DNA from: a virus
Taxonomy: Duplodnaviria; Caudoviricetes
Reading direction: 5' to 3' (one strand)
DNA length: 64,000 bases
Virus record (IMG/VR): IMGVR_UViG_3300010429_001449
In this document: positions 1-64,000 of the stretch, one piece after another
Layout: each line of letters starts with the position of its first letter
How positions within the stretch are numbered: position 1 is the stretch's first letter
Notes under the pieces: model-generated
Seen by the model: the letters and a program-made list of their open reading frames with translations, nothing else
What the model was told of the DNA's origin: nothing
Database searches by the model: none
Translations under genes and position numbers: made by a program

Positions 1-115
1 GAAATGACCGCGACGTTCAGAGTATTAGTCTGTTGCCTAGCTATTAGGCTACGTTTCCTTTGGTGGAAATGATGGGAGTTGCACCCATAATGTAGTCGCA
101 ATCGGCATTCAGCCC
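1..115 (-). ncRNA. Y-RNA-like (YrlA-like) RNA with circularly permuted tRNA domain; 3' end runs off window
   Basis: Minus strand: GGGCUGAAUGCC-GAUUGCGAC-UACAU, T arm AUGGG/UGCAACU/CCCAU (72-88), closed acceptor stem CAUUUCC-ACCAAA-GGAAACG (52-71), D arm GCCU/AAUAGCU/AGGC (35-49), anticodon-like arm CAGA/CUAAUAC/UCUG, then AAC-GUCGCGGUC pairing with GAUUGCGAC. Lies just downstream of the Ro60 gene behind its own promoter and boxA. Confidence 0.8.
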
Positions 116-123
116 AAAGTTGT

Positions 124-244
124 TAGCGGCTGGCCGGGATTCAGGGGACGAGCAATTCAGTTCTCGCCACGGGGTTTTGTACGTTCATTCATTAAACCCG
201 CTGCTCCCTGTCCCAACGCGCTTCTAAGCTTTCGCTCGCCGCTA
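124..244 (-). ncRNA. putative structured ncRNA co-transcribed with the Y-like RNA
   Basis: Closing stem UAGCGGC/GCCGCUA, GAGC-GAAA-GCUU hairpin, GUUGGGA/UCCCGGC and CAGGG/CCCUG stems, two distal hairpins; no ORF; between boxA and the Y-like RNA. Confidence 0.5.
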
Positions 245-277
245 CTTGCTCCACGCTGCAGCCGCATTCAATCTAGC

Positions 278-290
278 GATGTCAAAGAAC
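278..290 (-). promoter_or_regulatory. boxA-like antitermination element
   Basis: GTTCTTTGACATC downstream of promoter 322-349; matches copies at 22577 and 25206, all heading stable-RNA operons. Confidence 0.65.
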
Positions 291-321
291 AGCACGGCGT
301 CGCTTGCTAGGCGATACCCTT

Positions 322-349
322 AGTATAACAGAACCAAGGGGAATGTCAA
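322..349 (-). promoter_or_regulatory. sigma70-type promoter
   Basis: TTGACA-16bp-TATACT, one of 18 copies. Confidence 0.85.
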
Positions 350-390
350 GGCTTTTTCACAAAAAAATCCCGAAGTTCGTCGACTCTGAG

Positions 391-449
391 CAAAATATTA
401 TGCTTAAAAGTGCGCGAAACTTCACACAGATTTAAGCATAATTTTTTGC
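391..449. repeat. AT-rich inverted repeat
   Basis: CAAAATATTATGCTTAAA ... TTTAAGCATAATTTTTTG, 18-bp arms with 1 mismatch. Confidence 0.6.
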
Positions 450-457
450 CCGGAGTC

Positions 458-494
458 AAAAGCGGAAGGGGCGGGGGCTGCCTGCCCCTTCCGC
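458..494 (-). terminator. intrinsic terminator of the Ro60 gene
   Basis: GCGGAAGGGGCAGG/CCCGCCCCTTCCGC stem followed by TTTT on minus strand. Confidence 0.75.
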
Positions 495-504
495 GAGCGT
501 CCGA

Positions 505-2277
505 TTACTCGGACGCTTCTTCTGCTTCATCGGGCGCTGCGTCGCTTGCGCTCTTGCAAGCGGCGGCCAGATCGATGGCTTCGATCTCGCGCACCCACAC
601 GGATACGTCCTTCTCCGGCTTTGCCGTCGCCGTCTTCGTCTCCGTGCCCGGCTTTACGCCGTTGTTCAAGAAGTCGATGATGACCGACCATACAGCGTTG
701 GACCATCCGCCGATGTTCAGAATATCGGCGTCGCCTTCCGGAGCCTGCGTACTGTCGTTGGCCGCAAGGTCCAAACAGACCATCCGTGCGCCTGGACAAC
801 GCGACCGCAGCGCATTGAACTGCGCCATGAGTTCCGTGCCGCCATTACGCACGGTACGTCCCCTAGAATCAACCCACGACTCGTTGTCAGAAATGATGAC
901 AACGCGATTGATCTTCTGTTGCGCACGGTTGACCCGCGCCAGCGGAGCCGAAATGCACGTTCCGCCCCCACCGGCGTGTCGGATCGCATTAGTAAGCGTC
1001 AGAATCGAGTCCCTACGCTCCAACTTGACAGGAAGCACGTCGTTGGCGAACGGCATTACGGTCGATCCCATGTTCCTCTTGTAGAGGATGGCTGCCAGCA
1101 GCGAGGAAATGTCCGCGCACGTAGCCTTCGTCGTGGCCGAGCCACGGTAGCCGGTTACTGGCGCGTCCATCGATCCCGACAGGTCTGGCGCAATCAGCAG
1201 AGCGCCGTCGATGCCGATCATGTTGCTCGTTGCGAGGTCCATCGCGTCGTGCAGTGCGTCCCGAATAGCTTCCGGAACTTCGGTGTGGACGAAATCGTAA
1301 GCCGTCTTGATCTCGTACGGGAAGGGCTTGACCCTTTCCTGAATCTCCTCCTTGTCCCGGAGCTTCTCCGCGATGGCCTTGACAGCCTTCTCATTGCTGA
1401 ACACGCCTTGACGCTTGTACGTATTCAGATTCTTGAGGGTCTGTCTCCAGCCGCCGCGCAGCGCAAGCTGCCGCCAATGCTCTTCCTTCAGAGGAAGCGA
1501 CGACAGGAACTCCCAACGCACTCCCTTCGGAAGCGGGGCCGACTCACCCGCCAGCAATGCGGCCTTGAACGTCTCGTAGTCGCGGATGCACTTCGGCAGC
1601 TTGTCCCAGTCGGGAGCAAGCTCCGGGCGATTCGCGCAGAGCGCCTTGGCCTCACCGAGGGTGCGTGGGCACTTGCCGATCAAGTAGGCGAAGATAGCCC
1701 GTTCCTCTGCCGTGCGCGGCGTCGGGTGAACCATCTTGATTACGTCCGACAGGCTCACCGTGCCTTTGGCCGATCCACCGACAGAGTCGCCGAAAAGCTG
1801 ATCACCCGTGCGGCTCCGCAGCCAGTCACGAATGGCCTTCTTCGGAACCGCGCCAAGCGACTTCCGACCGACCGCACCGCTACGCATAATTTGCGTGAAG
1901 CCGAGCAGCATCTTGCCGTTCGTCACGACGCGACCGAAAGCGCGATTGAACCACGAACGACCGTCTGCGTCCCGCGAAGTCAGATGGGCAAGCAGGAGCG
2001 CCGGAGCGTCCTTCATTCCACCGTTTTCACGAGCGTACACAGCCGTCTTGGCAACGTATTCGGGCGTGTTGACCGCAGCCAGGGCCAGCATCTTGGCCAG
2101 TTCGTTTTCTCCGCTCTGATAGAACGTTCCGCCCTCCGGAAGCGTTCCAGTCATGGCGAACTGGGCGAGCGCGTGCTTGTCCGTGAACTTGTAAGCCACT
2201 CCCCCTGCTTCGTTGACCGTGTTGGTCGGAGGAGCCGTACGACCTCTCTGCGTCTTAAAAAGCTTCTTCGCTGGCAT
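505..2277 (-). CDS. rsr: Ro60/TROVE-domain RNA-binding protein with C-terminal vWA
   Basis: N-terminal NEAGGVAY...ALAQFAMTG...TFY, MKDAPALLLA, GRKSLG, DVIKMVHP, MIDAS DLSGSM, GGGGT, IISDNESW. Confidence 0.93.
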   Translation of the reverse strand: MPAKKLFKTQRGRTAPPTNTVNEAGGVAYKFTDKHALAQFAMTGTLPEGGTFYQSGENELAKMLALAAVNTPEYVAKTAVYARENGGMKDAPALLLAHLTSRDADGRSWFNRAFGRVVTNGKMLLGFTQIMRSGAVGRKSLGAVPKKAIRDWLRSRTGDQLFGDSVGGSAKGTVSLSDVIKMVHPTPRTAEERAIFAYLIGKCPRTLGEAKALCANRPELAPDWDKLPKCIRDYETFKAALLAGESAPLPKGVRWEFLSSLPLKEEHWRQLALRGGWRQTLKNLNTYKRQGVFSNEKAVKAIAEKLRDKEEIQERVKPFPYEIKTAYDFVHTEVPEAIRDALHDAMDLATSNMIGIDGALLIAPDLSGSMDAPVTGYRGSATTKATCADISSLLAAILYKRNMGSTVMPFANDVLPVKLERRDSILTLTNAIRHAGGGGTCISAPLARVNRAQQKINRVVIISDNESWVDSRGRTVRNGGTELMAQFNALRSRCPGARMVCLDLAANDSTQAPEGDADILNIGGWSNAVWSVIIDFLNNGVKPGTETKTATAKPEKDVSVWVREIEAIDLAAACKSASDAAPDEAEEASE

Positions 2278-2355
2278 TTCATGCTCCTTTCTAAGGGAAA
2301 GCCTTAGCGAATTAGGAGCCGCCGCGTTGTGCGGCGTTCCATAAGCAACACCCTT

Positions 2356-2383
2356 AGTATAACGGAGCGTATAGAAATGTCAA
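2356..2383 (-). promoter_or_regulatory. sigma70-type promoter (Ro60)
   Basis: TTGACA-16bp-TATACT. Confidence 0.85.
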
Positions 2384-2417
2384 GCGAATTATTGAGAATT
2401 TCTCGGATAGAGGGCGT

Positions 2418-2636
2418 CTAGGAGCCGGGCGGGACGACGTGGATTTCGGCTTCAATCGCGGCTTCGACTTCGACCCACAGCAACCGTCCGACGACAGCGG
2501 CGGAGTACCCTTCCAGAATGTTGTTGACGATCAGTTCATCCACCAGAAAGGAGAGAACTGTTCTGTTTGCACCGCCGCCACGCGCAAAGGCTCCGCTGCC
2601 TACGCCTACGTTTCTCGTTGCAGATGTGAATGCCAT
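2418..2636 (-). CDS. small hypothetical protein
   Basis: ORF on coding strand, AAGGA upstream, variant promoter near 2741-2769. Confidence 0.45.
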   Translation of the reverse strand: MAFTSATRNVGVGSGAFARGGGANRTVLSFLVDELIVNNILEGYSAAVVGRLLWVEVEAAIEAEIHVVPPGS

Positions 2637-2772
2637 TTCTCGACCCGTCCTTCGTTTCGTTTCAACACACGCGCCCGCAGGGGGCGCGAAAACAAACGAT
2701 TAAAAGGCAATTGACCGCCTTTGCAACCTTCATAGCATCTGGTTTAACACACGGGGCGGCGGTTGTCAAGCA

Positions 2773-3003
2773 CTATAATTCAGCGTCTTGCCCGTTCAGA
2801 AGTTCCGCGATTACTTTTCGGCAAAGAACGCAGGTTATAGGCTTCTTGGCAGTGACACACTCAATACCCAGCGGCCACGACTGTCCGCAAGCAGTAGCAG
2901 CATAGACAGGTGTGATACCGTCGTGTACTTCCAGCCAAGCTACGTGTGTCTTAGACTTCGTCGGATTTCCCGGCGTTCCCTTCCTGACTATTAACAACGG
3001 CAT
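2773..3003 (-). CDS. hypothetical protein (CxxC)
   Basis: ORF in operon; resembles 3673..3918 (SKTH...CG...TCxxCR). Confidence 0.6.
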   Translation of the reverse strand: MPLLIVRKGTPGNPTKSKTHVAWLEVHDGITPVYAATACGQSWPLGIECVTAKKPITCVLCRKVIAELLNGQDAEL

Positions 3004-3676
3004 CGGTTGCTTCCTTTCTCTTTCTGTCTCGGTAGTCGTAGTACCTACTCAGTGCGCCGAGTTGGGCTATCCCATCCATTTTGTAGGGCCACGTATGCCT
3101 TTCCCTGATGCGCTGCTCCAGAACATTGAAACCGGGCAGCCACGGCAAGGCCGCCTCGATTGTCGTGTGTGCAAAACGCCGCTTGTGCCACGCATCAGGC
3201 TCACTTAAGCAAACAGCGTCCCATGTATCTCCGCGCCTGCGCCACTGACGCTCCGTTAGATGCTCCGGCATATCGGTGTTATCCCAGTAGCCGTACTCTT
3301 CAACGTAAGGAGCCAAGCCCACAATGTCAGGAGGTTCGCACACACTGGCGAAGATAGGCTGGATGTACCAGTGCCGTTTGTAAGGCCAAGCGTTGAAACA
3401 GGTATCAACATTGCCGGGATGGTGACACTGTTCGTGCGCGACAACGGCAAGGAAAAAGAAGTCGCAGAGCGCCAGGAATGGCGCTGCGTTTTCCTTCGAT
3501 ATACCTTCGGGAACGCGCTTCTCCCATCCCTCTGCCAACGAATCCGGCACCATTGCAGTAACGGCTTTGTCCAAGAAGGCTGTAACCGTATCGAACGCAG
3601 CGGCGTCGAACAAATCAGTGAACTCGCCGAGCTTGCTGTACGGGATACGATAGCCGTGATACATCTTCGTGCTCAC
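2951..3676 (-). CDS. hypothetical phage protein
   Basis: Long ORF; probable GTG start overlapping the upstream stop. Confidence 0.65.
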   Translation of the reverse strand: MSTKMYHGYRIPYSKLGEFTDLFDAAAFDTVTAFLDKAVTAMVPDSLAEGWEKRVPEGISKENAAPFLALCDFFFLAVVAHEQCHHPGNVDTCFNAWPYKRHWYIQPIFASVCEPPDIVGLAPYVEEYGYWDNTDMPEHLTERQWRRRGDTWDAVCLSEPDAWHKRRFAHTTIEAALPWLPGFNVLEQRIRERHTWPYKMDGIAQLGALSRYYDYRDRKRKEATDAVVNSQEGNAGKSDEV

Positions 3677-3918
3677 TCTTTCTCTCCGCACGCCAACGCC
3701 GTCTGCAGTTTTTCTATCTTTTCCCGCATCGCCTCGCGGCACCGTAAGCACGTAACATTCCCAGGCGTAATTAGTTGCGATTCGTCCGAATACCAGCAAC
3801 GTCCGCAGAAAGTCATCCTAGAGCGAACACCTGTCGTGGTGTCCAAGCCAAATTGCTCGACGAAATGCGTTTTGCTTCCCGGCACGCGCTTACCATTACG
3901 AAGAGGTACTATCCGCAT
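3673..3918 (-). CDS. hypothetical protein (CxxC)
   Basis: Coupled ORF; paralog-like to 2773..3003. Confidence 0.6.
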   Translation of the reverse strand: MRIVPLRNGKRVPGSKTHFVEQFGLDTTTGVRSRMTFCGRCWYSDESQLITPGNVTCLRCREAMREKIEKLQTALACGEKE

Positions 3919-5365
3919 CTTCCGTCTCCTTTCGCCAATAGGCCAAACGCGCCTCTGCCATCTGAATGTACTCGGGGCATTCGTCTATGCCAATGCCGCG
4001 CAGACCTTCCAGCGCGGCGGCGCACAAAATGGAACCAGAACCGCAGAACGGGTCCAGAACGAGACCGCCTACGGGAGTAATGAGCCGCAAGAGGTATTTG
4101 CAAAGTTGCAACGGCTTTACGGTCGGGTGAACGTTTCCTTCGCCCCGGAGTCGTGGCCGTTGCTTAGTCTCCGTATAGATTCGTTCTTCCTCTGCTAGGA
4201 GAGTTTCCCACGTTGCTTTGTCTATGCGGACAATGCCGCTTGGACGACTGCTGTCGAGCCGCCAGTAGAAGTCTTCAAGACCTTTGTTTCTCTCACTTGG
4301 CGCAGCCTTAGAGCAGTAAAAATAGCGCGAAGCGCCGCCTTCGTCGGTATGTCCTCGCGCCCCGCGATTCGTCTGAAACGTACCGCCCCACGTGTTGCCC
4401 AAAGGCGCTTCGCTAGGAGCTTCGATCCGTTTGGTTTTCGAGTAACCGCTCTGTTCGTCTAGCTCTTTGGCCGGGCAGCCATCAACACAATCCTCCGAGC
4501 CGGGAAAGCACTTGAAAAAACGCGAAGCGCCTCCTTCATCCGCGTAGGAATCCCGCAAAATTGCCTTGTCCGGCATATCCCCGCCGTACCCGCCTTGTCC
4601 TTTGGACTTCTTGCGTTCCTGACCAGCAGCCATACGTCCGCTTTTCAAGTGGCCGCTCTGTTCATCCAACTCATGCGCGGGACATTCCTCGGAACATGCC
4701 TCTCCGCACTCCGGAGAGTGCGTAAACACTACGTCGGCGGGAAAACGGCCTACGTCGGTCGTTCCCACGGCGCGGCAGCCCTTCAAACCCGTGCCGTAAG
4801 CGTGTCGTTCCTCGTTGTCGTTGTTTCCTGTCGTTCTGAGGGGTCTCCCGGCGGCTGGGATGCGACAATCATCTATGCGGAGGGTTCCAGTGCCCCAGGT
4901 CTCGATATTTCGCTCTACAGACCCGTCGCAGGGCTTCTGGCCGAAAATCCATTCCTCGGTTGCGGGCTTCAGTTGGTGTTTGCTTTTGGGCCATCCTTGT
5001 CCGAAATGATGATAGACCTTACCTTTGATGTAAAATCCGCCGTCTTCCACGGCGGTAGCCGTCCAATGAGCCGTGCGCGGGAGAGACCAGACAAGGATGT
5101 GGCCGCCCGGTTTCAGGACGCGGTAGCATTCCGTCATCACGGACGCCAACCACGCCACCCATTTATCGCGGCCCCCTCTATCCGAATCCCATCCTACACG
5201 GGAATCCATGAAGTTAATAGCTGCAGGGGGGTCCGTAACTATCGAATCAACACAGTTGTCGCCCATTTCCGTGAGCAGAGCGAGGCAATCACCAGTCAAG
5301 AGCTTAAACGGTTCCACGTTTTTTTCTCCACACATAGACGCACTTGCGAAGTTCCTGTCTGCCAT
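3896..5365 (-). CDS. DNA N6A/N4C methyltransferase (beta order)
   Basis: SIVTDPPA, RVLKPGG, HPTVKP, VLDPFCGSGS. Confidence 0.88.
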   Translation of the reverse strand: MADRNFASASMCGEKNVEPFKLLTGDCLALLTEMGDNCVDSIVTDPPAAINFMDSRVGWDSDRGGRDKWVAWLASVMTECYRVLKPGGHILVWSLPRTAHWTATAVEDGGFYIKGKVYHHFGQGWPKSKHQLKPATEEWIFGQKPCDGSVERNIETWGTGTLRIDDCRIPAAGRPLRTTGNNDNEERHAYGTGLKGCRAVGTTDVGRFPADVVFTHSPECGEACSEECPAHELDEQSGHLKSGRMAAGQERKKSKGQGGYGGDMPDKAILRDSYADEGGASRFFKCFPGSEDCVDGCPAKELDEQSGYSKTKRIEAPSEAPLGNTWGGTFQTNRGARGHTDEGGASRYFYCSKAAPSERNKGLEDFYWRLDSSRPSGIVRIDKATWETLLAEEERIYTETKQRPRLRGEGNVHPTVKPLQLCKYLLRLITPVGGLVLDPFCGSGSILCAAALEGLRGIGIDECPEYIQMAEARLAYWRKETEDADSTSS

Positions 5366-6650
5366 TCTTGGCCATCTGCTGGCTGCTGTTGCCTTTTCCG
5401 TGCGGGACTACCCAGATAGCCTCTACGTCAAAGCCGACATGCTGAGCGAAATCGGAGAGAATGAGGTCTACCGGAATAGGTATCCATTGATACTGCACGT
5501 TGTCATTGACCATCACGAAAGGAGCGCCTTCTTTAAGCAGGACGGCGGCCTGCGCGATAACCAAGCTCATCTCAAAGAAGTAATTATAGACCAGTACCGT
5601 TATTTTGGGGTTATTCAGCATCCCCGTAGCGCGGCAAAAGATCAGTTTCGCCACAATCTCGGCGAGGTCTTTCTGCGCCTCGAACGCCGTCTTAGCCGCT
5701 GCGTAAACGTCGGCGGAGAAATAGCCGGTCAAATCCGTCTTGCTAAGATTCTCCACGGTACAACTCAGCATAGCCTGGCGAAGCGATTTCACCGCATCAG
5801 CACTTTCGCCGAGCAGAGCCAATTCCAGAGCGTACGTTCGCGTGTAGTCGTAGCGGTTGCAGTAGGGAGGGGAAGTGATTATGCCGTCAAAACTGGCTGG
5901 TGCGAGCAAGCCCATGATCTGTAGGCACGATCCTTTAATCAACGAGACACGCCCTTTGTGCCCGTCTGGAACAGCGCCCGCCAACAAGTCGGCCTCTATG
6001 CGAGCTAGTTTACTCTGGATTGCCTGCGTGAAAGATGCGATGTGGCGCTTGTGAAATGTCTTTCCCGCCGAATGGCCGGAGCGACTATCCCACCGCAAGT
6101 ACTGACCGTCTTTCCGAGTGTAACTGATTTCCTCCAGAACGCTCAGCGCGGCGAGACCCAACACACGCCCTAGCACGATGTTATGCACCCGACATGCGTC
6201 ATAACGGTAACGGCACAACTGCCGTTCGGTTTCTGGAGGAAACGCGCCGCGTGTAATCGGCAGATGATAGAATGGAATCGTCTCTCCTGCGCGTTCCCAC
6301 GAACGCGCCTCACTAAACCGTTTGATTCCGTCCGCCAAGTCTTTCTTATCGCTCACACCTACATCTCTGAGCGCACTGATTACTACCTGCCCGTAGGGCA
6401 GAAGTTCAATGCCCGTCGCTGAGAGTCCTGCATTACTCGCGGCGAAGAGCGTCGTCCCTGTGCCAGCAAACGGGTCCAACACACAGCCGGATTTGAGGCC
6501 AGTCTTAGCCAAGACATACGTCACAAAGTCCGCCGAGAAGCCTTCTCTGAACGGACACCAACCGTAGCTACCGTTGTCCTTGTTGCCCTGAGAGCTAACA
6601 AGTTGTCGGGTCAAATCGGGATTAATCTGTAGCTTGTCTGTAACAGACAT
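5304..6650 (-). CDS. DNA N4C methyltransferase (alpha order)
   Basis: VLDPFAGTGTT N-terminal, IITSPPY C-terminal. Confidence 0.88.
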   Translation of the reverse strand: MSVTDKLQINPDLTRQLVSSQGNKDNGSYGWCPFREGFSADFVTYVLAKTGLKSGCVLDPFAGTGTTLFAASNAGLSATGIELLPYGQVVISALRDVGVSDKKDLADGIKRFSEARSWERAGETIPFYHLPITRGAFPPETERQLCRYRYDACRVHNIVLGRVLGLAALSVLEEISYTRKDGQYLRWDSRSGHSAGKTFHKRHIASFTQAIQSKLARIEADLLAGAVPDGHKGRVSLIKGSCLQIMGLLAPASFDGIITSPPYCNRYDYTRTYALELALLGESADAVKSLRQAMLSCTVENLSKTDLTGYFSADVYAAAKTAFEAQKDLAEIVAKLIFCRATGMLNNPKITVLVYNYFFEMSLVIAQAAVLLKEGAPFVMVNDNVQYQWIPIPVDLILSDFAQHVGFDVEAIWVVPHGKGNSSQQMAKNGRQELRKCVYVWRKKRGTV

Positions 6651-7285
6651 TATTCGTCCCTCTCGCAGGAACCGTTCCGAAGAACGATCCAAAAGCAGTG
6701 CTGCTTACGGAGATGCTTTACAGTCTTCCACATGCTGGACTTCAAGTGTCCCGCGCACGGGTCCACCTTTACGAGCATATCGCACGGAGTTAGCCCCTGA
6801 ACCACCGCTTCGTTAATCAGGGCGACGTGCTGCCACTGGTACTTGTGGTTGCGAACAAGGTCCGCAATCTTCACAAGCACAATAGCGTTGGGTTTCAAAA
6901 GTCGCTTAAACTCAGCCAGCGCGGACGGAAACAGCCCTACCACCGTATCTTTCTCGCGCCCGTCCGTGAACTTCGGCGTGTTGTATCGCTGGTTGTAGAT
7001 GCTCGATTCACTGATGTTCCCCGGCCAATGAGGCGGGTCGAACACGATTACGTCGAAGGAAGCGTCCGGAAAAGGAAGTTGGCGAAAGTCGGCGGCAACA
7101 TCTACGGACAGAGTCGGGTCTTTGTCTGTCTTTATTGTCGGAGCGAGCGCAGCCTTCTTCCACATGCGCCCGCCGCCGTAGGTGCAATCAAGGATTGCCG
7201 GTTCCGGCGGCGCGTGTACGGAAAGAAGGACGTTGAGCGCTTCAGAATCCGTCCCGAACAGCAACGACATTGGGCGATCTGCCAC
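6650..7285 (-). CDS. SAM-dependent (probably DNA amino) methyltransferase
   Basis: ILDCTYGGG, DFRQLPFPDASFDVIVFDPPH, RLLKPN. Confidence 0.8.
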   Translation of the reverse strand: MADRPMSLLFGTDSEALNVLLSVHAPPEPAILDCTYGGGRMWKKAALAPTIKTDKDPTLSVDVAADFRQLPFPDASFDVIVFDPPHWPGNISESSIYNQRYNTPKFTDGREKDTVVGLFPSALAEFKRLLKPNAIVLVKIADLVRNHKYQWQHVALINEAVVQGLTPCDMLVKVDPCAGHLKSSMWKTVKHLRKQHCFWIVLRNGSCERDE

Positions 7286-7294
7286 CGTCGACTC

Positions 7295-7573
7295 CTACGG
7301 GTTAGGGACAGCGTCGAGAATCGCCATAACCTCGCGGAGAAAATCAAGCTGCGTAAGCACCAGTTTGACCTCCGGTCCCTCCAGCGGGTTGCTGTCGCTC
7401 TTTCGCGCAACAGCCGTCACCGCCTTTCCAACTTCCGCGTAGCAGCGCTCGCGCTCTGCCGAGACCAAGAGGAAAATGTCTTTCAACATAGACCTCAACA
7501 CCCGCGCATCTCGGTCGCTACCGTCCGCCTTTTTGACGTTTTCTTCTCCGACGTAGTCAGACGACTTACACAT
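7295..7573 (-). CDS. hypothetical protein
   Basis: ORF in operon. Confidence 0.55.
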   Translation of the reverse strand: MCKSSDYVGEENVKKADGSDRDARVLRSMLKDIFLLVSAERERCYAEVGKAVTAVARKSDSNPLEGPEVKLVLTQLDFLREVMAILDAVPNP

Positions 7574-8036
7574 GCTTGTTCTTCTCCATCAAAATCCAGT
7601 GTTTGTTTGTATTGGGATGCGGCGGCAAGAAGTCCTTGAGCATTTCCGGTTCTGTTACGAACTGCAAGGGACCGAGCCATGAATTGACGACACTGACCAG
7701 ATTCCCTCGTTCCGCATCCACAACCGGCCAAGCACACACGGCGTGCAGATTGAACAGGGGGTGCATTATCGTGAGAATGCCGCCACGCCTGCAGACCTCA
7801 CGCCAATCAGCAGTCTGTTCCATCCTCAACCCAAAGTATTCGACGGTCTCTTTCGCGCAGATCGTGCTTCCGAAGCGACACTTGGCAACATCCTGCGCGG
7901 CGTCTATGTCCGCCACGTCGCCGCCCAAGCACAACACTAAGTTGGCGCAAGCGTAGACGAAACAACACGTACCGCCGCGTTGCTCAAACCACGACGAGCA
8001 CACCGTAGAACCTACGGCAATATTCCCAAGTCCCAA
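7566..8036 (-). CDS. hypothetical protein
   Basis: ORF in operon, AGGAG upstream. Confidence 0.5.
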   Translation of the reverse strand: MGLGNIAVGSTVCSSWFEQRGGTCCFVYACANLVLCLGGDVADIDAAQDVAKCRFGSTICAKETVEYFGLRMEQTADWREVCRRGGILTIMHPLFNLHAVCAWPVVDAERGNLVSVVNSWLGPLQFVTEPEMLKDFLPPHPNTNKHWILMEKNKHV

Positions 8037-8163
8037 AGGTCATTCTCCTTTTCTTCGATGGAGTGATCGGGACAGAAGGCTTCACCGTCGTCTCCTATCC
8101 CCCGCAACGATGCCCGCTACCACGAAGACACCGACTACTACTGCTATGATTGTTCGAGCACGC

Positions 8164-8589
8164 TTACGACTCCTTTCTCGCACGGCGGACGAATCCGTAA
8201 GGGAGACACCCGAAACGAATGTCATCGTCGGTCTCGCCGCGCTTGAACGGCTCTTCTTTGCCGAAGATAGTCGTGATCGTGTAACCATCGGGAAGATGCT
8301 CGTACCATTCGCCGGGGAATAACCAGAGGACGTTTCCTTCCTCGTCGGGATCACGCCACCTACCCAGGCAAAGTTCTACCAACTCATCGTCGGTAGCGTT
8401 CTCGCGCAGCCTGTCGAGATCATCAGCGCTTCGCGGAACCCACTTGACGCGCCGCTGGTCGGGACGCTCGAACTGGGGCGTGATGATTTCGATCTTCTCA
8501 CCGGAGCCTGCGCCCAGAATGCGTTGAAGGGCGCTTGCAAGGTCTGCGCCGTCCAGCTTTTTCGGTTCAAACGACTTCTTCGCGGACAT
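8164..8589 (-). CDS. hypothetical protein
   Basis: Start MSAKK with GGAGG RBS. Confidence 0.7.
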   Translation of the reverse strand: MSAKKSFEPKKLDGADLASALQRILGAGSGEKIEIITPQFERPDQRRVKWVPRSADDLDRLRENATDDELVELCLGRWRDPDEEGNVLWLFPGEWYEHLPDGYTITTIFGKEEPFKRGETDDDIRFGCLPYGFVRRARKES

Positions 8590-8591
8590 GA

Positions 8592-9059
8592 TTATCGTCC
8601 TCCAAAGGGTAAGAGGGGTACCTCTCCTGAGCTTAGCATACGCGCTACGTGAGGCATAGCGGCGTCGCCTATGGTTTGACCCGTCGGAAGCATTATCCAC
8701 GGCAGGAACGCCTTCTCGGGCGGCAGCACATCGTTTTCTACGGCTTCGAGGGCTGCCTTGAGAATCAGGAGCAGAACGCGCCACTGCTGACGACAAGAGG
8801 CTTCCCAAGCCTGTTGCACAGCGCTTTCCGAACGATCAAGACCCGTAGGCGTCTTTGTGAACTCCGGCGCGGCGGGATCAGGAAGCGGCACACGAATCGC
8901 CAGCGGGAGACTGCGGTAGGTGAACTGCACAAGCGCCTGCCGCTGCCGCTGACTGCTCCCAGTAATCACATCGTCCGCGCCGTATTTGCGAAGCGTGCGT
9001 TCGATATCGGCTTGGGTCCGATTCACAGGAACGTCGGTATTAACGGCGTACTTACTCAC
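8592..9059 (-). CDS. conserved-looking hypothetical phage protein
   Basis: YAxxTxVxxxRTQxxIxxxLxKYGA...WRxLLLxxKAxLEAVE pattern. Confidence 0.7.
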   Translation of the reverse strand: MSKYAVNTDVPVNRTQADIERTLRKYGADDVITGSSQRQRQALVQFTYRSLPLAIRVPLPDPAAPEFTKTPTGLDRSESAVQQAWEASCRQQWRVLLLILKAALEAVENDVLPPEKAFLPWIMLPTGQTIGDAAMPHVARMLSSGEVPLLPFGGR

Positions 9060-10003
9060 AGGGCTTCCTTCGGACGACCCGCCGCAAACGCCTCAAACGC
9101 TCGCGTCGCGCTCATCACTTCGTCGTGAATGGCGGTAAGTTGAGCGCGGTCAGTAGGCATCACCTTTCGGAGCGCCCACAGACGATCCTTCATCTCCAGC
9201 AGCAGACGGTAGTCCTCGGCGAGTTGTTTCTCCGTTTCTATAGGCGCGGTTTCCGGCTGTGGGACATCCTCTGGCGATCCCGCCTTGTGTTCCTTTGCCC
9301 ACTGCTCCGCGAACGCAGCATCGTACAAACAACGAACGGGGCGCGAAAGCGGCACGAGTTCCGTTGCGATAATATTGCGTAGGATGCTGTCGAACGTCTC
9401 TTTATTGAACGGGCCGTCCAACAAGTCGTGCCCCCGCTCCCAATCCTCGCCCGGTTCGAGCTTGCGACACAGGCACTGACCGCCGAGATAACCGGCGTAG
9501 CCTTTGTCGTCTGGCGGACGGAATACGAGGACGTACTTCCGCTCAGGCGTGAACAACACCAATCTGCCGTGCCGCTCCTTCTCGTCGACGAAAACGTAGT
9601 CGTCGATATTGCCACCCCGCGACTCTACGAGATACCGCGCCCAGCTCTTGATCATCGCCGCCGCTTCCTCAAGCAGATTGCGCGAGCTTTTTTCACAAGG
9701 GGGCCGAGGACACGCTTGATGAAACTCGTTGCAGTAAGCATCCCATACTCTTGGCAACAGATAATTACGGATGCGATCTATCTCGTCGCTTACGTCAGCA
9801 AGCATGAAGAAGCTACTGTCTCCTGCCGAGTGCCAGATCAACTTGTCCAATCTGTTAACGGCCTGGACAACAGACATCATCAACTCTTCGCTCTTCGACA
9901 TCTCTCTATTCGACACGCTTATTTCCTTTCGTTTTCTCACAACAAGATTCCACCGTAGCGTATCCGAGCTTTCCGTACTATCCGACGCGGGCGTGTAATT
10001 CAC
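9056..10003 (-). CDS. hypothetical protein (start uncertain)
   Basis: Long ORF in operon. Confidence 0.6.
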   Translation of the reverse strand: MNYTPASDSTESSDTLRWNLVVRKRKEISVSNREMSKSEELMMSVVQAVNRLDKLIWHSAGDSSFFMLADVSDEIDRIRNYLLPRVWDAYCNEFHQACPRPPCEKSSRNLLEEAAAMIKSWARYLVESRGGNIDDYVFVDEKERHGRLVLFTPERKYVLVFRPPDDKGYAGYLGGQCLCRKLEPGEDWERGHDLLDGPFNKETFDSILRNIIATELVPLSRPVRCLYDAAFAEQWAKEHKAGSPEDVPQPETAPIETEKQLAEDYRLLLEMKDRLWALRKVMPTDRAQLTAIHDEVMSATRAFEAFAAGRPKEAL

Positions 10004-10196
10004 GAAGTAACGCTTCAGTCGTAGCGCAGCCCAAGGGGGGATCGCACAGATGCGCGGCCAGAATTTCCGCGAACGCTTCCGCGAGATCAGGGTCCATCAC
10101 TTTTGATGACGTTTTCGCCGTACACCAGGCGCGGGCAGCTTCTTGGCGAGCAAACTCCATTCGACGTTCCTGTTCTGTTTTCGTAATCTCAGACAT
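9978..10196 (-). CDS. hypothetical protein
   Basis: ORF with RBS. Confidence 0.6.
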   Translation of the reverse strand: MSEITKTEQERRMEFARQEAARAWCTAKTSSKVMDPDLAEAFAEILAAHLCDPPLGCATTEALLRELHARVG

Positions 10197-10448
10197 TTCC
10201 TTTTCTCCTTATCTCAACAATCGCAGCGTCTATCGAAGACGACAACTTGCCTTTGTCGCCACGAACCGCCGCGCTGATTAGCGAGCGAATAGCCTCTCTC
10301 TTTTCCGGCGACCACGACGCCACGGCGCAGCTACAACACAAAACCTCAGCGTCGCCCGGCAACACATTCTCAAGACTTTTGCGCCCGCACTTGGAGCAAA
10401 CAATCCACTTCTTAGACATGAAAATCACCTTTCGGGCGCAATCCTTTA

Positions 10449-11300
10449 TCAAGCACCGGCAGCCCCTCCGACTTTTCGGTAACACGTCTTGCCGTCCGGC
10501 TGCTCCTGTTCTTCGAGATAGCCCATCACCACCGCCATCATAAACAGGCTTCGCGCTAAGTCGTCTGGAATATCCACATGCACTCGAATTCGAGCGAGGA
10601 CGACCGCGCTGGGCATCCATTCGTAAGGCAACGACCTTACAGCGGCGGCAAAAGCCCGCTTCGTAGCGTCGCTGAATTGAATGGGGCGATCATCCTTGTG
10701 CTGCTTGAACCAGTCGTCCGTGGGATAGTACGCGCAGAACGCCTTGTAACCACAAGTGCACGTAACGTCCCACGCAACACCTAACTCATGGAGTTCAGGC
10801 TCTCTGCCATCTATGATGACGAAGCCGCTGGTCTTGATTTCGACCTCCCGCGTCATCAGCATTTCGTAGATGTGGACGAGGTGGGCATCCCCGTAAGCAA
10901 GCCGCTCGCCACAGACCGGGCAGAAAGAGCCTATATGCGCGGTTGGCTTGATTGCAGAAACGTCAACGTCCGGGCGAAGCCTCGGAGCCTTGCGAGAATC
11001 CCACGCCTTTTGTGGAACGTCACCAAAGAAACCGCCGTGCGCATCGAGCCAGTCGTGCCATTCCTTCGGGGCTGGATAGGCAGTCGTTGCTTCGTAGCCG
11101 CAATCACACCAAACGTCCCAAACAGGGCCGCGCTTACCTATCTCCGGCAGAACGCTAAAATCAGGCAGACCGAAGTACGCAAGTATTTCGCACCCTCCGA
11201 CCATTAGCATGTCTACGATGTAGGCAGAGTCACTAGCATCTAAGTAGACCAACGGCTTGCCGCAGCGGGGGCAGTATGCGCCTTTTCGTTCTGTATTCAT
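10449..11300 (-). CDS. protein with two tandem Zn-ribbon-like repeats
   Basis: CPxCGxxLxYxDA...WDVxCxCGYxA occurs twice. Confidence 0.7.
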   Translation of the reverse strand: MNTERKGAYCPRCGKPLVYLDASDSAYIVDMLMVGGCEILAYFGLPDFSVLPEIGKRGPVWDVWCDCGYEATTAYPAPKEWHDWLDAHGGFFGDVPQKAWDSRKAPRLRPDVDVSAIKPTAHIGSFCPVCGERLAYGDAHLVHIYEMLMTREVEIKTSGFVIIDGREPELHELGVAWDVTCTCGYKAFCAYYPTDDWFKQHKDDRPIQFSDATKRAFAAAVRSLPYEWMPSAVVLARIRVHVDIPDDLARSLFMMAVVMGYLEEQEQPDGKTCYRKVGGAAGA

Positions 11301-11491
11301 TGTTTATCCCAAACGAGCACGTCCGCCTTGCCAGAGAAGACTAACCACGCCGCTTTGAGTCTTTTGATTAAGAAGAGACCGAGAAGACCGATGGGTCTTG
11401 CAGGTTTCCATACGCCGGGAGTCACTTCGCAAGCACAATCCCAGCTACGAATGCTTGACGCCGAAAACACAGAGGGAACCGGATTCATCAT
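11297..11491 (-). CDS. small hypothetical phage protein
   Basis: WxPARP...RLKAAWLVFSGKAD. Confidence 0.65.
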   Translation of the reverse strand: MMNPVPSVFSASSIRSWDCACEVTPGVWKPARPIGLLGLFLIKRLKAAWLVFSGKADVLVWDKQ

Positions 11492-11500
11492 TGCATCTCC

Positions 11501-12181
11501 TCAAACACGATCCGGGTGTTGTTCCCGAAACGTCTTGTCCCACGCTGCGGGATCGGAGAAGTAGTCAGAAACCTCGGCAGGCACGAGGCCGCTGTTATGG
11601 AGGCTGTCAATGTTCGCTAAGGAAAGAAGCTCGACGCCGTGCTCTTTGAGCGCCTTCTCGCCGCCCTGTTGACGATCAAAGACGACCATACAAAGCTTCA
11701 CCTCAGCGCCAGCTTCGCGGAGAGCTTCAATGAACTCCAGCTTGCTGCCCGCGTCTGTTATCAGGTCTTCGACCAGAACCACACGGCGGTCTTCGACCGA
11801 CGCGCCTTCGACCTTGCCCTTCGTACCGTATTCTTTCTGCGCCTTGCGGACGTAGGCCGAGGAGAGACCCATCGAAGCTGCGAGACGTGTGGCGAACGGT
11901 ATTCCTGCGCTCTCGCCGCCCGCGATGACGGGGAAAGGAGGCTTCTCCAGCAGGATGTATCCGCGCCTCGGCTCGTAGTCAAACTCAGCAAGGGCATAAT
12001 GAAAGAGACCCGTGACCAGACTCATAACAGCGGGATCGCTGATGAGTTTCCGGCAATCGAAGTAGACCGGACTCAGCAAGCCGCTCTTGAGCGTGAACGG
12101 TTTGATAGTGCTGATACGCAGGGCGTCGCAGCGTACCAATGCGTCTACAACAACATGTCCGACGGGAGAGTTCTTGTTCAT
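11501..12181 (-). CDS. pyrE: orotate phosphoribosyltransferase
   Basis: FTLKSGxxSPVYFDCR, YVRKxxKxYG, PRPP loop VVLVEDLITDAGSK. Confidence 0.92.
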   Translation of the reverse strand: MNKNSPVGHVVVDALVRCDALRISTIKPFTLKSGLLSPVYFDCRKLISDPAVMSLVTGLFHYALAEFDYEPRRGYILLEKPPFPVIAGGESAGIPFATRLAASMGLSSAYVRKAQKEYGTKGKVEGASVEDRRVVLVEDLITDAGSKLEFIEALREAGAEVKLCMVVFDRQQGGEKALKEHGVELLSLANIDSLHNSGLVPAEVSDYFSDPAAWDKTFREQHPDRV

Positions 12182-12253
12182 CCTACGGCTTCCTTTCATT
12201 TCACAACTTAGGTTCTGTCTACTGCCGAGCACTCCACAACTTAGGTGTGATAC

Positions 12254-12985
12254 TCATGGCTTTAGTTTCTCAATCCATTCCTTCGCCGCCGCCGTAGGGT
12301 CTTCTGCGCCGTAAATCGCGGAGCCGATGATGGGATACCAGTCGAACGGAGGAACCTTGCCGATGTAGATTTTGGCTTCGTCGACCTCGGCCTGCTGCCT
12401 TCCGAGTCCGGGCGTATAAACGTTGATCGGCTCTCCCTCAAATCCCGGACACTCGGTAGAGTTGTAGGCGTCCCACAAAACAGTCGCATAATGCAGTTTA
12501 GTCGCGGGCAAAACGAAGCTGCGGACGCCGCACTTAAGCGCCTCTGTGAACACACGCTTCGGCATGTCATCGGAGAGGAAACCGCCCTCGGACACTAAGA
12601 ATTCCGGGTGCGTCATCACTGCGCCTACGATGAGATCGTGCACACAGTTCTGTGTCAGCCTCCGCCACGCACGACACCAATGCCGGAGAGTATCGGGGCC
12701 TGCGAAAGGAAAAATGATCGTTCCTCTTGCGCCCGACCGGGCGCACATACTCAGCAAAGGTTCAGCCATCTGCGGAATATCAGTGCCCGCCTTTTGATGG
12801 TCGTAGATCACAGGCTTATCGGAAAGTGTGTTAATCTCCGCGACCGTTTTGCGCAAGGACGCTTCGAGGGCTAGGAGAGACCCGATCTTAAACCCGGCCA
12901 CGCCGTCTAGCTGTCCCGTAGAACGAGCGAGAACTGGGAGTTTCTCGAACGGCACATCACACGCGATCACGATTCCTTTGAACAT
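12254..12985 (-). CDS. pyrF: orotidine-5'-phosphate decarboxylase
   Basis: IACD, GFKIG, YDHQKAGTDIP, MTH, PATK, TPG.G.Q, IIGSAIY; next to pyrE. Confidence 0.85.
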   Translation of the reverse strand: MFKGIVIACDVPFEKLPVLARSTGQLDGVAGFKIGSLLALEASLRKTVAEINTLSDKPVIYDHQKAGTDIPQMAEPLLSMCARSGARGTIIFPFAGPDTLRHWCRAWRRLTQNCVHDLIVGAVMTHPEFLVSEGGFLSDDMPKRVFTEALKCGVRSFVLPATKLHYATVLWDAYNSTECPGFEGEPINVYTPGLGRQQAEVDEAKIYIGKVPPFDWYPIIGSAIYGAEDPTAAAKEWIEKLKP

Positions 12986-13129
12986 ACACCTGTCTCCTTT
13001 GTCGCTGCGGGCAACAGTACGTAGTTTCCGCGCACCAGAAAGTTCTATCAAATTGGGCGGGAGAAAATGGGCGGTTGGTGGGTAGTTGAAACACGCCTCA
13101 GCATCAGCATAACGCTGATCTCCAAGAAG

Positions 13130-13215
13130 TGGTGGGCGAGGGGAGATTTGAACTCCCACGCGGTTTCCCGCACCAGTGCCTGAGACTGGCTCGTCTGCCT
13201 TTCCGACACTCGCCC
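13130..13215 (-). tRNA. tRNA-Leu(CAG)
   Basis: Cloverleaf with long variable arm, CCAGT-CTCAGGC-ACTGG, encoded CCA. Confidence 0.92.
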
Positions 13216-13220
13216 AAAAG

Positions 13221-13297
13221 TGGGGTAGGTAACGGGAATCGAACCCGTGCTTGATGGGCCACGGCCATCCGTGCGAATCCTCTACACTATACCTACC
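13221..13297 (-). tRNA. tRNA-His(GTG)
   Basis: G-1:C73, GATGG-CCGTGGC-CCATC (C33), encoded CCA. Confidence 0.88.
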
Positions 13298-13309
13298 ATC
13301 GTCATTCCT

Positions 13310-13337
13310 AGTATAACAGCGTCCCGCGAAATGTCAA
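13310..13337 (-). promoter_or_regulatory. sigma70-type promoter
   Basis: TTGACA-16bp-TATACT. Confidence 0.85.
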
Positions 13338-13343
13338 GCGGAA

Positions 13344-14486
13344 TTAATCATCATTCGGCGTTCTTGACCCGCATTTCGGACACGTTATGAAGGAAGAAAA
13401 GACGTTCGTGGTGTAAACGGTGCGCCCACAACCCTGACAGTGGAGTGCGCGACGCCCCTCGGCAGGAGACGCAAGATGTTGCTGTTGTGGAGACAACGGC
13501 GTGCCGTCCAGCGACACAGGGCCGACGTAAGGCGCTGTTGGAGCCACCGGGGGCGGGGCGAAACGAGAGTCGCCTGGAAGAATGAGGTTTCCCTGTGGAC
13601 GCGCCTGCGGGCGGGTTACGACCTCATCCGCCTGCGTCAACGGAAACGTGTCGTCGTAGGAAACTTGCTGACTGCGGCCTTCTCGCACGGGAGCCGGAGG
13701 CTGCGGCACGAAAGGACGCGGCGCGGTCGAGAGACGATTTGGTGCGGGAGGAATAGGAGCTTGCTGTCTCCAGATAGGAGGCACAGGTTCCCCGCCGTAG
13801 TCCAACGACGGGTCGAAAAACGCCACGTCTGCCGATGGCGGCGCGGCCCCCGGCTGTCCAAACAGAGGCGATTGCTGACCCGGCTTCATAAGCGTCTGTT
13901 CGGCAATTCGGTGCGTTTGCTCTTGAAGATCGACAGCGGCCTTCTGTAACTGCGCGGGGTTGACGGTCACGACGCCCGGCGGGGCCTGCAACTCCCACAC
14001 GTGAACATTAGACGGAAACTGCTGCAACAGACCCAAAATCTCCTGTTTGCGCTGTACCAAACCGCCGTGCCCTATGCCGGGGAAGTTCAGGTGAAACGTG
14101 ACGTTGGCGTACTCATTAGCCTTTGCGAAAAGAGCTTGCGCAGACGCAAAGATCATATCCGCATCAGCCCGCTGGCGCGGGTTGATTCGCGTCTGGAACA
14201 AGCCAAACGTGCCAAGAAATTCCCGCCCCATAAAGATATCGGTAACGATAACGCCGTACTGCGCATTCGCGACCCCCATCTCTACAATTATCTGACCGAA
14301 CCGAGCATCGATACCGGGAAGAAGCGAGCGCAGTTGCTGCGCCGCGCCGGTTTCCATCAACAAAACGCCGTTCTGTACGACAGACCCCGCCGTGACCAAG
14401 AGGACTTCGTTGATGGGGCACGTGACATTGCCTTTGGGCGTCCGTTGGAAGAACGCCTCGAACATATTGCCGTAACGCTGTATCAC
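13344..14486 (-). CDS. macrodomain-like protein with Pro/Gln-rich linker and C-terminal Zn ribbon
   Basis: GNMF...LLMETGAA...FQT...NFPGIGHGGL; CQGCG...CPKCG. Confidence 0.65.
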   Translation of the reverse strand: MIQRYGNMFEAFFQRTPKGNVTCPINEVLLVTAGSVVQNGVLLMETGAAQQLRSLLPGIDARFGQIIVEMGVANAQYGVIVTDIFMGREFLGTFGLFQTRINPRQRADADMIFASAQALFAKANEYANVTFHLNFPGIGHGGLVQRKQEILGLLQQFPSNVHVWELQAPPGVVTVNPAQLQKAAVDLQEQTHRIAEQTLMKPGQQSPLFGQPGAAPPSADVAFFDPSLDYGGEPVPPIWRQQAPIPPAPNRLSTAPRPFVPQPPAPVREGRSQQVSYDDTFPLTQADEVVTRPQARPQGNLILPGDSRFAPPPVAPTAPYVGPVSLDGTPLSPQQQHLASPAEGRRALHCQGCGRTVYTTNVFSSFITCPKCGSRTPNDD

Positions 14487-14488
14487 GA

Positions 14489-15337
14489 CTAAGCTCCTTT
14501 CTCGGAACGATAATCATTCCGCAACACAAGGGTATCATCTTCTTCAGCCTTGTCAAGGTGAGGCGAGGGTACGTCGTTCCTGTTGTAATAGCACCACGCC
14601 CTTTGTTCGTCCGTTAGCACGGGCCAAATAATCTTGAGACGCCGTTGAGAAAGCTGCAATAACTGATCTCTGTGTTCCTCCGTATCGACGGTGACTGTCC
14701 AATCCGAATAGACAAGACGGTAATCAAAAGGAAGTGCGGCAAAGAGATAAGCAAGCTGCCTCGGTGTAAGTGCGCCGTGCTCCGCAAAATAAGCGGAGAA
14801 TGATTCGGCGTATTGAGGATGACCTGCTCGGCGAAGGGCGCTAAACGCGATGAAAATACGCGCCTGACGCTCTTCTTCTAAACGCAGCGCCCTATCTCTT
14901 TCCGCCCGCTTAAGAAGTTCGTACTCCTTTTTCCGCGCTCTTTCTGCTTGTGCCTGCCGTTCGCGCTCCAATCTGTCAGCCTCATCTCGTTTCCGCTGTT
15001 CTTCTGTCTTCTTGGCGGACAGCAGTTTTCTGAACAAGGCTGCTGCTTCTGTTTCGGTCAACTCGTTTCCGTCAGCGTCTGGGAGCAAGACGCCCAGCTC
15101 CTCTAAGAAATGGAGAATGCAATCCGAACCTATGGAGAGCTTGGCCCCGTTATAACTGTTCCTCATCTCGTAGTGATACCGAAGACGCTTGTTGCCGCAG
15201 ATATCGCAGACCTTGACAGAGTCCTTCCAATCGAAGACTTTGAAGGTGAAAAACCACTCGCGGAATGCCTTTTTAAGGTCTTCCTTCTCTTGGCTAACCG
15301 CAAAGAGATTCGGGGCTACTCTGTTGATCCAATCCAT
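14489..15337 (-). CDS. hypothetical Zn-binding coiled-coil protein
   Basis: CDICG...IGSDCI then charged helix. Confidence 0.7.
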   Translation of the reverse strand: MDWINRVAPNLFAVSQEKEDLKKAFREWFFTFKVFDWKDSVKVCDICGNKRLRYHYEMRNSYNGAKLSIGSDCILHFLEELGVLLPDADGNELTETEAAALFRKLLSAKKTEEQRKRDEADRLERERQAQAERARKKEYELLKRAERDRALRLEEERQARIFIAFSALRRAGHPQYAESFSAYFAEHGALTPRQLAYLFAALPFDYRLVYSDWTVTVDTEEHRDQLLQLSQRRLKIIWPVLTDEQRAWCYYNRNDVPSPHLDKAEEDDTLVLRNDYRSEKGA

Positions 15338-15343
15338 TAGCGA

Positions 15344-15778
15344 TTATCCCCGCGCACACAACAGGAGCTTGGGTTCCTCAAAGGGAACACCGTACTTCTC
15401 GCAGAACACCCGGAGGTCTTCGCGCCACTTGCGTCGTTTGTTGCGCGAGAACGCCTCCGCTTTGATTTCCTTGGGAGACTCGCCCAAAGCATAAACGAAA
15501 CTGTCCACAGCCGCCAAGACACACAGGCGCTTCTTCTCGGTCCCATGAAATATCAAGCGTACCGGGCAAGCAGAAAACACCGTTCTCGCCATGACCCAGA
15601 AGTCGCGCTTGTCTCGATAGGCAGAACACGCAATCCCTTCGGTCTTGGCGAACCACTCCTCAAAAACGAGGCTGCCCCAAGGATACTGAACCGTATCCGA
15701 GAGTGCTATGCCGTACACGATAATGCCTTCTGCCGCGTTCACTACGTTAATCCTTTCTGTTTGGAGAGTGCCGCCCAT
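15344..15778 (-). CDS. hypothetical protein
   Basis: ORF in operon. Confidence 0.55.
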   Translation of the reverse strand: MGGTLQTERINVVNAAEGIIVYGIALSDTVQYPWGSLVFEEWFAKTEGIACSAYRDKRDFWVMARTVFSACPVRLIFHGTEKKRLCVLAAVDSFVYALGESPKEIKAEAFSRNKRRKWREDLRVFCEKYGVPFEEPKLLLCARG

Positions 15779-16674
15779 CCGTCACGTACGACTTTCGCAA
15801 GGTTTCGGGCCGCACGGCTATCATCCAATTCCGCAATATCATCCAACATCAAGGCAACAAGTTCTATGACCTCGCCGTCGGATGGAATGCACAAAGCACC
15901 ATGAGGATGACGGTCAGTAGTACACTCATCGAGACACGGCACGTAGGAAGGCGTCTTAGACAACCCGTTCTCGCGCCGGAAGTCTTCGACGTTGCAGTAC
16001 TCACCACACTTCTCACTGACGCGCTTCGCAACACACACCTGCGCGGCAGTCACGCGCACTGTGAACCCGCCACTCCAATTGAGCGAGCACGGAGGCTCCT
16101 TGACCGCAGGAGCCGCCGCCTGCTTGTCGAACACGCGCTCGTAATAGCGCACTTTCTGCCGCCATTTGCTGATCAGCTTCCGCTTGCTCTTGAGGATGCC
16201 TTCCAACCGCAGCAACTCGGTCGTGTGCTTGATCAGCGTGTCTTTGGCTTTCCAGTAACGCTCCTCCCGAAGTTGCCCTCCGGTACGCGGCGGCTTAGGC
16301 TTGGCGGAATCTTTCAGGCGAATCCGCATGTCCGCAGTCCACGGAACCTCGAATTCCCACCAGGGGGACATGTCGCTATGATGCAAGCCGCGATTGTGTC
16401 CGAATTCGTGAATGGCGATTCGAGCGACCATCGCCACGTCCAGCGTAGGATCGTCCTGCCCCTTGAAGTACGTTGCTCGCGGGACTATCAGCTTGATCCA
16501 CTTGGACGTGTAACTGCCGCGCCCGTGATATCGCTTGCCGCGAGCATACTCGACCTTGACAGTATATCCCTGCGGATCAACACCGTCCTGCTCCATCGCT
16601 TTGACTACGACTTTGCGAATGTCATCCGAACGCCAGCACGTGGCGTTGATGATTCTGAATTGTCTCCCGCGCAT
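15742..16674 (-). CDS. zincin-like metallopeptidase-domain protein
   Basis: HEFGHNRGLHH; GGAGG RBS; own promoter. Confidence 0.65.
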   Translation of the reverse strand: MRGRQFRIINATCWRSDDIRKVVVKAMEQDGVDPQGYTVKVEYARGKRYHGRGSYTSKWIKLIVPRATYFKGQDDPTLDVAMVARIAIHEFGHNRGLHHSDMSPWWEFEVPWTADMRIRLKDSAKPKPPRTGGQLREERYWKAKDTLIKHTTELLRLEGILKSKRKLISKWRQKVRYYERVFDKQAAAPAVKEPPCSLNWSGGFTVRVTAAQVCVAKRVSEKCGEYCNVEDFRRENGLSKTPSYVPCLDECTTDRHPHGALCIPSDGEVIELVALMLDDIAELDDSRAARNLAKVVRDGWAALSKQKGLT

Positions 16675-16714
16675 CCGAGTGTCCTCCAAAAAGGTTTGTC
16701 TGTCCGATACTATT

Positions 16715-16742
16715 ATTATAACAGAAATACAGAGAATGTCAA
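16715..16742 (-). promoter_or_regulatory. sigma70-type promoter
   Basis: TTGACA-16bp-TATAAT. Confidence 0.85.
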
Positions 16743-16781
16743 GGGGAATTTTCGGATAATCGCCGTTGATCTCAGCGGGCG

Positions 16782-17108
16782 TTACGCATCGATGACAAGA
16801 TCGCGGACTTTCCGCACCGTCTCTTTGAGATGATCCATCTCTGCGCGTTCCTCATCCTTATCGTCGTCGATGTCATCAAGCTCTTTTTCCAGAGCGGCGA
16901 TATCAAGTTTAAGCTGGCTGCATTTTTCCTCGGCGTTCTTGAAATGTTTGCAAGCGACAATCAAAAGAGCGACGGGGTCTTTCGTATCATCCGGTAGCGG
17001 ACACCCGTTCCGTATCATCACGTCAACGCAATCGGCCAAGACAACATCTAACGGCGTGTTCTGATAGGTCCGTTTCAGCAAAACCGGCGGTTCGTTTGAC
17101 GAGGACAT
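16782..17108 (-). CDS. hypothetical coiled-coil protein
   Basis: Start MSSSNE coupled to upstream stop. Confidence 0.6.
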   Translation of the reverse strand: MSSSNEPPVLLKRTYQNTPLDVVLADCVDVMIRNGCPLPDDTKDPVALLIVACKHFKNAEEKCSQLKLDIAALEKELDDIDDDKDEERAEMDHLKETVRKVRDLVIDA

Positions 17109-17689
17109 TATGACTTCCTTTCTTGAGCAAGAGATTCCATGTGCTCCAAGAGAGCTTCCTCGCACTCGTCAAACGAGGCACAGAACTCGCCCCACGAAGC
17201 GACAATGCGGCGTTCTGCCGCGTCAAGGATCATTACGCGCCAGGCCCGTTCGACATCCACCGGCTTGTAGCGGTAGCCCGTCTTCGTGACGGTGAAACCT
17301 TCCGGCGCACCTTCGGGCGTTTGTTCCAGTTCGCCTTCTTCTCTGACGATGAAAGCCCGCGCAATGAGAACAATCAGCGCGTCATCCAGAGGCGTCTCGG
17401 CGGCAGTTCCGGCGTTCAGGACTACAAACGGTTCTCGATTCAACATGGCCTTGGCGATGTTTTCTTCCGTCAGAATAGGCGCTGCCACATCAGCCAAAAG
17501 CACACAAGAGTCTGCCAGGGGCTTCAGCAGCGGACTATCGGCTTTCGTCCACGACATGATCAAGCCGTGATCCTCCGCCATCGAGAAGGCTACCCATGAC
17601 GTTGTGCCAAGAGAAGCCATCTCTTCCTCTAACTCCTCCGTGGCGGCGACTGCCACCGGTTTCCCAGCCAAAACAATTACTTTGTCCAT
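17108..17689 (-). CDS. hypothetical protein
   Basis: ORF in operon. Confidence 0.65.
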   Translation of the reverse strand: MDKVIVLAGKPVAVAATEELEEEMASLGTTSWVAFSMAEDHGLIMSWTKADSPLLKPLADSCVLLADVAAPILTEENIAKAMLNREPFVVLNAGTAAETPLDDALIVLIARAFIVREEGELEQTPEGAPEGFTVTKTGYRYKPVDVERAWRVMILDAAERRIVASWGEFCASFDECEEALLEHMESLAQERKS

Positions 17690-18132
17690 TTGGAAACTCC
17701 CAAAGCGTGTATGATGCCGCTGTTTCGGAGCGCAAGAAGGCGTTTGACCATGCGGTTATAGCACTTCCGCTGCGCGTCGGTAAGGTTTATCAGAAAATCG
17801 CCCACATACGGATCATCAATCGGATAGAGGAGAATCGGAACGTCGTGCAAATATGCGTAACAATCTGACATAAGAGCGGCCATAACTCTCGCGTCGAGAA
17901 CAATTATTGCGTCTGGCTTGAACGTCAAATCGCGCAGATGCTTCGAGATCAAGGTGTCCGTCCGCCGCCCTTCTCGTTCCAACAGTTGGATGACGTTAGG
18001 ATCAACCCGCCACGGCGACAGACCCGCAGAGAAAACCTGAACGTCCGGAATCTCATCTCGAAACAGTCCTTCCGCCATCTGACTGCGGCAGCAGTTCGCC
18101 ACACACATGAATAGCAACCGTTTCTGAGACAT
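17677..18132 (-). CDS. low-molecular-weight phosphatase / ArsC family protein
   Basis: P-loop CVANCCRSQMAE, SAG, IDDP. Confidence 0.85.
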   Translation of the reverse strand: MSQKRLLFMCVANCCRSQMAEGLFRDEIPDVQVFSAGLSPWRVDPNVIQLLEREGRRTDTLISKHLRDLTFKPDAIIVLDARVMAALMSDCYAYLHDVPILLYPIDDPYVGDFLINLTDAQRKCYNRMVKRLLALRNSGIIHALGVSKWTK

Positions 18133-18156
18133 TATTGCTCCTTTACCGTCTCCCTT

Positions 18157-18184
18157 AGTATAACAGCGGAAAAGAGTTTGTCAA
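18157..18184 (-). promoter_or_regulatory. sigma70-type promoter
   Basis: TTGACA-16bp-TATACT. Confidence 0.85.
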
Positions 18185-18636
18185 GAGGACGTTTGCTCGT
18201 CTTCGGTTTCGTCCAGACACGCCTCTGGCGTCTCGGCGGGTTCGACTCTACGCGCCGCTTCAATCTCGGCCAGACGCTGCGTGACCGGACACTCGGCGTC
18301 GCATTCTTCTTCCGGATGCAACGCGGCCTCAGACAGATGCGTAAGTTCCTTGAGCGCGGAGACGGCCTTGAGCAGTGATGAGCGCAACTCGATCACGTCC
18401 TTTTCAGGAACCTTCTTGGCTAGGCGATCCATAACTTCCATTGCGCCCGCAAGAGCGGCCAGGGCCGTCACTGACTTGCTGGAGACGACTTCCGCCCACG
18501 GCGGACGATTTGTTGTCGTCAAAGTAGTCAGGTAGTTCCTTACCCGGTTGTTCAAGCAGTCTTGGCACAACCTCCCGTTGGAAGTAATCAGCGTCGTTTT
18601 GCCGCATCTCTTGCAAACACCTTCCTCGAAGCTCAT
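18181..18636 (-). CDS. hypothetical Zn-finger protein
   Basis: CKRCG...CQDC. Confidence 0.6.
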   Translation of the reverse strand: MSFEEGVCKRCGKTTLITSNGRLCQDCLNNRVRNYLTTLTTTNRPPWAEVVSSKSVTALAALAGAMEVMDRLAKKVPEKDVIELRSSLLKAVSALKELTHLSEAALHPEEECDAECPVTQRLAEIEAARRVEPAETPEACLDETEDEQTSS

Positions 18637-19703
18637 ACAGCTTTTCCTTTCTTGGCTTTGCCCGCCGGAGCCTTTGCCACAGGCTCGGCTTCAACAGCTT
18701 CGCGGCCAGTAGCAGGGTCAAACTTCACTATATCCAACGAGCGTCCCTGTGCTCCCTTTGCAGCTTTGGGCAACCGGAGTCCTCGTCTCGCCGAAACGAG
18801 CCGAACGCGACCCCGAACATCGTGTACAAGAGCCTCGCCGGGCACACGCCCTCGAGGATACGTACGTTCCTCGAACTCTCTGTCGGACAGTTTGTTGGCG
18901 AGGGCTGCAATCTTCTTCGGAGAAACAGTCGTGTCTGCGGGAGCGGAACACTCAACGGTCTGAGATACTACATCACCCAGATGCCCGGAGTCTGCCGAAG
19001 GCTTGCGCAACGCGGCATAGCGAGCTTTTGCAGCAATGATCGCTTTCCGCGCATTCTGAGACGCCTTTTTGCGCCCGGCCTTTGTGGTCTTTTCCCGCGC
19101 CAGGTATGAGACAGTACCAAGAGCCTTCGACAACAACTTGTCAACGTCAGAAAGAACATCCTCGGTCTGAGCAAGACGCTCGAAGGCGTGCTTGTGCGCG
19201 TCTGCGAGAGGTTTGTCGTACAACGAGCGAACAAACCGTTTGATGTTCTCCGGCGACGCTTCCGCCTCCTTTTGATGACGCTCTTTGGCTTCGAGTCTCT
19301 CCAAAGCCCGCAGCCAGATTGCTCGGTAAGTATAACGAGCAATCTCTTCCACTTGTCTGCGGGCGGTAAGGAGCGTGTCCGGTTTGCCGGAATTGATCGC
19401 CGCCAACGCGCTTGAGGCGCATTCTCGAATCGCATTCATCATATCGATTGCGGGTACAGCCAAGCCATAAAAGCGCATCCTGTCCATACACCGACGGCAG
19501 AACCCGACTTCGGAAAGAGGCTCTGTGTCACAGAAACAGCCCGGACAAGACAGTTTTGGCACATCAAGGGGAGACACGCCTTCTTCAGCAAGACCGAGCG
19601 CTCGCGCTTCTTCGGTCTGACGATTCAACTGATTAAAGAGTCGTACAGCAGGATCGTCGGCATTTTGTTGCAGTTGTTCCAAGGACGGATTCGGCATGAT
19701 CAA
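18633..19703 (-). CDS. hypothetical protein
   Basis: CPGC...CRRC, basic C-terminus. Confidence 0.65.
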   Translation of the reverse strand: MIMPNPSLEQLQQNADDPAVRLFNQLNRQTEEARALGLAEEGVSPLDVPKLSCPGCFCDTEPLSEVGFCRRCMDRMRFYGLAVPAIDMMNAIRECASSALAAINSGKPDTLLTARRQVEEIARYTYRAIWLRALERLEAKERHQKEAEASPENIKRFVRSLYDKPLADAHKHAFERLAQTEDVLSDVDKLLSKALGTVSYLAREKTTKAGRKKASQNARKAIIAAKARYAALRKPSADSGHLGDVVSQTVECSAPADTTVSPKKIAALANKLSDREFEERTYPRGRVPGEALVHDVRGRVRLVSARRGLRLPKAAKGAQGRSLDIVKFDPATGREAVEAEPVAKAPAGKAKKGKAV

Positions 19704-20064
19704 CTCCTTCCGCGCATAACACGCGGTCTAAAACGGAATGTTACCCAGCCGCTCGGCTTCGTAACGCTCCAAGACACGTCGTTTAATGGCCTTGATTACA
19801 TCAAGAACAGAAGCGTTGGGCATTTGTTTGTGTTCGGCCTGAAACCATTCAAACGCCCAGTCGCCAAAACGATACTTGAGATAGCTCTCTATCCACCGCA
19901 GCGCGTCCGGGTGCGCGGGGGACATATCGAGCTTTTGATTTACGAGATCGCGTTCTGGATCAATCATCATTAAAAAAAGAGGCGAGCGACGGAACTGACG
20001 TGACGTTTCAGTTCGGATACGTCTGGACAGAACCTTTGTGGAGATTCGTCGCTCGCCTACACCT

Positions 20065-20092
20065 AGTATAACGGACTTCAACAATTTGTCAA
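20065..20092 (-). promoter_or_regulatory. sigma70-type promoter
   Basis: TTGACA-16bp-TATACT. Confidence 0.85.
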
Positions 20093-20097
20093 GGGGC

Positions 20098-20132
20098 AAA
20101 AAGAAAGAGCGCACTGTTTCCAGTACGCTCTT
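20098..20132 (-). terminator. intrinsic terminator closing the tRNA/tmRNA operon
   Basis: AAGAGCGTACTG-GAAA-CAGTGCGCTCTT followed by TCTTTTT. Confidence 0.75.
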
Positions 20133-20188
20133 GTGTAGTGCGCCGGTATTCATCGTCGCCTTCCCATAACAGGTTAGCGTTGATTGGT

Positions 20189-20263
20189 TGGAGCGGTCAG
20201 CGGGATTCGGACCCGCAATGGCTACCTTGGCAAGGTAGTGCCCTACCGTTGGGCGATGACCGC
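20189..20263 (-). tRNA. tRNA-Gly(GCC)
   Basis: CTACC-TTGCCAA-GGTAG, U73, encoded CCA. Confidence 0.9.
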
Positions 20264-20499
20264 TATTTGTTTATCGCTTCTGATCGAACAATCGGACCGC
20301 GACCGCCGCTATGAACTACTGCGCTGAACTCCCGCCCAGTAGCTTTGTGAACGGCTTCGATTTTGGTTGAGCCTTGGACATCACCAACCTTCGTGACGCG
20401 AAAGCCGTGGTTGTTGCCAATGCGAGGCACGGCGTCGAACGGCTCAAACAACGAATCCCTAACGAACTTGTCGAACTGCTCTGTTACTGTATCTGGCAC
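20263..20499 (-). CDS. small hypothetical protein between tRNAs
   Basis: ORF fills the spacer; ends AVHKATG similar to AVHKASG in the next spacer ORF. Confidence 0.5.
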   Translation of the reverse strand: MPDTVTEQFDKFVRDSLFEPFDAVPRIGNNHGFRVTKVGDVQGSTKIEAVHKATGREFSAVVHSGGRGPIVRSEAINK

Positions 20500-20507
20500 A
20501 GTGAAAG

Positions 20508-20583
20508 TGGTGGAGCCAGCGGGAGTTGAACCCGCGACCTCTAGTCTGCCGGACTAGCGCTCTCCCAACTGAGCTATGGCCCC
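20508..20583 (-). tRNA. tRNA-Ala(GGC)
   Basis: G3:U70, CTAGT-CCGGCAG-ACTAG (C33), encoded CCA. Confidence 0.9.
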
Positions 20584-20591
20584 ACAGCGTC

Positions 20592-20879
20592 CTACTTATT
20601 AGCGGCTTCCGCCGCTCGCCTGGCAGCACGGTCTTTTGCCGAGATGCCTTTGAACACGACGCCCGATACAGCAGCGCCGGATGCCTTGTGGACAGCCTTT
20701 ACGAGCGATGAGTCCACACGATTGTAAACACTATGCACTACGAAACCGGCCTTGTCAAGCTCTCCTGACAGCCTGGCCGTGCTAACGATTGCCGCGCACA
20801 GTTCGGTGAATTGTTCCTGCGACGTTTTCTGCGGAGCCATCTGAGGCGTCTCCGACCGGGCCTTCTTCGTCCTAGCCAT
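20592..20879 (-). CDS. small hypothetical protein
   Basis: MARTKK start with AAGGAG RBS. Confidence 0.6.
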   Translation of the reverse strand: MARTKKARSETPQMAPQKTSQEQFTELCAAIVSTARLSGELDKAGFVVHSVYNRVDSSLVKAVHKASGAAVSGVVFKGISAKDRAARRAAEAANK

Positions 20880-20959
20880 GCGTACTCCTTTGGAGGGGCG
20901 GGGGAGATCGCTATCTGGAGGGAGAATAACGATCCCCTGTACCGCCCGCGAGAAAATGA

Positions 20960-21035
20960 TGGTGGAGCCAGCGGGAGTTGAACCCGCGACCTCATCCATG
21001 CGAGGGATGCGCTCTCCCAACTGAGCTATGGCCCC
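20960..21035 (-). tRNA. tRNA-Ala(CGC)
   Basis: CATCC-CTCGCAT-GGATG, encoded CCA. Confidence 0.92.
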
Positions 21036-21226
21036 TGAAAAGCATCGAGCAGAAGAAACAACGCAAGGCCGCTTGAGAAAACGCCGAGCGGCACGCCAAG
21101 CATTCCCATATGTATCCAACACCACAAGAACGGATAGATTACAACCGCAACGCTGCCTATGACAACGACCACACACAGCGAGCCAACGAAGGCGAAGTCT
21201 TTAACGTCCTGCCACGACACAGACAT
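21026..21226 (-). CDS. small two-TM membrane protein
   Basis: Two hydrophobic segments, AGGAG RBS. Confidence 0.55.
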   Translation of the reverse strand: MSVSWQDVKDFAFVGSLCVVVVIGSVAVVIYPFLWCWIHMGMLGVPLGVFSSGLALFLLLDAFQGP

Positions 21227-21361
21227 ATCGATCTCCTGCGCCGGAAAACCGGTGGTCGCGCTGTTATTTTCCGGAGACGGGCTAGAATGTGTTGTAATTT
21301 GGCTTGGCCGTTTCTTTGTTCACCCCGTCATAGCTATCTTAACAGCGCGACCAGAAAAAAA

Positions 21362-21436
21362 TGGAGCGGGCAGCGGGACTCGAACCCGCAATGAACAGCT
21401 TGGAAGGCTGTAGCCCTACCATTGGGCTATGCCCGC
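21362..21436 (-). tRNA. tRNA-Gly(TCC)
   Basis: ACAGC-CTTCCAA-GCTGT, encoded CCA. Confidence 0.92.
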
Positions 21437-21446
21437 GTTTTTGTTG

Positions 21447-21920
21447 CAGACGCCGCCGAGTCAGGACGGCGTCCGATCTTTTCCCGCACATGGCGGGTAA
21501 GTCTTGGGGGCCGGAACCGCCGAGACGGTCCTGCCGACTCCACCACCCTGTCAAACATCTCGGCGGACAGGGACGCCTGAGTAACGAGAGGCCGGTCAGT
21601 TCGAGACTGCATGCCGGTCGACTGACGCCTGACTGTGAGACGACTCTCGTGGCCTAGGCGCGAAAGTCGGCTCTGTGTCCCTTCCGCTGTCGCAGTGCCG
21701 TTGGGCGCTGTGGCAAACGCGGCCTCTCAAGAGCAAGGGCAATCTCTGCAGAGACGACCCTGCGCCCGTTCGCTTGTCGCTACTAGGGGGAGCAGATAGT
21801 TACACCGAGCCGGGCCGAGGCTGCGGGGGCAGCAGCGCCCGGCCTACAGGCTCAGTAAGCGTCGGCGAACCGACGCGAAATGGGGAGAAAAGCGGCTGGC
21901 ACATCCCCGCTTGCGCGGAG
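21447..21920 (-). ncRNA. large structured ncRNA of unknown class
   Basis: No credible ORF, nested helices, UUCG/GCAA tetraloops, 11-bp pseudoknot; inside stable-RNA operon. Confidence 0.55.
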
Positions 21921-21927
21921 AAAAGTG

Positions 21928-22007
21928 ATCGGGACGGCTGAGGAAGGCATAACCTCGCCGTCAATGGAGCGTCGGCCCATGACGTGTTGTGTGGCAGCCG
22001 TCCCGAT
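21928..22007 (-). ncRNA. small structured RNA
   Basis: 13-bp perfect closing stem ATCGGGACGGCTG/CAGCCGTCCCGAT directly after tmRNA CCA. Confidence 0.45.
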
Positions 22008-22012
22008 GTGAA

Positions 22013-22389
22013 TGGTGGACGCGGGGGGCATTGCAACCCCCGTCCAGAAATGGTTCCTTCTGCGCTTGCTACATGTTTAGCTGGCCTATTGTGTCTCGCG
22101 CTAAGAACCCCGGCCAGCGGGGTTTCCTTCGCGCCATCTCTAAAGCTTTAGCCCTTACGCCCAAGAGAACTGACGTAAGACCGATCCCGCTAGTTGACGC
22201 CTGCAAACAGACGCGGGCTTCCGCAAGCAGACGTGTTGCCTCTTGTTAGGCAGCAAGCCCAACCGCTTCGCGGCTGGGGAATTGCACGATGTTATCGGCA
22301 CTTGTGTTTTGTCAGGCGTTTTACGAGATTCCTGGCGATCTCGACATGCAACACAGACATCTTCCATCCTGTCGATTCTTGTCGCGCCC
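22013..22389 (-). ncRNA. ssrA: tmRNA, tag (A)ADNIVQFPSREAVGLAA*
   Basis: GGGCGCG/CGCGTCC-ACCA acceptor with G3:U70, 5' GAATCGAC motif, T arm, tag ORF 22246-22299 ending LAA-stop. Confidence 0.93.
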
Positions 22390-22397
22390 GTAGAAAA

Positions 22398-22472
22398 TGG
22401 TAGCGGGAGCCGGGGTCGAACCGGCGTGAACGGCTTATGAGGCCGTTGAGTATCCACCTACTCTATCCCGCA
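22398..22472 (-). tRNA. tRNA-Met(CAT), 1:72 mismatch (initiator-like?)
   Basis: ACGGC-CTCATAA-GCCGT; U1:U72 but lacks the three G-C anticodon pairs. Confidence 0.85.
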
Positions 22473-22482
22473 TTAGGGTCTA

Positions 22483-22558
22483 TGGTGGAGACGAGGGGAA
22501 TTGAACCCCCTACCTCCTGCGTGCAAAACAGGCGCTCTCCCAAATGAGCTACGTCCCC
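22483..22558 (-). tRNA. tRNA-Ala(TGC)
   Basis: CCTGT-TTTGCAC-GCAGG, encoded CCA. Confidence 0.92.
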
Positions 22559-22576
22559 ACGAATCTCGCGGTCCGA

Positions 22577-22589
22577 GTTGTCAAAGAGC
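22577..22589 (-). promoter_or_regulatory. boxA-like element
   Basis: GCTCTTTGACAAC. Confidence 0.7.
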
Positions 22590-22611
22590 TACGTCAAACG
22601 ACTCTACACCT

Positions 22612-22639
22612 AGTATAACGGAGAGGAACAGAATGTCAA
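22612..22639 (-). promoter_or_regulatory. sigma70-type promoter
   Basis: TTGACA-16bp-TATACT. Confidence 0.85.
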
Positions 22640-22656
22640 GAGGGAAATCGAAAGAA

Positions 22657-23088
22657 TCACAGGACTTTTACAAGCTGTCGGATGGCTTCGCGCAATGCTG
22701 CGTCGGCGTTCTGGCTTTTCGCGTAAGACATTTGCAGAGTTGTAAAGCCGGTTTCCAACTGCTGAAGCTTGCGCTGAGATTCGGCCAGGTGCTGTTTGGC
22801 GTTGTCTCGGTCGGCCCGCAGCGCCGCCGAAATCGCTTCTTGTTGTGTGTTCGGGGGCGGCGCAGGCGCGGCTGTCCTTCGTTCGTGCAAGAGCGAGACG
22901 ATGATGACTCGGAGATCGTCCGTATCCGCGTCCTTTACAAGCTGAATCAACGCGGTTTCATCGCCCTTCTGTAATGCAGCTACCGCGTCTTCCCATGCGT
23001 GTTGAACCAGAATTGAGCGGGCGCTCTCCAATATGGCTCGAAGACCGTCTGTCAAGGCTGCGGAGCAACTGTTACACGTTGGAGGCAT
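22657..23088 (-). CDS. hypothetical coiled-coil protein
   Basis: MPPTCNSC start with AGGAG RBS. Confidence 0.65.
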   Translation of the reverse strand: MPPTCNSCSAALTDGLRAILESARSILVQHAWEDAVAALQKGDETALIQLVKDADTDDLRVIIVSLLHERRTAAPAPPPNTQQEAISAALRADRDNAKQHLAESQRKLQQLETGFTTLQMSYAKSQNADAALREAIRQLVKVL

Positions 23089-23104
23089 AACATCTCCTAG
23101 AAAT

Positions 23105-23178
23105 TGGTGGCGGGAGCGGGTATCGATCCCGCTATTCGACCTTATGAGAGTCGCGTGATGCCTTTTCACTATCCCGCC
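23105..23178 (-). tRNA. tRNA with CAT anticodon (elongator Met or Ile2)
   Basis: CGACT-CTCATAA-GGTCG, encoded CCA. Confidence 0.85.
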
Positions 23179-23196
23179 ACACAACCAGCAAAACAA

Positions 23197-24168
23197 TCAA
23201 AGCAGAGGGGGAACCTGTTCGGTGTCGCCCATGCGAAATACCTTAATCACTTCATCCGTCTTTATAGCGTTCCACGCCTTGACCAGCAGGCCGAAAAGGT
23301 ATCCGGGCGTGTGCTTGGTGGTAGAACGATACTGCTTCAACAGTTTGGTGTTCAGTTCGGCCAGATTAGGCAGCATTCTGCCGAGAGAGCTACTGTAGCC
23401 GCCGGTCTTGAATGCGGCCTCGAAGAAAGGATCAACAAGATCGCTGTCTTTTTCTTTGGCCAGAAAGTGAAAAGCCACTACCCACGCTCTGGGCAGACCT
23501 TTCACTATAGATTCGTAGGGTTGCGCTCTAACCAGGCTGTCCGTGAGGCTGGCGTCATTCTCTTTCACGAATTGGCGAAGCTCTAAGTTCGACACGTCGC
23601 CTTTGGAGTAGCTGGAATTCGCGTAAATGCGCTTCATATTAAACACTTGGATAACTCGCGCCGCCGCGCTCTTGTCGGTTCCGCGCTTGATTTCATCCAG
23701 CAGATTCAGGTTGTCTCCTGCAGTTCTGGCTTTGCCACTATCAAGAACAGACAAAGCGGCTTCGTCTGCGCGGCATCCATCAATCACCGTGTCGTTGTAC
23801 TGAAAAACAAGAAAGACACACGTAGCCCCAGTTTTCTTTAATGCCACCAAGCGATGCTGACCATTACGCACCCGTCCAGCGGCATCGATGATGATAGCAT
23901 CTGGAAGCAAGGGCCACTGCTTGTTAAGCATGTCCCTGCTGTACATATTAACACGATACGGACTAATATTCCGGTTTCGACCCGTCGCACCCAAATAGTA
24001 ATCGACATTATGAGGTCCGATAGCCACCAACGAAACTGTAAACGGTAACTTGAGTCCGTCAGGAACTTTCAGACTCTGCGGACCACGCACAATAAATTGA
24101 GCAATGAATTCGTCCTGCGACAACGTGTACTGCGGAACAACACCAGTATCCATCTTCTGATCGTCCAT
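23197..24168 (-). CDS. ParB/Srx-like N-terminal domain protein
   Basis: NRNIS...YSRDM...W...IIIDAAG...NGQHRLVAL...LDSGKART. Confidence 0.7.
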   Translation of the reverse strand: MDDQKMDTGVVPQYTLSQDEFIAQFIVRGPQSLKVPDGLKLPFTVSLVAIGPHNVDYYLGATGRNRNISPYRVNMYSRDMLNKQWPLLPDAIIIDAAGRVRNGQHRLVALKKTGATCVFLVFQYNDTVIDGCRADEAALSVLDSGKARTAGDNLNLLDEIKRGTDKSAAARVIQVFNMKRIYANSSYSKGDVSNLELRQFVKENDASLTDSLVRAQPYESIVKGLPRAWVVAFHFLAKEKDSDLVDPFFEAAFKTGGYSSSLGRMLPNLAELNTKLLKQYRSTTKHTPGYLFGLLVKAWNAIKTDEVIKVFRMGDTEQVPPLL

Positions 24169-24233
24169 CACACAACTCCTGTAAAAACTACGAAAAAGCA
24201 TCGCTACAACAGCGACGTAACACCGCAACGAAA

Positions 24234-24311
24234 TGGTCGGGGTGGCCGAAATCGAATCGGCGGCCTCCAGTACCCCAAACTGGCGCTCTAACCAGACTGA
24301 GCTACACCCCG
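24234..24311 (-). tRNA. tRNA-Pro(GGG)
   Basis: CCAGT-TTGGGGT-ACTGG, C1:G72, encoded CCA. Confidence 0.9.
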
Positions 24312-24319
24312 GAAGAAAG

Positions 24320-24397
24320 TGGTCGGAGTGGCGGGACTTGAACCCGCGACCTCGTGGTCCCGAACCACGCGCTCTACACAGGCTGAGCTACACTCCG
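24320..24397 (-). tRNA. tRNA-Pro(CGG)
   Basis: CGTGG-TTCGGGA-CCACG, encoded CCA. Confidence 0.9.
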
Positions 24398-24408
24398 ACG
24401 AAGAAGAA

Positions 24409-24490
24409 TGGCCGACGAGGGTGTAGAGAGGTTTGTTTTGGCGCTCCCTTGCGGGGGCAGGTAACATGTACTCCCTACGGCATTCGGCCA
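24409..24490 (-). ncRNA. short Y-RNA-like RNA (copy 2)
   Basis: UGGCCGA-AUGCC-GUAGGGAG-UACAU...AAAC-CUCUCUAC-ACCCUCG-UCGGCCA; GNCGAANG motif. Confidence 0.7.
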
Positions 24491-24495
24491 AAAGA

Positions 24496-24575
24496 TGGTC
24501 GGAGCGGCGGGAATCGAACCCGCGAAAACCTCTCGGTCCCAAGCCGAGCGCTCTACCAAGCTGAGCTACGCTCCG
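24496..24575 (-). tRNA. tRNA-Pro(TGG)
   Basis: CTCGG-CTTGGGA-CCGAG, encoded CCA. Confidence 0.9.
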
Positions 24576-24579
24576 TTTG

Positions 24580-24850
24580 CTTACAAAGACCGGCGCGGCA
24601 ACGCCGGTCTCCGTGGAAAGGATTCCAATGTCCAAACAGACGGCGGCGCGTTACAAAGCCACACGCCGTGGGCAAAACGTCATGCGCCGCCTCGAAAGAC
24701 GGCGCAGGTACTCCTTCCACACGTGGTGGATGAGCAAAGAGTTATAACGCACAGCAACCGTGTTGATCAAGCACGGCGGCACGTACTCTTGTGCGCCGGA
24801 ACTACCTCTCGACATTCGACTGCCGCCGGTACGCGCTTGTCGAGAGACGC
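24580..24850 (-). ncRNA. putative structured ncRNA
   Basis: Run of hairpins including a UUCG-capped one; no credible ORF; between tRNA genes. Confidence 0.4.
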
Positions 24851-24857
24851 TGTTGAC

Positions 24858-24934
24858 TGGTCGGGACAGTACGGAGTCGAACCGTTAATTTCCGAGCCTC
24901 GCGGTCGGCGTACTGCCGTTGTACTATCGTCCCG
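24858..24934 (-). ncRNA. atypical tRNA-like RNA (Pro-type acceptor, no canonical anticodon loop)
   Basis: CGGGACGA/CUGUCCCG-ACCA, D arm GUAC/GUAC, T loop UUCGACU, anticodon arm capped CC-GCGA-GG. Confidence 0.65.
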
Positions 24935-24943
24935 AAAGAGAAC

Positions 24944-25018
24944 TGAGTCGACGAGGATCGCAAGAGACGTTTGGTAGTCCACAACGGGGCATGTAGTCCC
25001 TCGCTGGCATTCGACTCA
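24944..25018 (-). ncRNA. short Y-RNA-like RNA (copy 3)
   Basis: UGAGUCGA-AUGCCA-GCGAGGGAC-UACAU...AAAC-GUCUCUUGC-GAUCCUCG-UCGACUCA. Confidence 0.7.
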
Positions 25019-25023
25019 AAAAC

Positions 25024-25198
25024 TGGTCGGACGAGGAAGGATTCTACCTTCATCTTCCGGGCGCAGAGCTATGGGTACGCTCGGCTGTTCTAGTTGAACT
25101 ACTACTGAGACACCTCCGAGAGTCGGTATTGAGACGCCTGCCCAAAGCAGGCATCTCAACCATTTACTCTACCGGGCTACGTCTCATTGGGTCGTCCG
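25024..25198 (-). ncRNA. 175-nt tRNA-like RNA with ~87-nt hairpin insertion
   Basis: CGGACGA/UCGUCCG-ACCA, UA-GUUC/GAAC D arm, GAAGG/CCUUC T arm; long inserted stem. Confidence 0.65.
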
Positions 25199-25205
25199 TA
25201 ATCAA

Positions 25206-25218
25206 GTTATCAAAGAGC
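25206..25218 (-). promoter_or_regulatory. boxA-like element
   Basis: GCTCTTTGATAAC. Confidence 0.7.
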
Positions 25219-25228
25219 GTCTGTTCCT

Positions 25229-25256
25229 AGTATAACGGAGATACGCATAATGTCAA
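25229..25256 (-). promoter_or_regulatory. sigma70-type promoter
   Basis: TTGACA-16bp-TATACT. Confidence 0.85.
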
Positions 25257-25278
25257 GAGACATTTTGCAAAAATCGCC

Positions 25279-25320
25279 AAAAGAAAAGGCGGCCAAGGTG
25301 GGGGCACGCCCTGACCGCCT
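25279..25320 (-). terminator. intrinsic terminator
   Basis: AGGCGGTCAGGG/CCTTGGCCGCCT followed by TTTCTTTT. Confidence 0.75.
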
Positions 25321-25363
25321 GGAGGCAATTGGCGGGTGAGAACCATCCGCTGTCTTTAAGCTA

Positions 25364-25999
25364 CTACTCAGCAAGCATCACGTCAAGAGGATTTTTGCCG
25401 ACCTGCGCCAAAGCCAGAAGATTCCTGACCAAAGCGCTTCCTGCGGGCTTGGGATCATAGAGAATAGTATAAGCTGTCAGAGCCGCGCTCAACAACACCG
25501 TATGCCGATGGTAAGAGGCCACAGCGCGAGACAGAACAGAAGACTGAGCCGGAACGGACAAATCAAACAACAATGCCGCCAGAATGTGCGGACACATACC
25601 CTCGAACATGGGCAGCCCGACGAGAGATTCTGCCGTGTCTGCCGACAAACAACCGCACCACAACCGTTTTCGTTCGGGCCAACGCCAAACAGGGAACACG
25701 CTACGAATAGCGCCGGGAATCCTCAAATGCTGCGTCGTATAGTCCCCAACAGCCCTGCCTTCGGAAAAGATGTTACGGAAACTACTTTCGCCGCTGGAGG
25801 GAGGCAGTACAGTCGAGAAGAAGCCTATGTTACCATCCCGCCAACCAACGACCTTCAACTGCGGTACGATAGCCAGAGACTCGCGGAACTCGCTGGAGCG
25901 CATAAGCTCAGCGGTAGTGATCAGCCGTCTATAAATGCCTGTGTTCTCGAAGGTTACAGGAATAGGCTTCTGGTCATCCGTCATCGTCGTCTCGTTCAA
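25364..25999 (-). CDS. SWIM Zn-finger protein
   Basis: CGC...MCPHILA. Confidence 0.7.
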   Translation of the reverse strand: MNETTMTDDQKPIPVTFENTGIYRRLITTAELMRSSEFRESLAIVPQLKVVGWRDGNIGFFSTVLPPSSGESSFRNIFSEGRAVGDYTTQHLRIPGAIRSVFPVWRWPERKRLWCGCLSADTAESLVGLPMFEGMCPHILAALLFDLSVPAQSSVLSRAVASYHRHTVLLSAALTAYTILYDPKPAGSALVRNLLALAQVGKNPLDVMLAE

Positions 26000-26804
26000 G
26001 AGGGGTTATTGCGGGAAGCCACTCGTTCTGTTTGTAGCTCGATTTCACCGGAACCCAGCGACCACTGAAAGCCACGGACGCGACGTGTTCACACATACCG
26101 AATTGATAGTAGGGCGCGTCGGGGCAACTATCGTCGAGTAACTTGTATCGATGACAGTCGCATTGCAATTCTCCTGCGCCGTCGCCCCACACAGACGCTT
26201 GCAGACTACCGCGCTGTTGTTTGAGACAAAGCCAGCCAGACAAACTCACGTTGAAGACGTGCCACGAATCCGCTCGCTTAACAAACGCATCCCAGTGCTT
26301 GAGATTTCGCAGCATCGCCGTAGTTGCAAGGCGCTGCCGCAACAATGCCCCCTCAGTCAACACGACACGATGTTCCGGATTCCCGCCTTCAACACACAAA
26401 TCGGCGGGAAAAACCCGTTTTACCGGAACGTGCCAACGATCCTTGCATTGAACAGCAACTACGTGGCGGCACAACCCAAGCTGAACAAAAGGAGTATCGC
26501 CTACCAACTTCGGCGAGAAGACCCACTTGCAGTTGCAGACTAATTGGCCGTAGGGCGTAGCCACAACCTCATACTGCGTATCGTTGTCGTAAACTACCAA
26601 CCGCCCGTCTCTTAACAACTTTACGCACAGCGTGCTGGTTTCCCTCTGAAAATCATTCCACGCCTTGCTACGACTCAATCTAGCGGTCGCGTCTAGGTGA
26701 GCGAGATAACGCGGCCCTAGCGTTATGAACGACTCCTTACCTGCCAGCACTAAGCGCGTGTAGTCCCGCGCATTTACATAGGTAGTCTGTTCGGAGTTGT
26801 TCAT
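25974..26804 (-). CDS. protein with two SWIM Zn-finger repeats
   Basis: CNC...[11 protein letters not shown] and CDC...[11 protein letters not shown]. Confidence 0.75.
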
Positions 26805-27319
26805 GAGCGCGTGTCGGCAAAACGAACAAAACGCTCTAGCGCCTCTCGCTTAACCCGTTCTACTGCTACTTGAATTTTTACGCCGGTGCTGTCCTGCACA
26901 TCAGGGGTAAGCTGTTCCACCCACGCAGGAACATCGCCGCCGGGCCACACGCCGTTCTGTTCCCGCGCAAGAACATCGCGCACAAGCTCCCCGAATGCGG
27001 CGGCAGGATAGTCTCTTATCGCCGCATTTTCGATAGAAAGACGCTCTGGTTGAGGCTTAACGAAAAACAGCTTATGCAACCCCCGCACGTAAAAGGCATT
27101 CAAGTCCTCCAAACCGAGCGCGTTCGCCTCCAACACGCCAGGCCAGAAGCCAGTCCAGCGGGCGAACAGCGGGTCGTGTCCCTTGCAGTCGCAGCCTAGC
27201 CGCTGACCGCCACAAACAGAACAATGCTCAACATCACAATCCGTCAAATGCGGTTGTCCCGGCTCAACGCCGCAATCAGGACACGCTCTTGGACACAAAA
27301 CAGCCTCTTTATCGCTCAT
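26801..27319 (-). CDS. Cys-rich hypothetical phage protein
   Basis: CPDCGVxPGxxHxxxCDVExCxxCGGQxLxCDC. Confidence 0.7.
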
Positions 27320-27998
27320 CGAGACTCTCCATTTCTTGAATCGCCTTTTGTAGATTAACTCTGGCTACCTGCTCCAACGGCGCGAACTCCGCAGACAAGT
27401 AGAGCCGAGGCCGGGAAGCCATGTCCTTATAGAACCGCAGGCGTCCCGCACAAAACTCCTCATCGGAGTACTGAAGATACTCCTGTCGAATGTACCTCGT
27501 GTTTGCCTTGAATATTGCCCACGGCGTGGCCAGACAGTGAAGATCAACGTCGTGCGTGATGTTCGTTTCCCAACTCGGAATGTACAACCCATCTCCGAAA
27601 TGCTGTGTGGCAAGAACGCAGTTGATTACGGCCCTCGCCGTCTCCGGACACTCTACACTCGTAAAAATCGCGCCCGCAAAATCGGCGCTTGCGCGTTCGC
27701 CAGACGCAGCATCAACACCGCCAACTACGCGCTGACTGGCGGCCATAACTCCCATAAACGCATCGTGGAAAAAGAGCGCCAACTCTACCGTGTTCTTGTT
27801 AAACACGGCTGCTCTCGGTGCGTAGCGATCCAGCACACCCAGACAGTCCACAAGATGACGCGGCCCGTGATAACAGCGTCCCGGCCCGGTGTACAACGTC
27901 CAAAGCAACTCGAACGTACTGTCTCGGACATCGGGACGGCCATCGACCCACGCGGCGCACCAACGTTCCTGCAATAATTCCTTGCTGTCGCAAGCCAT
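27309..27998 (-). CDS. HD-superfamily phosphohydrolase
   Basis: RxYHxxxH, ALFFHD, ERASA, DVDL, IRQEY. Confidence 0.8.
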
Positions 27999-28029
27999 TA
28001 GACAAACTCCTCTCTGACCGTCTATGTCT

Positions 28030-28057
28030 AGTATAACGGAGCGCGAGGAAATGTCAA
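28030..28057 (-). promoter_or_regulatory. sigma70-type promoter
   Basis: TTGACA-16bp-TATACT. Confidence 0.85.
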
Positions 28058-28065
28058 GGGGATTT

Positions 28066-29631
28066 TCAGGACGGAAAACCTCTGCTGACCCAATCGATAG
28101 CCTTCTTGGTGCGGGCCAACCGTTCTGCTTCTTGTCTAGCCAGGGCGAGAGCGTCGTCCCGCGAACGAATCGTTCCTTCTAGTTGCGCGTCCTGTACAGC
28201 CGTCAAGACCTCGCTGAATATTGGACTGGGCGAGAAGCCCATCGCAATAAGGTCGTGTCCGGTCAAGAGCGGTTTCGGCTTCACCTGTTCGGGAGGAAGC
28301 TCTTCTTTCTTGCGCCGGAGCCACTCGTAATCCGAAAGATCGCCGTTGCTTCCCACAGCATCGGCGCGATGAAGGGCCAGCAACCGGTCGAACAGAGGAT
28401 GCGCCATAATGCGCTTGAGCTTGGACAACTTCATGTCCTTGGCGTACGTCGGCACTAAGTGATGCTCAACAAGCCACTGGATAGCCTCAACATCAGCGTT
28501 GCTGAGCCTCATCCTCTTGCCAATCTCTCCTATCATCTCGGCCCCGACATCCTCATGTCTGTGGAACGTGATCCGCTGTTTGGCGTCGTTGAAGGCTTGT
28601 GTCTTAGGCTTGCCCACGTCGTGAAGGAGAGTAGCCCACGTCAAGACCAGATCGCCTTTAGGTTCCAGCTTATCCAGCATCAAAAGCGTGTGTTCCCATA
28701 CCGTACCTTCGGGGTGGAAGTCTTCCGGCTGCTCAATACCCTTCGTGGCGGCCATCTCGGGAAGCACTTTATCCAAAAGGTTCAAACCGTCGAGCAGCCG
28801 GAGTGCTTGCCCCGGATGTTGCGTTTGAAGCATCTTCCCTAACTCGTCGGTTATACGCTCTTGGCTGATGCCCGTGATCTTGTCCGCGTTGCTCTTTATG
28901 GCGTCGGCAGTCTTCTTGTCCATCTCGAAGCCGAAACGCGCCGCAAAACGGACGGCGCGGAGCATACGGAGATAATCCTCTGCAAATCGGTCATTAGGGT
29001 CGCCTACGGCGCGTAAGACGCCGTTTTCCAGGTCTTGTTGGCCTCCAACGTAGTCGATGACCTTCTTCTCTTTGGGGTCGAAAAACAAGGCGTTTATCGT
29101 GAAGTCGCGCCGCTCAGCGTCTTTTTCAGCGGTCGAGAAGCTCACTTCGTCCGGATGCCGTCCGTCCGCATATCCGCTTTCAGTCCGGAAGGTTGCGATT
29201 TCAAACTCGTCATCTCCATCTCGAACCCTTGACACGCCGAAGGCTTCCCCCGCAAACTTGGATTCGGGCCATATCTTGGAAACTTCGTCCGGCGTCGCGG
29301 AAGTTGCTATGTCTATGTCGTGACAGTCACGACCGAGAAGCATGTCTCGCACACAGCCGCCCGCAAAATAGGCTTCATGCCCGGCGTCCTTCAAACGCTC
29401 AACAATGTTCGTGGCGGCTTTGCCTTGCTGGGAATCGAGAACCGCCGCCCAAGCATCTTCTTTGATCTTCTTCTCGGGCTTCTTTTCTTCTTCTCCTTCA
29501 GCGGCTCCGGCGGCAGAAGTAAACTGCCCGGTTTCAGGGTCTTTGCATCTGCTGCCTGGTTTACCGGGAGCGATTTGACACGGCTTGTCGTCGGCTTTCC
29601 TGAATGCTGTTTGTATCCAATCATAGGGCAT
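28066..29631 (-). CDS. cca: CCA-adding tRNA nucleotidyltransferase with HD domain and YDW leader
   Basis: AGGCVRD, DIDIAT, RRDFTINA, EDYLRMLRAVRF, QERI, LLHDVGKP. Confidence 0.92.
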   Translation of the reverse strand: MPYDWIQTAFRKADDKPCQIAPGKPGSRCKDPETGQFTSAAGAAEGEEEKKPEKKIKEDAWAAVLDSQQGKAATNIVERLKDAGHEAYFAGGCVRDMLLGRDCHDIDIATSATPDEVSKIWPESKFAGEAFGVSRVRDGDDEFEIATFRTESGYADGRHPDEVSFSTAEKDAERRDFTINALFFDPKEKKVIDYVGGQQDLENGVLRAVGDPNDRFAEDYLRMLRAVRFAARFGFEMDKKTADAIKSNADKITGISQERITDELGKMLQTQHPGQALRLLDGLNLLDKVLPEMAATKGIEQPEDFHPEGTVWEHTLLMLDKLEPKGDLVLTWATLLHDVGKPKTQAFNDAKQRITFHRHEDVGAEMIGEIGKRMRLSNADVEAIQWLVEHHLVPTYAKDMKLSKLKRIMAHPLFDRLLALHRADAVGSNGDLSDYEWLRRKKEELPPEQVKPKPLLTGHDLIAMGFSPSPIFSEVLTAVQDAQLEGTIRSRDDALALARQEAERLARTKKAIDWVSRGFPS

Positions 29632-29646
29632 ACACAAACATCTCCA

Positions 29647-31518
29647 TCAATAAAGATCGAACACGCCTTCTTGAACCAGGCGGCGCAGGCGGCTGACACG
29701 CTCGTCGATCTCGTTCCCATAAAACCCGTGCCGCAACAGAGTACGACGGAACGCGCTGACGTTCACGTTTTTCAGCTTCTCGTACACATCGTCAGCAATA
29801 GGTTGCTGGTGCAGGGGATAACCGAAACTTGTTGCTCGGAACGTCCCGTAGTACATACCGCCATTGTCGATAGCAACGACTCGTCCCTTTTCCGTCAACA
29901 TAATATTGCCGCCGTGTCGATCCGCGTTCAACATAATCGCATCCAGCGCTAATATTCTGTGCAGCCAACCACTATCTTCGCTATCCAAAAACGCATTCGT
30001 GCTGACCGCTGGCATCGCATCAGCGATATCAAAGTTATCGGGGAACCCAAGACGATTAACGTCCGTCTGCAAAGAGACGCCTTGGAATGACCCATGCTTA
30101 TGCGCAAATTCGCCGCCCAAATTGGCGGTAGGAGGCACTATATTGAAGCCCAGGACTTGATCGATGTCGTAAGCAGCCTCCTCAGCGTATGCCGTTCCGT
30201 GCTGCGCATTGAGTTTGCACAGCGCTCGGCTACCGTCTGCTGTAGTGAGCCAGAACGTAGTGTTTATACCGCCGCTTTCGCTTAATTCCTCTCGATCACC
30301 GGGTTCCGCCTCCGCGAGCGCGGCTTCGAGAATAGCCTTGTTAGCGGGTGATCCCAGCGGAATGTCGTCGGGAGTGCTTGCGCTAATGCGCCCAATGGTC
30401 TCTCGCGTTTGTGCCGCGCTCTCCAGTTGCTGCTCGGTTGCAAGAGTTAAGTCGTCTCCTTCAGAGGCGATCTTGTGATCGAGCACAGCGGCAAGAGCAG
30501 TAACGCCCAAGAGGACTAATGATTTCCCACGGCGCAACCCTCTAATGAACATCTCAGTCTCTTCTGCGATGATCTGGGAATCTCCGTCAGGAGCGTACTT
30601 GGCAAGCCATCCACTCACGTCCTTCTTGTAGCTTTCAACCTCAGAGTCGTCGGCAATAAGCGCGTCAGTCCGCTCCTCCACAGCGAACATACCAAACAAC
30701 TCCTTCACAACAGCCGCCTCGATACGATACTCATGCGCTATATTCTGTATGCGCCCCGCCTGCGCGGAACCGCCGGTCTTGGCAAGATTAATCGCCCATA
30801 GCGTAGAATAAGGCGTTCCCTTATAGGTCAACCCACCAACCACAGCGCTCGCTATCTGCTCGTAGATTTGAATGTCAGCCGGACCTACATAACCTTGAGT
30901 ATAGTTGTACGACGCCTTGACCGAGGCTACCGAAATACCATTCTGAAGACACTCTTCGTTGTATTCATCAGCCGCTTGCTTTAGGGCATCGCGCTCAGCG
31001 GCAGGAACAGCGCCGGTCTTGTCCAACGCTGCCGAGAAGAACTCTGAAATAATCTCATCCTTACTAAGATTACCGGCTCTAACGCGATCAAGAAGATTTT
31101 GGTAAGCTGGGGTGTGATAAAGCTCGTCCTGAGACCAGTGAAACACGCGCCCTATTCCCATGCCGTCGTAGACACTATCTAACACCGCATGAACACCGGC
31201 AGTATCGCCGGGGCGCAATGCACCAAGGGCGTTAATCTTGTCAGACGCAGCCTTGTAAACGCTCTCCCCTAAAGCGCTTGATTCCACGCCGTAACCTTGA
31301 TCGCGCCTCCGGGATATCTCGCGTTCCTTGGTGGAGGACTTCCTTTCTTCGCTCCTGTGCTGTGACGCCTCCGCTCCTTGCGCAGTACCTGCTCTGCCCG
31401 CCGACGTAAACTCACCCGTAGCAGGATCGTGACAACGATTCCCCACTCTGCCGGAGCCGCGACTGCACTCGCTCTGCTCCTGCTTCTCCAGCGCGTACTT
31501 GATCCAATCGTAGATCAC
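29647..31518 (-). CDS. YDW-leader protein with C-terminal PI3/4-kinase/HipA-like kinase domain
   Basis: GGIN, K, EEAAY..D..LG...VPPT, NADRHGGN, AIDNG. Confidence 0.8.
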   Translation of the reverse strand: MIYDWIKYALEKQEQSECSRGSGRVGNRCHDPATGEFTSAGRAGTAQGAEASQHRSEERKSSTKEREISRRRDQGYGVESSALGESVYKAASDKINALGALRPGDTAGVHAVLDSVYDGMGIGRVFHWSQDELYHTPAYQNLLDRVRAGNLSKDEIISEFFSAALDKTGAVPAAERDALKQAADEYNEECLQNGISVASVKASYNYTQGYVGPADIQIYEQIASAVVGGLTYKGTPYSTLWAINLAKTGGSAQAGRIQNIAHEYRIEAAVVKELFGMFAVEERTDALIADDSEVESYKKDVSGWLAKYAPDGDSQIIAEETEMFIRGLRRGKSLVLLGVTALAAVLDHKIASEGDDLTLATEQQLESAAQTRETIGRISASTPDDIPLGSPANKAILEAALAEAEPGDREELSESGGINTTFWLTTADGSRALCKLNAQHGTAYAEEAAYDIDQVLGFNIVPPTANLGGEFAHKHGSFQGVSLQTDVNRLGFPDNFDIADAMPAVSTNAFLDSEDSGWLHRILALDAIMLNADRHGGNIMLTEKGRVVAIDNGGMYYGTFRATSFGYPLHQQPIADDVYEKLKNVNVSAFRRTLLRHGFYGNEIDERVSRLRRLVQEGVFDLY

Positions 31519-31907
31519 TACCCAAACTCCAACCTGCCGTCGCTAGTCAAGGAGAAGCGTACGGCAGAATTGTCTGGGCCTAGTGCGTAAGCCTTCAAGT
31601 AAGCCGACGTACCCACTCGCGCCAGAAGCGCGGCCATGAATTTGAGGCCGTCCTGCATTGTAACGTGCTCTCGGGACAGAGGATTGACCAAACCCCGCTT
31701 CTGCGCCGTGTCAACAAGATACGGAACGGCCTTAGCGTGGCTCACGGCCTCTACGATCCCGTTGTTCAACGTGAACGAAGCTATCGGGACGCCCATGTAA
31801 GGCTTCTCGAACCTCTTTTCCGGGTCTGAACGGTCCACCACAACGACTGTCTTCAGTTCAGTTTTGGCCACGACATTCCTCCGAAACACCAATCTACACA
31901 GACTCAA
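31518..31907 (-). CDS. hypothetical protein
   Basis: ORF coupled to the kinase gene. Confidence 0.55.
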   Translation of the reverse strand: MSLCRLVFRRNVVAKTELKTVVVVDRSDPEKRFEKPYMGVPIASFTLNNGIVEAVSHAKAVPYLVDTAQKRGLVNPLSREHVTMQDGLKFMAALLARVGTSAYLKAYALGPDNSAVRFSLTSDGRLEFG

Positions 31908-31945
31908 CCAAAAAAGGCAACACCAAATACGCGCCAGTCACTCTT

Positions 31946-31973
31946 ATTATAACGGAATGATAGCTATTGTCAA
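31946..31973 (-). promoter_or_regulatory. sigma70-type promoter
   Basis: TTGACA-16bp-TATAAT. Confidence 0.8.
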
Positions 31974-31997
31974 GAGACAAATAAACTGTAACTGCTC

Positions 31998-32414
31998 CTA
32001 CGGCCACGTACAGACGATAATCTCCACATCCGTGCCCGCGAACGCGGCCACAAGCATCTGATTAACGTGCTTCCATTCGAGACGATCTAGGCCGCAGCCG
32101 ATGCGCGGCATAGCTATCTTCTTGACTCCATTCTCTTGAACAAGGCGGCGCATCTCCCTGAGTGCTAATTCCAGTGACGCATAGGAGGGCTTTCGCCAAC
32201 TGTCCTTCTTGGTGATGAGATTGAAGACGCGCCCCGTAAGAACACAAGTAGGGTAAGCTACATTTTGGTGCGCGAGCGCCTTCCTCAATCCAAACTTCGC
32301 GCACATCGGGACGGCGATACCAGCGCCCATTCGTAGGTCTTCCGCAATACAATGGGCGAGATAGTAGTCGTCAGGAACCGTAAACAAGTCTTTGTGTTCT
32401 TCGTGCAGAATCAT
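31998..32414 (-). CDS. macrodomain ADP-ribosylhydrolase (TARG1/DarG-like)
   Basis: DLF...LAHCIAEDLRMGAGIA...FNLITK...MPRIGCGLDRLEW. Confidence 0.88.
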   Translation of the reverse strand: MILHEEHKDLFTVPDDYYLAHCIAEDLRMGAGIAVPMCAKFGLRKALAHQNVAYPTCVLTGRVFNLITKKDSWRKPSYASLELALREMRRLVQENGVKKIAMPRIGCGLDRLEWKHVNQMLVAAFAGTDVEIIVCTWP

Positions 32415-32806
32415 TGCGTAGCCTCCGCACTGACTTGCTGCGCCTTCTTGCACAAACGGATGGTTTTGCGACACAACGGCAAGTCAAAATCGCCGATATG
32501 ACACTTCTTCGCAGGAAGATTCAGTTGCTCCGCCAGCCAGAGATACGCCGCGCTGCGCGTCATTTTGCCGTTACGCCATAGCTGATCGAAAAAGGCGTGC
32601 GTTTCCTTTCTGGCGTCGCGGAGTTCGGCGTTGGCGAGGCGACCTAGCGGCTTATGATCGGGACTGTTGTTATGCGTCCCCACGTATGCGTCGCAAGGAG
32701 CGCACAGCCAGAAAAACAAACCGGCCAAATCGGGCCGATTTCGATAGAGCGCGTCGCCAGTAACAAGCCGCGCCGCACGTTTGCAATAGGGACACACGAC
32801 TTTCAC
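32411..32806 (-). CDS. DUF3268-like Zn-finger protein
   Basis: CPYC...CAPCDAYVGTH...PLGRLAN...AYLWLA...CHIG. Confidence 0.8.
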   Translation of the reverse strand: MKVVCPYCKRAARLVTGDALYRNRPDLAGLFFWLCAPCDAYVGTHNNSPDHKPLGRLANAELRDARKETHAFFDQLWRNGKMTRSAAYLWLAEQLNLPAKKCHIGDFDLPLCRKTIRLCKKAQQVSAEATQ

Positions 32807-33426
32807 TCGGCGTCATCCTCCACGGCCTTCTTTATCTCCGCAAGGAACTCCGGGGCTAGACGTACGGCCTTTCTTGATTCCCGCCAAGAGTAAGGAGCGT
32901 ACTTCTTAATTGCCTCATTCAACGCCTCCGCCGCTTCCCATATAGCCTGCGGCAAATCGGCGGCGGACTTGTCTTCTGGAAGCGACTCCTCAAAAAGAGC
33001 ATCGAGATCAACTTGTGGCGGAGGACACGGTTCGCAGAGAACGAGCCTGAAAGACGCCGGGTCAAAGTCAGTTCCTTCCTCCGAAAGACAGTTATAGAGA
33101 TATTCCTCTACCTCGTCCATGTCCCAGAAGAACGGATCGGACTCGAATTCCATGAGAGGCGATGTGCCGTCCCATTCAACAACCTCAAGGCTATCAAAGC
33201 GTTCCTGCCTCAGCTTGTCGCGGCAGGCAGAACAGTACGTGTACGGCTTCTCCGCCGGACTGCCGCACTTTGAGCACGGAACGTGCGTGGCCCCGCGCCA
33301 ACGAGCCATAGCTTCATCGACGTAAGCAAGTCCGTCGCGGGACACCCACAACGTCATCGTCTGTTGCGTCGCGGCGATAGGATCATCGGGGAGCACGATC
33401 TTGTCTTTATCGTCTTGTTGCGTCAT
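32803..33426 (-). CDS. hypothetical protein
   Basis: CSKCG...CSAC; coupled ORF. Confidence 0.7.
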   Translation of the reverse strand: MTQQDDKDKIVLPDDPIAATQQTMTLWVSRDGLAYVDEAMARWRGATHVPCSKCGSPAEKPYTYCSACRDKLRQERFDSLEVVEWDGTSPLMEFESDPFFWDMDEVEEYLYNCLSEEGTDFDPASFRLVLCEPCPPPQVDLDALFEESLPEDKSAADLPQAIWEAAEALNEAIKKYAPYSWRESRKAVRLAPEFLAEIKKAVEDDAE

Positions 33427-33752
33427 TTCGTCTTCACCTCCACACCATACGGTGTGTGTTCGTCACCCTCAACCACCGGAACAAGAGCGAACAATATCTC
33501 CGTAGCCGTCTGCCAGAGAAGAACGTGATTGGGGGTCTTCAACAGCGAAAAAACGACGTAGTTGTTTTGGAGCGCGTAGCTGAAATGAGGACCGTACTTG
33601 TTCAGTACTCCCTCGATCTCACTCTGAGTAGCGCAACCGAGACGGGTAAGCGAGGCGTGACCGGTTACGCGCCACTGCTTTTTGCTCACCTTCGTCAGAG
33701 ATGCCAGAAGGCTATCCAACGACGATACCGCGCTATTATCTCCTACACGCAC
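33423..33752 (-). CDS. hypothetical protein
   Basis: Coupled ORF. Confidence 0.5.
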   Translation of the reverse strand: MRVGDNSAVSSLDSLLASLTKVSKKQWRVTGHASLTRLGCATQSEIEGVLNKYGPHFSYALQNNYVVFSLLKTPNHVLLWQTATEILFALVPVVEGDEHTPYGVEVKTK

Positions 33753-33886
33753 GTGATGTTATCCTCACTTGACCGAGAAGGAGCAAGCACCTCAGCGGCC
33801 ACGAAAAGCCTGCCGCGCACATCGCACTGCGCAGCAATCACAATAGTGCGAATGATCATGTTAGCCTCCTGCTATCAACCACTCTT

Positions 33887-33914
33887 AGTATAACGGATTT
33901 GCCCGAAATGTCAA
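33887..33914 (-). promoter_or_regulatory. sigma70-type promoter
   Basis: TTGACA-16bp-TATACT. Confidence 0.85.
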
Positions 33915-33926
33915 GGGTCACTTCCG

Positions 33927-35636
33927 TTATTTTTGAGCCATAGTGATCGAGCAGAGCTTCCCGCCCTTTGTGAACAACGCCTGCGCCCCGCTGCTGGCTA
34001 GGCGCATACTGCCGTCTATGACGGGATCACTGATGACTTTCTTCTTGGCGGCGGTGCGGAAGACTTCAACGTCGTCGTCCTCATTGACCTGGACACAAAC
34101 GCCGTTGTCCAAGACCGTGAAGTTCAGTCCGGTGAAGGTAACGTCTTTGACTGCCGCGTGAGCGTGCGTCACCCATTGATCATCCGACCAGAAAACAAAA
34201 CGGTCGTACCGACCTGTTCTTCGCTCAACACCAACTATTTGCAGAATTCCACGTTCGTACTTGGCGTCAACCACTTCGTAGCCGTCGAGTTCGCGCAAGG
34301 CAAACTGCCGTGCGCACTTGCTTGACGGAAAGACAGAACACCAGTGCGCGTCGAATAGGTTCTGAACAACGACACCGTCAAAGACTTTCGTGCCTTGCTC
34401 CAAGACGTTTCCGACTTGATGCGCGGAGGGAAGAACCTTGTTGCCTGCCTCGGTGAAGCAGATTTCCAGTATTTTGCCTCCGCTGATTATGTAACAACGC
34501 CCGTCCACAACGAAAAGCTGCTGCGCGGTCAGCTTGAGCGGCAGGCTCGTTCTGTCGATGAGGTCCGTGAGTTCCACGCTTCCGTAGCGCAGAGCGGCGG
34601 CTATAGGGCGGTTGTTCTTCGGCGTGAAACACACCTTCGCGTCCGCAGGAAGAACCCCGCCTACTCGCCTCTTATCTACGAAAACGTAATTCTTGCTGCG
34701 CACTATCTGACTTCCGCCGAGATCAAAGACGCTTTCGATATCGTCGCCGAAATCGTAAAGCTCCTTGATGAGGAAGTTATTGCTGCCGGAGATTGAAACA
34801 ACGGGCGGCGCGATTGCGACAGAAATGACGGCAACGAGATCGCTAGGAGGCGGCACGCGCTGACCCTTCTCCAGAACGGCATCGTACCAACGCATATAAA
34901 CATCAGGAACAACTGAGAGCGGCTGCGTGGCTCCCTTCGGGTAGCTGACTGCCGGATTGAGAACAGAGATATTGGCCAACATTCTGCCGTCCAGCGCCGT
35001 CTGAGGGTCTGTATAAGAAGGATGCTTGCCCTTGTAGGGGTGAATCCCCACGAAAAGCTGGAAGCTGACTATCGCAAAACTGAACCAATCCGTCAGGGTC
35101 GAGAACTGGTTGTTCTTGCAGTGACGGTCGCGGACGCTCTCCATCAAAACAGTAGCGGGGTAGTGCGGCGTCTGGTAGCTGTTTACGTCAATGAAGAATA
35201 CGTCCTTGTAAACGTCGTTCACGAGAAAGTTCATCTCGTTGAGATCGACGAGAAGGATATTCTTGCTATGCACAAAACCGACGGTCTGCTGCATCTGGCG
35301 CACCAACGCCAGAATCATGTCGGGCGTGATGTTCTCGCGGCGGCGGAAGGCTTGCGTGAATAGCTGACACAGACAGGCCGTGTCCTTCAAAAAACGCATC
35401 GTATAACCAACAGGAGTGCCCCGGCTGTCCACGAGAATGTCTTCCGGACGGATGATGTGCGGCTCGGTAAGCACGGACAAGTCGCGGAACTTCCCGTCAG
35501 GAATCATCTTGCCTTTGTCGCAGACTTTGTAAACCGTCCCGCCCTTGACGTAAATCTTGCCCTCGCCGCCGATGGCAAGCAGGTCGGCCTGGTTCAATGA
35601 GACCTCGTGATTTTTGCCTCTGACAGTGAGTTTCAT
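33927..35636 (-). CDS. Ser/Thr protein kinase (TerY-associated type)
   Basis: GGEGKIY, K, GYTM, DLNEMN, FIDVNSYQ, TDWFSFA, GIHPY. Confidence 0.85.
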   Translation of the reverse strand: MKLTVRGKNHEVSLNQADLLAIGGEGKIYVKGGTVYKVCDKGKMIPDGKFRDLSVLTEPHIIRPEDILVDSRGTPVGYTMRFLKDTACLCQLFTQAFRRRENITPDMILALVRQMQQTVGFVHSKNILLVDLNEMNFLVNDVYKDVFFIDVNSYQTPHYPATVLMESVRDRHCKNNQFSTLTDWFSFAIVSFQLFVGIHPYKGKHPSYTDPQTALDGRMLANISVLNPAVSYPKGATQPLSVVPDVYMRWYDAVLEKGQRVPPPSDLVAVISVAIAPPVVSISGSNNFLIKELYDFGDDIESVFDLGGSQIVRSKNYVFVDKRRVGGVLPADAKVCFTPKNNRPIAAALRYGSVELTDLIDRTSLPLKLTAQQLFVVDGRCYIISGGKILEICFTEAGNKVLPSAHQVGNVLEQGTKVFDGVVVQNLFDAHWCSVFPSSKCARQFALRELDGYEVVDAKYERGILQIVGVERRTGRYDRFVFWSDDQWVTHAHAAVKDVTFTGLNFTVLDNGVCVQVNEDDDVEVFRTAAKKKVISDPVIDGSMRLASSGAQALFTKGGKLCSITMAQK

Positions 35637-35643
35637 GCCGCAC

Positions 35644-36462
35644 CTACTCGCAGGTAACAACGCCTACCGACAAATCGTCCGCGTTGAACTTTTGATTATG
35701 GGCGTACTCTCGCAACACGCGCAGACAACGACGCTTGACAAATTCGCCCTGTGTACCCTTGAAGGCGAACAGATCGCGCACAACGTCAGCGATATCAATA
35801 GGCTGTTGGCGCACACAAGTACCGTTTACCTCCCGCGAATAGAATGACATAGCACCGTCAGAGAGCACGCCCACAGCGTCAAACTCGTCGAGAGAATACA
35901 TATAGGTGTGCGTCCTGAACGCATCCTTGTCGTCAAAGACAGTCAGTCCGCCGCTCTCGTCATACAAAGTGCGGCAGTATTGTCCGGGGAACTCGGCTTC
36001 ATAGCCCGCTTCAACTTCCGGGGATAGCGCATAACGCGGGTACCACGGCGCTCCGGACGTATAAACCAGCGTCATCCACGAAAGTTCGCCTGTGCGCTTG
36101 CGGCACACAATCACGCCGTCGCCGGAACTGCCGACCAGAAAATGAGTCTTCGTGAGAGCAATGGTCAGCAGCGTAGAAGAGAGTACGTCCTGCGGCAAAT
36201 CCATAGCCTTTCGGTACGTATCTGCGACGGTAACAGCGCGAATAGTCATGTCCTCCCGCGCAAGCTCAACGGGATAAACGAAATGCTCTGCGGCTTTGCC
36301 GAGAAGCAATGCGCCTATGTGTGAGTCAGGAACAGACGAGCATCCGTCGCACACCAAAGTATATGCTTTCTGCTGCGTCTCTTGACAAGACGCGGCGGAG
36401 AAGTCCTGACAGAAATGATGCGTCGAGCCTATCGCGTGATAATGGTCTGCGTTGATCTTCAC
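35644..36462 (-). CDS. PP2C-type protein phosphatase
   Basis: GSTH..CQD, VCDGCSS, GDG, LSDG, DDLS. Confidence 0.85.
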   Translation of the reverse strand: MKINADHYHAIGSTHHFCQDFSAASCQETQQKAYTLVCDGCSSVPDSHIGALLLGKAAEHFVYPVELAREDMTIRAVTVADTYRKAMDLPQDVLSSTLLTIALTKTHFLVGSSGDGVIVCRKRTGELSWMTLVYTSGAPWYPRYALSPEVEAGYEAEFPGQYCRTLYDESGGLTVFDDKDAFRTHTYMYSLDEFDAVGVLSDGAMSFYSREVNGTCVRQQPIDIADVVRDLFAFKGTQGEFVKRRCLRVLREYAHNQKFNADDLSVGVVTCE

Positions 36463-36548
36463 TTACACTCCTGTTCCGATGCCTTGAAGGAGACGTTGGC
36501 CTTGACGAAGAATGTCTTGACTGCGCCAGAATTGTTCATCGTGGCCTC

Positions 36549-37745
36549 TTAGCCCAAAGGCTGCTTATCGAAAGTCCACTGAGCAACTCTGACCGCATCA
36601 CGATCTCCGCAGACCTTACCCACATCGTCACTGAGTTTGACGACCGGAACACCGGCGCATTTGGTCATCTTGATGACCATATTGAGCGCGGGAGACCCAG
36701 GAATATCATTGGTCAAATGTGTCCCAATCCCGAAAACGGGTTTGATGTAACCGTTGAAATGCTTCTGTAGAGCAAGCACCTTCTCTACGTTGAGGTTGTC
36801 ACTGAATACGACCGTCTTTGTCTGCGGGTCCAACCCGAGCGTACGGTAATGCGCAATGACCTGCTCACCGTGATGAAACGGATCGCCGCTATCTTGACGA
36901 ACACCGTCGTACAACCGGGCCAGCGAAGCGTCGAAGTCGCCCAAGAAAGCCGCCGTTCCGTAAGTATCCGTCAAGGCAATGCCGAGAGCGCCCTTGAAAG
37001 TCTGCGCCCATCGCTTTAGCGCGAAACGATTGACGTGTCGAAGGCCATCCAAGGCGCTGCATCCCATGAACCATTCGTGCGCCATCGTGCCGATGGGACG
37101 CAACCCCAGCTCACGCGCCAAGAAGACGTTGGACGTGCCCAAGAAATTGCTGAGAGAGGCGGGAGTGCTCACTATGGCCTGAAACACGCCCTTGTGGATA
37201 TCAAAGCTCCGCCTCCGCCGTGTCCCAAAATCGGCCCACTGACAACGGGCCTCGCCGAGAGCGGCGGCTTTTCCTCGGGCAGCGCATCCTAGCTCACCGA
37301 ACGCAAGCCCGCCGGGAGTCTTGTCAGCGTCGTAATAACGGAAGTAAAGCTCGCTGAGCATTGCCAGCAGCGGCACTTCCCACAAGATCGTGCGCTCCCA
37401 CGGGCCGCGAATAGAAAGGCAAAGCGCACTGTCGATCACATCGGTACTGACCGTCGTCATAAAAACTTCGTCTGGATAGAAACGATACGCACGAAGATAG
37501 TTCAGATACGTCCGGCTGAGGTAAGGACAATGCGCCTCTAACCACGCATACTCAGCAAGACTGAGCGAGAAGTCGCGCATGTTACGCACTCCAGCAATAA
37601 GGTCTTCCAACAGCGAGTGCGTGACCGGCTTCATACCACCGCGACAGATGAATTCGTACTCGACTTCGACGCCGGGGAAGTGCTCAAGCACCGCCTGCTG
37701 CATTGTGAACTTGTAGAGGTCGTTGTCCAGAATGCCTTGTATCAT
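36549..37745 (-). CDS. pncB: nicotinate phosphoribosyltransferase
   Basis: DNDLYKFTMQQ, DFGTRRR, GTSN, GTMAHEW, GVRQDSGDP, FGIGT, KLSD. Confidence 0.95.
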   Translation of the reverse strand: MIQGILDNDLYKFTMQQAVLEHFPGVEVEYEFICRGGMKPVTHSLLEDLIAGVRNMRDFSLSLAEYAWLEAHCPYLSRTYLNYLRAYRFYPDEVFMTTVSTDVIDSALCLSIRGPWERTILWEVPLLAMLSELYFRYYDADKTPGGLAFGELGCAARGKAAALGEARCQWADFGTRRRRSFDIHKGVFQAIVSTPASLSNFLGTSNVFLARELGLRPIGTMAHEWFMGCSALDGLRHVNRFALKRWAQTFKGALGIALTDTYGTAAFLGDFDASLARLYDGVRQDSGDPFHHGEQVIAHYRTLGLDPQTKTVVFSDNLNVEKVLALQKHFNGYIKPVFGIGTHLTNDIPGSPALNMVIKMTKCAGVPVVKLSDDVGKVCGDRDAVRVAQWTFDKQPLG

Positions 37746-37766
37746 CGTGATCTCCTTACTACTGCT

Positions 37767-37794
37767 ATTATAACAGCACTATACGAATTGTCAA
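37767..37794 (-). promoter_or_regulatory. sigma70-type promoter
   Basis: TTGACA-16bp-TATAAT. Confidence 0.85.
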
Positions 37795-38158
37795 GGAGTA
37801 AAATAGGAAATTACACGCTCTGCGATTCTCTTTCCAATGTCTCGATACGGCGGGTGAGATCGTTGATTTTTGTTGCAGCAACAGCCGTATCGTCTGCCGA
37901 ACGCCAATCAGTGGTCACGCGCCCTGCTCCTTTGCCGCGAGTTTTCTGCGGCGATTGACTGCGCGACGCAACTCGTCTGACGCCTCGTCTACACAACCAT
38001 AAAACCCTGTGATCTTAATCACCACAAGACCGACACGGACGAACACGGCGTCATCCATATCGGCTGGAAAGTTGGGCGTCGCATCCGCCGGATAGACCAC
38101 ATCGATGGCTTCCAGAGGAATACGAAGCGCACCGTTCGCCAGCACGAGGCAACCGTAA

Positions 38159-38536
38159 TCAGTGGTCCAATGACGCATCTGACTGAGCCTTTCTCTCTTG
38201 ATATTCAGCGGGCGTCACGGAAGCGTTGGCGTGCTCCGAAGATGCCGCCTGCTCGCGGTAATAAGCATTAAAGATCACGGAATAGGCGTGTTCTGACGCA
38301 GCTACGCAGTAATTGTTGGCCATCCGCTCCTGAACACAAGTGCCGACCATCAGACCGGCCCCCGCCGCCAAAGCAACAAGCCCGCCGGTGATCTCTCCGG
38401 TAGCGGCAGCCGCCGCAAACACAGCGACAAGAAAAACCGTCGCGCACAGAAGCGATGTACGCCCCCGACGGAGCGAGTTTCGGAAGGGGGCCGTGTGTTC
38501 CTCAATGTACGCCTGTTTGTCTGGCAGGTCCATCAT
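38159..38536 (-). CDS. small membrane protein
   Basis: Two hydrophobic helices. Confidence 0.6.
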   Translation of the reverse strand: MMDLPDKQAYIEEHTAPFRNSLRRGRTSLLCATVFLVAVFAAAAATGEITGGLVALAAGAGLMVGTCVQERMANNYCVAASEHAYSVIFNAYYREQAASSEHANASVTPAEYQERKAQSDASLDH

Positions 38537-39030
38537 TCGTCTCCTTGATCAGGCGACTCTTGACACTCCTTCTCGGAAGGATGGGGAATCAGCATCGAAG
38601 GGTCGCCCTTGATTGTGTACAGGTATTTGCCTGTGGTTTGGTCGCGCCGTCTTGAGATGGAAAGGCCGTAGACTTCCCGCAGAAACTGACCGCGCTTCCA
38701 CTTAACGCGCACACTCTCATCCTGCGCCTCCCAGTGGATATGACGAACCTGATTCTCGCCTAGCCGCAACAGAATTGATATCAGCCTGTCGAACGTCTCC
38801 TCGCTGCTGTTCCCCGTCCACTGTAGTATTCCAAAGTCGGACAGAAGCTGTTCTATCTCGTACGCTCTACGGTCAAGGAGAACGCTCGTAGAACAATACG
38901 CTTGAAGAGCCGCGACTAAGCACAACTCACGAGTAATAACAACAGGAACCGGATGACCCTGGACGAAGTCGACTTCAATTGAATCCGGTCTAAGATAATG
39001 GCGACGCATTGATTGATCTCCTGTCGTCAC
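38533..39030 (-). CDS. hypothetical protein
   Basis: Coupled ORF. Confidence 0.6.
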   Translation of the reverse strand: MTTGDQSMRRHYLRPDSIEVDFVQGHPVPVVITRELCLVAALQAYCSTSVLLDRRAYEIEQLLSDFGILQWTGNSSEETFDRLISILLRLGENQVRHIHWEAQDESVRVKWKRGQFLREVYGLSISRRRDQTTGKYLYTIKGDPSMLIPHPSEKECQESPDQGDE

Positions 39031-39275
39031 TCGTCCTTGCTCGGCGCGACTTCAATGCCGAAGTGGTCTACGCACGCCTGCTCACCGATTTCGTTGAGCA
39101 GGTCTCCTTCTCCGACTGCGGCAATGATTTCTCGGATGACTTTGCCGCGTTCCCACGTAACGACTTCTTCCCAGAAATCAGAGAACGTCAACGTGACCTT
39201 CGCTGCTACGTCTGTTAACGTGACCTTCATTTCTACGTCTGTTTCGCCGCGCATACGCACCTGACCTTTCGAGAG

Positions 39276-39383
39276 AAAAAAGGCGGCTGGCCGGGCTTCC
39301 TACTGAGTCGTAACGCCCGGCGGAACTGCATCTCAGTCTGCAACACACGTTCCGTTTGCTATTCGCAGGGACGCAGCCGCCTT
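39276..39383 (-). ncRNA. structured intergenic RNA element ending in a U-tract
   Basis: AGGCGGCUG/CAGCCGCCU closing stem, two hairpins with complementary CUGAG/CUCAG segments. Confidence 0.5.
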
Positions 39384-39624
39384 AAGATCGCTTACGCCTT
39401 CCCGTACCGCCGCAAACAGGACAGTCGTGCATGGTATCCTGCTTTTTTGTGCGGCCCACAAGGATCATGCCCCGTCCGTTGCAACGCGGACACCACGACT
39501 CTAGCTCAGCAACGAGCGCGTCAAGATCGGATGAGTTTACGACCTCCCGCTCGTGATCTCCGCAAACAGATGCGTGTCTTGGGATCGCTTTAATCTTAGC
39601 GATCAAGTCTTTGAGTTCGCGCAT
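39382..39624 (-). CDS. small DnaJ-type Zn-finger protein
   Basis: CPRCNGRG...CPVCGGTG. Confidence 0.65.
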   Translation of the reverse strand: MRELKDLIAKIKAIPRHASVCGDHEREVVNSSDLDALVAELESWCPRCNGRGMILVGRTKKQDTMHDCPVCGGTGRRKRS

Positions 39625-40014
39625 CTCCGCTCCTTCTCGTCACCAGAAGACAGGCCGAGCTTGAAGTCGTTTATTTCTCGGATGCAGTCGCTGCAATCAA
39701 CAAGAGCAGCGTCTACGACTTCAAAATTACCGTCGTGTCCAATGAACACCCCGGCGGTAGAACAAAGGGCGAAAGCGGTTGGAAAGTCAGACATTCGCGT
39801 ATCGATGACTACCGCCGCGTGAACATGAGTAACGCCATGTATCTTCACAGCCCGGAGCATACAATCCTCCGTAAAACAGCTAACGGGGCACGTTCCCACT
39901 ATGCCTTTTCGCGCCCGCCCGACCCCGCGCAGAGAAGGAAGCTTGCCCGGGGCAAGCTATTCCCCACGCTAAGAAGTCGCACCTGTTCCCCAATGGGGCG
40001 CACCGTTGCTGACT

Positions 40015-40758
40015 TTAGAACGTCAACGACTGTGATGGTCCCCCGGTTCCCAACGCTTGGGACTGGGAGGATACCGACCGGCTGATGAAGTCGGCCAGCT
40101 TCGCCAGCGTCTTGGCGTCCGCATTTGCCAGTTCCACGTACTGAGTGAATCCGGCTTTCTGCTTGAACGTTGCGAGATGCGAAGACATTGTCGGGTCTTG
40201 GATGTTGACGCCCACGAGAATAGACACCAACGACTCCATTGACTCCGACGCGACGCACTGTTCCAGTGCCTTCTTGACTTCCGCAGTCCGGAATGTCGAT
40301 GCGTTGTCGTCGCCGTCAGTGATGACGATGACAATGCCGTTGACCTGGAAATCGTTCTTCGCCAAATCCTTGGCGTAGGTCAAGGCGCTCTGGACGGCGT
40401 TCTCTGAAGAGTCGTAGAGCGCGGTCATGCCTGCGCACTGATAAACGCCGTCGTAATCCTTCGGAGCGCACTGCTCCAGCAGCTTGAAGCCGTGAACTTC
40501 CCGCATCCGGCTGCCAAAGGCTACCAGACGCAGAAGAAGGTTGTCGGCCCGAGGACTCTTGCGGCACGCCTCAACAACCTCTTTCAGACACTTCTCCATG
40601 TCTGCCGCGAAAGCAGCGGTCGAACCGGACTCGTCGAGAACAACCGTGACGAGAGTGTACTCCGTGGCCTCAAGCGTATCGATCTTTGCCGCGCTGAAAC
40701 CGAAGTGCCCCGTGGGGTTCTTGTAGTCTTGCAGAGCGGCGCTTCCCAACCTCGGCAT
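40015..40758 (-). CDS. vWA-domain protein (TerY-like)
   Basis: VLDESGS, TALYD, VITDGDDN. Confidence 0.85.
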   Translation of the reverse strand: MPRLGSAALQDYKNPTGHFGFSAAKIDTLEATEYTLVTVVLDESGSTAAFAADMEKCLKEVVEACRKSPRADNLLLRLVAFGSRMREVHGFKLLEQCAPKDYDGVYQCAGMTALYDSSENAVQSALTYAKDLAKNDFQVNGIVIVITDGDDNASTFRTAEVKKALEQCVASESMESLVSILVGVNIQDPTMSSHLATFKQKAGFTQYVELANADAKTLAKLADFISRSVSSQSQALGTGGPSQSLTF

Positions 40759-40792
40759 GTAAAGCCTCCTTTAAGGCTGAAACGTCGGCTGA

Positions 40793-41599
40793 CTAGGCCA
40801 GGAACTCCTTGGTCGTGCTGACCTGCATCCCCTTGGCCGTCATATCCTTGATGAACTGCTCCTGCAGATGCTCGAAGCCGGGAACCGGACTCGTAGCATC
40901 AGTCAAAAGCACCAGTTTCTTGACGAAACTGCTGTCGGCGAAGTAGGTATCGGCGTCCCGCGCCGTGTTCGCCAGACAGTGACTTCCAGCCTCGCCCGCG
41001 AGCAGAATCACGTCGGCCTGAATGACTGTGTTGAGGAAGTCCGTGTTCAGACTCGTTGTGTGATCGTCGGGGTCCGGAACATCAGCCGTAATGGCTGAGT
41101 AGTGCTCGGTGTGGTAGTTGGACCCCTTCGTGACGTAATCGACGGCGGCAAATTCCTGCCGCTCCCACTCGCACAGCGCGTCGTACAAGGCCGGGAATAC
41201 GCCGTGACCCCACGAACCGATCAGGCAGTGCGGAGGCCATATGCACAACGGGTACTTGCCGTTGCGCTCCAACGTCTCCACGTACTCCTTCGCCCGCTTG
41301 CCCCAGCTTGGCCGATACGGAGTCCACACGCCGTCCTTAACGTCTTGGCTCGTGATGATGGTGAACGGAGCCGGATGCTCGCCGCGCTTGTTGCGCCAAT
41401 ACAACGGATGGGCTACGTGAACAGTGTGGTGGCTGTCCAACGTAACGTGAATATCGTCCACCTTCCCTGAAAGCCTGCGAATCATCTCGGCCAGACGCTG
41501 CATATCGGCGTCTGCGCCCTTGACCGCAAGCGTTCCCTTGGTCTGATCGCAGAAGTCATTCTGCGGATCAATTACGACCAGATGCACTTTCTTGGACAT
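40793..41599 (-). CDS. pncA: nicotinamidase/isochorismatase-family hydrolase
   Basis: IDPQNDFC, DSH, WPPHC, KG, EHYS, GEAGSHC. Confidence 0.85.
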   Translation of the reverse strand: MSKKVHLVVIDPQNDFCDQTKGTLAVKGADADMQRLAEMIRRLSGKVDDIHVTLDSHHTVHVAHPLYWRNKRGEHPAPFTIITSQDVKDGVWTPYRPSWGKRAKEYVETLERNGKYPLCIWPPHCLIGSWGHGVFPALYDALCEWERQEFAAVDYVTKGSNYHTEHYSAITADVPDPDDHTTSLNTDFLNTVIQADVILLAGEAGSHCLANTARDADTYFADSSFVKKLVLLTDATSPVPGFEHLQEQFIKDMTAKGMQVSTTKEFLA

Positions 41600-41655
41600 T
41601 TCTCGTGGCCTCCAAAGCCGGTAAGAACCTTCGCATCAACAACCTGTATGCTCCT

Positions 41656-41683
41656 AGTATAACAGCGGAGCGGAAATTGTCAA
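41656..41683 (-). promoter_or_regulatory. sigma70-type promoter
   Basis: TTGACA-16bp-TATACT. Confidence 0.85.
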
Positions 41684-41717
41684 GTCACTTTCGCACTTTT
41701 CCGGAGAAAGTGACGGT

Positions 41718-42960
41718 GTGACTGCTCCCACGAGTAAACTCGCGGGCTTCTAGGCCGAAGCCAAAGTGTGCAATCCCACACTTAAGATGTTTCGAGCCGC
41801 ATTCAAATCTCTTCCCAGAACCAATCCGCAATCTGAACAGCGGAATTCTCGCTCCGCGAGACTCAGCTTGTGAATCGCTCCGCAGGAAGAACAAGTCTGG
41901 GACGTATAAGCTGGATTCACCTTCACGACTGTCCTTCCGGCACTTTCAGCCTTGAAGCACAGATGCTCAACGAAGGTTCTCCACGCTACGTCCGCTATCG
42001 ACTTGCTCAACTTGAACGGCTTGCCATTAACCAACATCTTCTTCGTGTTGAGGTCTTCAACACACAGGACGCCGTAGGCGTCTACGAGCCTTCGGCTCGT
42101 TTGATGACAGAAATCCTTCCGCCTGTTCCCGATTCGCTCGTGAACGAGGGCTGCCGAATGTCTATTCTTGTCAGAAGGGGTCTTTGACTTCCTTCTCTGA
42201 ACCTGAGCAAGAGCTTGCTCATCTTGTTTGAAAAACCGAGGGTTCGGAACTGTCTCTCCGGTTGAAAGCGTAGCAAAACTGGAAACTCCGAGGTCGATTC
42301 CGACCGTGTCGTCGTTTTTGGGAAGTTGTTCCGGTTCAACGTCGGAGATGAAAGTAGCGTACCATTTCCCGGTAGCAGTACGGCTAATCGTCAATCGTTT
42401 TACAACGCCTTCGATTTGACGGTGAAGAACAATCGGGATATCCCCGACTTTGGAAAGATGAAGTTTATCCCCTTCAAGCCGGAATGATCCGTTGTTTTGC
42501 GGATGAGTGAATGAGTTGTACCAACCCTTTCCACGGAATCGGGGATAGCCGGGCTTTTCCCCCGCCTTGACACGACGGAAGAAAGCTTTGAAAGCAAGAT
42601 CGAGTCGCATCCCTACTTCCTGGAGCGCCTGTGAATAAACTCCTTTGAGGAACGGTCTCTGTTGCTTGAGTGCAATAAGGCTGTTGTGTTGCTCGTACAA
42701 TCCCACTGATTTCTTGTTCTGTTCCCATTCCGTTTTCCGCTGGGCAAGGAAATGGTTGTACAGCCAACGGCACTCAGACAGAATGTTCACCATGCGGCTC
42801 TGTTGAGCCTTGCTCGGATACAACCGATACCTGAATGCTTTCATCATTATCCTCAGTATATCAGGTCTTATTATGCGTGTCAAGCAAAATTGCATAATAT
42901 TTTTCCTAACTCGCTCTCATCCCATGACTAAAGTCGTGGGCTTTCCCGCTCGTTTCGTAG
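41718..42960 (-). mobile_element. IS200/IS605-family element with tnpB only (IS1341-like); left boundary approximate
   Basis: Left hairpin AAGCCCACGACTTTAGTCATGGG; right hairpin AAGCCCGCGAGTTTACTCGTGGGAGCAGTCAC. Confidence 0.8.
41750..42847 (-). CDS. tnpB: RNA-guided endonuclease TnpB
   Basis: KAFRYRLYP, GIDLG, VEDL, TSQTCSSCG, CSDCG...RDLNAARNIL. Confidence 0.95.
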   Translation of the reverse strand: MMKAFRYRLYPSKAQQSRMVNILSECRWLYNHFLAQRKTEWEQNKKSVGLYEQHNSLIALKQQRPFLKGVYSQALQEVGMRLDLAFKAFFRRVKAGEKPGYPRFRGKGWYNSFTHPQNNGSFRLEGDKLHLSKVGDIPIVLHRQIEGVVKRLTISRTATGKWYATFISDVEPEQLPKNDDTVGIDLGVSSFATLSTGETVPNPRFFKQDEQALAQVQRRKSKTPSDKNRHSAALVHERIGNRRKDFCHQTSRRLVDAYGVLCVEDLNTKKMLVNGKPFKLSKSIADVAWRTFVEHLCFKAESAGRTVVKVNPAYTSQTCSSCGAIHKLSLAEREFRCSDCGLVLGRDLNAARNILSVGLHTLASA

Positions 42961-42977
42961 GCGAGTTGTTTTCCTGA

Positions 42978-43472
42978 TCATTCGCCATGTTTTGTTTCGA
43001 CCTCCGAAAAAGTGATTGTGTAAATCCAATCTTCTGCGATGTAAGCCGTTTGCAAGGCGGGTTTTTTGGCGAAGTCGTAGTAACGGCGTGATCCTTCCGG
43101 AGGTCTTCGGCGCGAAATCGTAAGACCGTAACGCGCCGTCAAGTATTCGCCCATCTTCCAATAGACAGGCAGCGTACCTCCGCCCGGACAGCGGCGGCGG
43201 CAACGACATACTCCAACCTTCGTTCGACAAAGGTGTTGCAAAAAACGACCCAATCCGGCGACGCCGGATCGCTTGAACGGAACAGGAAGATCGAGCGTAC
43301 TGTAAAGGTGTATCAGCGGACGGTCTATGCGCCTGTTTTCGTCCCCGTAAAGGAGACAGTCACGCTGCAACAGACCGATTATGACAAGCTCATCGGGAAC
43401 GAGCTTGTCTACAACACAACCATTTCGCGCATAACGATGCGGGTAAAAGACAGCGGGCGTAAAATCAGACAT
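42978..43472 (-). CDS. hypothetical protein
   Basis: Start MSDF overlapping the upstream gene. Confidence 0.55.
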   Translation of the reverse strand: MSDFTPAVFYPHRYARNGCVVDKLVPDELVIIGLLQRDCLLYGDENRRIDRPLIHLYSTLDLPVPFKRSGVAGLGRFLQHLCRTKVGVCRCRRRCPGGGTLPVYWKMGEYLTARYGLTISRRRPPEGSRRYYDFAKKPALQTAYIAEDWIYTITFSEVETKHGE

Positions 43473-44094
43473 GCTCTTTCTCCAAAGACAAAGGCCCACG
43501 GGCGGCATCGATTGATCCCCACACCTCGAAGACGCATCCATCGGTATTGCACGTCTCCCCGCCAAGTTTGCCCGGAAACTTACAGCGGTCAGCGTCGTAG
43601 TAAGGACAGGGGCGCGGCCACGCGCCTATGCCGCCCAAGACACGACAAAGTGTATCCCGAGTTTCTCGGTGCAAATGCGGCGTGATCTCAGGCAGATTCT
43701 TGCGGAGCCATGTCCAGTCGTGGAGATTGTCCCATTTCCCGGTATAAGCGCGACCCGCGCCCATCCAATCGGCAACCATCTCTCGGACAGCCCACTCAGG
43801 CATCGGAACAGGCTCGCCGTCAGGATAGGGCGGAGTACAACGGTTGTGCCCGGTACGAGGAATCCAGTACTCCCAGTGGTGCGGATTGTGGTTCTGATGC
43901 CGAACCCAACAACGGATAAAGCCGAGAGGGTCGTCGGCCTTTCCGAAGAATTGCCGCTGGTAGTGCGGAAGCTCCATCGGGGTCAGCTTCGACAGATCGT
44001 GGAGCAGCAATCGCCAGAACGGGATGCCGCCGACCTTCAGCCCGGCGAGAAGAACGAACCATTTGTGTTTGAGCGTCAACCAGAAATATTTCAC
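43465..44094 (-). CDS. HD-like DUF5662-type protein
   Basis: HDLSKL..E, H...NPHHWEYW, EMVADWMGA. Confidence 0.7.
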   Translation of the reverse strand: MKYFWLTLKHKWFVLLAGLKVGGIPFWRLLLHDLSKLTPMELPHYQRQFFGKADDPLGFIRCWVRHQNHNPHHWEYWIPRTGHNRCTPPYPDGEPVPMPEWAVREMVADWMGAGRAYTGKWDNLHDWTWLRKNLPEITPHLHRETRDTLCRVLGGIGAWPRPCPYYDADRCKFPGKLGGETCNTDGCVFEVWGSIDAARGPLSLEKEHV

Positions 44095-44115
44095 GGCAAG
44101 GCTCCTTTCCGCCTG

Positions 44116-44709
44116 TTACCGCGCACAAGCAAATCGAGCTTCTCTGCGCTGCTCCCTACGGCAAAAAGCCTCGCCCCAGCACATCTGGAAATCCGTGCGA
44201 CGACCGTACTTGCGCTTCAGACGGGACATTCCCGGAAGATTGTCGACGCACAAGTTGTCCCAGATGTCGTGATAGACGGCGTTGTAACGAACGCCCTTCG
44301 GCGGCTGCCATTCGTAAGCGTCGCCGTGAATGATCGTCAGCCTGTCGCCGAACATGGCTTCGTAGTGCGCCCGAACGAGCCGGAGTACGTCCTCGGACTT
44401 CTCGATGACGGTGATATGTCCGACCTCCGGCCTGTTTCCGAGCCGCTGGACAAGCAAGCCGAGACCTAGGCCGTTGATAAGGACGTTCCCTTTAGCCCGC
44501 CAGACAAACGGAGAAAGGTCTCTGGCCTCCGCAGGAGTGTCGGACATAATTACGTGCCCGCGCCGAGTCAGACGGGTATATTCGCCAGGCGGAACGCAGC
44601 GGCCTCGATACGAAAAGACGGAAAAGAACGAGTCATCCCTAGAGACTGTGAACCGTTCTACGACCCAGTCGCCGCTGACACCTACAGGAACAGTTACCTT
44701 TTCCGACAT
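44116..44709 (-). CDS. SAM-dependent methyltransferase, spermidine-synthase-like fold
   Basis: MSDTPAE, VLINGLGLG, VIEK, GDA, DIW. Confidence 0.75.
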   Translation of the reverse strand: MSEKVTVPVGVSGDWVVERFTVSRDDSFFSVFSYRGRCVPPGEYTRLTRRGHVIMSDTPAEARDLSPFVWRAKGNVLINGLGLGLLVQRLGNRPEVGHITVIEKSEDVLRLVRAHYEAMFGDRLTIIHGDAYEWQPPKGVRYNAVYHDIWDNLCVDNLPGMSRLKRKYGRRTDFQMCWGEAFCRREQRREARFACAR

Positions 44710-44720
44710 GATCAATCCTT

Positions 44721-45191
44721 TCAATCATCTGCAGAGATGCCGCCGCTGAACTTTTTCGGCTCAGGCACAGCAGCAATGTCCCGCCATGTTCTGCTCAAGT
44801 ACGAATGCTCTAACCGACGATGCTTCGGCGCAGGAGGTCTCCAAAGCTGTCGTCCGTCTTTGCCCACGACATCAATTACGAAAGAGCCGCGAGAGAAATA
44901 GTCCCATACCCATTCCTCGGCGGCATCCCGCGCTTCCGCAAGCGTTGGGTGAGACGGCGGCCACGGGCACGCAGTAGGCGTCGTAGCCAATTCCCATCTG
45001 CGATCCTGACGGTGGCGGCGCAGTTCAACCACTACAACCGGTTTCCCCGCGCTATCCACGATGCCGTACTCCCAACCAGACGGACAAAGATGCGCGTAGC
45101 TATGCGGAGCCGCATCGCTACCAATACGCTTGCGCCGCCACGGGAGTAGTTTCAGCGTGAGCTTGTATGGGTTTTGATAGCGGTCACTCAT
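44721..45191 (-). CDS. hypothetical protein
   Basis: ORF with AGGAG RBS. Confidence 0.6.
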   Translation of the reverse strand: MSDRYQNPYKLTLKLLPWRRKRIGSDAAPHSYAHLCPSGWEYGIVDSAGKPVVVVELRRHRQDRRWELATTPTACPWPPSHPTLAEARDAAEEWVWDYFSRGSFVIDVVGKDGRQLWRPPAPKHRRLEHSYLSRTWRDIAAVPEPKKFSGGISADD

Positions 45192-45207
45192 TTACGCAGT
45201 CTCCTGT

Positions 45208-46557
45208 CTAGTAAAGCTCTCCTCGCATCTGAAGGGTCACGTCAATGAGCCGCTCCAGAAGGAAATTCTGGAACGAGCGCGTCTTGTCCGTCGCGTGAGA
45301 GAGGCCGTGGCCGTACTCTTCCGCCAACGTTTCTGCCACTTCACGGACGCCCTTCGGGAAAACGCTCTTGCTGAGGCCAACAACCTTCAACGACTCGAAG
45401 TAACGGCCCAGCGTGAGATCGTCCTTCTCCCTGTAAATGCGAACCGGGAATCGATCCACGGTGTCCTGACCCAGTGCCGTCGCGCAAATGGCCTTGGCGA
45501 CTTCAACGACCTGTCGCTCGCGCTCCGTCCATTCGGATTCTTCGATGAAACGGATGCCTTCGCAGGCGTGCTCGCCGACGACCTCTTCTACCGTCGGAAC
45601 GCCCGCCTTTTTCAAAGCGGTGCGCCACTTGTCGGAACGGACAACGACCGGCTTCTTCCGAACTTCAAGCGCGGACTCCACCGCGTTGTTGTTGTCCATA
45701 CAGATGACGGCTTCCTCGCCGTATCGCTTGTGGAACGCCTTCGTCCACGCAGCGTCCATCGAGTACCACGACCAGTCCAAGTCGCCCTCGGCCTTCCCTT
45801 CAAACGCGCCGTCCATAAGCAGGCCAAGCAACTGTTCGGCAGTCGCCTCGTCGGTCTGAGCGAAAACATAACGAATCTGATGGCGAACCTCCCACGTGTC
45901 CGCCGTGCGCGTTTCGCTGAGGCGGAGATTGTACAGGTCGTAATTGAAGTAAAGGTCGTCCATCTCCTGCACGAATACGCCGCGCCGATAGACGCGCCCT
46001 TTGCCCTCGGCCTTACCAAGAATCCGCCCCTGCGAAGAATCGGAAGGATCGTAGGGACGGAAGTAGTCGCCAAGATTCTTGACGATCTTGACAAGATCGG
46101 GAGACGCCGTAATCCAGAAACGAGTCGTGCCGGGCACGCCGGTCGGCTTGTCATGCACGATGGCGATGCCCGCCCCACCCTCGTCAAGGGCGTTGGCGTA
46201 GAACTCGCGGATGATGAACCACGGATTTGTCCAGTGCTGTGCGCCAAACTGATCCGTCAGGCTCAGGCGTACCAGCTTCGGCGGCTTGCCGGGAACCTTC
46301 GCGCTGTACGCAATCCTGTTGAAGTCGCCGCGCTCGGTCTTCTCCACGACCGTCTTGAACTCGAAAGAGCTTTCGCCAGAGAAAGCAACGACCTGCAGCC
46401 CCAAACGCATCGCCTGCGCCAGAGCATAGTCGCTGCCGGACCCGAAGACGCCAATCTTGCCGTCCTCGCCTGTCTTCGAGGTCGCGCCAATCATCTCCAA
46501 CAGCCGAACGTCAACTTCACCTGCGTTTTCGATCCTAATCCATTTGCCGTTGCGCAT
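45208..46557 (-). CDS. GHKL-related ATPase-like protein with C-terminal EExxH
   Basis: GATSK...IGVFGSG, REFYANALDE, EEYGH. Confidence 0.65.
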   Translation of the reverse strand: MRNGKWIRIENAGEVDVRLLEMIGATSKTGEDGKIGVFGSGSDYALAQAMRLGLQVVAFSGESSFEFKTVVEKTERGDFNRIAYSAKVPGKPPKLVRLSLTDQFGAQHWTNPWFIIREFYANALDEGGAGIAIVHDKPTGVPGTTRFWITASPDLVKIVKNLGDYFRPYDPSDSSQGRILGKAEGKGRVYRRGVFVQEMDDLYFNYDLYNLRLSETRTADTWEVRHQIRYVFAQTDEATAEQLLGLLMDGAFEGKAEGDLDWSWYSMDAAWTKAFHKRYGEEAVICMDNNNAVESALEVRKKPVVVRSDKWRTALKKAGVPTVEEVVGEHACEGIRFIEESEWTERERQVVEVAKAICATALGQDTVDRFPVRIYREKDDLTLGRYFESLKVVGLSKSVFPKGVREVAETLAEEYGHGLSHATDKTRSFQNFLLERLIDVTLQMRGELY

Positions 46558-46598
46558 CTTTGTGTCTCCAAAAAGGTTGTTTGTCTGTCCACACTTCT

Positions 46599-46626
46599 AT
46601 TATAACAGCGGTGGCCGTTATGTCAA
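46599..46626 (-). promoter_or_regulatory. sigma70-type promoter
   Basis: TTGACA-16bp-TATAAT. Confidence 0.85.
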
Positions 46627-46646
46627 GTGTTTTTCCTGAAAAATAA

Positions 46647-47246
46647 CTAACCGTGGAGAAAATGCTTCCACGTCCCGTATTTCGGGTTTTCAGGTTTGAT
46701 GTTGACCAGGGGCGTGATTCGTGGGGCCACAGGACGGCGCAGGAGCTTCATAGAAGCCTCCAATGGTGTTCTACCACCTTTGCGCTTGTTGCAGTCCGTA
46801 CAGGCCGTCACAATGTTCTTCCAAGCGGTTCTGCCGCCCTGACTACGGGGCATTACATGATCTATGCTCAAGTCTTGCGAGGGAAACCGCTGACCGCAGT
46901 AGCAACATACGTTGCCGTCCCGCGCCAATACGTTGCGCCGATTGAACCGAGCGCCCTGCGCCGGAAGCTTGTCATACGTCAGGAGACGGATGACCTTCGG
47001 AACCTCAATACTCTGAGACACCCCCAGCACCCACTCGGAATCCGAATGCTCTCCATGATCAACGCGCCGCTGAGATTCATCCCTCCACGCCGGGAAGACA
47101 TAGTTGGAGAAATGACCCTCATCAACGGAAACAACTTCGGCGACTTCCTTGACCAACAAACAGAACGCCTTCCGCGCCGAAATCAAATGAATCGCGGTGT
47201 AGAACTTGTTCAAAACCAGAACGCTTGTTTCCAGCACGCTCATCAA
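46647..47246 (-). CDS. HNH endonuclease (McrA-like)
   Basis: VLVLN, RD...CCYCG, IDHVMPRSQGG..WKNIVTAC..CN..KG. Confidence 0.9.
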   Translation of the reverse strand: MMSVLETSVLVLNKFYTAIHLISARKAFCLLVKEVAEVVSVDEGHFSNYVFPAWRDESQRRVDHGEHSDSEWVLGVSQSIEVPKVIRLLTYDKLPAQGARFNRRNVLARDGNVCCYCGQRFPSQDLSIDHVMPRSQGGRTAWKNIVTACTDCNKRKGGRTPLEASMKLLRRPVAPRITPLVNIKPENPKYGTWKHFLHG

Positions 47247-47279
47247 GAAACTCCTCTCTTGAAAACCTCACCTACCCCT

Positions 47280-47307
47280 ATTATAACAGCAAGAGAGGAA
47301 TTGTCAA
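47280..47307 (-). promoter_or_regulatory. sigma70-type promoter
   Basis: TTGACA-16bp-TATAAT. Confidence 0.85.
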
Positions 47308-47327
47308 GGTGAATATCGAGCGTATTT

Positions 47328-47618
47328 TCATCGCCCGCGCAGCATAGCCATAATCTCGATCAGAGGATCGAGCTTTTTCGTAGCGGCTTTTCGATCTTTA
47401 GCGTTCGTAGAGAAGGAATCGCAGGATTCGATCCAGATAGGGTCGAAGTTAAGGGGCCAGTTGCACCAGCCCTTCTGGACGCCCCACGAGGAACATCCAA
47501 CAACGGCCTTGTCCCAGCAGTTGCATCGCTTGTGGCAGTCGCCGGGAATGTCTCGGAGATGCGCACAATGTCCGTTCTGATAACACGGAGACGACGGAGA
47601 CGGAACTTTCTTAGACAC
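47328..47618 (-). CDS. Cys-rich hypothetical protein
   Basis: Multiple Cys, WPLNFDPIW. Confidence 0.65.
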   Translation of the reverse strand: MSKKVPSPSSPCYQNGHCAHLRDIPGDCHKRCNCWDKAVVGCSSWGVQKGWCNWPLNFDPIWIESCDSFSTNAKDRKAATKKLDPLIEIMAMLRGR

Positions 47619-48015
47619 GTTCGGCCCCTTTCGCGTCCTCGATCAGAGTCTCGAACTGAACAATGATGTTCTTGTCAAATGGCTTTGGAATAAATCCGGC
47701 TGCGCCGAGTTTATCTACGGCGGAAAAGACCCACTGTCCAGACATGACGACAATCGGAATTGAACGCGCCACAGCCTCCCGCACCAAAGCCGCGCCGCTG
47801 ACTTCAGACGCAAGACACCCTGGCACGGACGGGAAATTCCAGTCGGAAAGAACAGCGTCGAACGGCTCTTTCTCCAACGAAGCAAGCGCGGCCTTAAAAT
47901 CAGAGACCGCAACGACACGATAACCGGCCTTCTCGAAGGCGTTGCTCAGATCGGCGAGAAGCCACGAGTCGTCTTCGACGATCAGCATGACCTTTTTTTG
48001 TGCGGAATCACGCAT
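47611..48015 (-). CDS. stand-alone response-regulator receiver domain
   Basis: LIVEDD, LSD(W) phospho-Asp, MSG, KPF. Confidence 0.85.
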   Translation of the reverse strand: MRDSAQKKVMLIVEDDSWLLADLSNAFEKAGYRVVAVSDFKAALASLEKEPFDAVLSDWNFPSVPGCLASEVSGAALVREAVARSIPIVVMSGQWVFSAVDKLGAAGFIPKPFDKNIIVQFETLIEDAKGAERV

Positions 48016-48037
48016 GACAAATCTCCTGAAAAGAGGG

Positions 48038-48412
48038 TTAGGGACTCTCAGCGGGACGTTCTGAACGACGCATAACCAGCAAGAACTTCGAGGACGCGGG
48101 CGTGGTCTGCACAATGGGCATTGGTTGCGAATTGACATAAATAACCGTTACCTGTGTCCCCGGACTGCCCGTGTCCACCGTCACCTTGTCCAGAACATAT
48201 CCGTCCTCCGACCACTTCTTCTGAACAGCACGCACGTGCTCCAACGAGTAAAGTACGGCGCTTCTGACCGCGCCGCAGCTTTTGTCGTTCATTGCCACGT
48301 CGTAAGCGCGACGCGGGATGACTACAATGGACGCGATCATCACGCCGATGATTACCACAATGGACACAACAACCAGAATTTCGATGAGTGTGACACCTTT
48401 TGGTTTGTACAT
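48038..48412 (-). CDS. prepilin-type N-terminal cleavage/methylation protein
   Basis: MYKPKG|VTLIEILVVVSIVVIIG. Confidence 0.8.
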   Translation of the reverse strand: MYKPKGVTLIEILVVVSIVVIIGVMIASIVVIPRRAYDVAMNDKSCGAVRSAVLYSLEHVRAVQKKWSEDGYVLDKVTVDTGSPGTQVTVIYVNSQPMPIVQTTPASSKFLLVMRRSERPAESP

Positions 48413-48423
48413 GACAGTCTCCG

Positions 48424-48738
48424 TTATGCGTTGCCCTTCCGCTCTTCGGGAGTCATCAAAGATACCTCCCGCACAAGCGTCTCGAACACCTTTCGAGAAG
48501 GAAACGCGCCGGTCATAGCGCATCCGACACAGACGTTACACAAAATCATAGCGTCTGCGTCCGGAAGAAATGCCATTTTGAACTCTTCGGTTGAGCAGCG
48601 CGGCGAAATCCAGAAACCGTCCTTTTCCGGCGCGTGACTCAACTCAAAACCATCGCCTTCGCCGTCCGTGTACACAACACTCGGCGGCAAACCATCGTGC
48701 GCATCCTTGTAGGTCCAACTCATCGGAGTCTCCTTCAA
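48424..48738 (-). CDS. hypothetical protein
   Basis: ORF in operon. Confidence 0.55.
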   Translation of the reverse strand: MKETPMSWTYKDAHDGLPPSVVYTDGEGDGFELSHAPEKDGFWISPRCSTEEFKMAFLPDADAMILCNVCVGCAMTGAFPSRKVFETLVREVSLMTPEERKGNA

Positions 48739-48765
48739 GATGAGTCTCTTGGCTAGAGACTTGAA

Positions 48766-48984
48766 TCAGAGTGGCATCACTCCGTAGTAAACGCAAACGG
48801 GCGCGTCGTCTGAGCAGACCTTTTCTACGCGCTGAATAGGGCCAAGAAGCAAGGCAGGATCGCCACTCCCGGCATCCTCCATAACCCGTCTTTCCAGAAG
48901 ACGAACAGCTTCCTGTTCGTCGTTTGCCAAACAGACAGCGACGCCTTCTGCGTCCTCACCGAAAGTGATTTTGTACAGAGTCAT
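48766..48984 (-). CDS. hypothetical protein
   Basis: Coupled ORF. Confidence 0.55.
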   Translation of the reverse strand: MTLYKITFGEDAEGVAVCLANDEQEAVRLLERRVMEDAGSGDPALLLGPIQRVEKVCSDDAPVCVYYGVMPL

Positions 48985-49349
48985 TCTGACGATCCTTTCT
49001 CTGAACCCGAAAGTGCCTTAAACGCCTCTCGGAGCACCTGGCGGCGGCGAGGAACAATGCCGTTCGAGTCGCACTGAGGGCATCTTCCGCAAGGGCCGTA
49101 GTCATGGCACGTACAAGGCAGCGAGACCACGTCGAAATAGTCTTCCACAGCCTTCTGCAACGCCGCCAGCTTCTGAAGTTCGTTAGAAGACGGAATACGG
49201 ACATACTCCGCGACACGATCCTCTACATCGGAAGTGGGCCGCATCTTTCCATCACAACCACGCAGCATCAAAACGTGCGCGACCAAGTCCCCGCCGGGCA
49301 GCCCTACGACGTAGTAGTAACCGTCTTCCGTAATATCCTTAAATCTCAT
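48981..49349 (-). CDS. hypothetical protein
   Basis: Coupled ORF. Confidence 0.6.
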   Translation of the reverse strand: MRFKDITEDGYYYVVGLPGGDLVAHVLMLRGCDGKMRPTSDVEDRVAEYVRIPSSNELQKLAALQKAVEDYFDVVSLPCTCHDYGPCGRCPQCDSNGIVPRRRQVLREAFKALSGSEKGSSE

Positions 49350-49579
49350 TTCGCGTACTCCTCAAACGGTTTAAGGGCTTTGCGCAGCACAGCCGCGTCA
49401 TCGTCGTGCATCGCCCACGCGTACGTATAAAGAGCTTCGTCCGCCGCCTTGACCAGCGCAACAAAAGCAGCACGGTCAACAACGACGGATTCAACGCCCT
49501 TCCGCTGTTCGCAGGCGCGACACACAAAGCCTACGTCGCCAGTACCCATCTCGCGCCCACAAGAAGTGCAGTTACTCAT
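49346..49579 (-). CDS. small Zn-finger protein
   Basis: CTSCG...CRAC. Confidence 0.6.
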   Translation of the reverse strand: MSNCTSCGREMGTGDVGFVCRACEQRKGVESVVVDRAAFVALVKAADEALYTYAWAMHDDDAAVLRKALKPFEEYAK

Positions 49580-49604
49580 TACGGCATCCTTCCTTCCTGC
49601 TCTT

Positions 49605-49632
49605 AGTATAACAGCGGGATAACTATTGTCAA
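49605..49632 (-). promoter_or_regulatory. sigma70-type promoter
   Basis: TTGACA-16bp-TATACT. Confidence 0.85.
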
Positions 49633-49648
49633 GAGGATTTCTGAGAAA

Positions 49649-50356
49649 TCAGACGGAATATGAGGGCGAGACGGAGTCGCTGATCCAATCCAGCGGTTCG
49701 GAGAGCAGGAATACTCGGAAGAACTCATCGTAATAGATTTGCGCGAAGCGTTCATCGTCTATGAACAGGATGTTTTCCAACGAGCGGCGACTGGTAGCGG
49801 TAATGTTGAACGAGCCGGTCAGGAGTGCCTTTGGAACAAGGGTACCTTTAACGTAATCAAGAAAGACGAGAAACTTGTGGTGCATTCGCGGGCCGAAACG
49901 GTCTTCGCTAGGCGAGGCGGCTCCGACACAACGAATCGAGGCGGGTCCGGCTGCGCCAGGCAGGGCCTTTAGAGCACGCATACCGGGAAGCCGACCGAGA
50001 CGGGGATTTGGTTGAGCCAGTTTGCCGTAACGACGGCGCAACTCGGACGCCCAGTTCGAGTCAGCACCGTCGGGGCGAAGGAAGTCTTCCTTATTAATGA
50101 CGATTGAGACAACATCGAGAGAGGCCAACGTCTCTAGGATAGGAATATCCGTCAACCACGCCACGCACCCCGCGACGGCGGGATAACTCTCAAGCAAAAT
50201 CTCAATGCAGTTGCCGATGTTCTCGAAACAGGCCGCCCCTACGCCGATATTGGACTGGAATAGCATCTGCTCCCGCGCTTTTTGAAACAGAGACGCATTA
50301 CCGGCGTGTCGCCGCAAAAGCTCGTTCAGATCAACAGGCTCGGAAGGGAAAGACAT
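49649..50356 (-). CDS. phospholipase D-like (HKD) nuclease-family protein
   Basis: VAWLT, MHHKFLVF, TGSFN, EN. Confidence 0.8.
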   Translation of the reverse strand: MSFPSEPVDLNELLRRHAGNASLFQKAREQMLFQSNIGVGAACFENIGNCIEILLESYPAVAGCVAWLTDIPILETLASLDVVSIVINKEDFLRPDGADSNWASELRRRYGKLAQPNPRLGRLPGMRALKALPGAAGPASIRCVGAASPSEDRFGPRMHHKFLVFLDYVKGTLVPKALLTGSFNITATSRRSLENILFIDDERFAQIYYDEFFRVFLLSEPLDWISDSVSPSYSV

Positions 50357-50357
50357 C

Positions 50358-50603
50358 TTAATCCGATCCGGCAGACAATGCCTTGCCCGCCCAGTCTACA
50401 CGAGACGAACGCTTAGGAGAAACAGCCTCGAAGAATTCGCTCGACGCAACATCAGACGCAACCAAGTTGCCTTTATCATCAAAACGCACGCGGCGTACTT
50501 TGCGATCAGGACGAACGCGAGAAACAACAGACGCCAGTTTCCTTTCGACGATAGCCAAGTCGCTAAAATCCGTCGGTTGAAATCCCTTTCGTCGTTCCGT
50601 CAT
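50358..50603 (-). CDS. small hypothetical protein with C-terminal DW..AL motif
   Basis: Coupled ORF ending RVDWAGKALS. Confidence 0.6.
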   Translation of the reverse strand: MTERRKGFQPTDFSDLAIVERKLASVVSRVRPDRKVRRVRFDDKGNLVASDVASSEFFEAVSPKRSSRVDWAGKALSAGSD

Positions 50604-53065
50604 CGCTTACTCCGTTTCTCTTTATAAGAGTCAAAAACATCTTTGCTGTCGCCGGAAAGATCGAACGTCCCGAACCAACGCGCCCCCAACATGGCCGCCT
50701 TCCCAAAACGCCTGTATTTCACGGCGTCTTCCAAAACATCGTCCGACATGTTTCGCTTTTTTTTGAAAACGTCGCGTATAACACCGTCAAATTCAGGAGG
50801 CAGGTCGAAACAGAATGTGGCGTGATCAAACGCCGTGATTCCGACGCTAGAGTCATACTTGTAAGAGTCAAGCAATTCCTCGTGACGATCATCATCAATA
50901 AGACCGGCGCGAAGCGCTTTGTCTAAAACCGTCTCGAACATCTCGGTAATTCTGTACTCGTTGTCTTCGCGGTCTGAGTCAGACTCGAAATCAACACCCA
51001 TAAGCGCCCAAGCATATCCGCCAACAGATTTATTGGCTTCCAATCTCATGTGCCCCACGCCCGCCTGAGACGCTAAGGAGATAGCCCTTTCAAACAAATT
51101 CATGCCTATGCCCTGCCCCTGCTTGGACGCAATAACATCCATGAACCGCAAGTGCAAGCTGTCCTGCTGAAAAGCCATCTCAAATCTCGCGGCCTCTGAC
51201 CCGGAAGAATCAGACAAAGCAACCTCGAAAACGACACCCTCCCCTTCCTCGAACCAGTATTGAGTCACATCTGTATCATAGCCTTCCACCTTGAACAGCG
51301 ATGGCAGCGCGTCTCTATTAGGAACATGAGGATAATCTTCGGCGTAGCGTTGAGCCTCATCCTCACTTTCAGTCTCTTCGAGATAGTAGGAATACGCATC
51401 CATCCAGATATTCTCAGGCGGAGTATCCTCTGCGGGAACGGCTTGTTCTTCAGCCTCCGGTTCTTCATCAACAGCTTCTTCCGCCTCATAGTCCTCGCCA
51501 AGAATGTCTTTGATATCAACGGGATAAATCTCCACGTCGGAAGCATCTATGGTCACGTCGGGACGTTTGCGCCAAGAATAGCCGCCGCCCGTTTCGTAGA
51601 CAGACGCGGGAATGTCCACAGAAAAGGCCCGCTTGCCGTCGTGAACAAAGAGATAGGCGTGATCGTCGCCCTCCTGTCCGCCTTCCACAACCTCAAAACC
51701 CAACTCGGAAAGAATTCCGCTCATCGCGTTGGCTACCGCGTCGCAAATGCCCCCGCCACCATAGTCGTCGAATTCGTCATCAGGACTCCAGTCGTCATAG
51801 ACGCGCTGCGCGGCCTCGGCAAGACGGGATTTCTGGTCGTTTAGATACGACTTCAAGTCCTTATCCCCCAGCCTGCGTATGTCCGGAGGCTTCTCCTCCT
51901 GCGCCCGTTGTTCTTCCATAAAGCCGAATTCGCGCTGACCCGGCTTGGCGGCTTGGGCTGCGTCCGCCACAGAATCGATAGCAGCCCCAGTAGTCACCTG
52001 CCATTCGTCGTGCTTTTTAGAACGAGTACCATAAGCTCCGTCTTTTGGTGTAACACGCACTAAAGATATATTGCGCGGATCAACAGACGCCGTGGCCGTT
52101 GCATCACCGTAGAAACTCGGGTGCTCCCGCCCTCCAGCGCCCTCACGCCCAAGCGTCCACCTATTCATAAAATCCTTGCGGTCGGAGTAAACCCTATCAA
52201 GAGAAGGATTGCGCCACTCATGGTAACGTCTGTCAGCCCCCGATCCTTCTCCAGATGACTCTACCGGAATCCAATCAGACGAAACCTCCCCGCGCTTTTT
52301 TGGTGATGTCCATTCCGTAGCGTAACCATCAATTAATGCCTGCATCGCCTCCGGGATAGGTTTCCCCGGCGACCATCTCCTGTCATTCAGAACAAAAGAA
52401 GACAGAAACGGCTGTTTAGCACCCTTCCCATCAGCGGCGTCTTGGATTAATTGAGCAATGCTGTAGTCGCCCCGCAACACCCCTACATAAAGACGCACGT
52501 CGTCAAGAATGCCTAATGCCGTTTCCCTATTATCAGTAAGACTGACGCGGTTCGTATGACCGCCCAAGCCAGCGCCGCTGTGTCCAACCTCACCGCGCTT
52601 GAATCCTAACTCTTCGTTAGTGCGTAAGCCTTCGCGGAGTACTGCCGGAAGATTAGTCGTAACATGGTATAAAGTTTCGGGGAGAGGAGACCAATCCGCA
52701 GAGTGACTGTAACCAAGGTCTCTAGCCTTGTCGGGCGTTAAATCGCCCACAGACAAGGCGTACTCCACAGCATCGATCCACTCACCCATCTTTTCTTCAT
52801 TCTGAGGATCACGTGCGTAATCGCTAAGAGATTGTGACCATATTTCCTTACGGCGCGTGCCCTCCTGCGATTCGCGGTGCGCACGCGATTCCTCGTCCTT
52901 CTTCGGGGGGACAGCGTGCTCGGCGTCGGTTGTACGACCGCGCTCGTCTCGACAATGCGTTCCCGGACCCGATCCTTCGCCAAAACCACAGGGCGCGGGT
53001 TCCTTCTTGCCTTCCTCTTCGGAGGCTTTGGCGAGGGCGTAACCGAGCCAGTCATACGCCTTCAT
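50600..53065 (-). CDS. YDW-leader polyvalent protein (ART-like and GNAT-like domains)
   Basis: LYHVT...LREGL...VSLT...EW (ADP-ribosyltransferase-like); QGQGIG...EAN..VGGYAWA (GNAT-like). Confidence 0.7.
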   Translation of the reverse strand: MKAYDWLGYALAKASEEEGKKEPAPCGFGEGSGPGTHCRDERGRTTDAEHAVPPKKDEESRAHRESQEGTRRKEIWSQSLSDYARDPQNEEKMGEWIDAVEYALSVGDLTPDKARDLGYSHSADWSPLPETLYHVTTNLPAVLREGLRTNEELGFKRGEVGHSGAGLGGHTNRVSLTDNRETALGILDDVRLYVGVLRGDYSIAQLIQDAADGKGAKQPFLSSFVLNDRRWSPGKPIPEAMQALIDGYATEWTSPKKRGEVSSDWIPVESSGEGSGADRRYHEWRNPSLDRVYSDRKDFMNRWTLGREGAGGREHPSFYGDATATASVDPRNISLVRVTPKDGAYGTRSKKHDEWQVTTGAAIDSVADAAQAAKPGQREFGFMEEQRAQEEKPPDIRRLGDKDLKSYLNDQKSRLAEAAQRVYDDWSPDDEFDDYGGGGICDAVANAMSGILSELGFEVVEGGQEGDDHAYLFVHDGKRAFSVDIPASVYETGGGYSWRKRPDVTIDASDVEIYPVDIKDILGEDYEAEEAVDEEPEAEEQAVPAEDTPPENIWMDAYSYYLEETESEDEAQRYAEDYPHVPNRDALPSLFKVEGYDTDVTQYWFEEGEGVVFEVALSDSSGSEAARFEMAFQQDSLHLRFMDVIASKQGQGIGMNLFERAISLASQAGVGHMRLEANKSVGGYAWALMGVDFESDSDREDNEYRITEMFETVLDKALRAGLIDDDRHEELLDSYKYDSSVGITAFDHATFCFDLPPEFDGVIRDVFKKKRNMSDDVLEDAVKYRRFGKAAMLGARWFGTFDLSGDSKDVFDSYKEKRSKR

Positions 53066-53391
53066 TGAACCGACCCCTCCTCCGGCTGCGCCGTGTATTC
53101 GGGGTCTTCTACATAAAAACGCCACTCGAAGCCTTTGTCGCGGCAGAAGGCAAAGACAGCCTGTTTAACGCCCTCCCAGTAATGCTCGACGCTTTTGGGA
53201 GTGATGCCTCCGACAATCGCAACGCCATACGAATTCTCGAAAATGGCCGCCTCGAACTCCTTAAGGTACGGACCTAAATACGGACCCCACAACCGAACCT
53301 TCTTGAGCGTCCATGACGACGGATTATCCCAGTCGCCAGCTACTGCCGCGACTACACGCTCGCCGTGCATGATGGCTATGAGATATTCCAC
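53062..53391 (-). CDS. hypothetical protein
   Basis: Coupled between two YDW genes. Confidence 0.65.
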   Translation of the reverse strand: MEYLIAIMHGERVVAAVAGDWDNPSSWTLKKVRLWGPYLGPYLKEFEAAIFENSYGVAIVGGITPKSVEHYWEGVKQAVFAFCRDKGFEWRFYVEDPEYTAQPEEGSVQ

Positions 53392-55764
53392 CTAAAGACC
53401 TCTGCAAACAGCCCAAGCGTGCATCAAATGCTCCGGGTCATCTCGCAACAGTTTATTGAACCATCGATCCGAAAACAATGCCGCAACACCCATCGAGATC
53501 ACTTCGTGAAACGGCATACTAGGATTTTCGGAATAGTAACGACCTACGTAACCGTCCGCAAAACGATCTCTGTAAGCGACCTCGCCCTCCGGATAACCTT
53601 CGAGTTGCGTCGGATTCTGTTCAGCCGTCCCCACAACGCGCTGCCACGCCCACTCATTGAGACGGGCGTGAACAGCGCTGTTGCGAAAGCCGATGTGGTG
53701 CGCAAACTCGTGCGCAACCGTCTCTTGACTGGAATCGCCAGTCAACAGGATACTGTTCGCTTCGGCACAAGCCGACGCTCGACGCGCTTCCCGCGTGAAG
53801 TTCCATTCTATAGAAGCCAGAGCGGGATCAGCCAAGAGATTCGGATTCAGAACGGACAAAACATCGTCAACACCCTCCGACCAAGGACCGGTCAAATAGT
53901 CAGGAGCGCCCGGCATCGTAAGAATGCCTTCGTTGGCGAAAGTACGTATCTGATCGCGCTTCTCGGAAGGCGTATCGGCAAGATCGCGCAATGTCTGAAG
54001 CATTAAATTCCTGCCGCCGCGATCCAGACGCTCCTTCGTAAGACCGAGCATCGCGGCGTCCCTGTTGGCGGCGTCCAGAGCGTCTTTGGATTTGGTGGCG
54101 GGGGAATAGGATAAGGTCTTCAAGTAAGCAACGACAGGCTTCTGCGCTTCCCGTAATGCCGCGCTAATGCTCTCCAAGCGATTGTTGTAATCGAACCGCG
54201 CCGCGTTCCGACGATTGAGCGCCTCTTCGTGACGAGCGCTAAGCTCTCTGAATTCGGTCGTCAAAGCAGCCTCTTGGCGCACGAGATCGGCGCGGGACGG
54301 ATCATCTGCGCCAAGACTCGACAGCCTCTCCCTCGCGTACAACAATTCGGCATTTTTGGCAAAAGTGTCGCTACCCAGTTCGGAGGCGACGTGCATTGCG
54401 GCATTCCAAGCGTCGTTCGCCGCCGGAAGCGACGCCTCAAGCTCGGCAACCGCACGCAGCTTGGAAGAAGACATGCGCGGAGGAGTCCGTCGCCAGTTTT
54501 TCACGATCTTGAGAGCGTCGGAAGAAATAAGACGCCGCGCCTCCTTGAAATCAGAAACGGAAGCAAGCAGTTGTATGTCGTTATCAGTCTTGAAGACGCG
54601 CCATTGACCGTCTTTAACAGTATACTCAGCACGATAGGAAACGATGCCTCCGCCATTCAACACGTCGCGGAAATAAACGCTCATATCACCGTCAGAATAG
54701 GCGTTTACGCCGCCACGATCAATCATCAATTGCCAATCGGGCTTCTTCTCCCCCTGAGAATAGGAACGAGAAGCGGCTACCGCCGCATCCTGCGCGGAGT
54801 ATTCGTCGTCAAACGACTCGCCGGTCTCGGCGTCAAAGTAAGCCTCGAAGTGCCCGAACGGATTTTTGAAGATATAACTCTTGCGGGCCGTAACAACATA
54901 CTTGTCCGAAATCGAGTGAATGCCAAAACTTACATCCGGCTTGGACAAACGGTCTTCCCGCTCGGAACTGACTACCTCATCCGCATCCCAGATGCGCCCG
55001 TATTGAAGCAAGTTCGCCCTCGCCACATCGCGGTCGAGCTTGCGCGAATCCTCCACCACCTCCTCTTCCTCTTCCTCAACATCTGCCTCCGGCAACTGCT
55101 CGGTCGAAGAAACCTCTTCGGCGGCGGATACGTCTATCTCTGGAGCAGAAAGAAGATCGTCGCGCCCAGCCAAGGAGAGCCACCGCTCGTAGTCCTTTAT
55201 CTGGTCGTCCGTGTAACCTAACAGACGAGAAAACTGGGGCGTGCCATATGCACCGCCACGCTCCAAGTAACGAACAAGAGGCGCAGCATCCTCCTCGTTT
55301 TGCGCAAAAATGCCTACGCCGCGCACGTTGGTCACGTACAGACCCGCCGCCTGCGCCGCTGTGTAATCCGCGCCCCCGCTCGATTCCACGCCAACCTTGA
55401 ACTTGCCGTCAATAATGTCCTGCAATCGGTGAATATTGTCGTCAAGCTTGCGGTGAAGCTCGGCCTTCTCGCGCTGACGCTCCTCCTCAGACATGTCCGA
55501 AACAGCCTCGCGCTCTTCCTCCCTGCGCTTTGCGCGTGCGCGTTCGTCAAAACGACGCTGACGCTCACGGTTCTGAGCGGACTCTTTGTCCTGCTTAGGA
55601 TCAACGTGGCCGCCAATGTCGGTCGTCTCCCCCTCCTCGTCCCGACACCACGTTCCGGGGCCGCCGCCCTTCCCGTGGCCACAGTTCCTATCCGACGATT
55701 CCGATTCGGACTCGGAATCGCTCTCCTTCTTGGAGAGAGCTATAGCCAGCCAGTCGTAAGGCAC
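53392..55764 (-). CDS. YDW-leader protein with C-terminal zincin-like HExxH domain
   Basis: TVAHEFAHH...YVGRYY...EVISMG. Confidence 0.75.
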   Translation of the reverse strand: MPYDWLAIALSKKESDSESESESSDRNCGHGKGGGPGTWCRDEEGETTDIGGHVDPKQDKESAQNRERQRRFDERARAKRREEEREAVSDMSEEERQREKAELHRKLDDNIHRLQDIIDGKFKVGVESSGGADYTAAQAAGLYVTNVRGVGIFAQNEEDAAPLVRYLERGGAYGTPQFSRLLGYTDDQIKDYERWLSLAGRDDLLSAPEIDVSAAEEVSSTEQLPEADVEEEEEEVVEDSRKLDRDVARANLLQYGRIWDADEVVSSEREDRLSKPDVSFGIHSISDKYVVTARKSYIFKNPFGHFEAYFDAETGESFDDEYSAQDAAVAASRSYSQGEKKPDWQLMIDRGGVNAYSDGDMSVYFRDVLNGGGIVSYRAEYTVKDGQWRVFKTDNDIQLLASVSDFKEARRLISSDALKIVKNWRRTPPRMSSSKLRAVAELEASLPAANDAWNAAMHVASELGSDTFAKNAELLYARERLSSLGADDPSRADLVRQEAALTTEFRELSARHEEALNRRNAARFDYNNRLESISAALREAQKPVVAYLKTLSYSPATKSKDALDAANRDAAMLGLTKERLDRGGRNLMLQTLRDLADTPSEKRDQIRTFANEGILTMPGAPDYLTGPWSEGVDDVLSVLNPNLLADPALASIEWNFTREARRASACAEANSILLTGDSSQETVAHEFAHHIGFRNSAVHARLNEWAWQRVVGTAEQNPTQLEGYPEGEVAYRDRFADGYVGRYYSENPSMPFHEVISMGVAALFSDRWFNKLLRDDPEHLMHAWAVCRGL

Positions 55765-55980
55765 GCCTATGCTCCAAAACCAACCTTCACTTTGCCGCCG
55801 CCGTCAACCTTGTCGCTAGAACGCACTTTGATCTTCCGAGCCTTCGGCGCAACAGGAACCAACGGCGCGTCGGACGGACAAGCCAGCAGACATAAAACCA
55901 TTACCTTGGGACGTAGAGCGAGCGTCGTCTTGTCCATGCCTTGTAAAATACCCGATGAGTAACAACGATACAAGCGGCAA

Positions 55981-57138
55981 CTACCGCCGCTGCCTACGCG
56001 CCGCGATGATATTAATCTGATTGCGAAGACCAGGCAATAAACTCTCCGCATGACGAAACAACGTGTCCTCTTTGGAGCCGCGAGGCGCACGCCGTTTCAG
56101 CGCTTCCATCGATGCAATAAGACTGTCCGCGTCCTCGGAAGACACATCATCCCATACATAAGGATCGCTCAACTGCCGCACCTTGTAATTAACATCCGCC
56201 ATAGAGTCCTGCCCGCGCAGCCGTTCCAGCGTGTAATAACCTCTGGCCCGAAGCGACTCTGCGCCGCTTCCCGGTGTCGCCCACGGAGCAAGCTCTTCAA
56301 GCGATTGCTCCAACTTGCTGCTCTCAGCCTCCGCAAGAATATCCGGCAACGGATCGAGTTCCGAAAGCAGGCCGGACAGATGCGACAACACGCCATCGAC
56401 GCGAGTCATCGTCTCTTCTCGACGACGCTCATCCTCCGGCAACGCCTCAAGATAAGCTCTCCTCTCAGCGGCGCGTCTCTCGACCCTGGCAGCAGCCTCC
56501 TGTCTCAGGGCGCTCGCCCTCTCGGTGCGTTCGCGCTCCGCACGACGATCAGATTCAAGCTTCGCTTCTCTCGCGGCAGCCCGTTTTTTCGCGCCCGCCA
56601 ACTCGGAGAGAACATTCTCGCCACGCCTCACCCAGTCAGACTCGACACTTCCGGATTCAACATGAGGCTTAAGCGTGTTAATGGCGGCCCTCAAAACAGG
56701 CTCCCAATCGTCTGAAAGCACGTCGCCATGCTCGTAAGACTGCGTGTAAGCCTGCACATCCGACAAGGCGTCGTTCCACGCTTCGGCATCCGGCGGACTC
56801 GGCGGCTCTTCAACTTCCGGAGCAGCCTCCGGCGCGGCTTCCGGAGCAGCCTCCGGCGCGGCTTCCGACTCAAGCTCCTCCAACTGCTGCCGCGCCGACT
56901 GAGCAATATCCGGATCGTCAGAATTGACCAACGATGACAAGTGCTTCCTTCGATCCGATTCAGTTATCCCTTCGCGCCACTCCAAGCCGTGCTGCCCTAT
57001 CCTGAAATCGTAATCGTCGCTGCGGGCAAAAGTCCCGTCCGCATAACGATACGGATTCGCCTTCTCAGTAACTTCCGTAGCCTCGGAATCATCATCCAAC
57101 TGAGACCGCAAACCCTTTAACACCCAGTCGTAAGGCAT
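55981..57138 (-). CDS. YDW-leader helical protein
   Basis: MPYDWVLKGL...EKANPYRYADGTFA, (AAPE)n linker. Confidence 0.75.
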   Translation of the reverse strand: MPYDWVLKGLRSQLDDDSEATEVTEKANPYRYADGTFARSDDYDFRIGQHGLEWREGITESDRRKHLSSLVNSDDPDIAQSARQQLEELESEAAPEAAPEAAPEAAPEVEEPPSPPDAEAWNDALSDVQAYTQSYEHGDVLSDDWEPVLRAAINTLKPHVESGSVESDWVRRGENVLSELAGAKKRAAAREAKLESDRRAERERTERASALRQEAAARVERRAAERRAYLEALPEDERRREETMTRVDGVLSHLSGLLSELDPLPDILAEAESSKLEQSLEELAPWATPGSGAESLRARGYYTLERLRGQDSMADVNYKVRQLSDPYVWDDVSSEDADSLIASMEALKRRAPRGSKEDTLFRHAESLLPGLRNQINIIAARRQRR

Positions 57139-57243
57139 TCTCGTCCTCTCCGCAAGAATCAACCGACCACGATTCAGCCATACCAACCAATGTAACCGAC
57201 CACACCCACCAACGCAAGCAACAACCTTTTCGCGGAATTTGCC

Positions 57244-57271
57244 TTGACAATGCGGAGAAGTCTGTTATACT
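57244..57271 (+). promoter_or_regulatory. sigma70-type promoter at the strand switch
   Basis: TTGACA-16bp-TATACT. Confidence 0.85.
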
Positions 57272-57295
57272 AGGAGCAGCAGAAAGGAGATAGAG

Positions 57296-57613
57296 ATGAA
57301 AAAGGAAGAACTGACGCACGGATGCCGAGTGGTACATAACAATACCATACCGCACCAGACAGGAAGATTCGTGGGCATGGACCCGAACGACCCGGAGGCG
57401 GGGGTGTTTGTAGGTGACGGGGGCACTTTTTACGTGTGGTACCCGGCATCTGTGTCACTCGTCACGCCCGCCGAGCCTGACGCGCCACAGCCACTCTCAG
57501 CGGAAGACAGGCTGTTTCGTCTGGAAGTGACTGTCTCGCAACTGGTAGAGAAGATCGAGAGGCTGAACGAGCGCGTGGAAGACATTGCGACAAATGACGC
57601 CACGTACACATAA
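57296..57613 (+). CDS. hypothetical protein (paralog A1)
   Basis: MKKEELTHGC...RFVGMD...AGVF. Confidence 0.75.
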   Translation: MKKEELTHGCRVVHNNTIPHQTGRFVGMDPNDPEAGVFVGDGGTFYVWYPASVSLVTPAEPDAPQPLSAEDRLFRLEVTVSQLVEKIERLNERVEDIATNDATYT

Positions 57614-57626
57614 GCAAGGAGACGAA

Positions 57627-58076
57627 ATGAAGAGGGAAGAACTAAAACACGGATGCCTCGTGGCAGTGCACGGATTGAATCTGAAAGTAAGATTCGTCGG
57701 CATGGACGTGCGAACGCCTAACGCAGGCGTCTTCGAGGAGGATAACGGCCATCTCCATACGTGGTTCCTAGACGACGTAACCGCCGTCGAAGAAAACCAG
57801 GCCGCGCCAACACAAGAAGAACGCATCTCAATGTTGGAGAAACAACTCCAAGACGCTACGACGAAGTACGACGAGGCGCGGCAAGCGATGCGCCAAGCGT
57901 ACGGAAAAGCACGTGAGGCTCTGGAGACACTCATAACGGCGCGGGATGGCCCTATGAGTAAGGCTGGCGCGGAGATACAACAGGCAATCGGACTGCTCGC
58001 CAACGAAGTGTCACCGCCGCTGGCGTTTCCACATGTCAACCCGCAACGGTATTCCGACAAAGAGAAACCATCATGA
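57627..58076 (+). CDS. hypothetical protein (paralog A2)
   Basis: MKREELKHGC...RFVGMD...AGVF. Confidence 0.75.
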   Translation: MKREELKHGCLVAVHGLNLKVRFVGMDVRTPNAGVFEEDNGHLHTWFLDDVTAVEENQAAPTQEERISMLEKQLQDATTKYDEARQAMRQAYGKAREALETLITARDGPMSKAGAEIQQAIGLLANEVSPPLAFPHVNPQRYSDKEKPS

Positions 58077-58276
58077 GCGTCAAGCAGATGGACGAACATA
58101 TGGACGAATACATATGCGATGTGATTGGCTGCGGCCAACGGAAGTGCGCCGCGCCTGAGCCGGACGGCTGGCGCGTTATCCGCGTGACGGATAAAGAAGT
58201 CCTTGCGCTCTGCCCAAAACACAGCCAAGCCGTGGCTGACTACTTCGTGAGGAAGTTAGCGGCCCTGCTCGTCTGA
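58073..58276 (+). CDS. small Zn-binding protein
   Basis: CDxxGC...LCPKH. Confidence 0.6.
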   Translation: MSVKQMDEHMDEYICDVIGCGQRKCAAPEPDGWRVIRVTDKEVLALCPKHSQAVADYFVRKLAALLV

Positions 58277-58297
58277 GCAAAACGGTGCGGAGAGCAA

Positions 58298-58501
58298 ATG
58301 AAGACTAATAAGAAGAAGGCTGAAGAGCTTGGCTTAGAGAAAATGAAAACATGCTTGGGGTGCGATCATTGCAGATATAAGCAGGGCGACCGCTGGTGCG
58401 ATCTTGGTGTTTGGGAGTCGGAATTCGACGACTTGACTTGGGAGACCTACCACTTTCTGGAAAATTTTGGATGTACCAAGTGGGAGAAACAAAAGCTATG
58501 A
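58298..58501 (+). CDS. small Cys-rich protein (paralog B1)
   Basis: KTCLGC...CDLGVWE...GCTKW. Confidence 0.7.
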   Translation: MKTNKKKAEELGLEKMKTCLGCDHCRYKQGDRWCDLGVWESEFDDLTWETYHFLENFGCTKWEKQKL

Positions 58502-58734
58502 AGATTAACAAGAAGAGGGCAAAAGAGTTTAGTTTCTCAGAGGTGAAGACGTGCCTCGACTGTCTTCACTATGAAAGTGATGGTTGGGGCCACGACCGAT
58601 GCAGATTGGGCGTTTGGGAACTAGAAAACGACGAGACAGAGACATGGAGTTCTCACGCTGTTAGTGTGTTTGTAGAGTCACGGGGATGCAAGAGATGGCG
58701 GCAGGAAACCGGCCCCCGTGCGGAGAGCAAATGA
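58498..58734 (+). CDS. small Cys-rich protein (paralog B2)
   Basis: KTCLDC...CRLGVWE...GCKRW. Confidence 0.7.
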   Translation: MKINKKRAKEFSFSEVKTCLDCLHYESDGWGHDRCRLGVWELENDETETWSSHAVSVFVESRGCKRWRQETGPRAESK

Positions 58735-59105
58735 TGAAAATAGGAGATAGAGTCATTTTCCTTACACTGCCTGAAGGCGGCCCGGACTACCACATCGTCA
58801 TCGAAGGGACAATCACCAGCATCGACGACGACGGCAGAGAGTTTCCGGTCACGGTCGTGACGAAGAAAGGGCGGGAACTGATATTCACGGAAGACGAACT
58901 GCTTCCCTACGACAGAAAGACCTTCTCCAAACTGAAAGCCTTATCCGACGCGAGACGCGCCAGCCGCATTGCATACTACAAGTGGTCACGTGCTCTCGGC
59001 AAAGCCATCAATGCGGAGTTCGAGAAGAAAAAGAGTGCGCCGGTCGTTTCCCAAGGCGCGGCTGAGACAAAACCCACACGACGCAAGAAAGGATCAAGAC
59101 GATGA
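58731..59105 (+). CDS. hypothetical SH3-like protein
   Basis: MKIGDRV...GTI...FTEDEL. Confidence 0.6.
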   Translation: MMKIGDRVIFLTLPEGGPDYHIVIEGTITSIDDDGREFPVTVVTKKGRELIFTEDELLPYDRKTFSKLKALSDARRASRIAYYKWSRALGKAINAEFEKKKSAPVVSQGAAETKPTRRKKGSRR

Positions 59106-59350
59106 CAAGTGCTGTGTACGTCAGGAGAAGCCTAGAAGAGTTGCTGCAAATTCTGGAGCAAAACAGCGGTGACCGCCATGTCACGCTTTTCAAATTCTCG
59201 ACGGGCTGGAAAGCCGTGACGGGAACTCCGGACTTCGGATTTGAGGATACACGCGACAGAATATTCGCGCTGCCCACCTTCGAGACGCCAAAAGACGCGG
59301 TCATCGCGGCAATCGCCCGAACCGAGGGCCAGAAAGAGCCGGAGTTCTAA
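59102..59350 (+). CDS. hypothetical protein
   Basis: Coupled ORF. Confidence 0.65.
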   Translation: MTSAVYVRRSLEELLQILEQNSGDRHVTLFKFSTGWKAVTGTPDFGFEDTRDRIFALPTFETPKDAVIAAIARTEGQKEPEF

Positions 59351-59359
59351 GGAAACCAC

Positions 59360-59812
59360 GTGGCTAAAGTGAAGCTCAAAATCCCACCCAAGCGGGGCAC
59401 AGTCTACGTCGTAACCAGCGGAAGCTACTCCGATTACCGCATAGAAGCGGTATTCTTCGAGAAGGACGTTGCCGAAGCCTACGCAGAGAAGAACAACGGA
59501 GGAAGTAGCTACGACGAATGCCGCGTGGAAGAATGGCCGGTCGGAAACGAACCCGACTATCGCGGCGACCGAAGAAAAGTCTTCTGCGTCTGGATGGACC
59601 GGGAAGGAAATACCCGCAGAGTCTTGACCCCCGCTGAGCACCTGGCGGCGGCAGAACAGTCAGAAAACAATGACCGCTGCTCAGAACCGTTCGAGTTGGA
59701 ACAGCTAGATTTCTACATGCTCGCCAACGACGAAGAACACGCCGTCAAAATCGCCAACGAACGGCGCATACGCCTGATCGAAAAAGGCGTCTGGTTGCCG
59801 AGCAAGAAGTAA
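59360..59812 (+). CDS. hypothetical phage protein
   Basis: VYVVTSGSYSDYRIEAVF motif. Confidence 0.7.
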   Translation: MAKVKLKIPPKRGTVYVVTSGSYSDYRIEAVFFEKDVAEAYAEKNNGGSSYDECRVEEWPVGNEPDYRGDRRKVFCVWMDREGNTRRVLTPAEHLAAAEQSENNDRCSEPFELEQLDFYMLANDEEHAVKIANERRIRLIEKGVWLPSKK

Positions 59813-59824
59813 AAGGAGAAAGAC

Positions 59825-60184
59825 ATGACTTTCCGAGGCGTTCTTTTCTACTACTACTCGTTGGTATTCCATTATCACGACCTGCAGATCAGCTTCCCAT
59901 CCGACAAGGACGGCAACGTTCCGCTTGAAGAACTGGCAGAACCCACCCGCATTTTGTACAAGCACATGCTGGAATGCCAAAAGAAAGACCCGACAATCAA
60001 AAGTTTCGTCGCCGGATGCGGTGGCAAGACAAAATACGGATTCTCCGTCCATCCCGTGCTGTCACAGCAGGCGTTTGAAGAATCCATCATGGACAGCATG
60101 GTTCCGAAAATCGAAGCCGATCTGAAAGCGATGGCTGCGACCAAGCCGAAACGCCGGAGAAACAAAAGGAAACCGCGTGGCTAA
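59825..60184 (+). CDS. hypothetical protein
   Basis: AAGGAG RBS. Confidence 0.6.
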   Translation: MTFRGVLFYYYSLVFHYHDLQISFPSDKDGNVPLEELAEPTRILYKHMLECQKKDPTIKSFVAGCGGKTKYGFSVHPVLSQQAFEESIMDSMVPKIEADLKAMAATKPKRRRNKRKPRG

Positions 60185-60542
60185 AGCGAAACTCAAACGA
60201 ACCGGAAAATGCTGGCGCTGCGGCCAGTGCTGCACACGACTTACGCTGCACGACTATCGAGGCGACGCCAGCCCCAAAAAGTGGGAACAACACCTGCGAT
60301 TCATTGCGAGCTTCGAGGGAGTAAGCGTCCACAAACTGGATGATGTATGGGCGGCAATCCGGTTTGAGGGGCTGATGTGCAGATACCTGGCGTACTCGAA
60401 AACGGGCTTGGCCAGTTGCCGCCTGCACAAAAAGAACAAACCCACTATCTGCCGCAACTACCCCGGAACAAACAGCGGCGAAGGGTCTTGTCACGGCGGC
60501 GGCATCCGTGTAACAAGGAAACGCAAGAAAGGACAAGCATGA
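60177..60542 (+). CDS. YkgJ-family CxxCxxCC protein
   Basis: CWRCGQCC...CRYL...CRLH...PTICRNYP. Confidence 0.8.
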   Translation: MAKAKLKRTGKCWRCGQCCTRLTLHDYRGDASPKKWEQHLRFIASFEGVSVHKLDDVWAAIRFEGLMCRYLAYSKTGLASCRLHKKNKPTICRNYPGTNSGEGSCHGGGIRVTRKRKKGQA

Positions 60543-60781
60543 AACGCAACGTCTATGACTGCGACAGGTGCAAAGCAAAAGATATCGAGCCAGTGTCCTT
60601 CGCCCTCGGCATCGGCAAACAGGAAAATCCCGCCGAAGGCACGACGGAAACGGAGTACAGAGAGTTTCACCTCTGCCGCTCCTGCGCGGCAGTGCTGATC
60701 GCCCGCCTCGCGGACAGACTCTTCAAAACTCCCGAACAGTGCCGAAAGTGGCTGCACCTCTACGAAGTCATCGAGGAGTAA
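60539..60781 (+). CDS. small Zn-binding protein
   Basis: CDRC...LCRSC. Confidence 0.6.
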   Translation: MKRNVYDCDRCKAKDIEPVSFALGIGKQENPAEGTTETEYREFHLCRSCAAVLIARLADRLFKTPEQCRKWLHLYEVIEE

Positions 60782-61122
60782 TGATGAAACAGATCAAAAC
60801 ATTCCTGATGGGCGCGATTGTCGTAACAGCCGCGTGCGCCGTGGGTCCAGCCCTGTGCTGGGCAGCCTCGCAGCGATACTACGTCGCGCTCGCGTGCCTT
60901 ATCCTGCCTTGCCTAGGCATCCTAAGCTGGATTATGGGCAACGCCATACAGACACTGCTGGAAAACCCGCCGACGGAAAAATGCCCCATCTGCGATAGCC
61001 CGGCACTGTACGAAGAAGAAACAACAACACAACCCCCGCAAGACGCGGGAGGCGGCTGCGCCGACTGCGGACTGCGCAGACTGCCCGGCCAAACCTGGAA
61101 ACAGGCCGCCAAAAAAGGATGA
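60781..61122 (+). CDS. membrane protein with Zn ribbon
   Basis: Two TM segments then CPIC...CADC. Confidence 0.6.
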   Translation: MMKQIKTFLMGAIVVTAACAVGPALCWAASQRYYVALACLILPCLGILSWIMGNAIQTLLENPPTEKCPICDSPALYEEETTTQPPQDAGGGCADCGLRRLPGQTWKQAAKKG

Positions 61123-61134
61123 CGCAGCCGCAAT

Positions 61135-62073
61135 ATGGCTTACCTTGAGGAGAATCTGGTTTACCACGGTCGCTCCGAAGAACGTATGAGCGAAATCGCA
61201 CCCTCATCCATCGCCCTCAGCGTATGGTCCCCACCCTATTTTGTCGGAAAGGAATACGAGAAAGGAGAAACGTACGAGTCTTGGCAACACATGCTGCGCA
61301 CGATTATTGAAAACCATTTCCGAGTTCTCAAACCGGGCGCATTCATGGTGGTGAACAGCGCGGACATACTGTGCTTCAAGGACGATAAAATTCCTCGCTT
61401 TCAGGCCGCGAACGCGGCAAATCACCGCAGCCCCGTGACTCGAATGATGGTAGTTGAGGCGAAAAAGACGCATCCGAGTTTCAACCGTCACGAACTTGCG
61501 GCCCTTCTGGGCTGTAGCGAACAGACTATAGACCGCAGGTTAAACGGCAATAACATTCGGGGAGGAAAGTACGAGCCGCAAACTCGGGTAAAGCTCGTCG
61601 GCGCTGCCTTGGAAGAATACGCGTACAATGCGGGACTCTACCTGTACGACCATAGAATATGGGCGAAAGACCCGTCTTGGGCCAACAGCAAATGGACAAC
61701 AAGCACACTCAAGGCAGTCAGCGAATTCGAGGATATCTACGTCTTTTGGAAACCCGGCGAGTATGTTGTGAATAGGCAAAGACTTGCGCCAGACGACTGG
61801 CGCGAATGGGGATATCGCGGGGTCTGGCGCATCAAAAGCGTTAGAAAAAACGATGACCACGAAGCAAAATTCCCCGTCGAACTCGCGTCACGAATAATAA
61901 AACTGTACAGCGATCAAGGGGATACGGTGCTAGACCCCTTCATGGGAAGCGGAACAACCGGCGTCGCAGCCGTCCTATCCGGAAGAAAGTTCATAGGCAT
62001 CGAGAAAGAGAAAATATACGTCGATCTGGCTAACCAGACAATCAGGCGTCTCTTAGAACAAAAAGCGCAATGA
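61135..62073 (+). CDS. DNA N4C methyltransferase (beta order)
   Basis: WSPPY, RVLKPG, HEAKFP, VLDPFMGSGTT. Confidence 0.9.
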   Translation: MAYLEENLVYHGRSEERMSEIAPSSIALSVWSPPYFVGKEYEKGETYESWQHMLRTIIENHFRVLKPGAFMVVNSADILCFKDDKIPRFQAANAANHRSPVTRMMVVEAKKTHPSFNRHELAALLGCSEQTIDRRLNGNNIRGGKYEPQTRVKLVGAALEEYAYNAGLYLYDHRIWAKDPSWANSKWTTSTLKAVSEFEDIYVFWKPGEYVVNRQRLAPDDWREWGYRGVWRIKSVRKNDDHEAKFPVELASRIIKLYSDQGDTVLDPFMGSGTTGVAAVLSGRKFIGIEKEKIYVDLANQTIRRLLEQKAQ

Positions 62074-62273
62074 CGTATCCCATATACAAACACGAACGGC
62101 GTGGGTCTGCACTCGAAAAGGCCGTACCGCTGGGGACGAGAAACCGATTAGACAGACAGGAAAGGGACGCCGCTATGGTATGGGCGACCCCCCACACACC
62201 GGAAAAAGACGGATAACCCCGCTCGCACTACGCAACCCCACGCCCTCGTAACGCTACGACGCAAACCCCCGCA

Positions 62274-62374
62274 GGCAAACCCCTTTACGCAAAAACGCCA
62301 CCCGGCAAAACCCCTTATGCGAAAAAGCTCCACGGACAAAAACCCTTAAGACAAAAAATTTCTCCGGCAAAAAT
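62274..62374 (+). repeat. degenerate ~30-bp tandem repeat with A-tracts
   Basis: GG(A)CAAA..CCCTT...AAAAA units starting 62274, 62304, 62334, 62366. Confidence 0.6.
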
Positions 62375-63154
62375 GGGGAGGTACAGCCTCCTTCTGTGAT
62401 GATCGCCTCGTAATTCTGCGCGGCAAAAAATTTTAGGGCGATTGATAATCGTCTGGGGGCGGGGACTGCCATAATGACAGCCTCCCAGCGGGGGTCTTGC
62501 GGGCAGCCGATTGATAATCGTCTCCCCCCTACGGGGGGACGGCGTCGTGCGGGGGGACCGTCTAGGGGGGACGGCGTCATGCGGGGACGGGGACAGGGGG
62601 GACAGGGGGGACGGCGTCGGCGGGGGACAGGGGGGACGCCGGACAGGGGGGCGGATTGCGGGGGGACGGATTGCGGGGGACCGTCTAGGGGGACGGCGGG
62701 GACGGATTGCGGGGGACGGCGGGGACGTCGACGTCGGCGTCGACGGGGGACGGCATAGGTGATAGTGCAGGGGGACGCCGGACGGGGACGGGGGAACAAT
62801 CCGGACGGCGGGGGACGCGGGGGACGGGGGACGCCGGATTGTTGCTCCGGCGGGGACGGGGGACGGCGGGGACAGGGTCGGCGGGACGCCGGTCGGCGGG
62901 ACGCCGGACGGGGACGGTTCATAGGTGATAGTGTCGGCGGGGACGGGGACGGCGGGGACGGATTCTAAGCGGGGGACGGGGGATTATATCGGGGGACGGG
63001 GATTGTTTCGACGGCGGGGATTCTAGGGGGATTCTAGGGGACGGGGGACGGCGGGGGACGCGGGGGGACGGGGACGCCGAATAGGTGATAGTGCGGGGGA
63101 CCGTTAAAAGCAAATCCCCCGGGCGGGGGGACCGGGGGATTGTTGCGGGGGATA

Positions 63155-63391
63155 CTAGCGCTGTATCCGGCGGAAAGTCTCGTCAAACACTTGAGACATG
63201 GTTAGCTCAAAATCGTTCATGACCACAGACATGACCGCGTCACAGCGAGCGCAAACTGTAACCCGGGGGACGATTCTAACACCGCGACGCCGATAAGCGC
63301 TGTCAGGATCGCGTACTTCAAAGCCGCTTCCGGCGGCCACAGCGCAACCGCAAATCCGGCAAACATCATTCTTTTCGTTCGTTTTCGACAT
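63155..63391 (-). CDS. small Zn-finger protein embedded in the repeat region
   Basis: MSKTNEKNDVCRICG...CARC; GAGGAG RBS; own promoter. Confidence 0.7.
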   Translation of the reverse strand: MSKTNEKNDVCRICGCAVAAGSGFEVRDPDSAYRRRGVRIVPRVTVCARCDAVMSVVMNDFELTMSQVFDETFRRIQR

Positions 63392-63443
63392 TTTGTTTTC
63401 TCCTCTCAAAACCGTTTTGTTTTGTCCATACGTCACTGTATAG

Positions 63444-63471
63444 AGTATAGCCGATTTACGGCCTATGTCAA
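63444..63471 (-). promoter_or_regulatory. sigma70-type promoter
   Basis: TTGACA-16bp-TATACT. Confidence 0.8.
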
Positions 63472-64000
63472 TAGACTTATCTGATTTTTTTCTGCGATTT
63501 ATGCTAAATCTTTTCTCTGGCGTATAACAGCGCCGAATAGGTGATTTGACGCATTCCGCATATCGGCGGGGACGGGGGACGGGGGATTTTTTTTTCGGGG
63601 ACGGGGGATTTTTTTTCGGCGGGGACGCTGTCGGCGGGGGACGGTCCGTCAATGGTGAATTGACGGGGACGGCGGGGACGCCGTCGGGGGACGACGCCGT
63701 CGGGGATGAGCCGGACAGGGGACGGCGGGACGGCGGGACGGGGACGGCGGGGACGGTCCGGACGGCGGGACGCCGGACGGGGTCGGCGGGACGGCGGGGA
63801 CGACGCCGTCGGCGGGACGGGGGACGGGGTCGGCGGGACGGGGACAGGGGGACAATCTTGCAATGGTGAATTGTGCGGGGGGACGGGGACGGCGGGGACG
63901 ATCCGGACAGGGGACGCCGTCATCGGGGACGGGGACAGCGACGTCGGCGGGGACGCCGGACGGGGACGGGGGGACGCCGGGAAGCGGGGGACGGTCCGGA

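What the first reader, a model, noticed from the sequence alone, without database searches (positions are those of the whole stretch)
1..2277. Phage Ro60 with a Y-like RNA that contains a whole tRNA circularly permuted at the variable arm
Seen: downstream of rsr, behind a promoter and boxA, the RNA reads Ro-type stem 5' strand, T arm, 3' acceptor strand with ACCA, AA, 5' acceptor strand, UA, D arm, anticodon-like arm (CU-AAU-AC loop), AAC, Ro-type stem 3' strand. Known: bacterial YrlA Y RNAs lie next to rsr and carry a permuted T/acceptor/D module, with the Ro-binding stem in place of the anticodon arm. Difference here: all four tRNA arms appear to be retained and the Ro stem sits where the variable arm would be. 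The apparent AAU anticodon is rare in bacteria. Inference: RNase P cleavage plus trimming of AA could give a two-piece tRNA with a free CCA tethered to Ro60, acting as a decoy or adaptor in RNA repair or counter-defence.
Basis: partly seen in the sequence, partly recalled or inferred. Interest (0 to 1): 0.92.

Follow-up and report, generated by a model that had tools for sequence, protein, structure and literature searches.

The report
Phage Y RNA carrying whole tRNA
Just after its Ro60 gene, a giant uncultured phage encodes nine small "Y RNAs" in a row, and the first one displays a complete, rearranged tRNA (anticodon arm and built-in CCA end included) on the Ro60-docking stem; this is a rare variant of the known tRNA-mimicking YrlA design, and its function is untested.

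Summary
With the docking stem removed and the halves rejoined, ARAGORN calls tRNA-Ile(AAU) at default settings, against 0 of 2000 shuffles.

The docking stem ("handle") scores 39.7 bits (E 8e-8) against a model built only from other phages' Ro60-linked RNAs.

A promoter and a boxA-like leader are followed by eight complete handle units and a half-handle, each complete unit enclosing a different module. Two more units lie in the tRNA cluster 24 kb away.

Among 79 permuted T-acceptor-D units from 162 Ro60 loci, three have a hairpin at the anticodon position. Only this one has a 7-nt anticodon-like loop.

No homolog exists. The one close relative keeps only a deletion remnant, so covariation in the tRNA part cannot be tested.

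Two-piece maturation has a published precedent (M. smegmatis YrlA), but here it is inference. A decoy or decoding role is speculation.

This scan has already reported phage Ro60 Y-RNA arrays, some with anticodon arms, on other DNA.

Verdict: a new variant of a known kind, of moderate interest.

The parts
505..2277 (-). rsr: phage Ro60 (TROVE/HEAT ring plus vWA domain with the DxSxS metal-site motif; acidic C-terminal tail)
   Evidence: phrog_850, 6e-40. D365, S367 and S369 are invariant in alignment A1.
457..492 (-). Intrinsic terminator of rsr (GGAAGGGGC...GCCCCUUCC followed by GCUUUUG)
   Evidence: Read.
384..449 (.). AT-rich palindrome between rsr and the array promoter; copies with 6 differences lie on other contigs
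322..349 (-). Promoter of the Y-RNA operon (TTGACA, 16 nt, TG-extended TATACT). The same promoter type stands before rsr (2383-2356) and before the tRNA operons.
   Evidence: RNA-library contigs stop at 313 and 287 (weak hint).
280..290 (-). boxA-like leader element GUUCUUUGACA, shared with the leaders of two tRNA operons (22589-22579 and 25218-25208)
116..272 (-). Leader unit U0: the 5' half of a handle (GAUUGAAUGCGGCUG) with its inner partner CAGCCGC but no outer closing strand
   Evidence: Conserved ends and different insert in the relative.
95..115 (-). U1 handle, 5' strand: outer GGGCUGA, loop AUGCC, inner GAUUGCGAC
   Evidence: Model R1 gives 39.7 bits, E 8.4e-8.
72..88 (-). U1 T arm AUGGG-UGCAACU-CCCAU, preceded by the conserved UACAUU (94-89)
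52..71 (-). U1 acceptor stem closed by a loop: CAUUUCC, ACCA, AA, GGAAACG (6 of 7 pairs)
   Evidence: NCCA enrichment.
35..49 (-). U1 D arm GCCU-AAUAGCU-AGGC, preceded by U8 A9 (51-50)
17..33 (-). U1 anticodon-like arm ACAGA-CUAAUAC-UCUGA (apparent anticodon AAU)
1..14 (-). U1 handle, 3' strand: inner GUCGCGGUC plus the start of the pyrimidine-rich loop. UCG and the outer strand UCAGCCC lie 1-10 nt beyond the window (L018 8278-8287).
24946..25016 (-). Handle-only Y-like unit in the tRNA cluster, before tRNA-Ser
   Evidence: R1 gives 45.7 bits, E 2.4e-9.
24410..24489 (-). Handle-only Y-like unit between two tRNA-Pro genes
   Evidence: R1 gives 45.3 bits, E 3e-9.
28066..29637 (-). Phage CCA-adding enzyme with an HD domain (context for CCA ends)
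   Evidence: PolyA_pol 1.1e-38, RNA-binding domain 2.1e-18, HD 3e-11.

Best explanation
The RNA at window 115..1 (plus 10 nt beyond the edge) is unit 1 of a phage stable-RNA operon that lies directly after rsr. The operon has a promoter and a boxA-like leader, then a half-handle, then eight complete Y RNAs, then a terminator. Every complete unit carries the same YrlA-type docking stem for Ro60: a 6-7 bp outer helix ending GA, an AUGC(C) loop, a covarying 8-11 bp inner helix, a (U)ACAU(G) motif, and a pyrimidine-rich loop ending CUCG. Each unit presents a different module. In unit 1 the module is a complete tRNA body in circularly permuted order. Its acceptor stem is closed by an ACCAAA loop, and the handle leaves at the variable-arm position, where class II tRNAs carry their long arm. 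It most likely acts as a non-decoding tRNA mimic that is bound by the phage Ro60 and offers a tRNA shape to tRNA-binding proteins. Shown: sequence, fold, handle family membership, tRNA-likeness, operon context, and presence in RNA libraries. Inferred: Ro60 binding; RNase P cleavage before G1 and trimming of AA to give two paired pieces with a free ACCA end, as published for M. smegmatis YrlA; and the identity of the proteins it engages. The layout fits the published idea that YrlA arose from a dimeric tRNA: T arm, 3' strand and CCA from tRNA one, a 2-nt spacer, then 5' strand, D arm and anticodon arm from tRNA two.
For: The closing strand lies 4 nt beyond the edge. The minimum-energy fold equals the proposed fold, z -4.18. 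The un-permuted sequence is called tRNA-Ile(aat) by ARAGORN for every join tried, against 0 of 2000 shuffles. Tertiary-pair positions read from the sequence fit a tRNA: U8, A14, A15:U48, G53:C61, U54:A58. The D and T loops (AAUAGCU and UGCAACU) match the phage's own variant tRNA elbow. Handle model R1 was built from 37 short units of other phages, and 11 of its 13 pairs show compensatory changes. It hits unit 1 over its full length at 39.7 bits, E 8.4e-8. Sister units 3 and 6 match Rfam YrlA at 35 and 52 bits. The scaffold table shows covarying inner helices. Orthologous units in the relative keep their helices through compensatory changes. Tandem handle arrays lie beside rsr in many phage loci and in rhizobia. 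Encoded NCCA follows the acceptor 3' strand in 18 of 79 units, against 1.6% expected. RNA-library contigs from two studies cover the leader and unit 1 and stop near the predicted start (weak hint). RNase P cleavage and a CCA end are published for M. smegmatis YrlA (PMC4201824). The dimeric-tRNA origin model is in 10.1101/312249.
Against: Unit 1 has no homolog, so its four arms have no covariation support. The closest relative has deleted the module together with the inner 3' strand, so the unit is dispensable there. Rfam YrlA does not hit it. In the conserved GNCGAA motif its C is a U, compensated by an A opposite. The acceptor and anticodon stems each carry one mismatch. Ro60 binding, RNA ends and processing were not observed, because only assembled contigs of RNA runs were available.
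Confidence: 0.75

Rival explanations
1. Unit 1 is a decaying relic. A tandem tRNA duplicate was caught inside a handle and no longer has a role of its own; it survives in this phage only by chance.
For: The module is deleted in the only close relative. There are mismatches at 6:67 and 27:43. A34 makes an odd anticodon, and position 21 is U. The inner helix and the UACAUU motif are the most divergent of the array. No homolog exists elsewhere.
Against: All five helices and the tertiary-pair positions are intact. ARAGORN accepts the un-permuted sequence at default thresholds. The handle still scores 39.7 bits. The relative's remnant keeps an unpaired 5' inner strand, which suggests the unit predates the split of two phages whose Ro60 proteins are only 69% identical. 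The sequence is identical in samples from several studies.
Confidence: 0.15
2. Unit 1 is a permuted gene for a working decoding tRNA (Ile, anticodon AAU, perhaps read as inosine). It would mature as a two-piece tRNA, or by excision and ligation as in the permuted tRNA genes of Cyanidioschyzon, with the handle serving only as a processing helix.
For: The tRNA call is complete once the sequence is un-permuted. ACCA is encoded. The phage has its own CCA-adding enzyme. Two-piece tmRNA shows that a permuted gene can yield a chargeable RNA (my own knowledge, not tested here).
Against: The same handle sits on ten other units, most of which cannot be tRNAs, and it belongs to the family found beside Ro60 genes. 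I know of no splicing endonuclease in bacteria, and no RNA ligase turned up among the 20 largest window proteins tested. An A34 anticodon other than ACG is rare in bacteria. The connector at the variable position is long. The relative lacks the module.
Confidence: 0.05
3. The shared stem is not a Ro60 site. It is a processing signal (for example for RNase III or RNase E) that cuts the phage's stable-RNA transcripts into units.
For: Two units lie in a tRNA operon 24 kb from rsr. All units are co-transcribed behind boxA-like leaders, as in rRNA and tRNA operons.
Against: The stem matches the YrlA consensus, including GAAUGC, CUAC and CUYGUC. Like stems cluster next to Ro60 genes in many of the 80 phage and 80 bacterial loci scanned. 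Related phage RNAs that carry the CGAA motif bind phage Ro60 in vitro (PMC12135203). The internal loops are conserved in sequence, which a plain double-strand signal would not require.
Confidence: 0.05

Closest known systems
YrlA (Rfam RF02553): tRNA-like Y RNA of Salmonella, M. smegmatis and mycobacteriophages (Chen et al. 2014, PMC4201824; Wang et al. 2018, 10.1101/312249)
   Same: It is encoded next to rsr. The 5' and 3' ends form a Ro-docking stem with GAAUGC...CUAC...CUYGUC. The order is permuted: T arm, acceptor, UA, D arm. The tertiary-pair positions are kept. In M. smegmatis the acceptor loop is cut by RNase P and the RNA gains a CCA end.
   Different: Published YrlAs lack an anticodon loop, and their docking stem continues the anticodon stem. 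Here a 7-nt-loop anticodon arm is kept and the stem leaves at the variable position. ACCA is encoded rather than added. The Rfam model does not hit this unit. The C of GNCGAA is a U.
D. radiodurans Yrn1 (Chen et al. 2014)
   Same: It is a Y RNA that can be drawn with an anticodon-like arm next to its T arm, which shows that the docking stem can sit at more than one place on the cloverleaf.
   Different: In Yrn1 the stem takes the acceptor position. The 'anticodon loop' has 6 nt, the D arm is doubtful, and there is no CCA. That topology resembles units 4 and 7 of this array, not unit 1.
Thermus phage phiLo Ro60 with Yrl1 and Yrl2 (PMC12135203)
   Same: It is a phage Ro60 (best solved match to this protein, E 4.5e-20) with Y-like RNAs encoded beside the gene. 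Binding was shown in vitro.
   Different: phiLo has two RNAs upstream of the gene, and the passages I read report no tRNA-like module. Here nine lie downstream, and most carry tRNA-like modules.
Two-piece tmRNA and the permuted tRNA genes of Cyanidioschyzon merolae (own knowledge, and as discussed in 10.1101/312249)
   Same: In both, the gene order places the 3' acceptor strand with CCA before the 5' acceptor strand, and processing opens the acceptor end.
   Different: Those RNAs become chargeable and functional. Nothing shows that here, and their helices are not Ro60 handles.
Units with a hairpin at the anticodon position in Mesorhizobium (L173 5663-5805) and phage locus L080 7851-7984
   Same: They have the same topology: D arm, hairpin, handle, T arm. 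The Mesorhizobium unit also encodes GCCA.
   Different: Their hairpins end in GNRA tetraloops, not a 7-nt anticodon-like loop, and they are not sequence homologs of unit 1.

Membership tests
Ro60/Rsr protein family | TROVE/HEAT ring plus C-terminal vWA domain, homologous over the full length to solved Ro60 proteins | tested here: met
   Pfam vWA_Ro60 5.7e-14. 2NVO aligns over residues 20-536 and 9NEN over 21-536. phrog_850 6e-40. The TROVE domain itself was not hit at E 0.001 for this protein, but it is on record for its relatives.
YrlA-type Y RNA (RF02553) | Encoded within 4 kb of rsr | tested here: met
   Unit 1 starts about 390 nt after the rsr stop codon.
YrlA-type Y RNA (RF02553) | The 5' and 3' ends pair into a stem carrying the GNCGAAN0-1G Ro-binding motif | tested here: inconclusive
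   The stem is present and closed, and the handle model gives 39.7 bits. The motif reads GCUGAAUG: its C is a U, paired with an A.
YrlA-type Y RNA (RF02553) | Permuted tRNA-like module: T arm, acceptor-like stem, UA, D arm | tested here: met
YrlA-type Y RNA (RF02553) | The docking stem takes the place of the anticodon stem-loop (no anticodon loop) | tested here: not met
   An anticodon-like arm is present and the stem leaves at the variable position.
YrlA-type Y RNA (RF02553) | Score at or above the Rfam gathering threshold (69 bits) | tested here: not met
   Unit 1 has no hit at E up to 10 or up to 1. Sister units score 35 and 52 bits.
YrlA-type Y RNA (RF02553) | Bound by Ro60 in cells or in vitro | not testable with these tools
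   Needs a pull-down or a band-shift assay.
Canonical tRNA | Contiguous cloverleaf with a free 5' end and a free CCA 3' end | tested here: not met
   ARAGORN and the Rfam tRNA model find no full tRNA on the native sequence. A tRNA is called only after the order is rearranged in silico.

The most novel reading that the evidence does not exclude
Unit 1 is cut by RNase P before G1 and trimmed to ACCA. That gives a two-piece tRNA body with both a CCA end and an anticodon loop, and it stays tethered to phage Ro60 through its variable-arm handle. The complex then works as bait or decoy for host tRNA-targeting factors such as anticodon nucleases, or it is even aminoacylated. On this reading the array is a panel of tRNA decoys that brings Ro60 (and a nuclease partner) to tRNA-directed defence proteins.
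Probability: 0.12. Interest if true: 0.85.

Novelty: new variant of a known kind. Interest (0 to 1): 0.55.

Why it matters
Y RNAs of the YrlA type are thought to tether Ro60 to unknown tRNA-binding proteins, and to have arisen from dimeric tRNA transcripts. A unit that still has the 3' strand with CCA, a 2-nt spacer, the 5' strand, the D arm and an anticodon arm looks like a preserved intermediate of that origin. It also widens the set of proteins such RNAs could engage to those that read the anticodon loop or the CCA end. The operon is compact: about ten different tRNA-shaped baits share one handle, beside a phage Ro60 and a phage CCA-adding enzyme. That makes it a natural test bed for asking what Ro60 and its Y RNAs do during infection.

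Tried and rejected
1. No whole genome is held for this window.
2. The region has no blastn match in the phage collection.
3. An exact 41-mer of unit 1 was absent from viral contigs.
4. The array's handle pattern gave nothing in viral contigs. In metagenome contigs it found only the known relative and one unrelated GC-rich locus.
5. A crude rotation of the units gave no ARAGORN call for unit 1, because left-over handle bases lengthened the variable region. Finer trimming fixed this.
6. A V-type call in Hahella (L106) was an artefact: it is a classical YrlA.
7. Searching with R1 with filters off gave only low partial scores for units with long inserts. I guess the cause is a limit on hit length. 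I rely on the default search instead.
8. No parent tRNA was found among the 16 ARAGORN tRNA calls (one of them is array unit 7), one further Rfam-called tRNA and the unit 4 core (at most 62% identity).
9. Pfam found no RNA ligase or RtcB among the 20 largest window proteins tested; this was not exhaustive.
10. The RNA runs were available only as assembled contigs, so they gave no ends, no strand and no expression levels. Stretches of rsr without cover in those runs mean nothing.
11. Two review papers were not held.
12. U0 could not be folded into a complete handle.
Full report
**Where it lies.** The 590-aa ORF at window 505-2277 (minus strand) is a Ro60/Rsr protein. It matches Pfam vWA_Ro60 at 5.7e-14. 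By sequence it matches Thermus phage phiLo Ro60 (9KOP/9L5Y, 4.5e-20). It aligns over residues 20-536 with D. radiodurans Rsr (2NVO) and over 21-536 with RO60 (9NEN). It also hits phrog_850 at 6e-40.

No genome is held for the window, and the phage collection has no DNA match. The exact protein is on record on contigs of up to 269 kb. The contigs read came from anaerobic-digester and other assemblies. The window carries 13 tRNA genes and a tmRNA. Together with the hits to phage-only protein families, this fits a jumbo phage.

Locus L018 is the same contig read past the window edge. Window position w corresponds to L018 position 8278 - w.

**The observation.** On the minus strand, after the rsr terminator, the features come in this order:
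- A sigma70-type promoter (TTGACA, 16 nt, TG-extended TATACT; 349-322).
- A boxA-like GUUCUUUGACA at 290-280.
- A 200-nt leader.
- The RNA at 115..1.

L018 reads ...GUCAUUUC|UCGUCAGCCC, so the strand starts 4 nt beyond. RNAfold without constraints returns the same five-way junction as both minimum-energy and centroid structure: -43.9 kcal/mol, z -4.18, none of 200 shuffles as stable.

**Is the insert really a tRNA?** On the native order, ARAGORN finds nothing. The Rfam tRNA model gives only a truncated 23-bit match.

I then removed the handle and joined the 5' half to the 3' half. ARAGORN at default thresholds called tRNA-Ile(aat) for every join tried and over a grid of trimmings. None of 2000 shuffles was called.

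Read from the sequence, the positions of tertiary pairs fit a tRNA: U8, A14, A15:U48, G53:C61 and U54:A58. Over the sister units the Levitt pair covaries: A15:U48 in units 1, 4 and 7, and G15:C48 in units 3 and 6.

The D loop AAUAGCU and T loop UGCAACU belong to a variant elbow used by this phage's own tRNAs. Those without GG in the D loop have UGCRA rather than UUCRA T loops.

There are three blemishes: C6.A67, A27.A43 and an A34 'anticodon'. No parent was found among the local tRNA sequences compared (at most 62% identity).

**Is the stem a Ro60 handle?** Rfam YrlA (RF02553) does not hit unit 1. It does hit sister units 3 and 6 at 35 and 52 bits (gathering score 69), and units of the relative at 44 and 25 bits.

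I built an independent model (R1) from 37 short, handle-only units found next to Ro60 genes in other phages. In that alignment, 11 of 13 pairs show compensatory changes. R1 matches unit 1 end to end at 39.7 bits, E 8.4e-8, and treats the tRNA module as an insert.

The scaffold table shows the shared plan: outer helix NNNNGA/UCNNNN, AUGC(C), a covarying inner helix, (U)ACAU(G), and a pyrimidine-rich loop ending CUCG. In unit 1 the C of the published GNCGAA motif is a U paired with an A.

**The wider picture.** Unit 1 is the first complete unit of an operon that runs beyond the window.

| Unit | Module |
|---|---|
| U0 | half-handle only |
| U1 | complete permuted tRNA |
| U2 | D-like hairpin, T arm and a 7-bp UUCG-capped acceptor |
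| U3 | classical YrlA order |
| U4 | D, anticodon (CGU) and T arms in normal order, with the handle at the acceptor end |
| U5 | anticodon-like hairpin, mini T arm, acceptor with ACCA and a long insert |
| U6 | classical YrlA with ACCA and a 76-nt acceptor insert |
| U7 | class II-like tRNA body |
| U8 | handle only |

A terminator follows U8. Two more handle-only units lie in the tRNA-Pro/Ser operon at 25016-24946 and 24489-24410.

All three stable-RNA operons share the promoter type and the boxA-like element. The phage also encodes a CCA-adding enzyme with an HD domain.

Contigs in two metatranscriptome runs from different studies cover the leader and unit 1 and stop at 313 and 287, close to the predicted start near 315. 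This is only a weak hint of transcription.

**Relatives.** The only close relative (Ro60 69% identical; L021, same as L103) has the same promoter, boxA and array. Its helices in units 2, 4 and 5 are kept through compensatory changes.

At the unit 1 position it has only GGGCUGAACGCGGACAGCGAUUA followed by UCAGCCC. The 5' strand of the handle survives, but the tRNA module and the inner 3' strand are gone. This suggests that the unit predates the split and was lost there.

No other homolog was found.

**How unusual is the layout?** Tandem handle arrays beside rsr are common. Examples are seven units in L031 and four or five in L022, L041, L045, L065, L081 and L086, and three to five in rhizobia.

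A structural scan of 162 Ro60 loci found 79 permuted T-acceptor-D units. Three have a real hairpin between the D arm and the handle: unit 1, L080 and a Mesorhizobium unit. Only unit 1 has a 7-nt loop; the other two end in GNRA tetraloops.

An encoded NCCA directly after the acceptor 3' strand occurs in 18 of the 79 units, against 1.6% expected by chance. A built-in CCA is therefore a recurrent trait of this family, not a peculiarity of unit 1.

**Comparison with what is published.**
- Chen et al. 2014 (PMC4201824) describe YrlA as T arm, acceptor and D arm, with the Ro stem in place of the anticodon arm. They show that M. smegmatis YrlA is cut by RNase P and gains CCA in vivo. They draw Yrn1 with an anticodon-like arm in a different topology.
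- Wang et al. [quoted passage not shown] They discuss an origin from dimeric tRNA transcripts.
- For phage phiLo, Ro60 binds two adjacent Y-like RNAs and host PNPase in vitro (PMC12135203).

Unit 1 is therefore a new variant of a known kind. The two-piece idea extends a published precedent and is not a new mechanism.

Earlier follow-ups of this scan reported phage Ro60 arrays, and in two cases anticodon-bearing units, on other DNA. In my own sample such units are rare.

**Verdict.** The structure is real and well supported. Its assignment to the Ro60-partner RNA family rests on the handle and the genomic context. Processing, binding and any decoy or decoding role remain inference.

Noticed in passing
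L018 8006-9390 (beyond window position 1): The Y-RNA operon has a half-handle and eight complete handle units with different modules, and ends in a terminator. A fresh promoter and a tRNA-Arg(tct) gene follow.
   Followed up: yes
window 24410-24489 and 24946-25016, minus strand: Two handle-only Y-like RNAs are interspersed with the tRNA-Pro and tRNA-Ser genes, 24 kb from rsr.
   Followed up: yes
window 280-349, 22579-22637, 25208-25240, minus strand: Three stable-RNA operons share one promoter type (TTGACAT, 15 nt, GTTATACTARG) and a boxA-like GCUCUUUGAYA about 25-35 nt downstream.
   Followed up: partly
window tRNA genes; L018 9155-10289: D loop and T loop covary. tRNAs without GG in the D loop (AAUAGYA, AAGAGUA) have UGCRA T loops instead of UUCRA. 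Units 1, 4 and 7 share this variant elbow.
   Followed up: partly
79 units in loci L018-L183: An encoded NCCA directly follows the acceptor 3' strand in 18 of 79 permuted YrlA-like units (7 of 21 in phage loci, 11 of 58 in bacterial loci).
   Followed up: partly
L173 5663-6373; L107, L110, L122 at about 5750-6310: Rhizobial rsr loci carry tandem arrays of three to five handle units. One Mesorhizobium unit has a GCAA-capped hairpin at the anticodon position and an encoded GCCA.
   Followed up: partly
window 384-449: An AT-rich 66-nt palindrome lies between rsr and the array promoter. Copies with 6 differences lie on other contigs of the same metagenomes.
   Followed up: no
window 116-272, minus strand: The leader 'U0' has the 5' half of a handle and an inner partner strand but no outer closing strand. 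Its ends are conserved in the relative, but the insert differs. This is unexplained.
   Followed up: partly
window 1-7 and 52-58, minus strand: The 5' acceptor strand GGAAACG could also pair with CAUUUCU in the handle's 3' internal loop (6 of 7 pairs, one of them G.U). This could be chance or an alternative fold.
   Followed up: no
L018 8608-8670 versus L021 3748-3808: Unit 4 has the anticodon loop CUCGUAA in this phage and CUCAUAA in the relative, on identical stems.
   Followed up: no
window 28066-29637, 36549-37745, 41750-42895, 22013-22389: The window also holds a CCA-adding enzyme with an HD domain, a nicotinate phosphoribosyltransferase, a TnpB/IS605 OrfB-type gene and a tmRNA gene.
   Followed up: partly

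Follow-up and report, generated by a model that had tools for sequence, protein, structure and literature searches.

Between the tmRNA and tRNA-Gly(UCC) genes of an uncultured jumbo phage lies a stretch of ~470 nt, which raises the questions of whether it encodes an RNA and, if so, of what kind. A sequence-only reading of the 64,000-nt stretch of DNA that was analysed (hereafter the window) had placed there, on the minus strand, an ornate non-coding RNA of ~470 nt with an 11-bp pseudoknot, belonging either to a class such as GOLLD and ROOL or to a new one. The location between the two genes was confirmed, and the putative product is referred to below as the orphan RNA.

Operon context and non-coding character

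The phage has a genome of ~269 kb, and its proteins are on record on contigs of up to 269,027 bp (JGI 3300009776, ENA ERZ795054 and Logan SRR5007146) from samples that, going by the sample identifier, presumably originated in anaerobic digesters. The region of the orphan RNA was identical in the three assemblies compared, which thus provided no strain variation. The minus strand of the window carries 13 tRNA genes and one tmRNA gene, as well as a Ro60-type protein (505–2277) and a CCA-adding enzyme (28066–29631), whose neighbours loosely hint at a host in Planctomycetota, Verrucomicrobiota, Acidobacteriota or Hydrogenedentota. As a separate observation, a YDW-type N-terminal leader was found on unrelated proteins of this strand (28066–29631, 29647–31518, 50600–53125, 53392–55764 and 55981–57186) and is also kept in a kinase-like protein of a related phage.

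The operon reads, from 5′ to 3′, promoter, tRNA-Ala(UGC), tRNA-Met, tmRNA, an 80-nt stem-loop, the orphan RNA, tRNA-Gly(UCC), a 100-nt stem-closed RNA, a 66-aa ORF, tRNA-Ala(CGC), a 95-aa ORF, tRNA-Ala(GGC), tRNA-Gly(GCC) and a terminator-like site at 20132–20105 (Table 1). It includes all four alanine acceptors of the window, and its remainder consists of densely packed RNA genes. The only terminator-like match from the main promoter to the orphan RNA was weak and internal to the tmRNA, from which we infer co-transcription with the operon; a second, weaker promoter-like match lies at 20758. The orphan RNA would then be released by processing of the flanking tmRNA and tRNA-Gly, the latter probably generating its 3′ end. 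Several further features were observed on this strand. Three near-identical promoters with a 16-nt spacer occur at 25256–25229, 22639–22612 and 20092–20065, the first two each preceding a word that we take to be boxA-like and then an RNA operon. The ~100-nt RNA directly after tRNA-Gly(UCC) (21250–21353) has a 14-bp closing stem and an A/C-rich interior, and the segment 19800–20273, which spans tRNA-Gly(GCC), the terminator and the next promoter, gave a folding z of −7.0 (12 shuffles only).

That the stretch is non-coding was upheld. A codon model trained on the phage's own genes was negative in all six frames (−0.10 to −0.17, versus +0.13 for genes), a convincing ribosome-binding site preceded none of the six short ORFs examined, so that neither hallmark of a protein-coding gene was found, and the gap had been left empty by the gene callers in three assemblies. 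Its GC content (65.4%, versus 55.2% for the whole window) exceeded those of the tmRNA and of all 24 control windows; at ~10 points over the genome and far over the promoter region (46%), it resembles that of RNA genes. Two computations of the folding z yielded −3.03 and −2.7, compared with −2.65 for the adjacent tmRNA. Values of −3.0 or lower were also obtained for 4 of the 24 control windows, and the opposite strand folds equally well (z −3.4). The signal is concentrated in 21803–21876 (z −5.2), while the 3′ domain alone reached −1.3. The folding energy is accordingly suggestive, not exceptional.

Table 1. Features of the orphan RNA and its operon; structural parts are predicted
Feature	Position	Strand	Remarks
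Operon promoter, sigma70-type	22612–22639	−	−35/−10, 16-nt spacer, 11/12 match; also in the related phage (L016)
boxA-like word (our assignment), 3′ of promoter	near 22590–22578	−	word also kept in L016
tmRNA, upstream neighbour	22013–22389	−	138.4 bits; alanine acceptor, encoded CCA
Separate 80-nt RNA	21928–22007	−	perfect 13-bp closing stem, z −4.0
Orphan non-coding RNA	21447–21920	−	~430–470 nt
GCAA-tetraloop hairpin	21905–21920	−	alternative long-range pairing with 21497–21483
UUCG hairpin, 7 bp	21859–21876	−	pair probability 0.99
Long irregular GC hairpin	21803–21857	−	probability 0.94–0.99; with UUCG hairpin the strongest signal
Hairpin with 12-nt palindromic tip	21736–21761	−	predicted fold
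3′ domain	21533–21671	−	closed by 9-bp helix 21671–21663/21541–21533
Inner helices of 3′ domain	21660–21656/21578–21574; 21650–21644/21590–21584; 21572–21566/21552–21546	−	
11-bp crossing helix	21566–21556/21527–21517	−	duplex −20.4 kcal/mol
Arm complementary to tRNA-Ala(GGC/CGC)	21529–21545	−	covers tRNA nt 76 to 60
6 nt complementary to tRNA-Ala nt 1–6	21507–21512	−	
Two terminal hairpins	21447–21497	−	5 bp with 5-nt loop; 8-nt purine linker; 11 bp
tRNA-Gly(UCC), downstream neighbour	21362–21436	−	
tRNA-Ala(CGC), candidate partner of arm	20960–21035	−	same operon
tRNA-Ala(GGC), candidate partner of arm	20508–20583	−	3′ 25 nt same as CGC gene

Family assignment and the related phage

Searches against Rfam, with gathering thresholds as well as E-value cut-offs, returned no match at E ≤ 10 (801 bases) and none at E ≤ 2 (5.7 kb); the sole hit within 21447–21920, of 12 bits to a human lncRNA model, was taken as chance. 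GOLLD (RF02032) and ROOL (RF03087) are large, helix-rich non-coding RNAs of phage tRNA arrays (Kretsch et al. 2025, PMC12286853). The orphan RNA shares the location of GOLLD in such an array, but its proposed membership of this group was not supported, as neither model matched and the GOLLD motifs listed in the supplement of PMC12286853 required 4–5 mismatches. Nor can a new class be established, since no homolog was found.

The absence of RNase P, SRP and intron signatures, previously judged by eye, held up under the model and motif searches. On the minus strand, the best CR-I and CR-V matches of RNase P RNA carried 4 mismatches, and the helix 8 motif of SRP RNA had no match within 5 mismatches. 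The group I intron core (P3–P7, G site, R/S) was not found and the neighbouring tmRNA and tRNA-Gly are intact; the domain 5 triad and 5′ GUGYG start of group II introns and HYER elements were likewise absent or matched only with several mismatches, as were the T-loop, CCA acceptor stem, tag frame and Y-RNA handle of tmRNA-like, tRNA-like and YrlA RNAs. Scattered look-alike words would allow for a ribozyme that serves the tRNA array and has diverged strongly from RNase P RNA, a group I intron or the group II/HYER type, and RNase P RNA also possesses a tRNA-end-binding GGU. Such a ribozyme is nevertheless highly improbable, given core motifs that need 3–5 mismatches and occur in the wrong order, the empty Rfam result at E ≤ 10, and the absence of a flanking interrupted gene.

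Homologs were sought with several approaches. Searches with blastn of phages and plasmids yielded chance matches only, and matches from pattern scans of IMG/VR and GTDB were judged chance on inspection. A DNA search of 401 + 301 genomes from two phyla recovered nothing but the ends of tmRNAs and short, GC-rich stretches that matched by chance, and single-sequence covariance models of both halves, run on the related phage and on five large phage genomes, gave no homolog either. This related phage (L013/L016; CCA enzyme 73% identical) was the sole relative retrieved by protein search, and a JGI metagenome scan with a neighbouring protein as the query returned the same contig. Relatives of the LMW phosphatase were rejected as related phages, as their contigs were non-syntenic and cellular-looking.

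The tRNA array, promoter and tmRNA of L013/L016 are syntenic with those of the studied phage, and the L016 contig stops 950 nt past its tmRNA. An element sharing its first ten bases with 22004–21995 follows 3′ of that tmRNA, and then a row of 90–200-nt stem-closed or tRNA-like RNAs continues up to the contig end; by alignment and covariance model, none of those in the available sequence matches the orphan RNA. Its counterpart in the relative may thus lie further along, be missing or be unrecognisable, and the relative shows that the position after the tmRNA is used for RNA genes. The unannotated tRNA-like or stem-closed RNAs of the L016 operon were located at 10047–10158, 10245–10412, 11148–11234 and 11239–11350, with others of the same row at 11357–11510, 11512–11600 and 11604–11741; two of them have terminal strands in common with window positions 126–271. 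A 205-nt stem-closed RNA after the tmRNA (L016 10800–11004) has the same 5′ start as the 80-nt RNA of the window. Both phages also have unusual tmRNA T-loops (window 22013–22050, minus strand; L016 10760–10795) and tmRNA tags with a similar IVQFP-type N-terminal part and an LAA end, a pattern that matched no genome in GTDB.

Another uncatalogued RNA, of ~220–280 nt, was observed at 24576–24857 (minus strand) between a tRNA-Ser-like gene and tRNA-Pro(UGG). Conservation in L016 is strong (8083–8358; alignment score 177, with shuffles at 21), some of the changes appear compensatory, and inspection by eye suggested several crossing helices; no Rfam family matched, and two pattern scans gave no further member. 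This RNA is a better candidate for covariation work than 21447–21920. Paralogy of the two RNAs was considered because model R1 hit 24681–24917 (23 bits, versus a background of ≤14) and was set aside as a weak lead: the alignment was not significant (46 of 300 shuffles), and R1 did not hit the L016 orthologue. The terminal hairpins of the orphan RNA are weakly similar to 24734–24685.

These results bear on whether the locus is functional at all. A non-functional or decaying spacer, derived from a lost gene or from scrambled RNA-gene pieces, would be compatible with the lack of a homolog in the collections searched and in the sequence available for the related phage, with a z of just −1.3 for the 3′ half, and with the opposite strand folding at −3.4. 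It is quite unlikely, however, as no frame retains a coding trace, the GC content resembles that of RNA genes, and such genes fill the remaining operon with little space between them. We consider it probable that the stretch is a maintained RNA, whether single or compound; it is probably a real, uncatalogued large non-coding RNA within a jumbo-phage tRNA operon.

Predicted structure and its possible readings

All 13 helix strands quoted in the sequence-only reading are present, including those of the terminal hairpin 21475–21447. The nested fold that they compose is near-optimal (−214.7 versus −219.1 kcal/mol, a gap of 4.4), and the folding z is similar to that of the tmRNA. However, the pair probability of several inner helices is low (0.39 in one example), so the description as an ornate fold stands only in part; according to the predictions, just the 5′ hairpins and the terminal hairpin appear well determined. 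The two ends of the RNA are predicted to pair with probability 0.84–0.93. The 9-bp helix that closes the 3′ domain also appears in an unconstrained fold of the 3′ half and contains two G-U pairs adjoining an unpaired UGGU (see below), while the internal arrangement of the domain is ambiguous.

The length of ~470 nt was likewise retained in part. The GC-rich non-coding stretch extends over it, but the 5′ boundary may be either 21920 or ~21876, as 21900–21892 is identical to the 3′ strand in a family of small RNAs, with a pyrimidine linker after it. The separate 80-nt RNA upstream, overlooked before, has a 5′ strand that can alternatively pair with 21903–21893. The 474 nt might also comprise two or three smaller RNAs arranged in a chain, for example a small decayed unit ending at ~21890, the hairpin pair 21876–21803 and a 3′ unit of 225 nt. 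Such a chain would fit the patchy folding signal and the row of RNAs after the L016 tmRNA, and the family to which 21900–21892 conforms is found at window 126–271 and twice in L016. Nonetheless, 21876–21447 lacks an internal CCA, T-loop or U-rich linker, and the two ends are predicted to pair with high probability; we regard the chain as unlikely.

Both strands of the 11-bp helix are present and complementary, as claimed, but stems of at least 11 bp occurred in 37 of 200 shuffles (18%). With a 13-nt loop and a 3-nt return linker, full formation of an 11-bp helix in cis is unlikely on geometric grounds, and the crossing helix may instead represent a partial pseudoknot, an alternative fold, or an intermolecular or trans contact. 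The palindromic tip at 21736–21761 is a possible dimerisation site.

In line with this, the whole could be a single self-assembling scaffold or cage of the GOLLD and ROOL kind, in which the crossing helix, the palindromic tip and the exchangeable end hairpins would act as contacts between copies, and in which the tRNA-complementary arm described below would be incidental or an inverted tRNA-Ala remnant serving as an ordinary helix strand. Size and setting fit GOLLD and ROOL, the long loop pairing is difficult in cis, and a covarying pseudoknot of GOLLD proved to be an intermolecular bridge, as palindromic loops also are (PMC12286853). On the other hand, the orphan RNA has no sequence or model similarity to either RNA, its repeats and long stems do not exceed what shuffled sequences give, and no homolog was found. 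We regard this scaffold as possible, at clearly less than even chances.

Complementarity to co-encoded alanine tRNAs

A feature absent from the earlier reading is the arm at 21545–21529, which is complementary to the 17 3′-terminal bases of tRNA-Ala(GGC/CGC) at 16 positions, with 13 contiguous pairs (two of them G-U), one mismatch and three further pairs. Its start, UGGU (21545–21542), opposite ACCA, is unpaired between two helices of the nested fold, and from there the complementarity extends along the 3′ strand of the helix that encloses the domain. With the other alanine acceptors of the operon, the arm forms fewer pairs (8 for tRNA-Ala(UGC), 7 for the tmRNA). When tested against all 14 tRNA and tmRNA ends of the window, its anchored complementarity score of 13.5, for a match found post hoc, was attained in 0.065% of 20,000 dinucleotide-shuffled sequences (p = 0.0007). 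It is the top site on the entire 64-kb minus strand; the next two, at 12.5, are coding sites attributed to chance, for which ~0.015 are expected per 474 nt. The word UGG occurs twice in the 474 nt, both times in the arm, versus 6.4 expected (p = 0.02). The complementarity to co-encoded alanine tRNAs is above chance.

The hybrid of arm and tRNA-Ala was computed at −28.6 kcal/mol, versus −13.2 for the cis helix that it would displace. Co-folding with the whole RNA gained −6.4 to −8.3 kcal/mol for the three tRNA-Ala and 0 to −4.0 for the other ten tRNAs, with the freed tRNA 5′ strand pairing with 21512–21507; this gain was not significant, as an equal gain with some tRNA arose for 37% of 3′ domains after shuffling. 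No such arm was found in the available sequence of the related phage (best score 9). A host tmRNA or tRNA was also considered as a perfect target of the arm, but only 13 stretches in GTDB carry the exactly complementary 3′ end, and most of them are atypical tRNAs or tRNA-like RNAs of enlarged size. Among the latter, three RNAs from Patescibacteria and Planctomycetota MAGs (L282, L287 and L288), whose 3′ ends are perfect complements of the arm, comprise an acceptor stem and T arm around a 100–130-nt insert and had been missed by ARAGORN.

Taken together, the complementarity hints at a grip on alanine tRNAs, without proof. We tentatively propose, as a possibility rather than the expected outcome, that the 3′ domain clamps alanine tRNA by means of a toehold. 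In this model, the unpaired UGGU would dock on the free ACCA of an uncharged or damaged tRNA-Ala, whose 3′ strand would displace the weak, G-U-ended cis helix to give a 13–16-bp duplex, and 21512–21507 would capture the tRNA 5′ strand once freed. The tRNA-Ala or its 3′ halves would thereby be sequestered or sheltered while the 3′ domain refolds, and the clamp would form one part of a phage tRNA-maintenance kit. Consistent with it are the non-coding nature, high GC content and tmRNA-like z, the operon context, and the encoded CCA-adding enzyme and Ro60 protein; against it stand the post hoc nature of the match and the lack of a homolog for either fold or arm. In its fullest form, that of a strand-invading recogniser of one tRNA species that docks on the ACCA, opens the acceptor stem and retains the two strands of tRNA-Ala, the proposal is unlikely, about as much so as the chain of small RNAs. 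If true, the RNA would sense or shelter tRNA that is uncharged or has been cut by a nuclease, or serve as a platform for its repair, through a recognition mode for which the literature searched contained no description in a bacterial or phage RNA.

The same bases admit another origin. Read on the plus strand, 21506–21545 resembles the acceptor hairpin of an alanine tRNA in collapsed form, which is what an inverted fragment should look like. The sequence is therefore accounted for just as well by an inverted piece left over from a neighbouring tRNA-Ala gene, and the mismatches of the arm are transitions, which a decaying inverted copy would also give. Such a remnant within a GOLLD-like scaffold is about as likely as capture of tRNA-Ala by the clamp.

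For the clamp, the precedent for a toehold is the UGGN:NCCA sensing of T-boxes (RF00230; PMC7778990). Like the T-box discriminator, the orphan RNA has an UGGN directly after AGGG that is unpaired in the nested fold, in which U fits A73 of tRNA-Ala and which is predicted to sense a free CCA end. Unlike it, the pairing extends 13–17 nt into the acceptor and T stems, whereas the T-box stops at 4, and neither a match to RF00230 or to Stem I and the specifier, nor the antiterminator bulge consensus (5 of 14 positions mismatched), nor a regulated protein gene downstream was found. Long pairing to tRNA 3′ ends has its precedent in the 18-nt primer-binding sites of retroviruses (PMC4052509), which the arm resembles in running ~17 nt from UGG, complementary to tRNA nt 60–76, and from which it differs in its bacterial phage context and imperfect match. 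No reverse transcriptase was present among the ORFs examined, a minor part of the 269-kb genome.

Stable non-tRNA RNAs of phage tRNA clusters are exemplified by species 1 and 2 of phage T4. The orphan RNA would similarly be an unassigned product of a phage tRNA polycistron, presumably released by processing; it is, in contrast, 3–4 times longer and itself lacks a T-arm, an acceptor stem and a CCA. With GOLLD and ROOL, it shares the wealth of helices, the phage tRNA array, the candidate long loop pairings and the palindromic tip, but it is shorter (430–470 nt, versus ~580 and ~800) and has neither a model or motif match to them nor homologs found. The function of GOLLD and ROOL is unknown, and proposals that connect them with tRNA storage or protection have so far been speculative (PMC12286853, PMC12990946). 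The orphan RNA adds a further uncatalogued case, in which toehold and arm match tRNAs of its own operon. If the binding is not real, it is another orphan structured RNA in an unusually RNA-rich phage; if it is, large RNAs of this type would be tied directly to tRNA handling.

What the first reader, a model, noticed from the sequence alone, without database searches (positions are those of the whole stretch)
24409..25018. Two more Y-like RNAs hidden in the tRNA-Pro array, 24 kb from rsr: a modular RNA family
Seen: 24409-24490 and 24944-25018 share a scaffold with the RNA at 1-115: P1 ending GNYGA, loop AUGCC, 8-9 bp P2, UACAU, variable domain, AAC, P2', a pyrimidine-rich linker (CCUCG in both short copies, AUUUC at the window edge), P1'. 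P1 and P2 sequences differ between copies but pairing is kept (GUAGGGAG/CUCUCUAC, GCGAGGGAC/GUCUCUUGC, GAUUGCGAC/GUCGCGGUC), which is internal covariation. GCCGAAUG and GUCGAAUG match the GNCGAAN(0-1)G motif described for bacterial Y RNAs. Inference: one Ro60 is programmed by several interchangeable RNAs with different distal domains, released from tRNA polycistrons by tRNA processing.
Basis: partly seen in the sequence, partly recalled or inferred. Interest (0 to 1): 0.88.

Follow-up and report, generated by a model that had tools for sequence, protein, structure and literature searches.

The report
Mini Y RNAs inside phage tRNA operon
Two small RNA genes between the tRNA genes of a giant uncultured phage are short versions of Y RNAs, the partner RNAs of the ring protein Ro60 that the phage encodes 22 kb away, and the same tRNA/Y-RNA interleaving recurs in related phages, including the cultured Myxococcus phage Mx1.

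Summary
On the minus strand, 24409-24490 (A, 82 nt) and 24945-25017 (B, 73 nt) carry the full scaffold P1 / GAAUGC / P2 / UACAU / variable domain / P2' / CCUCG / P1'. A covariance model built without A or B finds exactly these two in the 64-kb window (47.9 and 44.6 bits, E about 1e-10).

They share this scaffold with eight tandem Y-like RNAs downstream of the phage Ro60 gene (505-2277, minus strand). The scaffold corresponds to the Ro60-docking stem of the known YrlA Y RNAs. A and B lack the tRNA-like domain, so they resemble the small YrlB/Yrn2 type more than YrlA.

The family has 55 members in 17 loci, all on the Ro60 strand, and all 14 base pairs show compensatory changes. Half of 64 units abut a tRNA gene within 16 nt, against 1.5% for random placement. 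One complete 170-kb phage keeps all four detected copies in its tRNA array, about 82 kb from Ro60. Hits occurred in 10 of 10 Ro60-encoding records and 0 of 25 without Ro60.

Ro60 binding and release by tRNA-processing enzymes are inferred, not shown. Several Y RNAs per Ro60 is established knowledge; the tRNA-operon setting far from Ro60 is the new variant. This scan has noted tRNA-interleaved phage Y RNAs before, on other DNA.

The parts
24409..24490 (-). Mini Y-like RNA A (82 nt). P1 is UGGCCGA/UCGGCCA, the 5' internal loop is AUGCC, P2 is GUAGGGAG/CUCUCUAC, followed by UACAU. The distal domain is a hairpin with a GCAA loop, and the 3' loop is ACCCUCG.
   Evidence: Sequence. Model R1: 47.9 bits, E 6.5e-11. 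Rfam YrlA: end-to-end stem match at 18.9 bits. Fold z = -3.5.
24945..25017 (-). Mini Y-like RNA B (73 nt). P1 is GAGUCGA/UCGACUC, the 5' loop is AUGCCA, P2 is GCGAGGGAC/GUCUCUUGC, followed by UACAU. The distal domain is 22 nt and the 3' loop is GAUCCUCG.
   Evidence: Sequence. Model R1: 44.6 bits, E 5.4e-10. Fold z = -2.2.
25229..25256 (-). Sigma-70-type promoter (TTGACA, 16 nt, TATACT) at the head of the small-RNA unit. It has the same form as the promoters of the Y RNA operon and of tRNA-Arg in L001.
   Evidence: Promoter scan, 11 of 12 positions matched. Similar promoters read in L001.
25024..25198 (-). Large tRNA-like RNA (about 175 nt) with a 7-bp acceptor stem, a T-arm-like hairpin, a 3' ACCA and a large internal insert. 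It is the first gene of the unit, and B starts 6 nt after its ACCA.
   Evidence: Fold z = -4.3. Partial Rfam tRNA match to the 3' half. ARAGORN does not call it.
24858..24934 (-). tRNA-Ser(cga), which starts 10 nt after the end of B.
   Evidence: ARAGORN.
24576..24857 (-). A 282-nt structured spacer between tRNA-Ser and tRNA-Pro(tgg). It is not a member of the Y-like family.
   Evidence: Fold of the second half, z = -4.3. No R1 match with filters off.
24496..24575 (-). tRNA-Pro(tgg) with an encoded CCA. A starts 5 nt after it.
   Evidence: ARAGORN and Rfam.
24320..24397 (-). tRNA-Pro(cgg), which starts 11 nt after the end of A.
   Evidence: ARAGORN and Rfam.
24234..24311 (-). tRNA-Pro(ggg), the last gene of the unit.
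   Evidence: ARAGORN and Rfam.
24199..24217 (-). Terminator-like hairpin followed by a U-rich tail, closing the unit of about 1 kb.
   Evidence: Terminator scan. This is a consensus match only.
505..2277 (-). Ro60 (Rsr/TROVE plus vWA) gene, 590 aa, the presumed protein partner.
   Evidence: Pfam vWA_Ro60, E 5.7e-14. PDB sequence matches: phage phiLo Ro60 9L5Y/9KOP 4.5e-20, D. radiodurans Rsr 2NVO 7.5e-16, human RO60 9NEN 3.9e-9.
1..115 (-). First Y-like RNA of the eight-gene Y RNA operon downstream of Ro60, cut by the window edge. It carries a tRNA-like distal domain.
   Evidence: Sequence. Full operon read on L001:12163-13336. Rfam tRNA partial match.

Best explanation
A and B are genuine small Y RNAs of the phage. 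They keep the terminal stem / internal loop / stem module that docks Y RNAs onto Ro60, but carry only a short distal hairpin in place of the tRNA-like domain.

They are transcribed from a sigma-70-type promoter as part of a polycistronic precursor of about 1 kb: tRNA-like RNA, B, tRNA-Ser, spacer, tRNA-Pro, A, tRNA-Pro, tRNA-Pro, terminator. The enzymes that mature the neighbouring tRNAs probably cut them out. RNase P at the 5' end of the downstream tRNA would set the Y RNA's 3' side. Cleavage and trimming at the upstream tRNA's CCA end would set its 5' side.

The released RNAs would then bind the phage Ro60 encoded 22 kb away, alongside the eight operon Y RNAs. Without a tRNA-like effector module they most likely act as gate-type or competitor Y RNAs, occupying Ro60 without recruiting the tRNA-module partner, or they present a different small effector loop.

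What is shown:
- Family membership of A and B.
- Homology of the shared module to the YrlA stem.
- Covariation of both stems.
- Co-occurrence of the family with Ro60 genes.
- The embedding of family members in tRNA operons, and its recurrence across related phages.

What is inferred:
- Transcription of the unit as described.
- Processing by tRNA-maturation enzymes.
- Binding to Ro60.
- The gate or competitor role.
For: 1. Family membership. Model R1 was built from 11 minis (ten from other phage contigs, one from this phage's operon, none being A or B). It finds A and B at E about 1e-10 and nothing else in the tRNA region, even with filters off. Their scores (47.9 and 44.6 bits) are near the top of the range of the seven operon copies that R1 detected (27.5-50.3 bits), so they are not decayed copies.

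2. Link to Y RNAs.
- Rfam YrlA aligns the stem of A end to end (CGAAUGC...GGGAGUA // CUCUCUAC...CUCGUCGGCC).
- Rfam YrlA hits operon copies at 52.4, 35 and 21.7 bits.
- It also hits the tRNA-array unit of Myxococcus phage Mx1 at 32 bits over the full model length.
- The GNCGAAN0-1G motif is the proposed Rsr-recognition element (PMC4201824).

3. Structure under selection. Across 55 family members, all 14 pairs show double (compensatory) changes. 92.9% of cells pair, against 61% in shuffles and at most 59% when the partner columns are slid. None of 500 shuffles reached the observed values.

4. Ro60 is real, and all 55 units lie on the Ro60 strand of their loci.

5. Co-occurrence. R1 hits in 10 of 10 Ro60-encoding records. 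It hits 0 of 5 records with a related CCA-adding enzyme but no Ro60, and 0 of 20 unrelated viral contigs without a TROVE domain.

6. tRNA co-transcription.
- Promoter 25256-25229 and terminator-like hairpin 24217-24199 bracket the unit.
- Gaps between A or B and the neighbouring tRNA ends are 5-11 nt.
- Of 64 units in 18 sources (17 loci and the window), 32 have a same-strand tRNA within 16 nt, against 1.5% for random placement; 15 are flanked on both sides.
- A Y unit directly after tRNA-Pro(tgg) recurs in the window, L025, L032 and L035.

7. Unlinked copies are normal in this group. G002 has units 19.5 and 25.5 kb from Ro60. The complete 170-kb genome G006 has all four detected units in its tRNA array, about 82 kb from Ro60.

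8. Precedent. A phage Ro60 (Thermus phage phiLo) binds two phage-encoded Y-like RNAs in vitro (PMC12135203). Small Y RNAs without a tRNA-like domain (YrlB, Yrn2) are bound by Rsr in three bacteria (PMC4201824).
Against: - There is no expression, end-mapping or binding data for any member of this phage family.
- Rfam YrlA scores are far below the gathering score of 69 bits. A reaches 18.9 bits with E 0.32 on a 681-nt search, and B gets no YrlA hit.
- The co-occurrence sample is small, and the Ro60-positive records are related to each other, so the 10 versus 0 of 25 contrast is not made of independent events.
- Several control records are fragments.
- Alignment A4 was fitted to the model, which inflates pairing somewhat. 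The slid-partner control argues that the effect is real.
- The promoter and terminator are consensus matches only. The number of terminator-like sites is no higher than in shuffles.
- The fold of B on its own is only moderately better than shuffles (z = -2.2).
Confidence: 0.72

Rival explanations
1. The elements act in cis on the tRNA precursor instead of as free Y RNAs. The conserved stem module is a landing pad, for Ro60 or for a nuclease, that steers maturation, quality control or stability of the neighbouring tRNAs. The excised piece would be only a by-product.
For: Half of the units abut tRNAs with gaps of -2 to 16 nt, and 15 are flanked on both sides. Gaps this small suggest coupling with tRNA end formation. 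In G006 all four detected units are in the tRNA array and none is near Ro60.
Against: The same scaffold also forms tRNA-free tandem operons: eight units after Ro60 in this phage, six in L031 and five in L034, where no tRNA is nearby. So the module does not need a tRNA neighbour. Its closest known relatives (YrlA, YrlB, Yrl1, Yrl2) are free Ro60-bound RNAs.
Confidence: 0.13
2. A and B are dispersed, decaying duplicates of operon Y RNAs that lost their tRNA-like domain. They are carried passively in the tRNA operon and no longer function.
For: They lack the distal tRNA-like domain found in seven of the eight operon copies. A resembles in its stems the 132-nt unit that follows tRNA-Pro(tgg) in L025, which fits a domain deletion.
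Against: Both keep perfect P1 and P2 helices and every conserved motif. They score near the top of the range of the operon copies. Minis of 95 nt or less are 35 of the 64 units across many phages, and their stems covary, so the short form is itself maintained by selection.
Confidence: 0.06
3. The family is a structured small RNA with a partner other than Ro60. Its co-occurrence with Ro60 would reflect shared ancestry of one phage clade and not a functional pairing.
For: The Ro60-positive records I tested are all relatives (Ro60 34-45% identical), so co-occurrence could be phylogenetic. Units can lie 82 kb from Ro60 and on the other strand of the contig.
Against: The conserved module matches the curated YrlA model on both strands of the stem, including the proposed Rsr-recognition motif. 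In this phage and several others the units sit directly beside the Ro60 gene.
Confidence: 0.07

Closest known systems
YrlA (Rfam RF02553), the tRNA-like Y RNA of bacteria and mycobacteriophages (Chen et al. 2014, PMC4201824; structure in bioRxiv 10.1101/312249)
   Same: It has a terminal stem with the GNCGAAN0-1G motif on the 5' strand (CGAAUGC), a second helix followed by a conserved UA, and CUYGUCG on the 3' strand. It lies on the same strand as Ro60. It has a modular design, with a docking stem plus a distal module.
   Different: A and B lack the T-arm and D-arm tRNA-like domain that defines YrlA. They score 18.9 bits (A) or nothing (B) against a gathering score of 69. They lie 22 kb from rsr, not within 4 kb, and they sit inside a tRNA operon. 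In mycobacteriophage ScottMcG the YrlA lies 190 nt upstream of Ro and is not next to tRNAs.
YrlB (Salmonella, M. smegmatis) and Yrn2 (D. radiodurans), the small second Y RNAs bound by Rsr (PMC4201824)
   Same: These are short Y RNAs that keep the Ro60-binding stem but lack a full tRNA-like module. They coexist with a larger tRNA-like Y RNA in the same genome.
   Different: The known ones are encoded next to rsr and processed from a Y RNA precursor, not from a tRNA polycistron. [quoted passage not shown] No sequence model of YrlB was available to test.
Yrl1 and Yrl2 of Thermus phage phiLo with phage Ro60 (PMC12135203; PDB 9KOP, 9L5Y)
   Same: This is a phage-encoded Ro60 with more than one phage-encoded Y-like RNA carrying a CGAA motif in a stem-bulge-stem. 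Binding was shown in vitro. Its Ro60 is the best PDB sequence match to this phage's Ro60.
   Different: Yrl1 and Yrl2 lie immediately upstream of the Ro60 gene. The paper describes no tRNA-array copies.
Stable small RNAs co-transcribed with tRNAs in the phage T4 tRNA cluster (species 1 and species 2 RNAs); from my own knowledge, not checked here
   Same: Small structured RNAs of unknown role, embedded in a phage tRNA operon and released by the tRNA-processing machinery.
   Different: I know of no link between these RNAs and Ro60 or the Y RNA stem.

Membership tests
YrlA (Rfam RF02553) | Score at or above the curated gathering score (69 bits) | tested here: not met
   A scores 18.9 bits (E 0.32 on 681 nt). 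B has no YrlA hit at E up to 10. The operon copies also stay below the cut-off, at 52.4, 35 and 21.7 bits.
YrlA (Rfam RF02553) | Ro60-binding terminal stem with the GNCGAAN0-1G motif | tested here: met
   A has GCCGAAUG and B has GUCGAAUG. The motif definition was read in PMC4201824. The Rfam alignment pairs both strands of A's stem with the model.
YrlA (Rfam RF02553) | Distal tRNA-like domain (T-arm and D-arm mimic) | tested here: not met
   The distal domains are only 35 nt (A) and 22 nt (B). The Rfam alignment skips the three inner helices, and no tRNA-model hit falls within A or B.
YrlA (Rfam RF02553) | Encoded within about 4 kb of the Ro60 gene on the same strand (the criterion used by Chen et al. 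2014) | tested here: not met
   A and B are on the same strand as Ro60 but 22.1 and 22.7 kb from the gene at 505-2277.
Y RNA (functional class: Ro60-bound small RNA) | 5' and 3' ends pair into a conserved stem / internal loop / stem that is kept by covariation | tested here: met
   All 14 pairs show compensatory changes. 92.9% of cells pair, against 61% in shuffles and at most 59% with slid partners.
Y RNA (functional class: Ro60-bound small RNA) | A Ro60 gene is present in the same genome and the family co-occurs with it | tested here: met
   Ro60 lies at 505-2277. R1 hits in 10 of 10 Ro60-encoding records and 0 of 25 without Ro60. The sample is small and the positive records are related.
Y RNA (functional class: Ro60-bound small RNA) | Physical binding to Ro60 and Ro60-dependent accumulation | not testable with these tools
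   This needs RIP, EMSA or Northern blots. The complex predictor offered here takes no RNA.
Phage Y-like RNA family defined here (model R1) | Significant full-length match to a model built without the candidates | tested here: met
   A: 47.9 bits, E 6.5e-11. B: 44.6 bits, E 5.4e-10. Both cover model positions 1-78 of 78.
YrlB / Yrn2-type small Y RNA | [quoted passage not shown] | tested here: inconclusive
   A and B are short and lack a tRNA-like domain. However, the distal loops are a GCAA-capped hairpin (A) and a weak hairpin (B), not clearly pyrimidine-rich. No YrlB model was at hand.

The most novel reading that the evidence does not exclude
In this clade of large phages, Y RNAs are built-in components of the tRNA arrays. 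In some complete genomes every detected Y RNA gene lies among the tRNAs, tens of kilobases from Ro60. That would mean the Ro60-Y RNA particle works on the phage's own tRNA supply, for example in quality control, repair or protection of tRNAs during infection. Domain-less minis such as A and B would act as gate-only regulators that tune how much Ro60 is free. It would also make tRNA arrays the place where new Y RNAs are born from tRNA genes.
Probability: 0.25. Interest if true: 0.8.

Novelty: new variant of a known kind. Interest (0 to 1): 0.62.

Why it matters
Bacterial and phage Y RNAs have so far been sought, and defined, as genes within a few kilobases of the Ro60 gene. This case shows that search rule misses members. 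Here, and in at least nine related phage records, Y-like RNAs are interleaved with tRNA genes, up to about 82 kb from Ro60.

Three consequences follow:
- The Y RNA repertoire of a single Ro60 reaches ten in this phage.
- Y RNA biogenesis becomes tied to tRNA processing.
- The proposal that Y RNAs evolved from tRNAs gains a concrete setting.

It also identifies a cultured system, Myxococcus phage Mx1 on M. xanthus, in which expression, processing and Ro60 binding can be tested directly. One Mx1 unit is currently annotated as a hypothetical protein gene.

Tried and rejected
- MAFFT alignments of the eight operon copies (A1) and of the three minis (A2) put P2 out of register, so I did not use them for a model.
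- An exact linear pattern scan of all viral contigs (GAATGC-N8-11-TACATG-N25-55-CCTCGTC) gave 21 hits. Only one (L011, on a Ro60-encoding contig) has the pairings. The rest are chance, including 14 copies of one prophage sequence. Linear patterns are therefore too weak for a collection-wide co-occurrence test.
- An exact 39-nt piece of A is absent from viral contigs.
- The octamer CGAATGCC alone is not over-represented in the window: 4 found, 3.2 expected.
- I looked for orthologous arrays through the neighbouring 343-aa ORF and found no relatives in viral or metagenome contigs. I could therefore not compare A and B with close orthologues.
- Megablast of the region against cultured phages found no match.
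- No whole genome is held for the window.
- The 282-nt spacer contains GUCGAAUG, but it is not a family member.
- R1 finds nothing around the Ro genes of a mycobacteriophage and a Streptomyces phage, so the model is specific to this clade.
- Two review papers on bacterial Y RNAs were not held.
- I did not run a complex prediction, because RNA chains cannot be given to that tool.

Full report
**Context.** All genes of the window run on the minus strand. It carries 13 tRNA genes and a tmRNA, a CCA-adding enzyme and DNA methylases, and a 590-aa Ro60 gene at 505-2277. The Ro60 identification rests on a Pfam vWA_Ro60 hit (E 5.7e-14) and on PDB sequence matches: phage phiLo Ro60 at 4.5e-20, D. radiodurans Rsr at 7.5e-16, and human RO60 at 3.9e-9. 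No whole genome is held for the window. The same Ro60 protein is encoded on metagenome contigs of up to 124 kb. Earlier notes of this scan describe the source as a 269-kb uncultured phage from anaerobic digesters; I did not check that.

**The observation.**
- A (24490 to 24409): UGGCCGA, AUGCC, GUAGGGAG, UACAU, a 35-nt distal domain containing a GCAA-capped hairpin and ending in AAC, CUCUCUAC, ACCCUCG, UCGGCCA.
- B (25017 to 24945): GAGUCGA, AUGCCA, GCGAGGGAC, UACAU, a 22-nt distal domain ending in AAC, GUCUCUUGC, GAUCCUCG, UCGACUC.

Minimum-free-energy folds recover P1 and P2 in both, with z = -3.5 for A and -2.2 for B. The copy cut by the window edge (115 to 1) has the same 5' half. On contig L001 it completes as ...GUCGCGGUC-AUUUCUCG-UCAGCCC.

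**The family in this phage.** L001 shows what lies beyond the window edge. After the Ro60 stop codon come a terminator, a TTGACAT-N16-TTATACT promoter, eight tandem units with the same scaffold (L001:12163-13336) and a terminator. Seven of the eight carry large distal domains that are partly tRNA-like. The eighth is a 69-nt mini like A and B. Rfam's curated YrlA model hits three of these units at 52.4, 35 and 21.7 bits. It also aligns A end to end along both strands of the stem, skipping the inner tRNA-like helices, at 18.9 bits. All of these scores are below the gathering score of 69.

**An independent statistical test.** I first wrote a descriptor: GAATG[CT], 6-14 nt, [TC]ACA[TC], then YYTYGTY, with P1 pairing at 6 or more of 7 positions and a paired P2. 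It finds 2 units in the window against 1 in 300 dinucleotide shuffles. It finds 21 units in 334 kb around related Ro60 genes against 0 in 40 shuffles of that sequence. I then built covariance model R1 from 11 mini units, ten from other phage contigs and one from this phage's operon, not including A or B (A3). On the window, R1 returns A (24409-24490, 47.9 bits, E 6.5e-11), B (24945-25017, 44.6 bits, E 5.4e-10) and the truncated edge copy, and nothing else. With filters off over 20-26 kb it again returns only A and B.

**The family elsewhere.** Seventeen viral contigs encode Ro60 proteins 34-45% identical to this one. Across the window, L001 and 16 of these loci, R1 finds 55 units, all on the Ro60 strand. 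On the model-fitted alignment A4, all 14 pairs of P1 and P2 show compensatory double changes. 92.9% of cells pair, against 61% after shuffling and at most 59% when the partner columns are slid. None of 500 shuffles reached the observed values. Sizes run continuously from 58 to about 200 nt, and 35 of 64 units are 95 nt or shorter. The mini form is therefore a regular class, not a one-off.

**The tRNA setting.** A starts 5 nt after the encoded CCA of tRNA-Pro(tgg) and ends 11 nt before tRNA-Pro(cgg). B starts 6 nt after the ACCA of a 175-nt tRNA-like RNA and ends 10 nt before tRNA-Ser(cga). A promoter matching 11 of 12 positions at 25256-25229 and a terminator-like hairpin at 24217-24199 bracket a unit of about 1 kb. 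These are consensus matches only.

The arrangement recurs in relatives:
- Units abut same-strand tRNAs with gaps of -2 to 16 nt in L025, L026, L028, L032, L035, L036, L041, L042, L043 and L054.
- Overall, 32 of 64 units have a tRNA within 16 nt, against 1.5% for random placement, and 15 are flanked on both sides.
- A unit directly after tRNA-Pro(tgg) occurs in the window, L025, L032 and L035.
- The remaining units form tRNA-free tandem arrays (this phage's operon, L031, L034) or sit beside Ro60.

**Distance from Ro60.** Whole-record searches show that unlinked copies are normal in this group. The 320-kb contig G002 has units 19.5 and 25.5 kb from Ro60, inside a tRNA array. The complete 170-kb genome G006 has all four detected units in a tRNA array about 82 kb from Ro60, and none within 10 kb of it.

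The cultured Myxococcus phage Mx1 has a Ro60 38.8% identical to this one. It carries two units between tRNA-Glu, an unannotated tRNA, tRNA-Ile and tRNA-Asp, about 11 kb upstream of Ro60. One unit is also hit by Rfam YrlA (32 bits, full model length). The other is annotated as a hypothetical protein. The Mx1 genome paper mentions no such RNAs.

By contrast, the known YrlA of mycobacteriophage ScottMcG lies 190 nt upstream of Ro and is not next to tRNAs.

**Co-occurrence with Ro60.** R1 hits 10 of 10 Ro60-encoding records. It hits none of five records (366 kb in total, one of them complete) that encode a related CCA-adding enzyme but no Ro60. It hits none of 20 unrelated viral contigs that lack a TROVE domain.

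**Interpretation.** The best reading is that A and B are real small Y RNAs made from a tRNA polycistron. They dock on the phage Ro60 through the conserved stem module. Lacking a tRNA-like effector domain, they resemble the YrlB/Yrn2 class. Binding, accumulation and the processing route are inferred. The most serious rival is a cis role on the tRNA precursor. Against it stands the fact that the same module forms tRNA-free operons. A decay hypothesis is unlikely, given the intact stems, the high scores and the abundance of covarying minis.

**Novelty.** Multiple modular Y RNAs per Ro60, phage-encoded Y RNAs, and small Y RNAs without a tRNA domain are all published (PMC4201824, PMC12135203, bioRxiv 10.1101/312249). 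In four full-text searches I found no paper describing Y RNA genes embedded in tRNA operons far from Ro60. The library is incomplete, and two key reviews were not held. Earlier notes of this scan report the ten Y RNAs of this phage, and tRNA-interleaved phage Y RNAs on other DNA. I class the finding as a new variant of a known kind.

**Caveats.**
- E-values from the shortened model calibration are rough.
- Alignment A4 is fitted to the model.
- The whole-record search uses a loose first look that misses some units. It found 1 unit in G004, against 3 found by direct search of L036.
- tRNA boundaries are those of ARAGORN.

Noticed in passing
window 25024-25198 (-): A tRNA-like RNA of about 175 nt opens the small-RNA unit. 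It has a 7-bp acceptor stem, a T-arm-like hairpin and a 3' ACCA, with a large structured insert where the D and anticodon arms would be. Fold z = -4.3. ARAGORN does not call it. It may belong to the enlarged tRNA-mimic family noted elsewhere in this genome (e1-5466645).
   Followed up: partly
window 24576-24857 (-): A 282-nt spacer between tRNA-Ser and tRNA-Pro(tgg) is strongly structured (second half z = -4.3). It ends in a GC-rich hairpin followed by UCUUUGU. It contains GUCGAAUG but is not a Y-like family member. It is possibly another small RNA or an internal attenuator.
   Followed up: partly
L043 (Myxococcus phage Mx1, OR576727.2): There are three annotation gaps. The Y-like RNA at record 45521-45624 is annotated as hypothetical protein WNM70101.1. 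A tRNA at L043:385-458 is not annotated. A tmRNA at L043:1732-2109 (117.7 bits) is not annotated and overlaps the CDS called 'Hef-like endonuclease'.
   Followed up: partly
window 24168-24228 (-): The longest ORF 23197-24228 starts at a TTG that overlaps the terminator-like hairpin 24199-24217. The true start is more likely the ATG near 24170, which is preceded by GGAG.
   Followed up: no
L054 (G006:C1:16000-30000) and L033: In a complete 170-kb DTR phage genome, all four detected Y-like RNAs lie in the tRNA array. They are about 82 kb from the Ro60 gene and on the opposite strand of the contig.
   Followed up: yes
L030:9650-9730 (+): ARAGORN calls a tRNA with anticodon CUA (labelled Pyl, that is, amber-reading) 55 nt upstream of two mini Y-like RNAs and the Ro60 gene of a 320-kb phage contig. 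It could be a suppressor tRNA or a sign of stop-codon reassignment.
   Followed up: no
window 22013-22389 (-) and L032, L042: The tmRNA genes sit inside the same tRNA arrays that hold Y-like RNAs, both in this phage and in relatives. The arrays therefore bundle several tRNA-shaped RNAs.
   Followed up: no
L001:11930-11960 and L001:13390-13425; window 25229-25256: The three small-RNA units of this phage share one promoter form, (C)TTGACAT-N16-TTATACTA. This suggests co-regulated transcription by the host sigma-70 holoenzyme.
   Followed up: no

Follow-up and report, generated by a model that had tools for sequence, protein, structure and literature searches.

The RNA operon and its occurrence in two phages

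The element analyzed here is a 175-nt RNA gene on the minus strand (25198 to 25024) of a 64-kb stretch of DNA, hereafter the window, which forms part of a giant phage and recurs with identical sequence in anaerobic-digester metagenomes, where it stands on contigs as long as 269 kb. The genes around it are oriented on the minus strand, and a single RNA operon spans 25256-24199 on this strand. The operon opens with a sigma-70-type promoter, TTGACA-16 nt-TATACT (25229..25256, 11 of 12 consensus positions matched); the same promoter type lies upstream of the element's homologue in a related phage (contig L017, see below) and of the phage's Y-RNA operon. Next comes a boxA-like leader read from the sequence, GCTCTTTGATAA (25207..25218), which we take to resemble the boxA of rrn operons and of lambda, and the element (25024..25198) is the first RNA behind it, in the order reported by the first-pass annotation. 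It is followed, all on the minus strand, by a mini Y-like RNA (24944..25018), a 77-nt tRNA-like RNA (24858..24934), an RNA of ~280 nt without assignment (24576..24857), and a 3′ part comprising tRNA-Pro(UGG), a second mini Y-like RNA (24409-24490), tRNA-Pro(CGG), tRNA-Pro(GGG), and a terminator.

Several genes of RNA metabolism lie nearby. A CCA-adding enzyme with an HD domain (28066-29637, minus strand; assigned with Pfam) is encoded 3 kb upstream of the element, and a tmRNA gene lies 2.6 kb downstream; as part of the same cluster, the tmRNA suggests that the host is a bacterium. The gene for Ro60 (rsr; vWA_Ro60; 505-2277) is on the same strand as the element, 22.7 kb downstream, and beyond it lies the Y-RNA operon, which the Rfam YrlA model matches with E = 1.8e-10. 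The CCA enzyme and a PI3/4-kinase-like protein (29647-31518, minus strand) have a common N-terminal leader of ~50-65 residues, 43% identical over 47-67 residues across both phages, and a stand-alone protein of 86 residues (P0230) matches this leader. The window also encodes a TnpB/IS605 OrfB-type protein (41750-42895, minus strand; Cas12f1-like_TNB, OrfB_IS605, and HTH domains), and nucleotide/NAD salvage proteins (11501-13159 and 36549-37745, minus strand), namely a phosphoribosyltransferase, an OMP-decarboxylase-like protein, and a nicotinate phosphoribosyltransferase. The stretch 24190-25300 is present in anaerobic-digester DNA runs of two further studies and in two activated-sludge RNA libraries, whose contigs are identical to the window; the phage thus lives in wastewater systems.

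Among 5.8 billion proteins, the CCA enzyme has a single close relative, P0002, with 73% identity. The 13.7-kb contig that carries it (L017) is syntenic with the window through the kinase, the CCA enzyme, five ORFs, the promoter, the boxA-like leader, and the element; between the two phages, protein identity ranges from 44 to 78% for the kinase-like protein, the CCA enzyme, and the ORFs next to them. The first-pass annotation had called for a covariance search, and the single-sequence model R1 matches a 176-nt stretch at the syntenic site (L017:11871-12046; 37 bits, E = 1e-8). The boxA-like leader of this homologue reads GCTCTTTGACAT, its distance to the element is unchanged, and GUUUUU directly follows the CCA in both phages. 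A JGI contig, L018, carries a sequence identical to the L017 homologue, and the other contigs of the window phage (L010, L011, L014-L016) are identical and hold no added variation.

Wider searches returned no third copy. A 28-mer of the element's 3′ end has no exact match in IMG/VR; CCA-enzyme relatives there are at most 37% identical, and model R1 has no match in the three of these records that were searched whole. The two flanking ORFs have no relatives in IMG/VR, and in the set of 5.8 billion proteins their other relatives come only from the second lineage. Myxococcus phage Mx1, which has the nearest Ro60 (38.8% identical), carries no homologue of the element, and when both operons were compared by blastn with 50,697 phage records, only tRNA-Pro matched, or nothing. 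A third lineage was reached through the kinase-like protein P0125, on a 3.5-kb contig that stops short of the RNA operon. The pattern GTAGTTYAAC-N30-50-AGATGARGG occurs in 31 viral and 107 genome stretches; matches of model R2 in four of them (L020, L028, L029, and L043) were rejected as ordinary tRNAs with a spurious 5′ extension, and the others were partial or weaker. The architecture was thus found in two phage lineages only; nothing more emerged from IMG/VR, from the collection of 50,697 phage records, from Mx1, from a scan of one metagenome, or from searches of two protein sets.

The neighbouring RNAs have features of their own. The 77-nt tRNA-like RNA (L017:12053-12129 in the related phage) is called "tRNA-Ser cga" by ARAGORN; in its anticodon arm, GCGA caps a closed helix whose stem covaries between the phages (CCGA/UCGG vs GCUA/UAGC), CCGCGAGG is invariant, U33 is missing, and the homologue scores 30.1 bits with the Rfam tRNA model. 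Judged by these features, it is the second conserved non-decoding tRNA mimic of the operon. The ~280-nt RNA, between this mimic and tRNA-Pro(UGG), corresponds to L017:12130-12405; over the initial ~118 nt and a 31-nt block farther on, the two phages hardly differ, and conservation there exceeds that of the flanking RNAs, and RNAalifold gives 55 pairs, 11 of them compensatory, with nothing in Rfam at or near gathering scores. Both mini Y-like RNAs carry the Ro60 motif GNCGAAUGC, UACAUG, and a closing strand with CCUCGUCG, and resemble the eight Y-operon units (L014:6990-8330); their absence from the operon of the related phage suggests lineage-specific insertion into a tRNA operon. One unit of the Y operon, just before the window start (L014:7585-7711), matches positions 5-66 of the Rfam tRNA model at 50 bits directly behind the UACAUG of its handle, so that helix grafting onto tRNA bodies recurs in this phage.

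Fold and covariation of the element

The minimum free energy (MFE) fold of the element (numbered such that window position equals 25199 minus element position) is a five-armed cloverleaf of -73.5 kcal/mol; none of 200 dinucleotide-shuffled sequences was as stable (z = -4.70), and the homologue adopts the same shape (z = -3.66). The first-pass annotation had described a 175-nt tRNA-like RNA with a long hairpin insert, and all helices named there are present on the minus strand at 25024-25198, the anticodon arm excepted. The acceptor 5′ strand CGGACGA (element positions 1-7; 25192..25198) pairs perfectly with 25028-25034 both in the sequence and in the MFE fold, as had been proposed for CGGACGA and UCGUCCG-ACCA. 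The 3′ side (25024..25035) consists of an unpaired C (25035), the acceptor 3′ strand UCGUCCG, a discriminator A, and an encoded CCA. The homologue keeps six of the seven pairs, one with a compensatory change (A-U to G-C); the G72 partner of C1 is deleted, which leaves an acceptor of 6 bp followed by A-CCA.

A linker, CCCAA (25187..25191; ACCUGC in the homologue), unpaired in the MFE fold, connects the acceptor strand to an 81-nt rod (25106..25186; element positions 13-93), an irregular long hairpin between tRNA positions 7 and 8 that is highly stable when folded alone (z = -6.45). From its base helix UGAGAC/GUCUCA the rod continues through GCCC/GG-GGU and AGAGU/ACUCU to a tip hairpin of 13-15 bp with the loop UUUGG; the insert helices and the UUUGG-loop terminal hairpin of the earlier description are thus borne out. 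The rod of the homologue has 79 nt, the same layout, and z = -4.0. MAFFT was unable to align the two rods, and MAFFT with RNAalifold on the rods alone found no common structure because their sequences do not align; nevertheless, each folds alone into a long hairpin, and the two hairpins agree in layout and almost in size (81 vs 79 nt), so that selection acts on the shape of the rod rather than on its sequence. The first-pass annotation had allowed that the insert might be a mobile repeat found elsewhere and missing from homologues. That prospect failed twice: no second copy of the rod occurs in the window or in this phage's other sequence examined, and the homologue has a rod.

Beyond the rod, a second linker, GUAGUA (25100..25105; UAAGUA in the homologue), has its final two bases in place of U8 and A9, and leads into the D arm GUUC-AACUA-GAAC (25087..25099; MFE), which lacks G18 G19. 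In the homologue the D arm is GUUU-AACAGGAA-AAAC, with GG present and one compensatory pair (C-G to U-A), and the block GUAGUUYAAC is conserved between the two copies. For the anticodon-like arm (25057..25084), the MFE fold and covariation replace the enlarged arm proposed earlier (GAGC-9 nt-GCUC) with a 9-position stem, CCGAGCGUA/UGCGCCCGG (8 pairs and one A.C mismatch), closed by the 10-nt loop CCCAUAGCUC. The corresponding stem of the homologue, UCUGCUGUG/CGCAGCAGA, differs by five pairs changed on both sides and has G-C at the site of the A.C mismatch; the loop is not conserved, having 9 nt (CUUAGGGUA) in the homologue vs 10 nt in the window. The variable region AAGAU (25052..25056; GAGAU in the homologue) is 5 nt long, with a U at the U48 position. 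In the T arm, GAAGG-UAGAAU-CCUUC (25036..25051; MFE), the stem GAAGG/CCUUC stands as first annotated, and its loop is a non-canonical one of 6 rather than 7 nt (UAGAAU). The T arm of the homologue, GAGGG-UUCGAGU-CCCUC, has a canonical T loop and one compensatory pair (A-U to G-C).

With the core alignment anchored by the conserved blocks GUAGUUYAAC and AGAUGARGG, the core helices contain 8 compensatory changes in 25 pairs (one each in the acceptor, D, and T stems and five in the anticodon-like stem), and no pair is broken except that of position 1. Over all 55 pairs of the two sequences, 97.2% of cells are paired, and 21 changes are double-sided, compared with 0-2 in controls slid by one to three columns; 13 of these changes lie in the rod and weigh less, because the rod alignment was fitted to the structure where MAFFT alone fails. 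As only two lineages are known, each of these counts represents a single comparison. The compensatory changes show at the sequence level that the element is a conserved structured RNA, and hence a maintained one, the related phage having kept the same design.

This pattern bears on the possibility that the element is merely a decaying tRNA-Pro duplicate with an insertion and without function. Such decay would account for the loss of the T-loop and D-loop signatures and of the anticodon loop in the window copy, for the loss of G72 in the homologue, and for an occurrence in only two lineages. However, the near-intact pairing of the core and its 8 compensatory changes are not expected of a decaying gene, and the size of the rod has been kept (81 vs 79 nt) even though the two rods cannot be aligned and, over the same period, identity among the surrounding proteins has fallen to 44-78%. 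We therefore consider decay very unlikely.

tRNA ancestry, decoding, and splicing

The Rfam tRNA model (RF00005) matches the core of the homologue with 30.6 bits (gathering score 29), in an alignment that places the acceptor 5′ strand on the wrong bases; over the window copy it has no match at E ≤ 10, and ARAGORN makes no tRNA call on the element. The homologue core contains positions corresponding to U8, A14, A15/U48, and G18 G19, together with the T loop UUCGAGU and its G53-C61 pair. The ends of the element (C1:G72, A73, CCA) match the tRNA-Pro genes of the same operon, the loop of the homologue contains UUAGGGU, which resembles a tRNA-Pro anticodon loop, and the best alignments of the core are to the neighbouring 77-nt tRNA-like RNA and to tRNA-Pro. 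The first-pass suggestion of a tRNA-derived RNA with an added domain is upheld by the score of the homologue core, by the tRNA-Pro-like ends, and by the retention of the rod in both lineages. These sequence features show that the element derives from a tRNA, its origin most likely being a duplicate of a tRNA-Pro gene of this operon.

Compared with a canonical tRNA or with the phage's own tRNA-Pro (RF00005), the element shares C1:G72, A73, CCA, the U8/A9, A14, A15, and U48 positions, and the 5-bp T stem, but differs in its 81-nt rod at the 7/8 junction, its 9-bp anticodon stem, and its 9-10-nt loop. The window copy has the tRNA-type end features (a 7-bp acceptor stem, A73, and an encoded CCA) and differs further in the extra C between the T and acceptor stems and in lacking the T-loop and D-loop signatures. 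The elbow signature (a UUCRANY T loop plus G18 G19) is present in the homologue (UUCGAGU, AACAGGAA) but not in the window copy (UAGAAU, AACUA), where both halves of it have been lost together. The CUA and UAG of the D and T loops of the window copy could pair instead, although a complementarity of three bases is within chance. Having lost the canonical T loop and the GG of the D loop, the window copy may be a poorer substrate for enzymes that read the elbow, such as RNase P and the CCA enzyme.

A decoding tRNA has a 5-bp anticodon stem and a 7-nt loop with U33 and an anticodon. The corresponding arm here has a stem of 9 positions and loops of 10 and 9 nt; with a stem that exceeds the normal length by four to five pairs and a loop that differs between the phages, the element is unable to decode. 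The MFE stem, its covariation, and the divergence of the loops together show this.

We also considered whether the gene is that of a working tRNA, restored when protein splicing removes an intervening sequence. In favor of this, the insert forms a hairpin of its own at a single defined site, between flanks that pair into a good acceptor stem. Non-canonical archaeal tRNA introns lie outside position 37/38, have bulge-helix-bulge flanks, are removed by the splicing endonuclease, and leave a normal tRNA. Like them, the element has a tRNA-type sequence interrupted by a hairpin elsewhere than at the anticodon, whereas neither the bulge-helix-bulge, nor removal by an endonuclease, nor a normal tRNA product holds for it. 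At the boundaries of the insert, CCCAA and GUAGUA flank the same helix end at a multi-helix junction, with no bulge-helix-bulge. When the rod is deleted in silico, ARAGORN calls nothing in the window copy and gives inconsistent results for the homologue (His, or Arg with an intron); the deletion leaves no usable anticodon arm, and the 9-bp stem persists. A Pfam scan of 30 window ORFs, out of a genome of roughly 269 kb, found neither RtcB nor a splicing endonuclease, and the bacterial host suggested by the tmRNA gene in the same cluster likewise argues against protein splicing of this kind. A group I or group II intron, which the first-pass annotation had already set aside, is contradicted by the lack of an Rfam match and by the insert being a simple 81-nt hairpin.

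A 414-nt contig from an activated-sludge RNA library covers 24768-25181, including most of the rod, with zero differences, and is colinear with the DNA over the 3′ junction of the rod, with no joint seen; such contigs may stem from contaminating DNA, and rare forms can escape them. The RNA-library contigs do not include the promoter, the first 17 nt of the element, or the upstream ORF, and are not evidence of a transcript start. Taken together, these points make the protein-spliced intron proposed in the first-pass annotation extremely improbable.

Possible partners and roles

The phage's investment in Ro60 raises the question of whether the element is a Ro60 partner, that is, a Y-RNA-type molecule with normal tRNA topology in which the rod or the terminal stem would serve as the handle and the tRNA-like part as the effector module, as in YrlA. 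Besides Ro60 itself (505-2277) and a Y-RNA operon with Rfam YrlA matches (E = 1.8e-10), the phage has two mini Y-like RNAs with GNCGAAUGC and UACAUG interleaved in the operon of the element; in addition, the terminal stem CGGACGA/UCGUCCG is similar to the P1 consensus of Rfam YrlA, and the rod tip begins with GGUUGAGAUGCC, similar to the phage handle GGUUGAAUGC. The element and YrlA (RF02553) are alike in being non-decoding and in joining a tRNA-like module (D arm, T arm, and acceptor-like stem) to a long helix, and YrlA, like the element, occurs in phages with Ro60 and is co-transcribed with tRNAs. In Mycobacterium smegmatis, YrlA is cleaved by RNase P and then receives CCA (Chen et al., 2014, PMC4201824). 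YrlA is, however, permuted, ending in the Ro60-binding stem with its acceptor-like stem capped by a loop, whereas in the element the ends form a normal acceptor stem, CCA is encoded, and the long helix sits at the 7/8 junction as a closed hairpin.

The Ro60 contact motif of YrlA, GNCGAAN0-1G near the 5′ end (PMC4201824), is absent from the element, which has GACGAC-CCAAUG in the window and GACGGACC (GACGGA) in the homologue, and the variants in the rod deviate from it too. RF02553 has no match over the element at E ≤ 10, whereas the true Y units of this phage do match; the operon of the homologue is without any Y-like unit; the element lies 22.7 kb from rsr, albeit on the same strand, compared with within 4 kb for known YrlA genes; and the rod is fully paired where Y handles carry an internal loop. 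Owing to the likenesses of the terminal stem and of the rod-tip GGUUGAGAUGCC to the Ro handle, we keep Ro60 binding as a rival, albeit an unlikely one.

The position of the element behind the promoter and boxA-like leader, the same in both phages, could also reflect a function in cis, as a leader and processing module. The rod would then offer an RNase III-type site and act with boxA in antitermination and in the release of the downstream RNAs, in the manner of rRNA-operon leader stems. A module of this kind would fit the rod tip, whose 13-15 bp form an almost perfect duplex, and the conserved GUUUUU spacer behind the CCA. Yet the acceptor stem, CCA, T arm, and D arm would be superfluous in a leader and are the best conserved parts, and the rod is a closed hairpin that does not enclose the downstream RNAs. 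A leader function is distinctly unlikely on these grounds.

The reading that we favor, with a probability of roughly 55%, is that the element is a stable non-coding RNA derived from a tRNA and processed like one, a non-decoding tRNA mimic whose proposed partner is a tRNA-binding protein. Such a role is the most likely because both expansions make ribosomal decoding impossible. The parts that the maturation machinery reads are retained, namely an acceptor of 6-7 bp, A73, CCA, the T arm, and the core of the D arm. The 5′ end would be cut from the operon transcript by RNase P, the 3′ end would arise via the trimming route, and the CCA end would be kept intact by the phage's own CCA-adding/HD enzyme. 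The two expansions, namely an 80-nt rod between positions 7 and 8 and an anticodon stem lengthened from 5 to 9 bp, would exclude the RNA from translation and may bind a second partner. On the tRNA-like upper half, the CCA end and the elbow would be presented to a tRNA-binding protein, for instance a phage enzyme, or a toxin or sensor of the host directed against tRNA ends. We infer from this design both the processing route and a role as decoy or tether.

A more specific proposal concerns two of the loops: the tip loop of the rod may pair with the anticodon-like loop and have co-evolved with it, making a rigid tRNA-based scaffold that shows its CCA and hides its anticodon. In the homologue, CCUAA at the rod tip complements UUAGG of the anticodon-like loop at five of five positions, with p = 0.005 for random loops, or ~0.03-0.1 when the six loop pairs are allowed for. 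In the window, the match of the rod-tip UGG(G) with (C)CCA is not significant (p ~0.28, or 0.07 with the closing G). By such pairing, the RNA would be held in a closed, three-sided form, or copies would be linked head to tail, and the scaffold could trap or tether a protein that binds tRNA ends. Loop-loop pairing would also explain why the lengths of the rod (81 vs 79 nt) and of the stem (9 bp) were kept despite sequence drift. We give it a slim chance.

Mimics of tRNA are already known in phages, as YrlA and as the species 1 and 2 RNAs of T4. The latter (rnaC and rnaD) we take to be enlarged, non-decoding stable RNAs of the T4 tRNA cluster that are co-transcribed with tRNAs and whose function stayed unknown for decades. 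No sequence relation to the element was found, whose operon matched the phage collection only at tRNA-Pro. Among the Rfam families and the papers retrieved, none matched an RNA that combines the ends of a normal tRNA with a doubled anticodon stem and with a helix inserted at the 7/8 junction.

The element adds evidence that phage tRNA clusters, usually seen as aids to codon usage, also hold maintained non-decoding tRNA mimics. Ro60, Y RNAs, a tmRNA, and an enzyme for CCA repair are further investments of the same phage. Should the element bind a host factor directed against tRNA ends, it would represent an RNA-based counter-defence; should it bind Ro60, the definition of Y RNAs would have to be widened. 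In either case, the element offers a natural design for tRNA-scaffolded RNAs.
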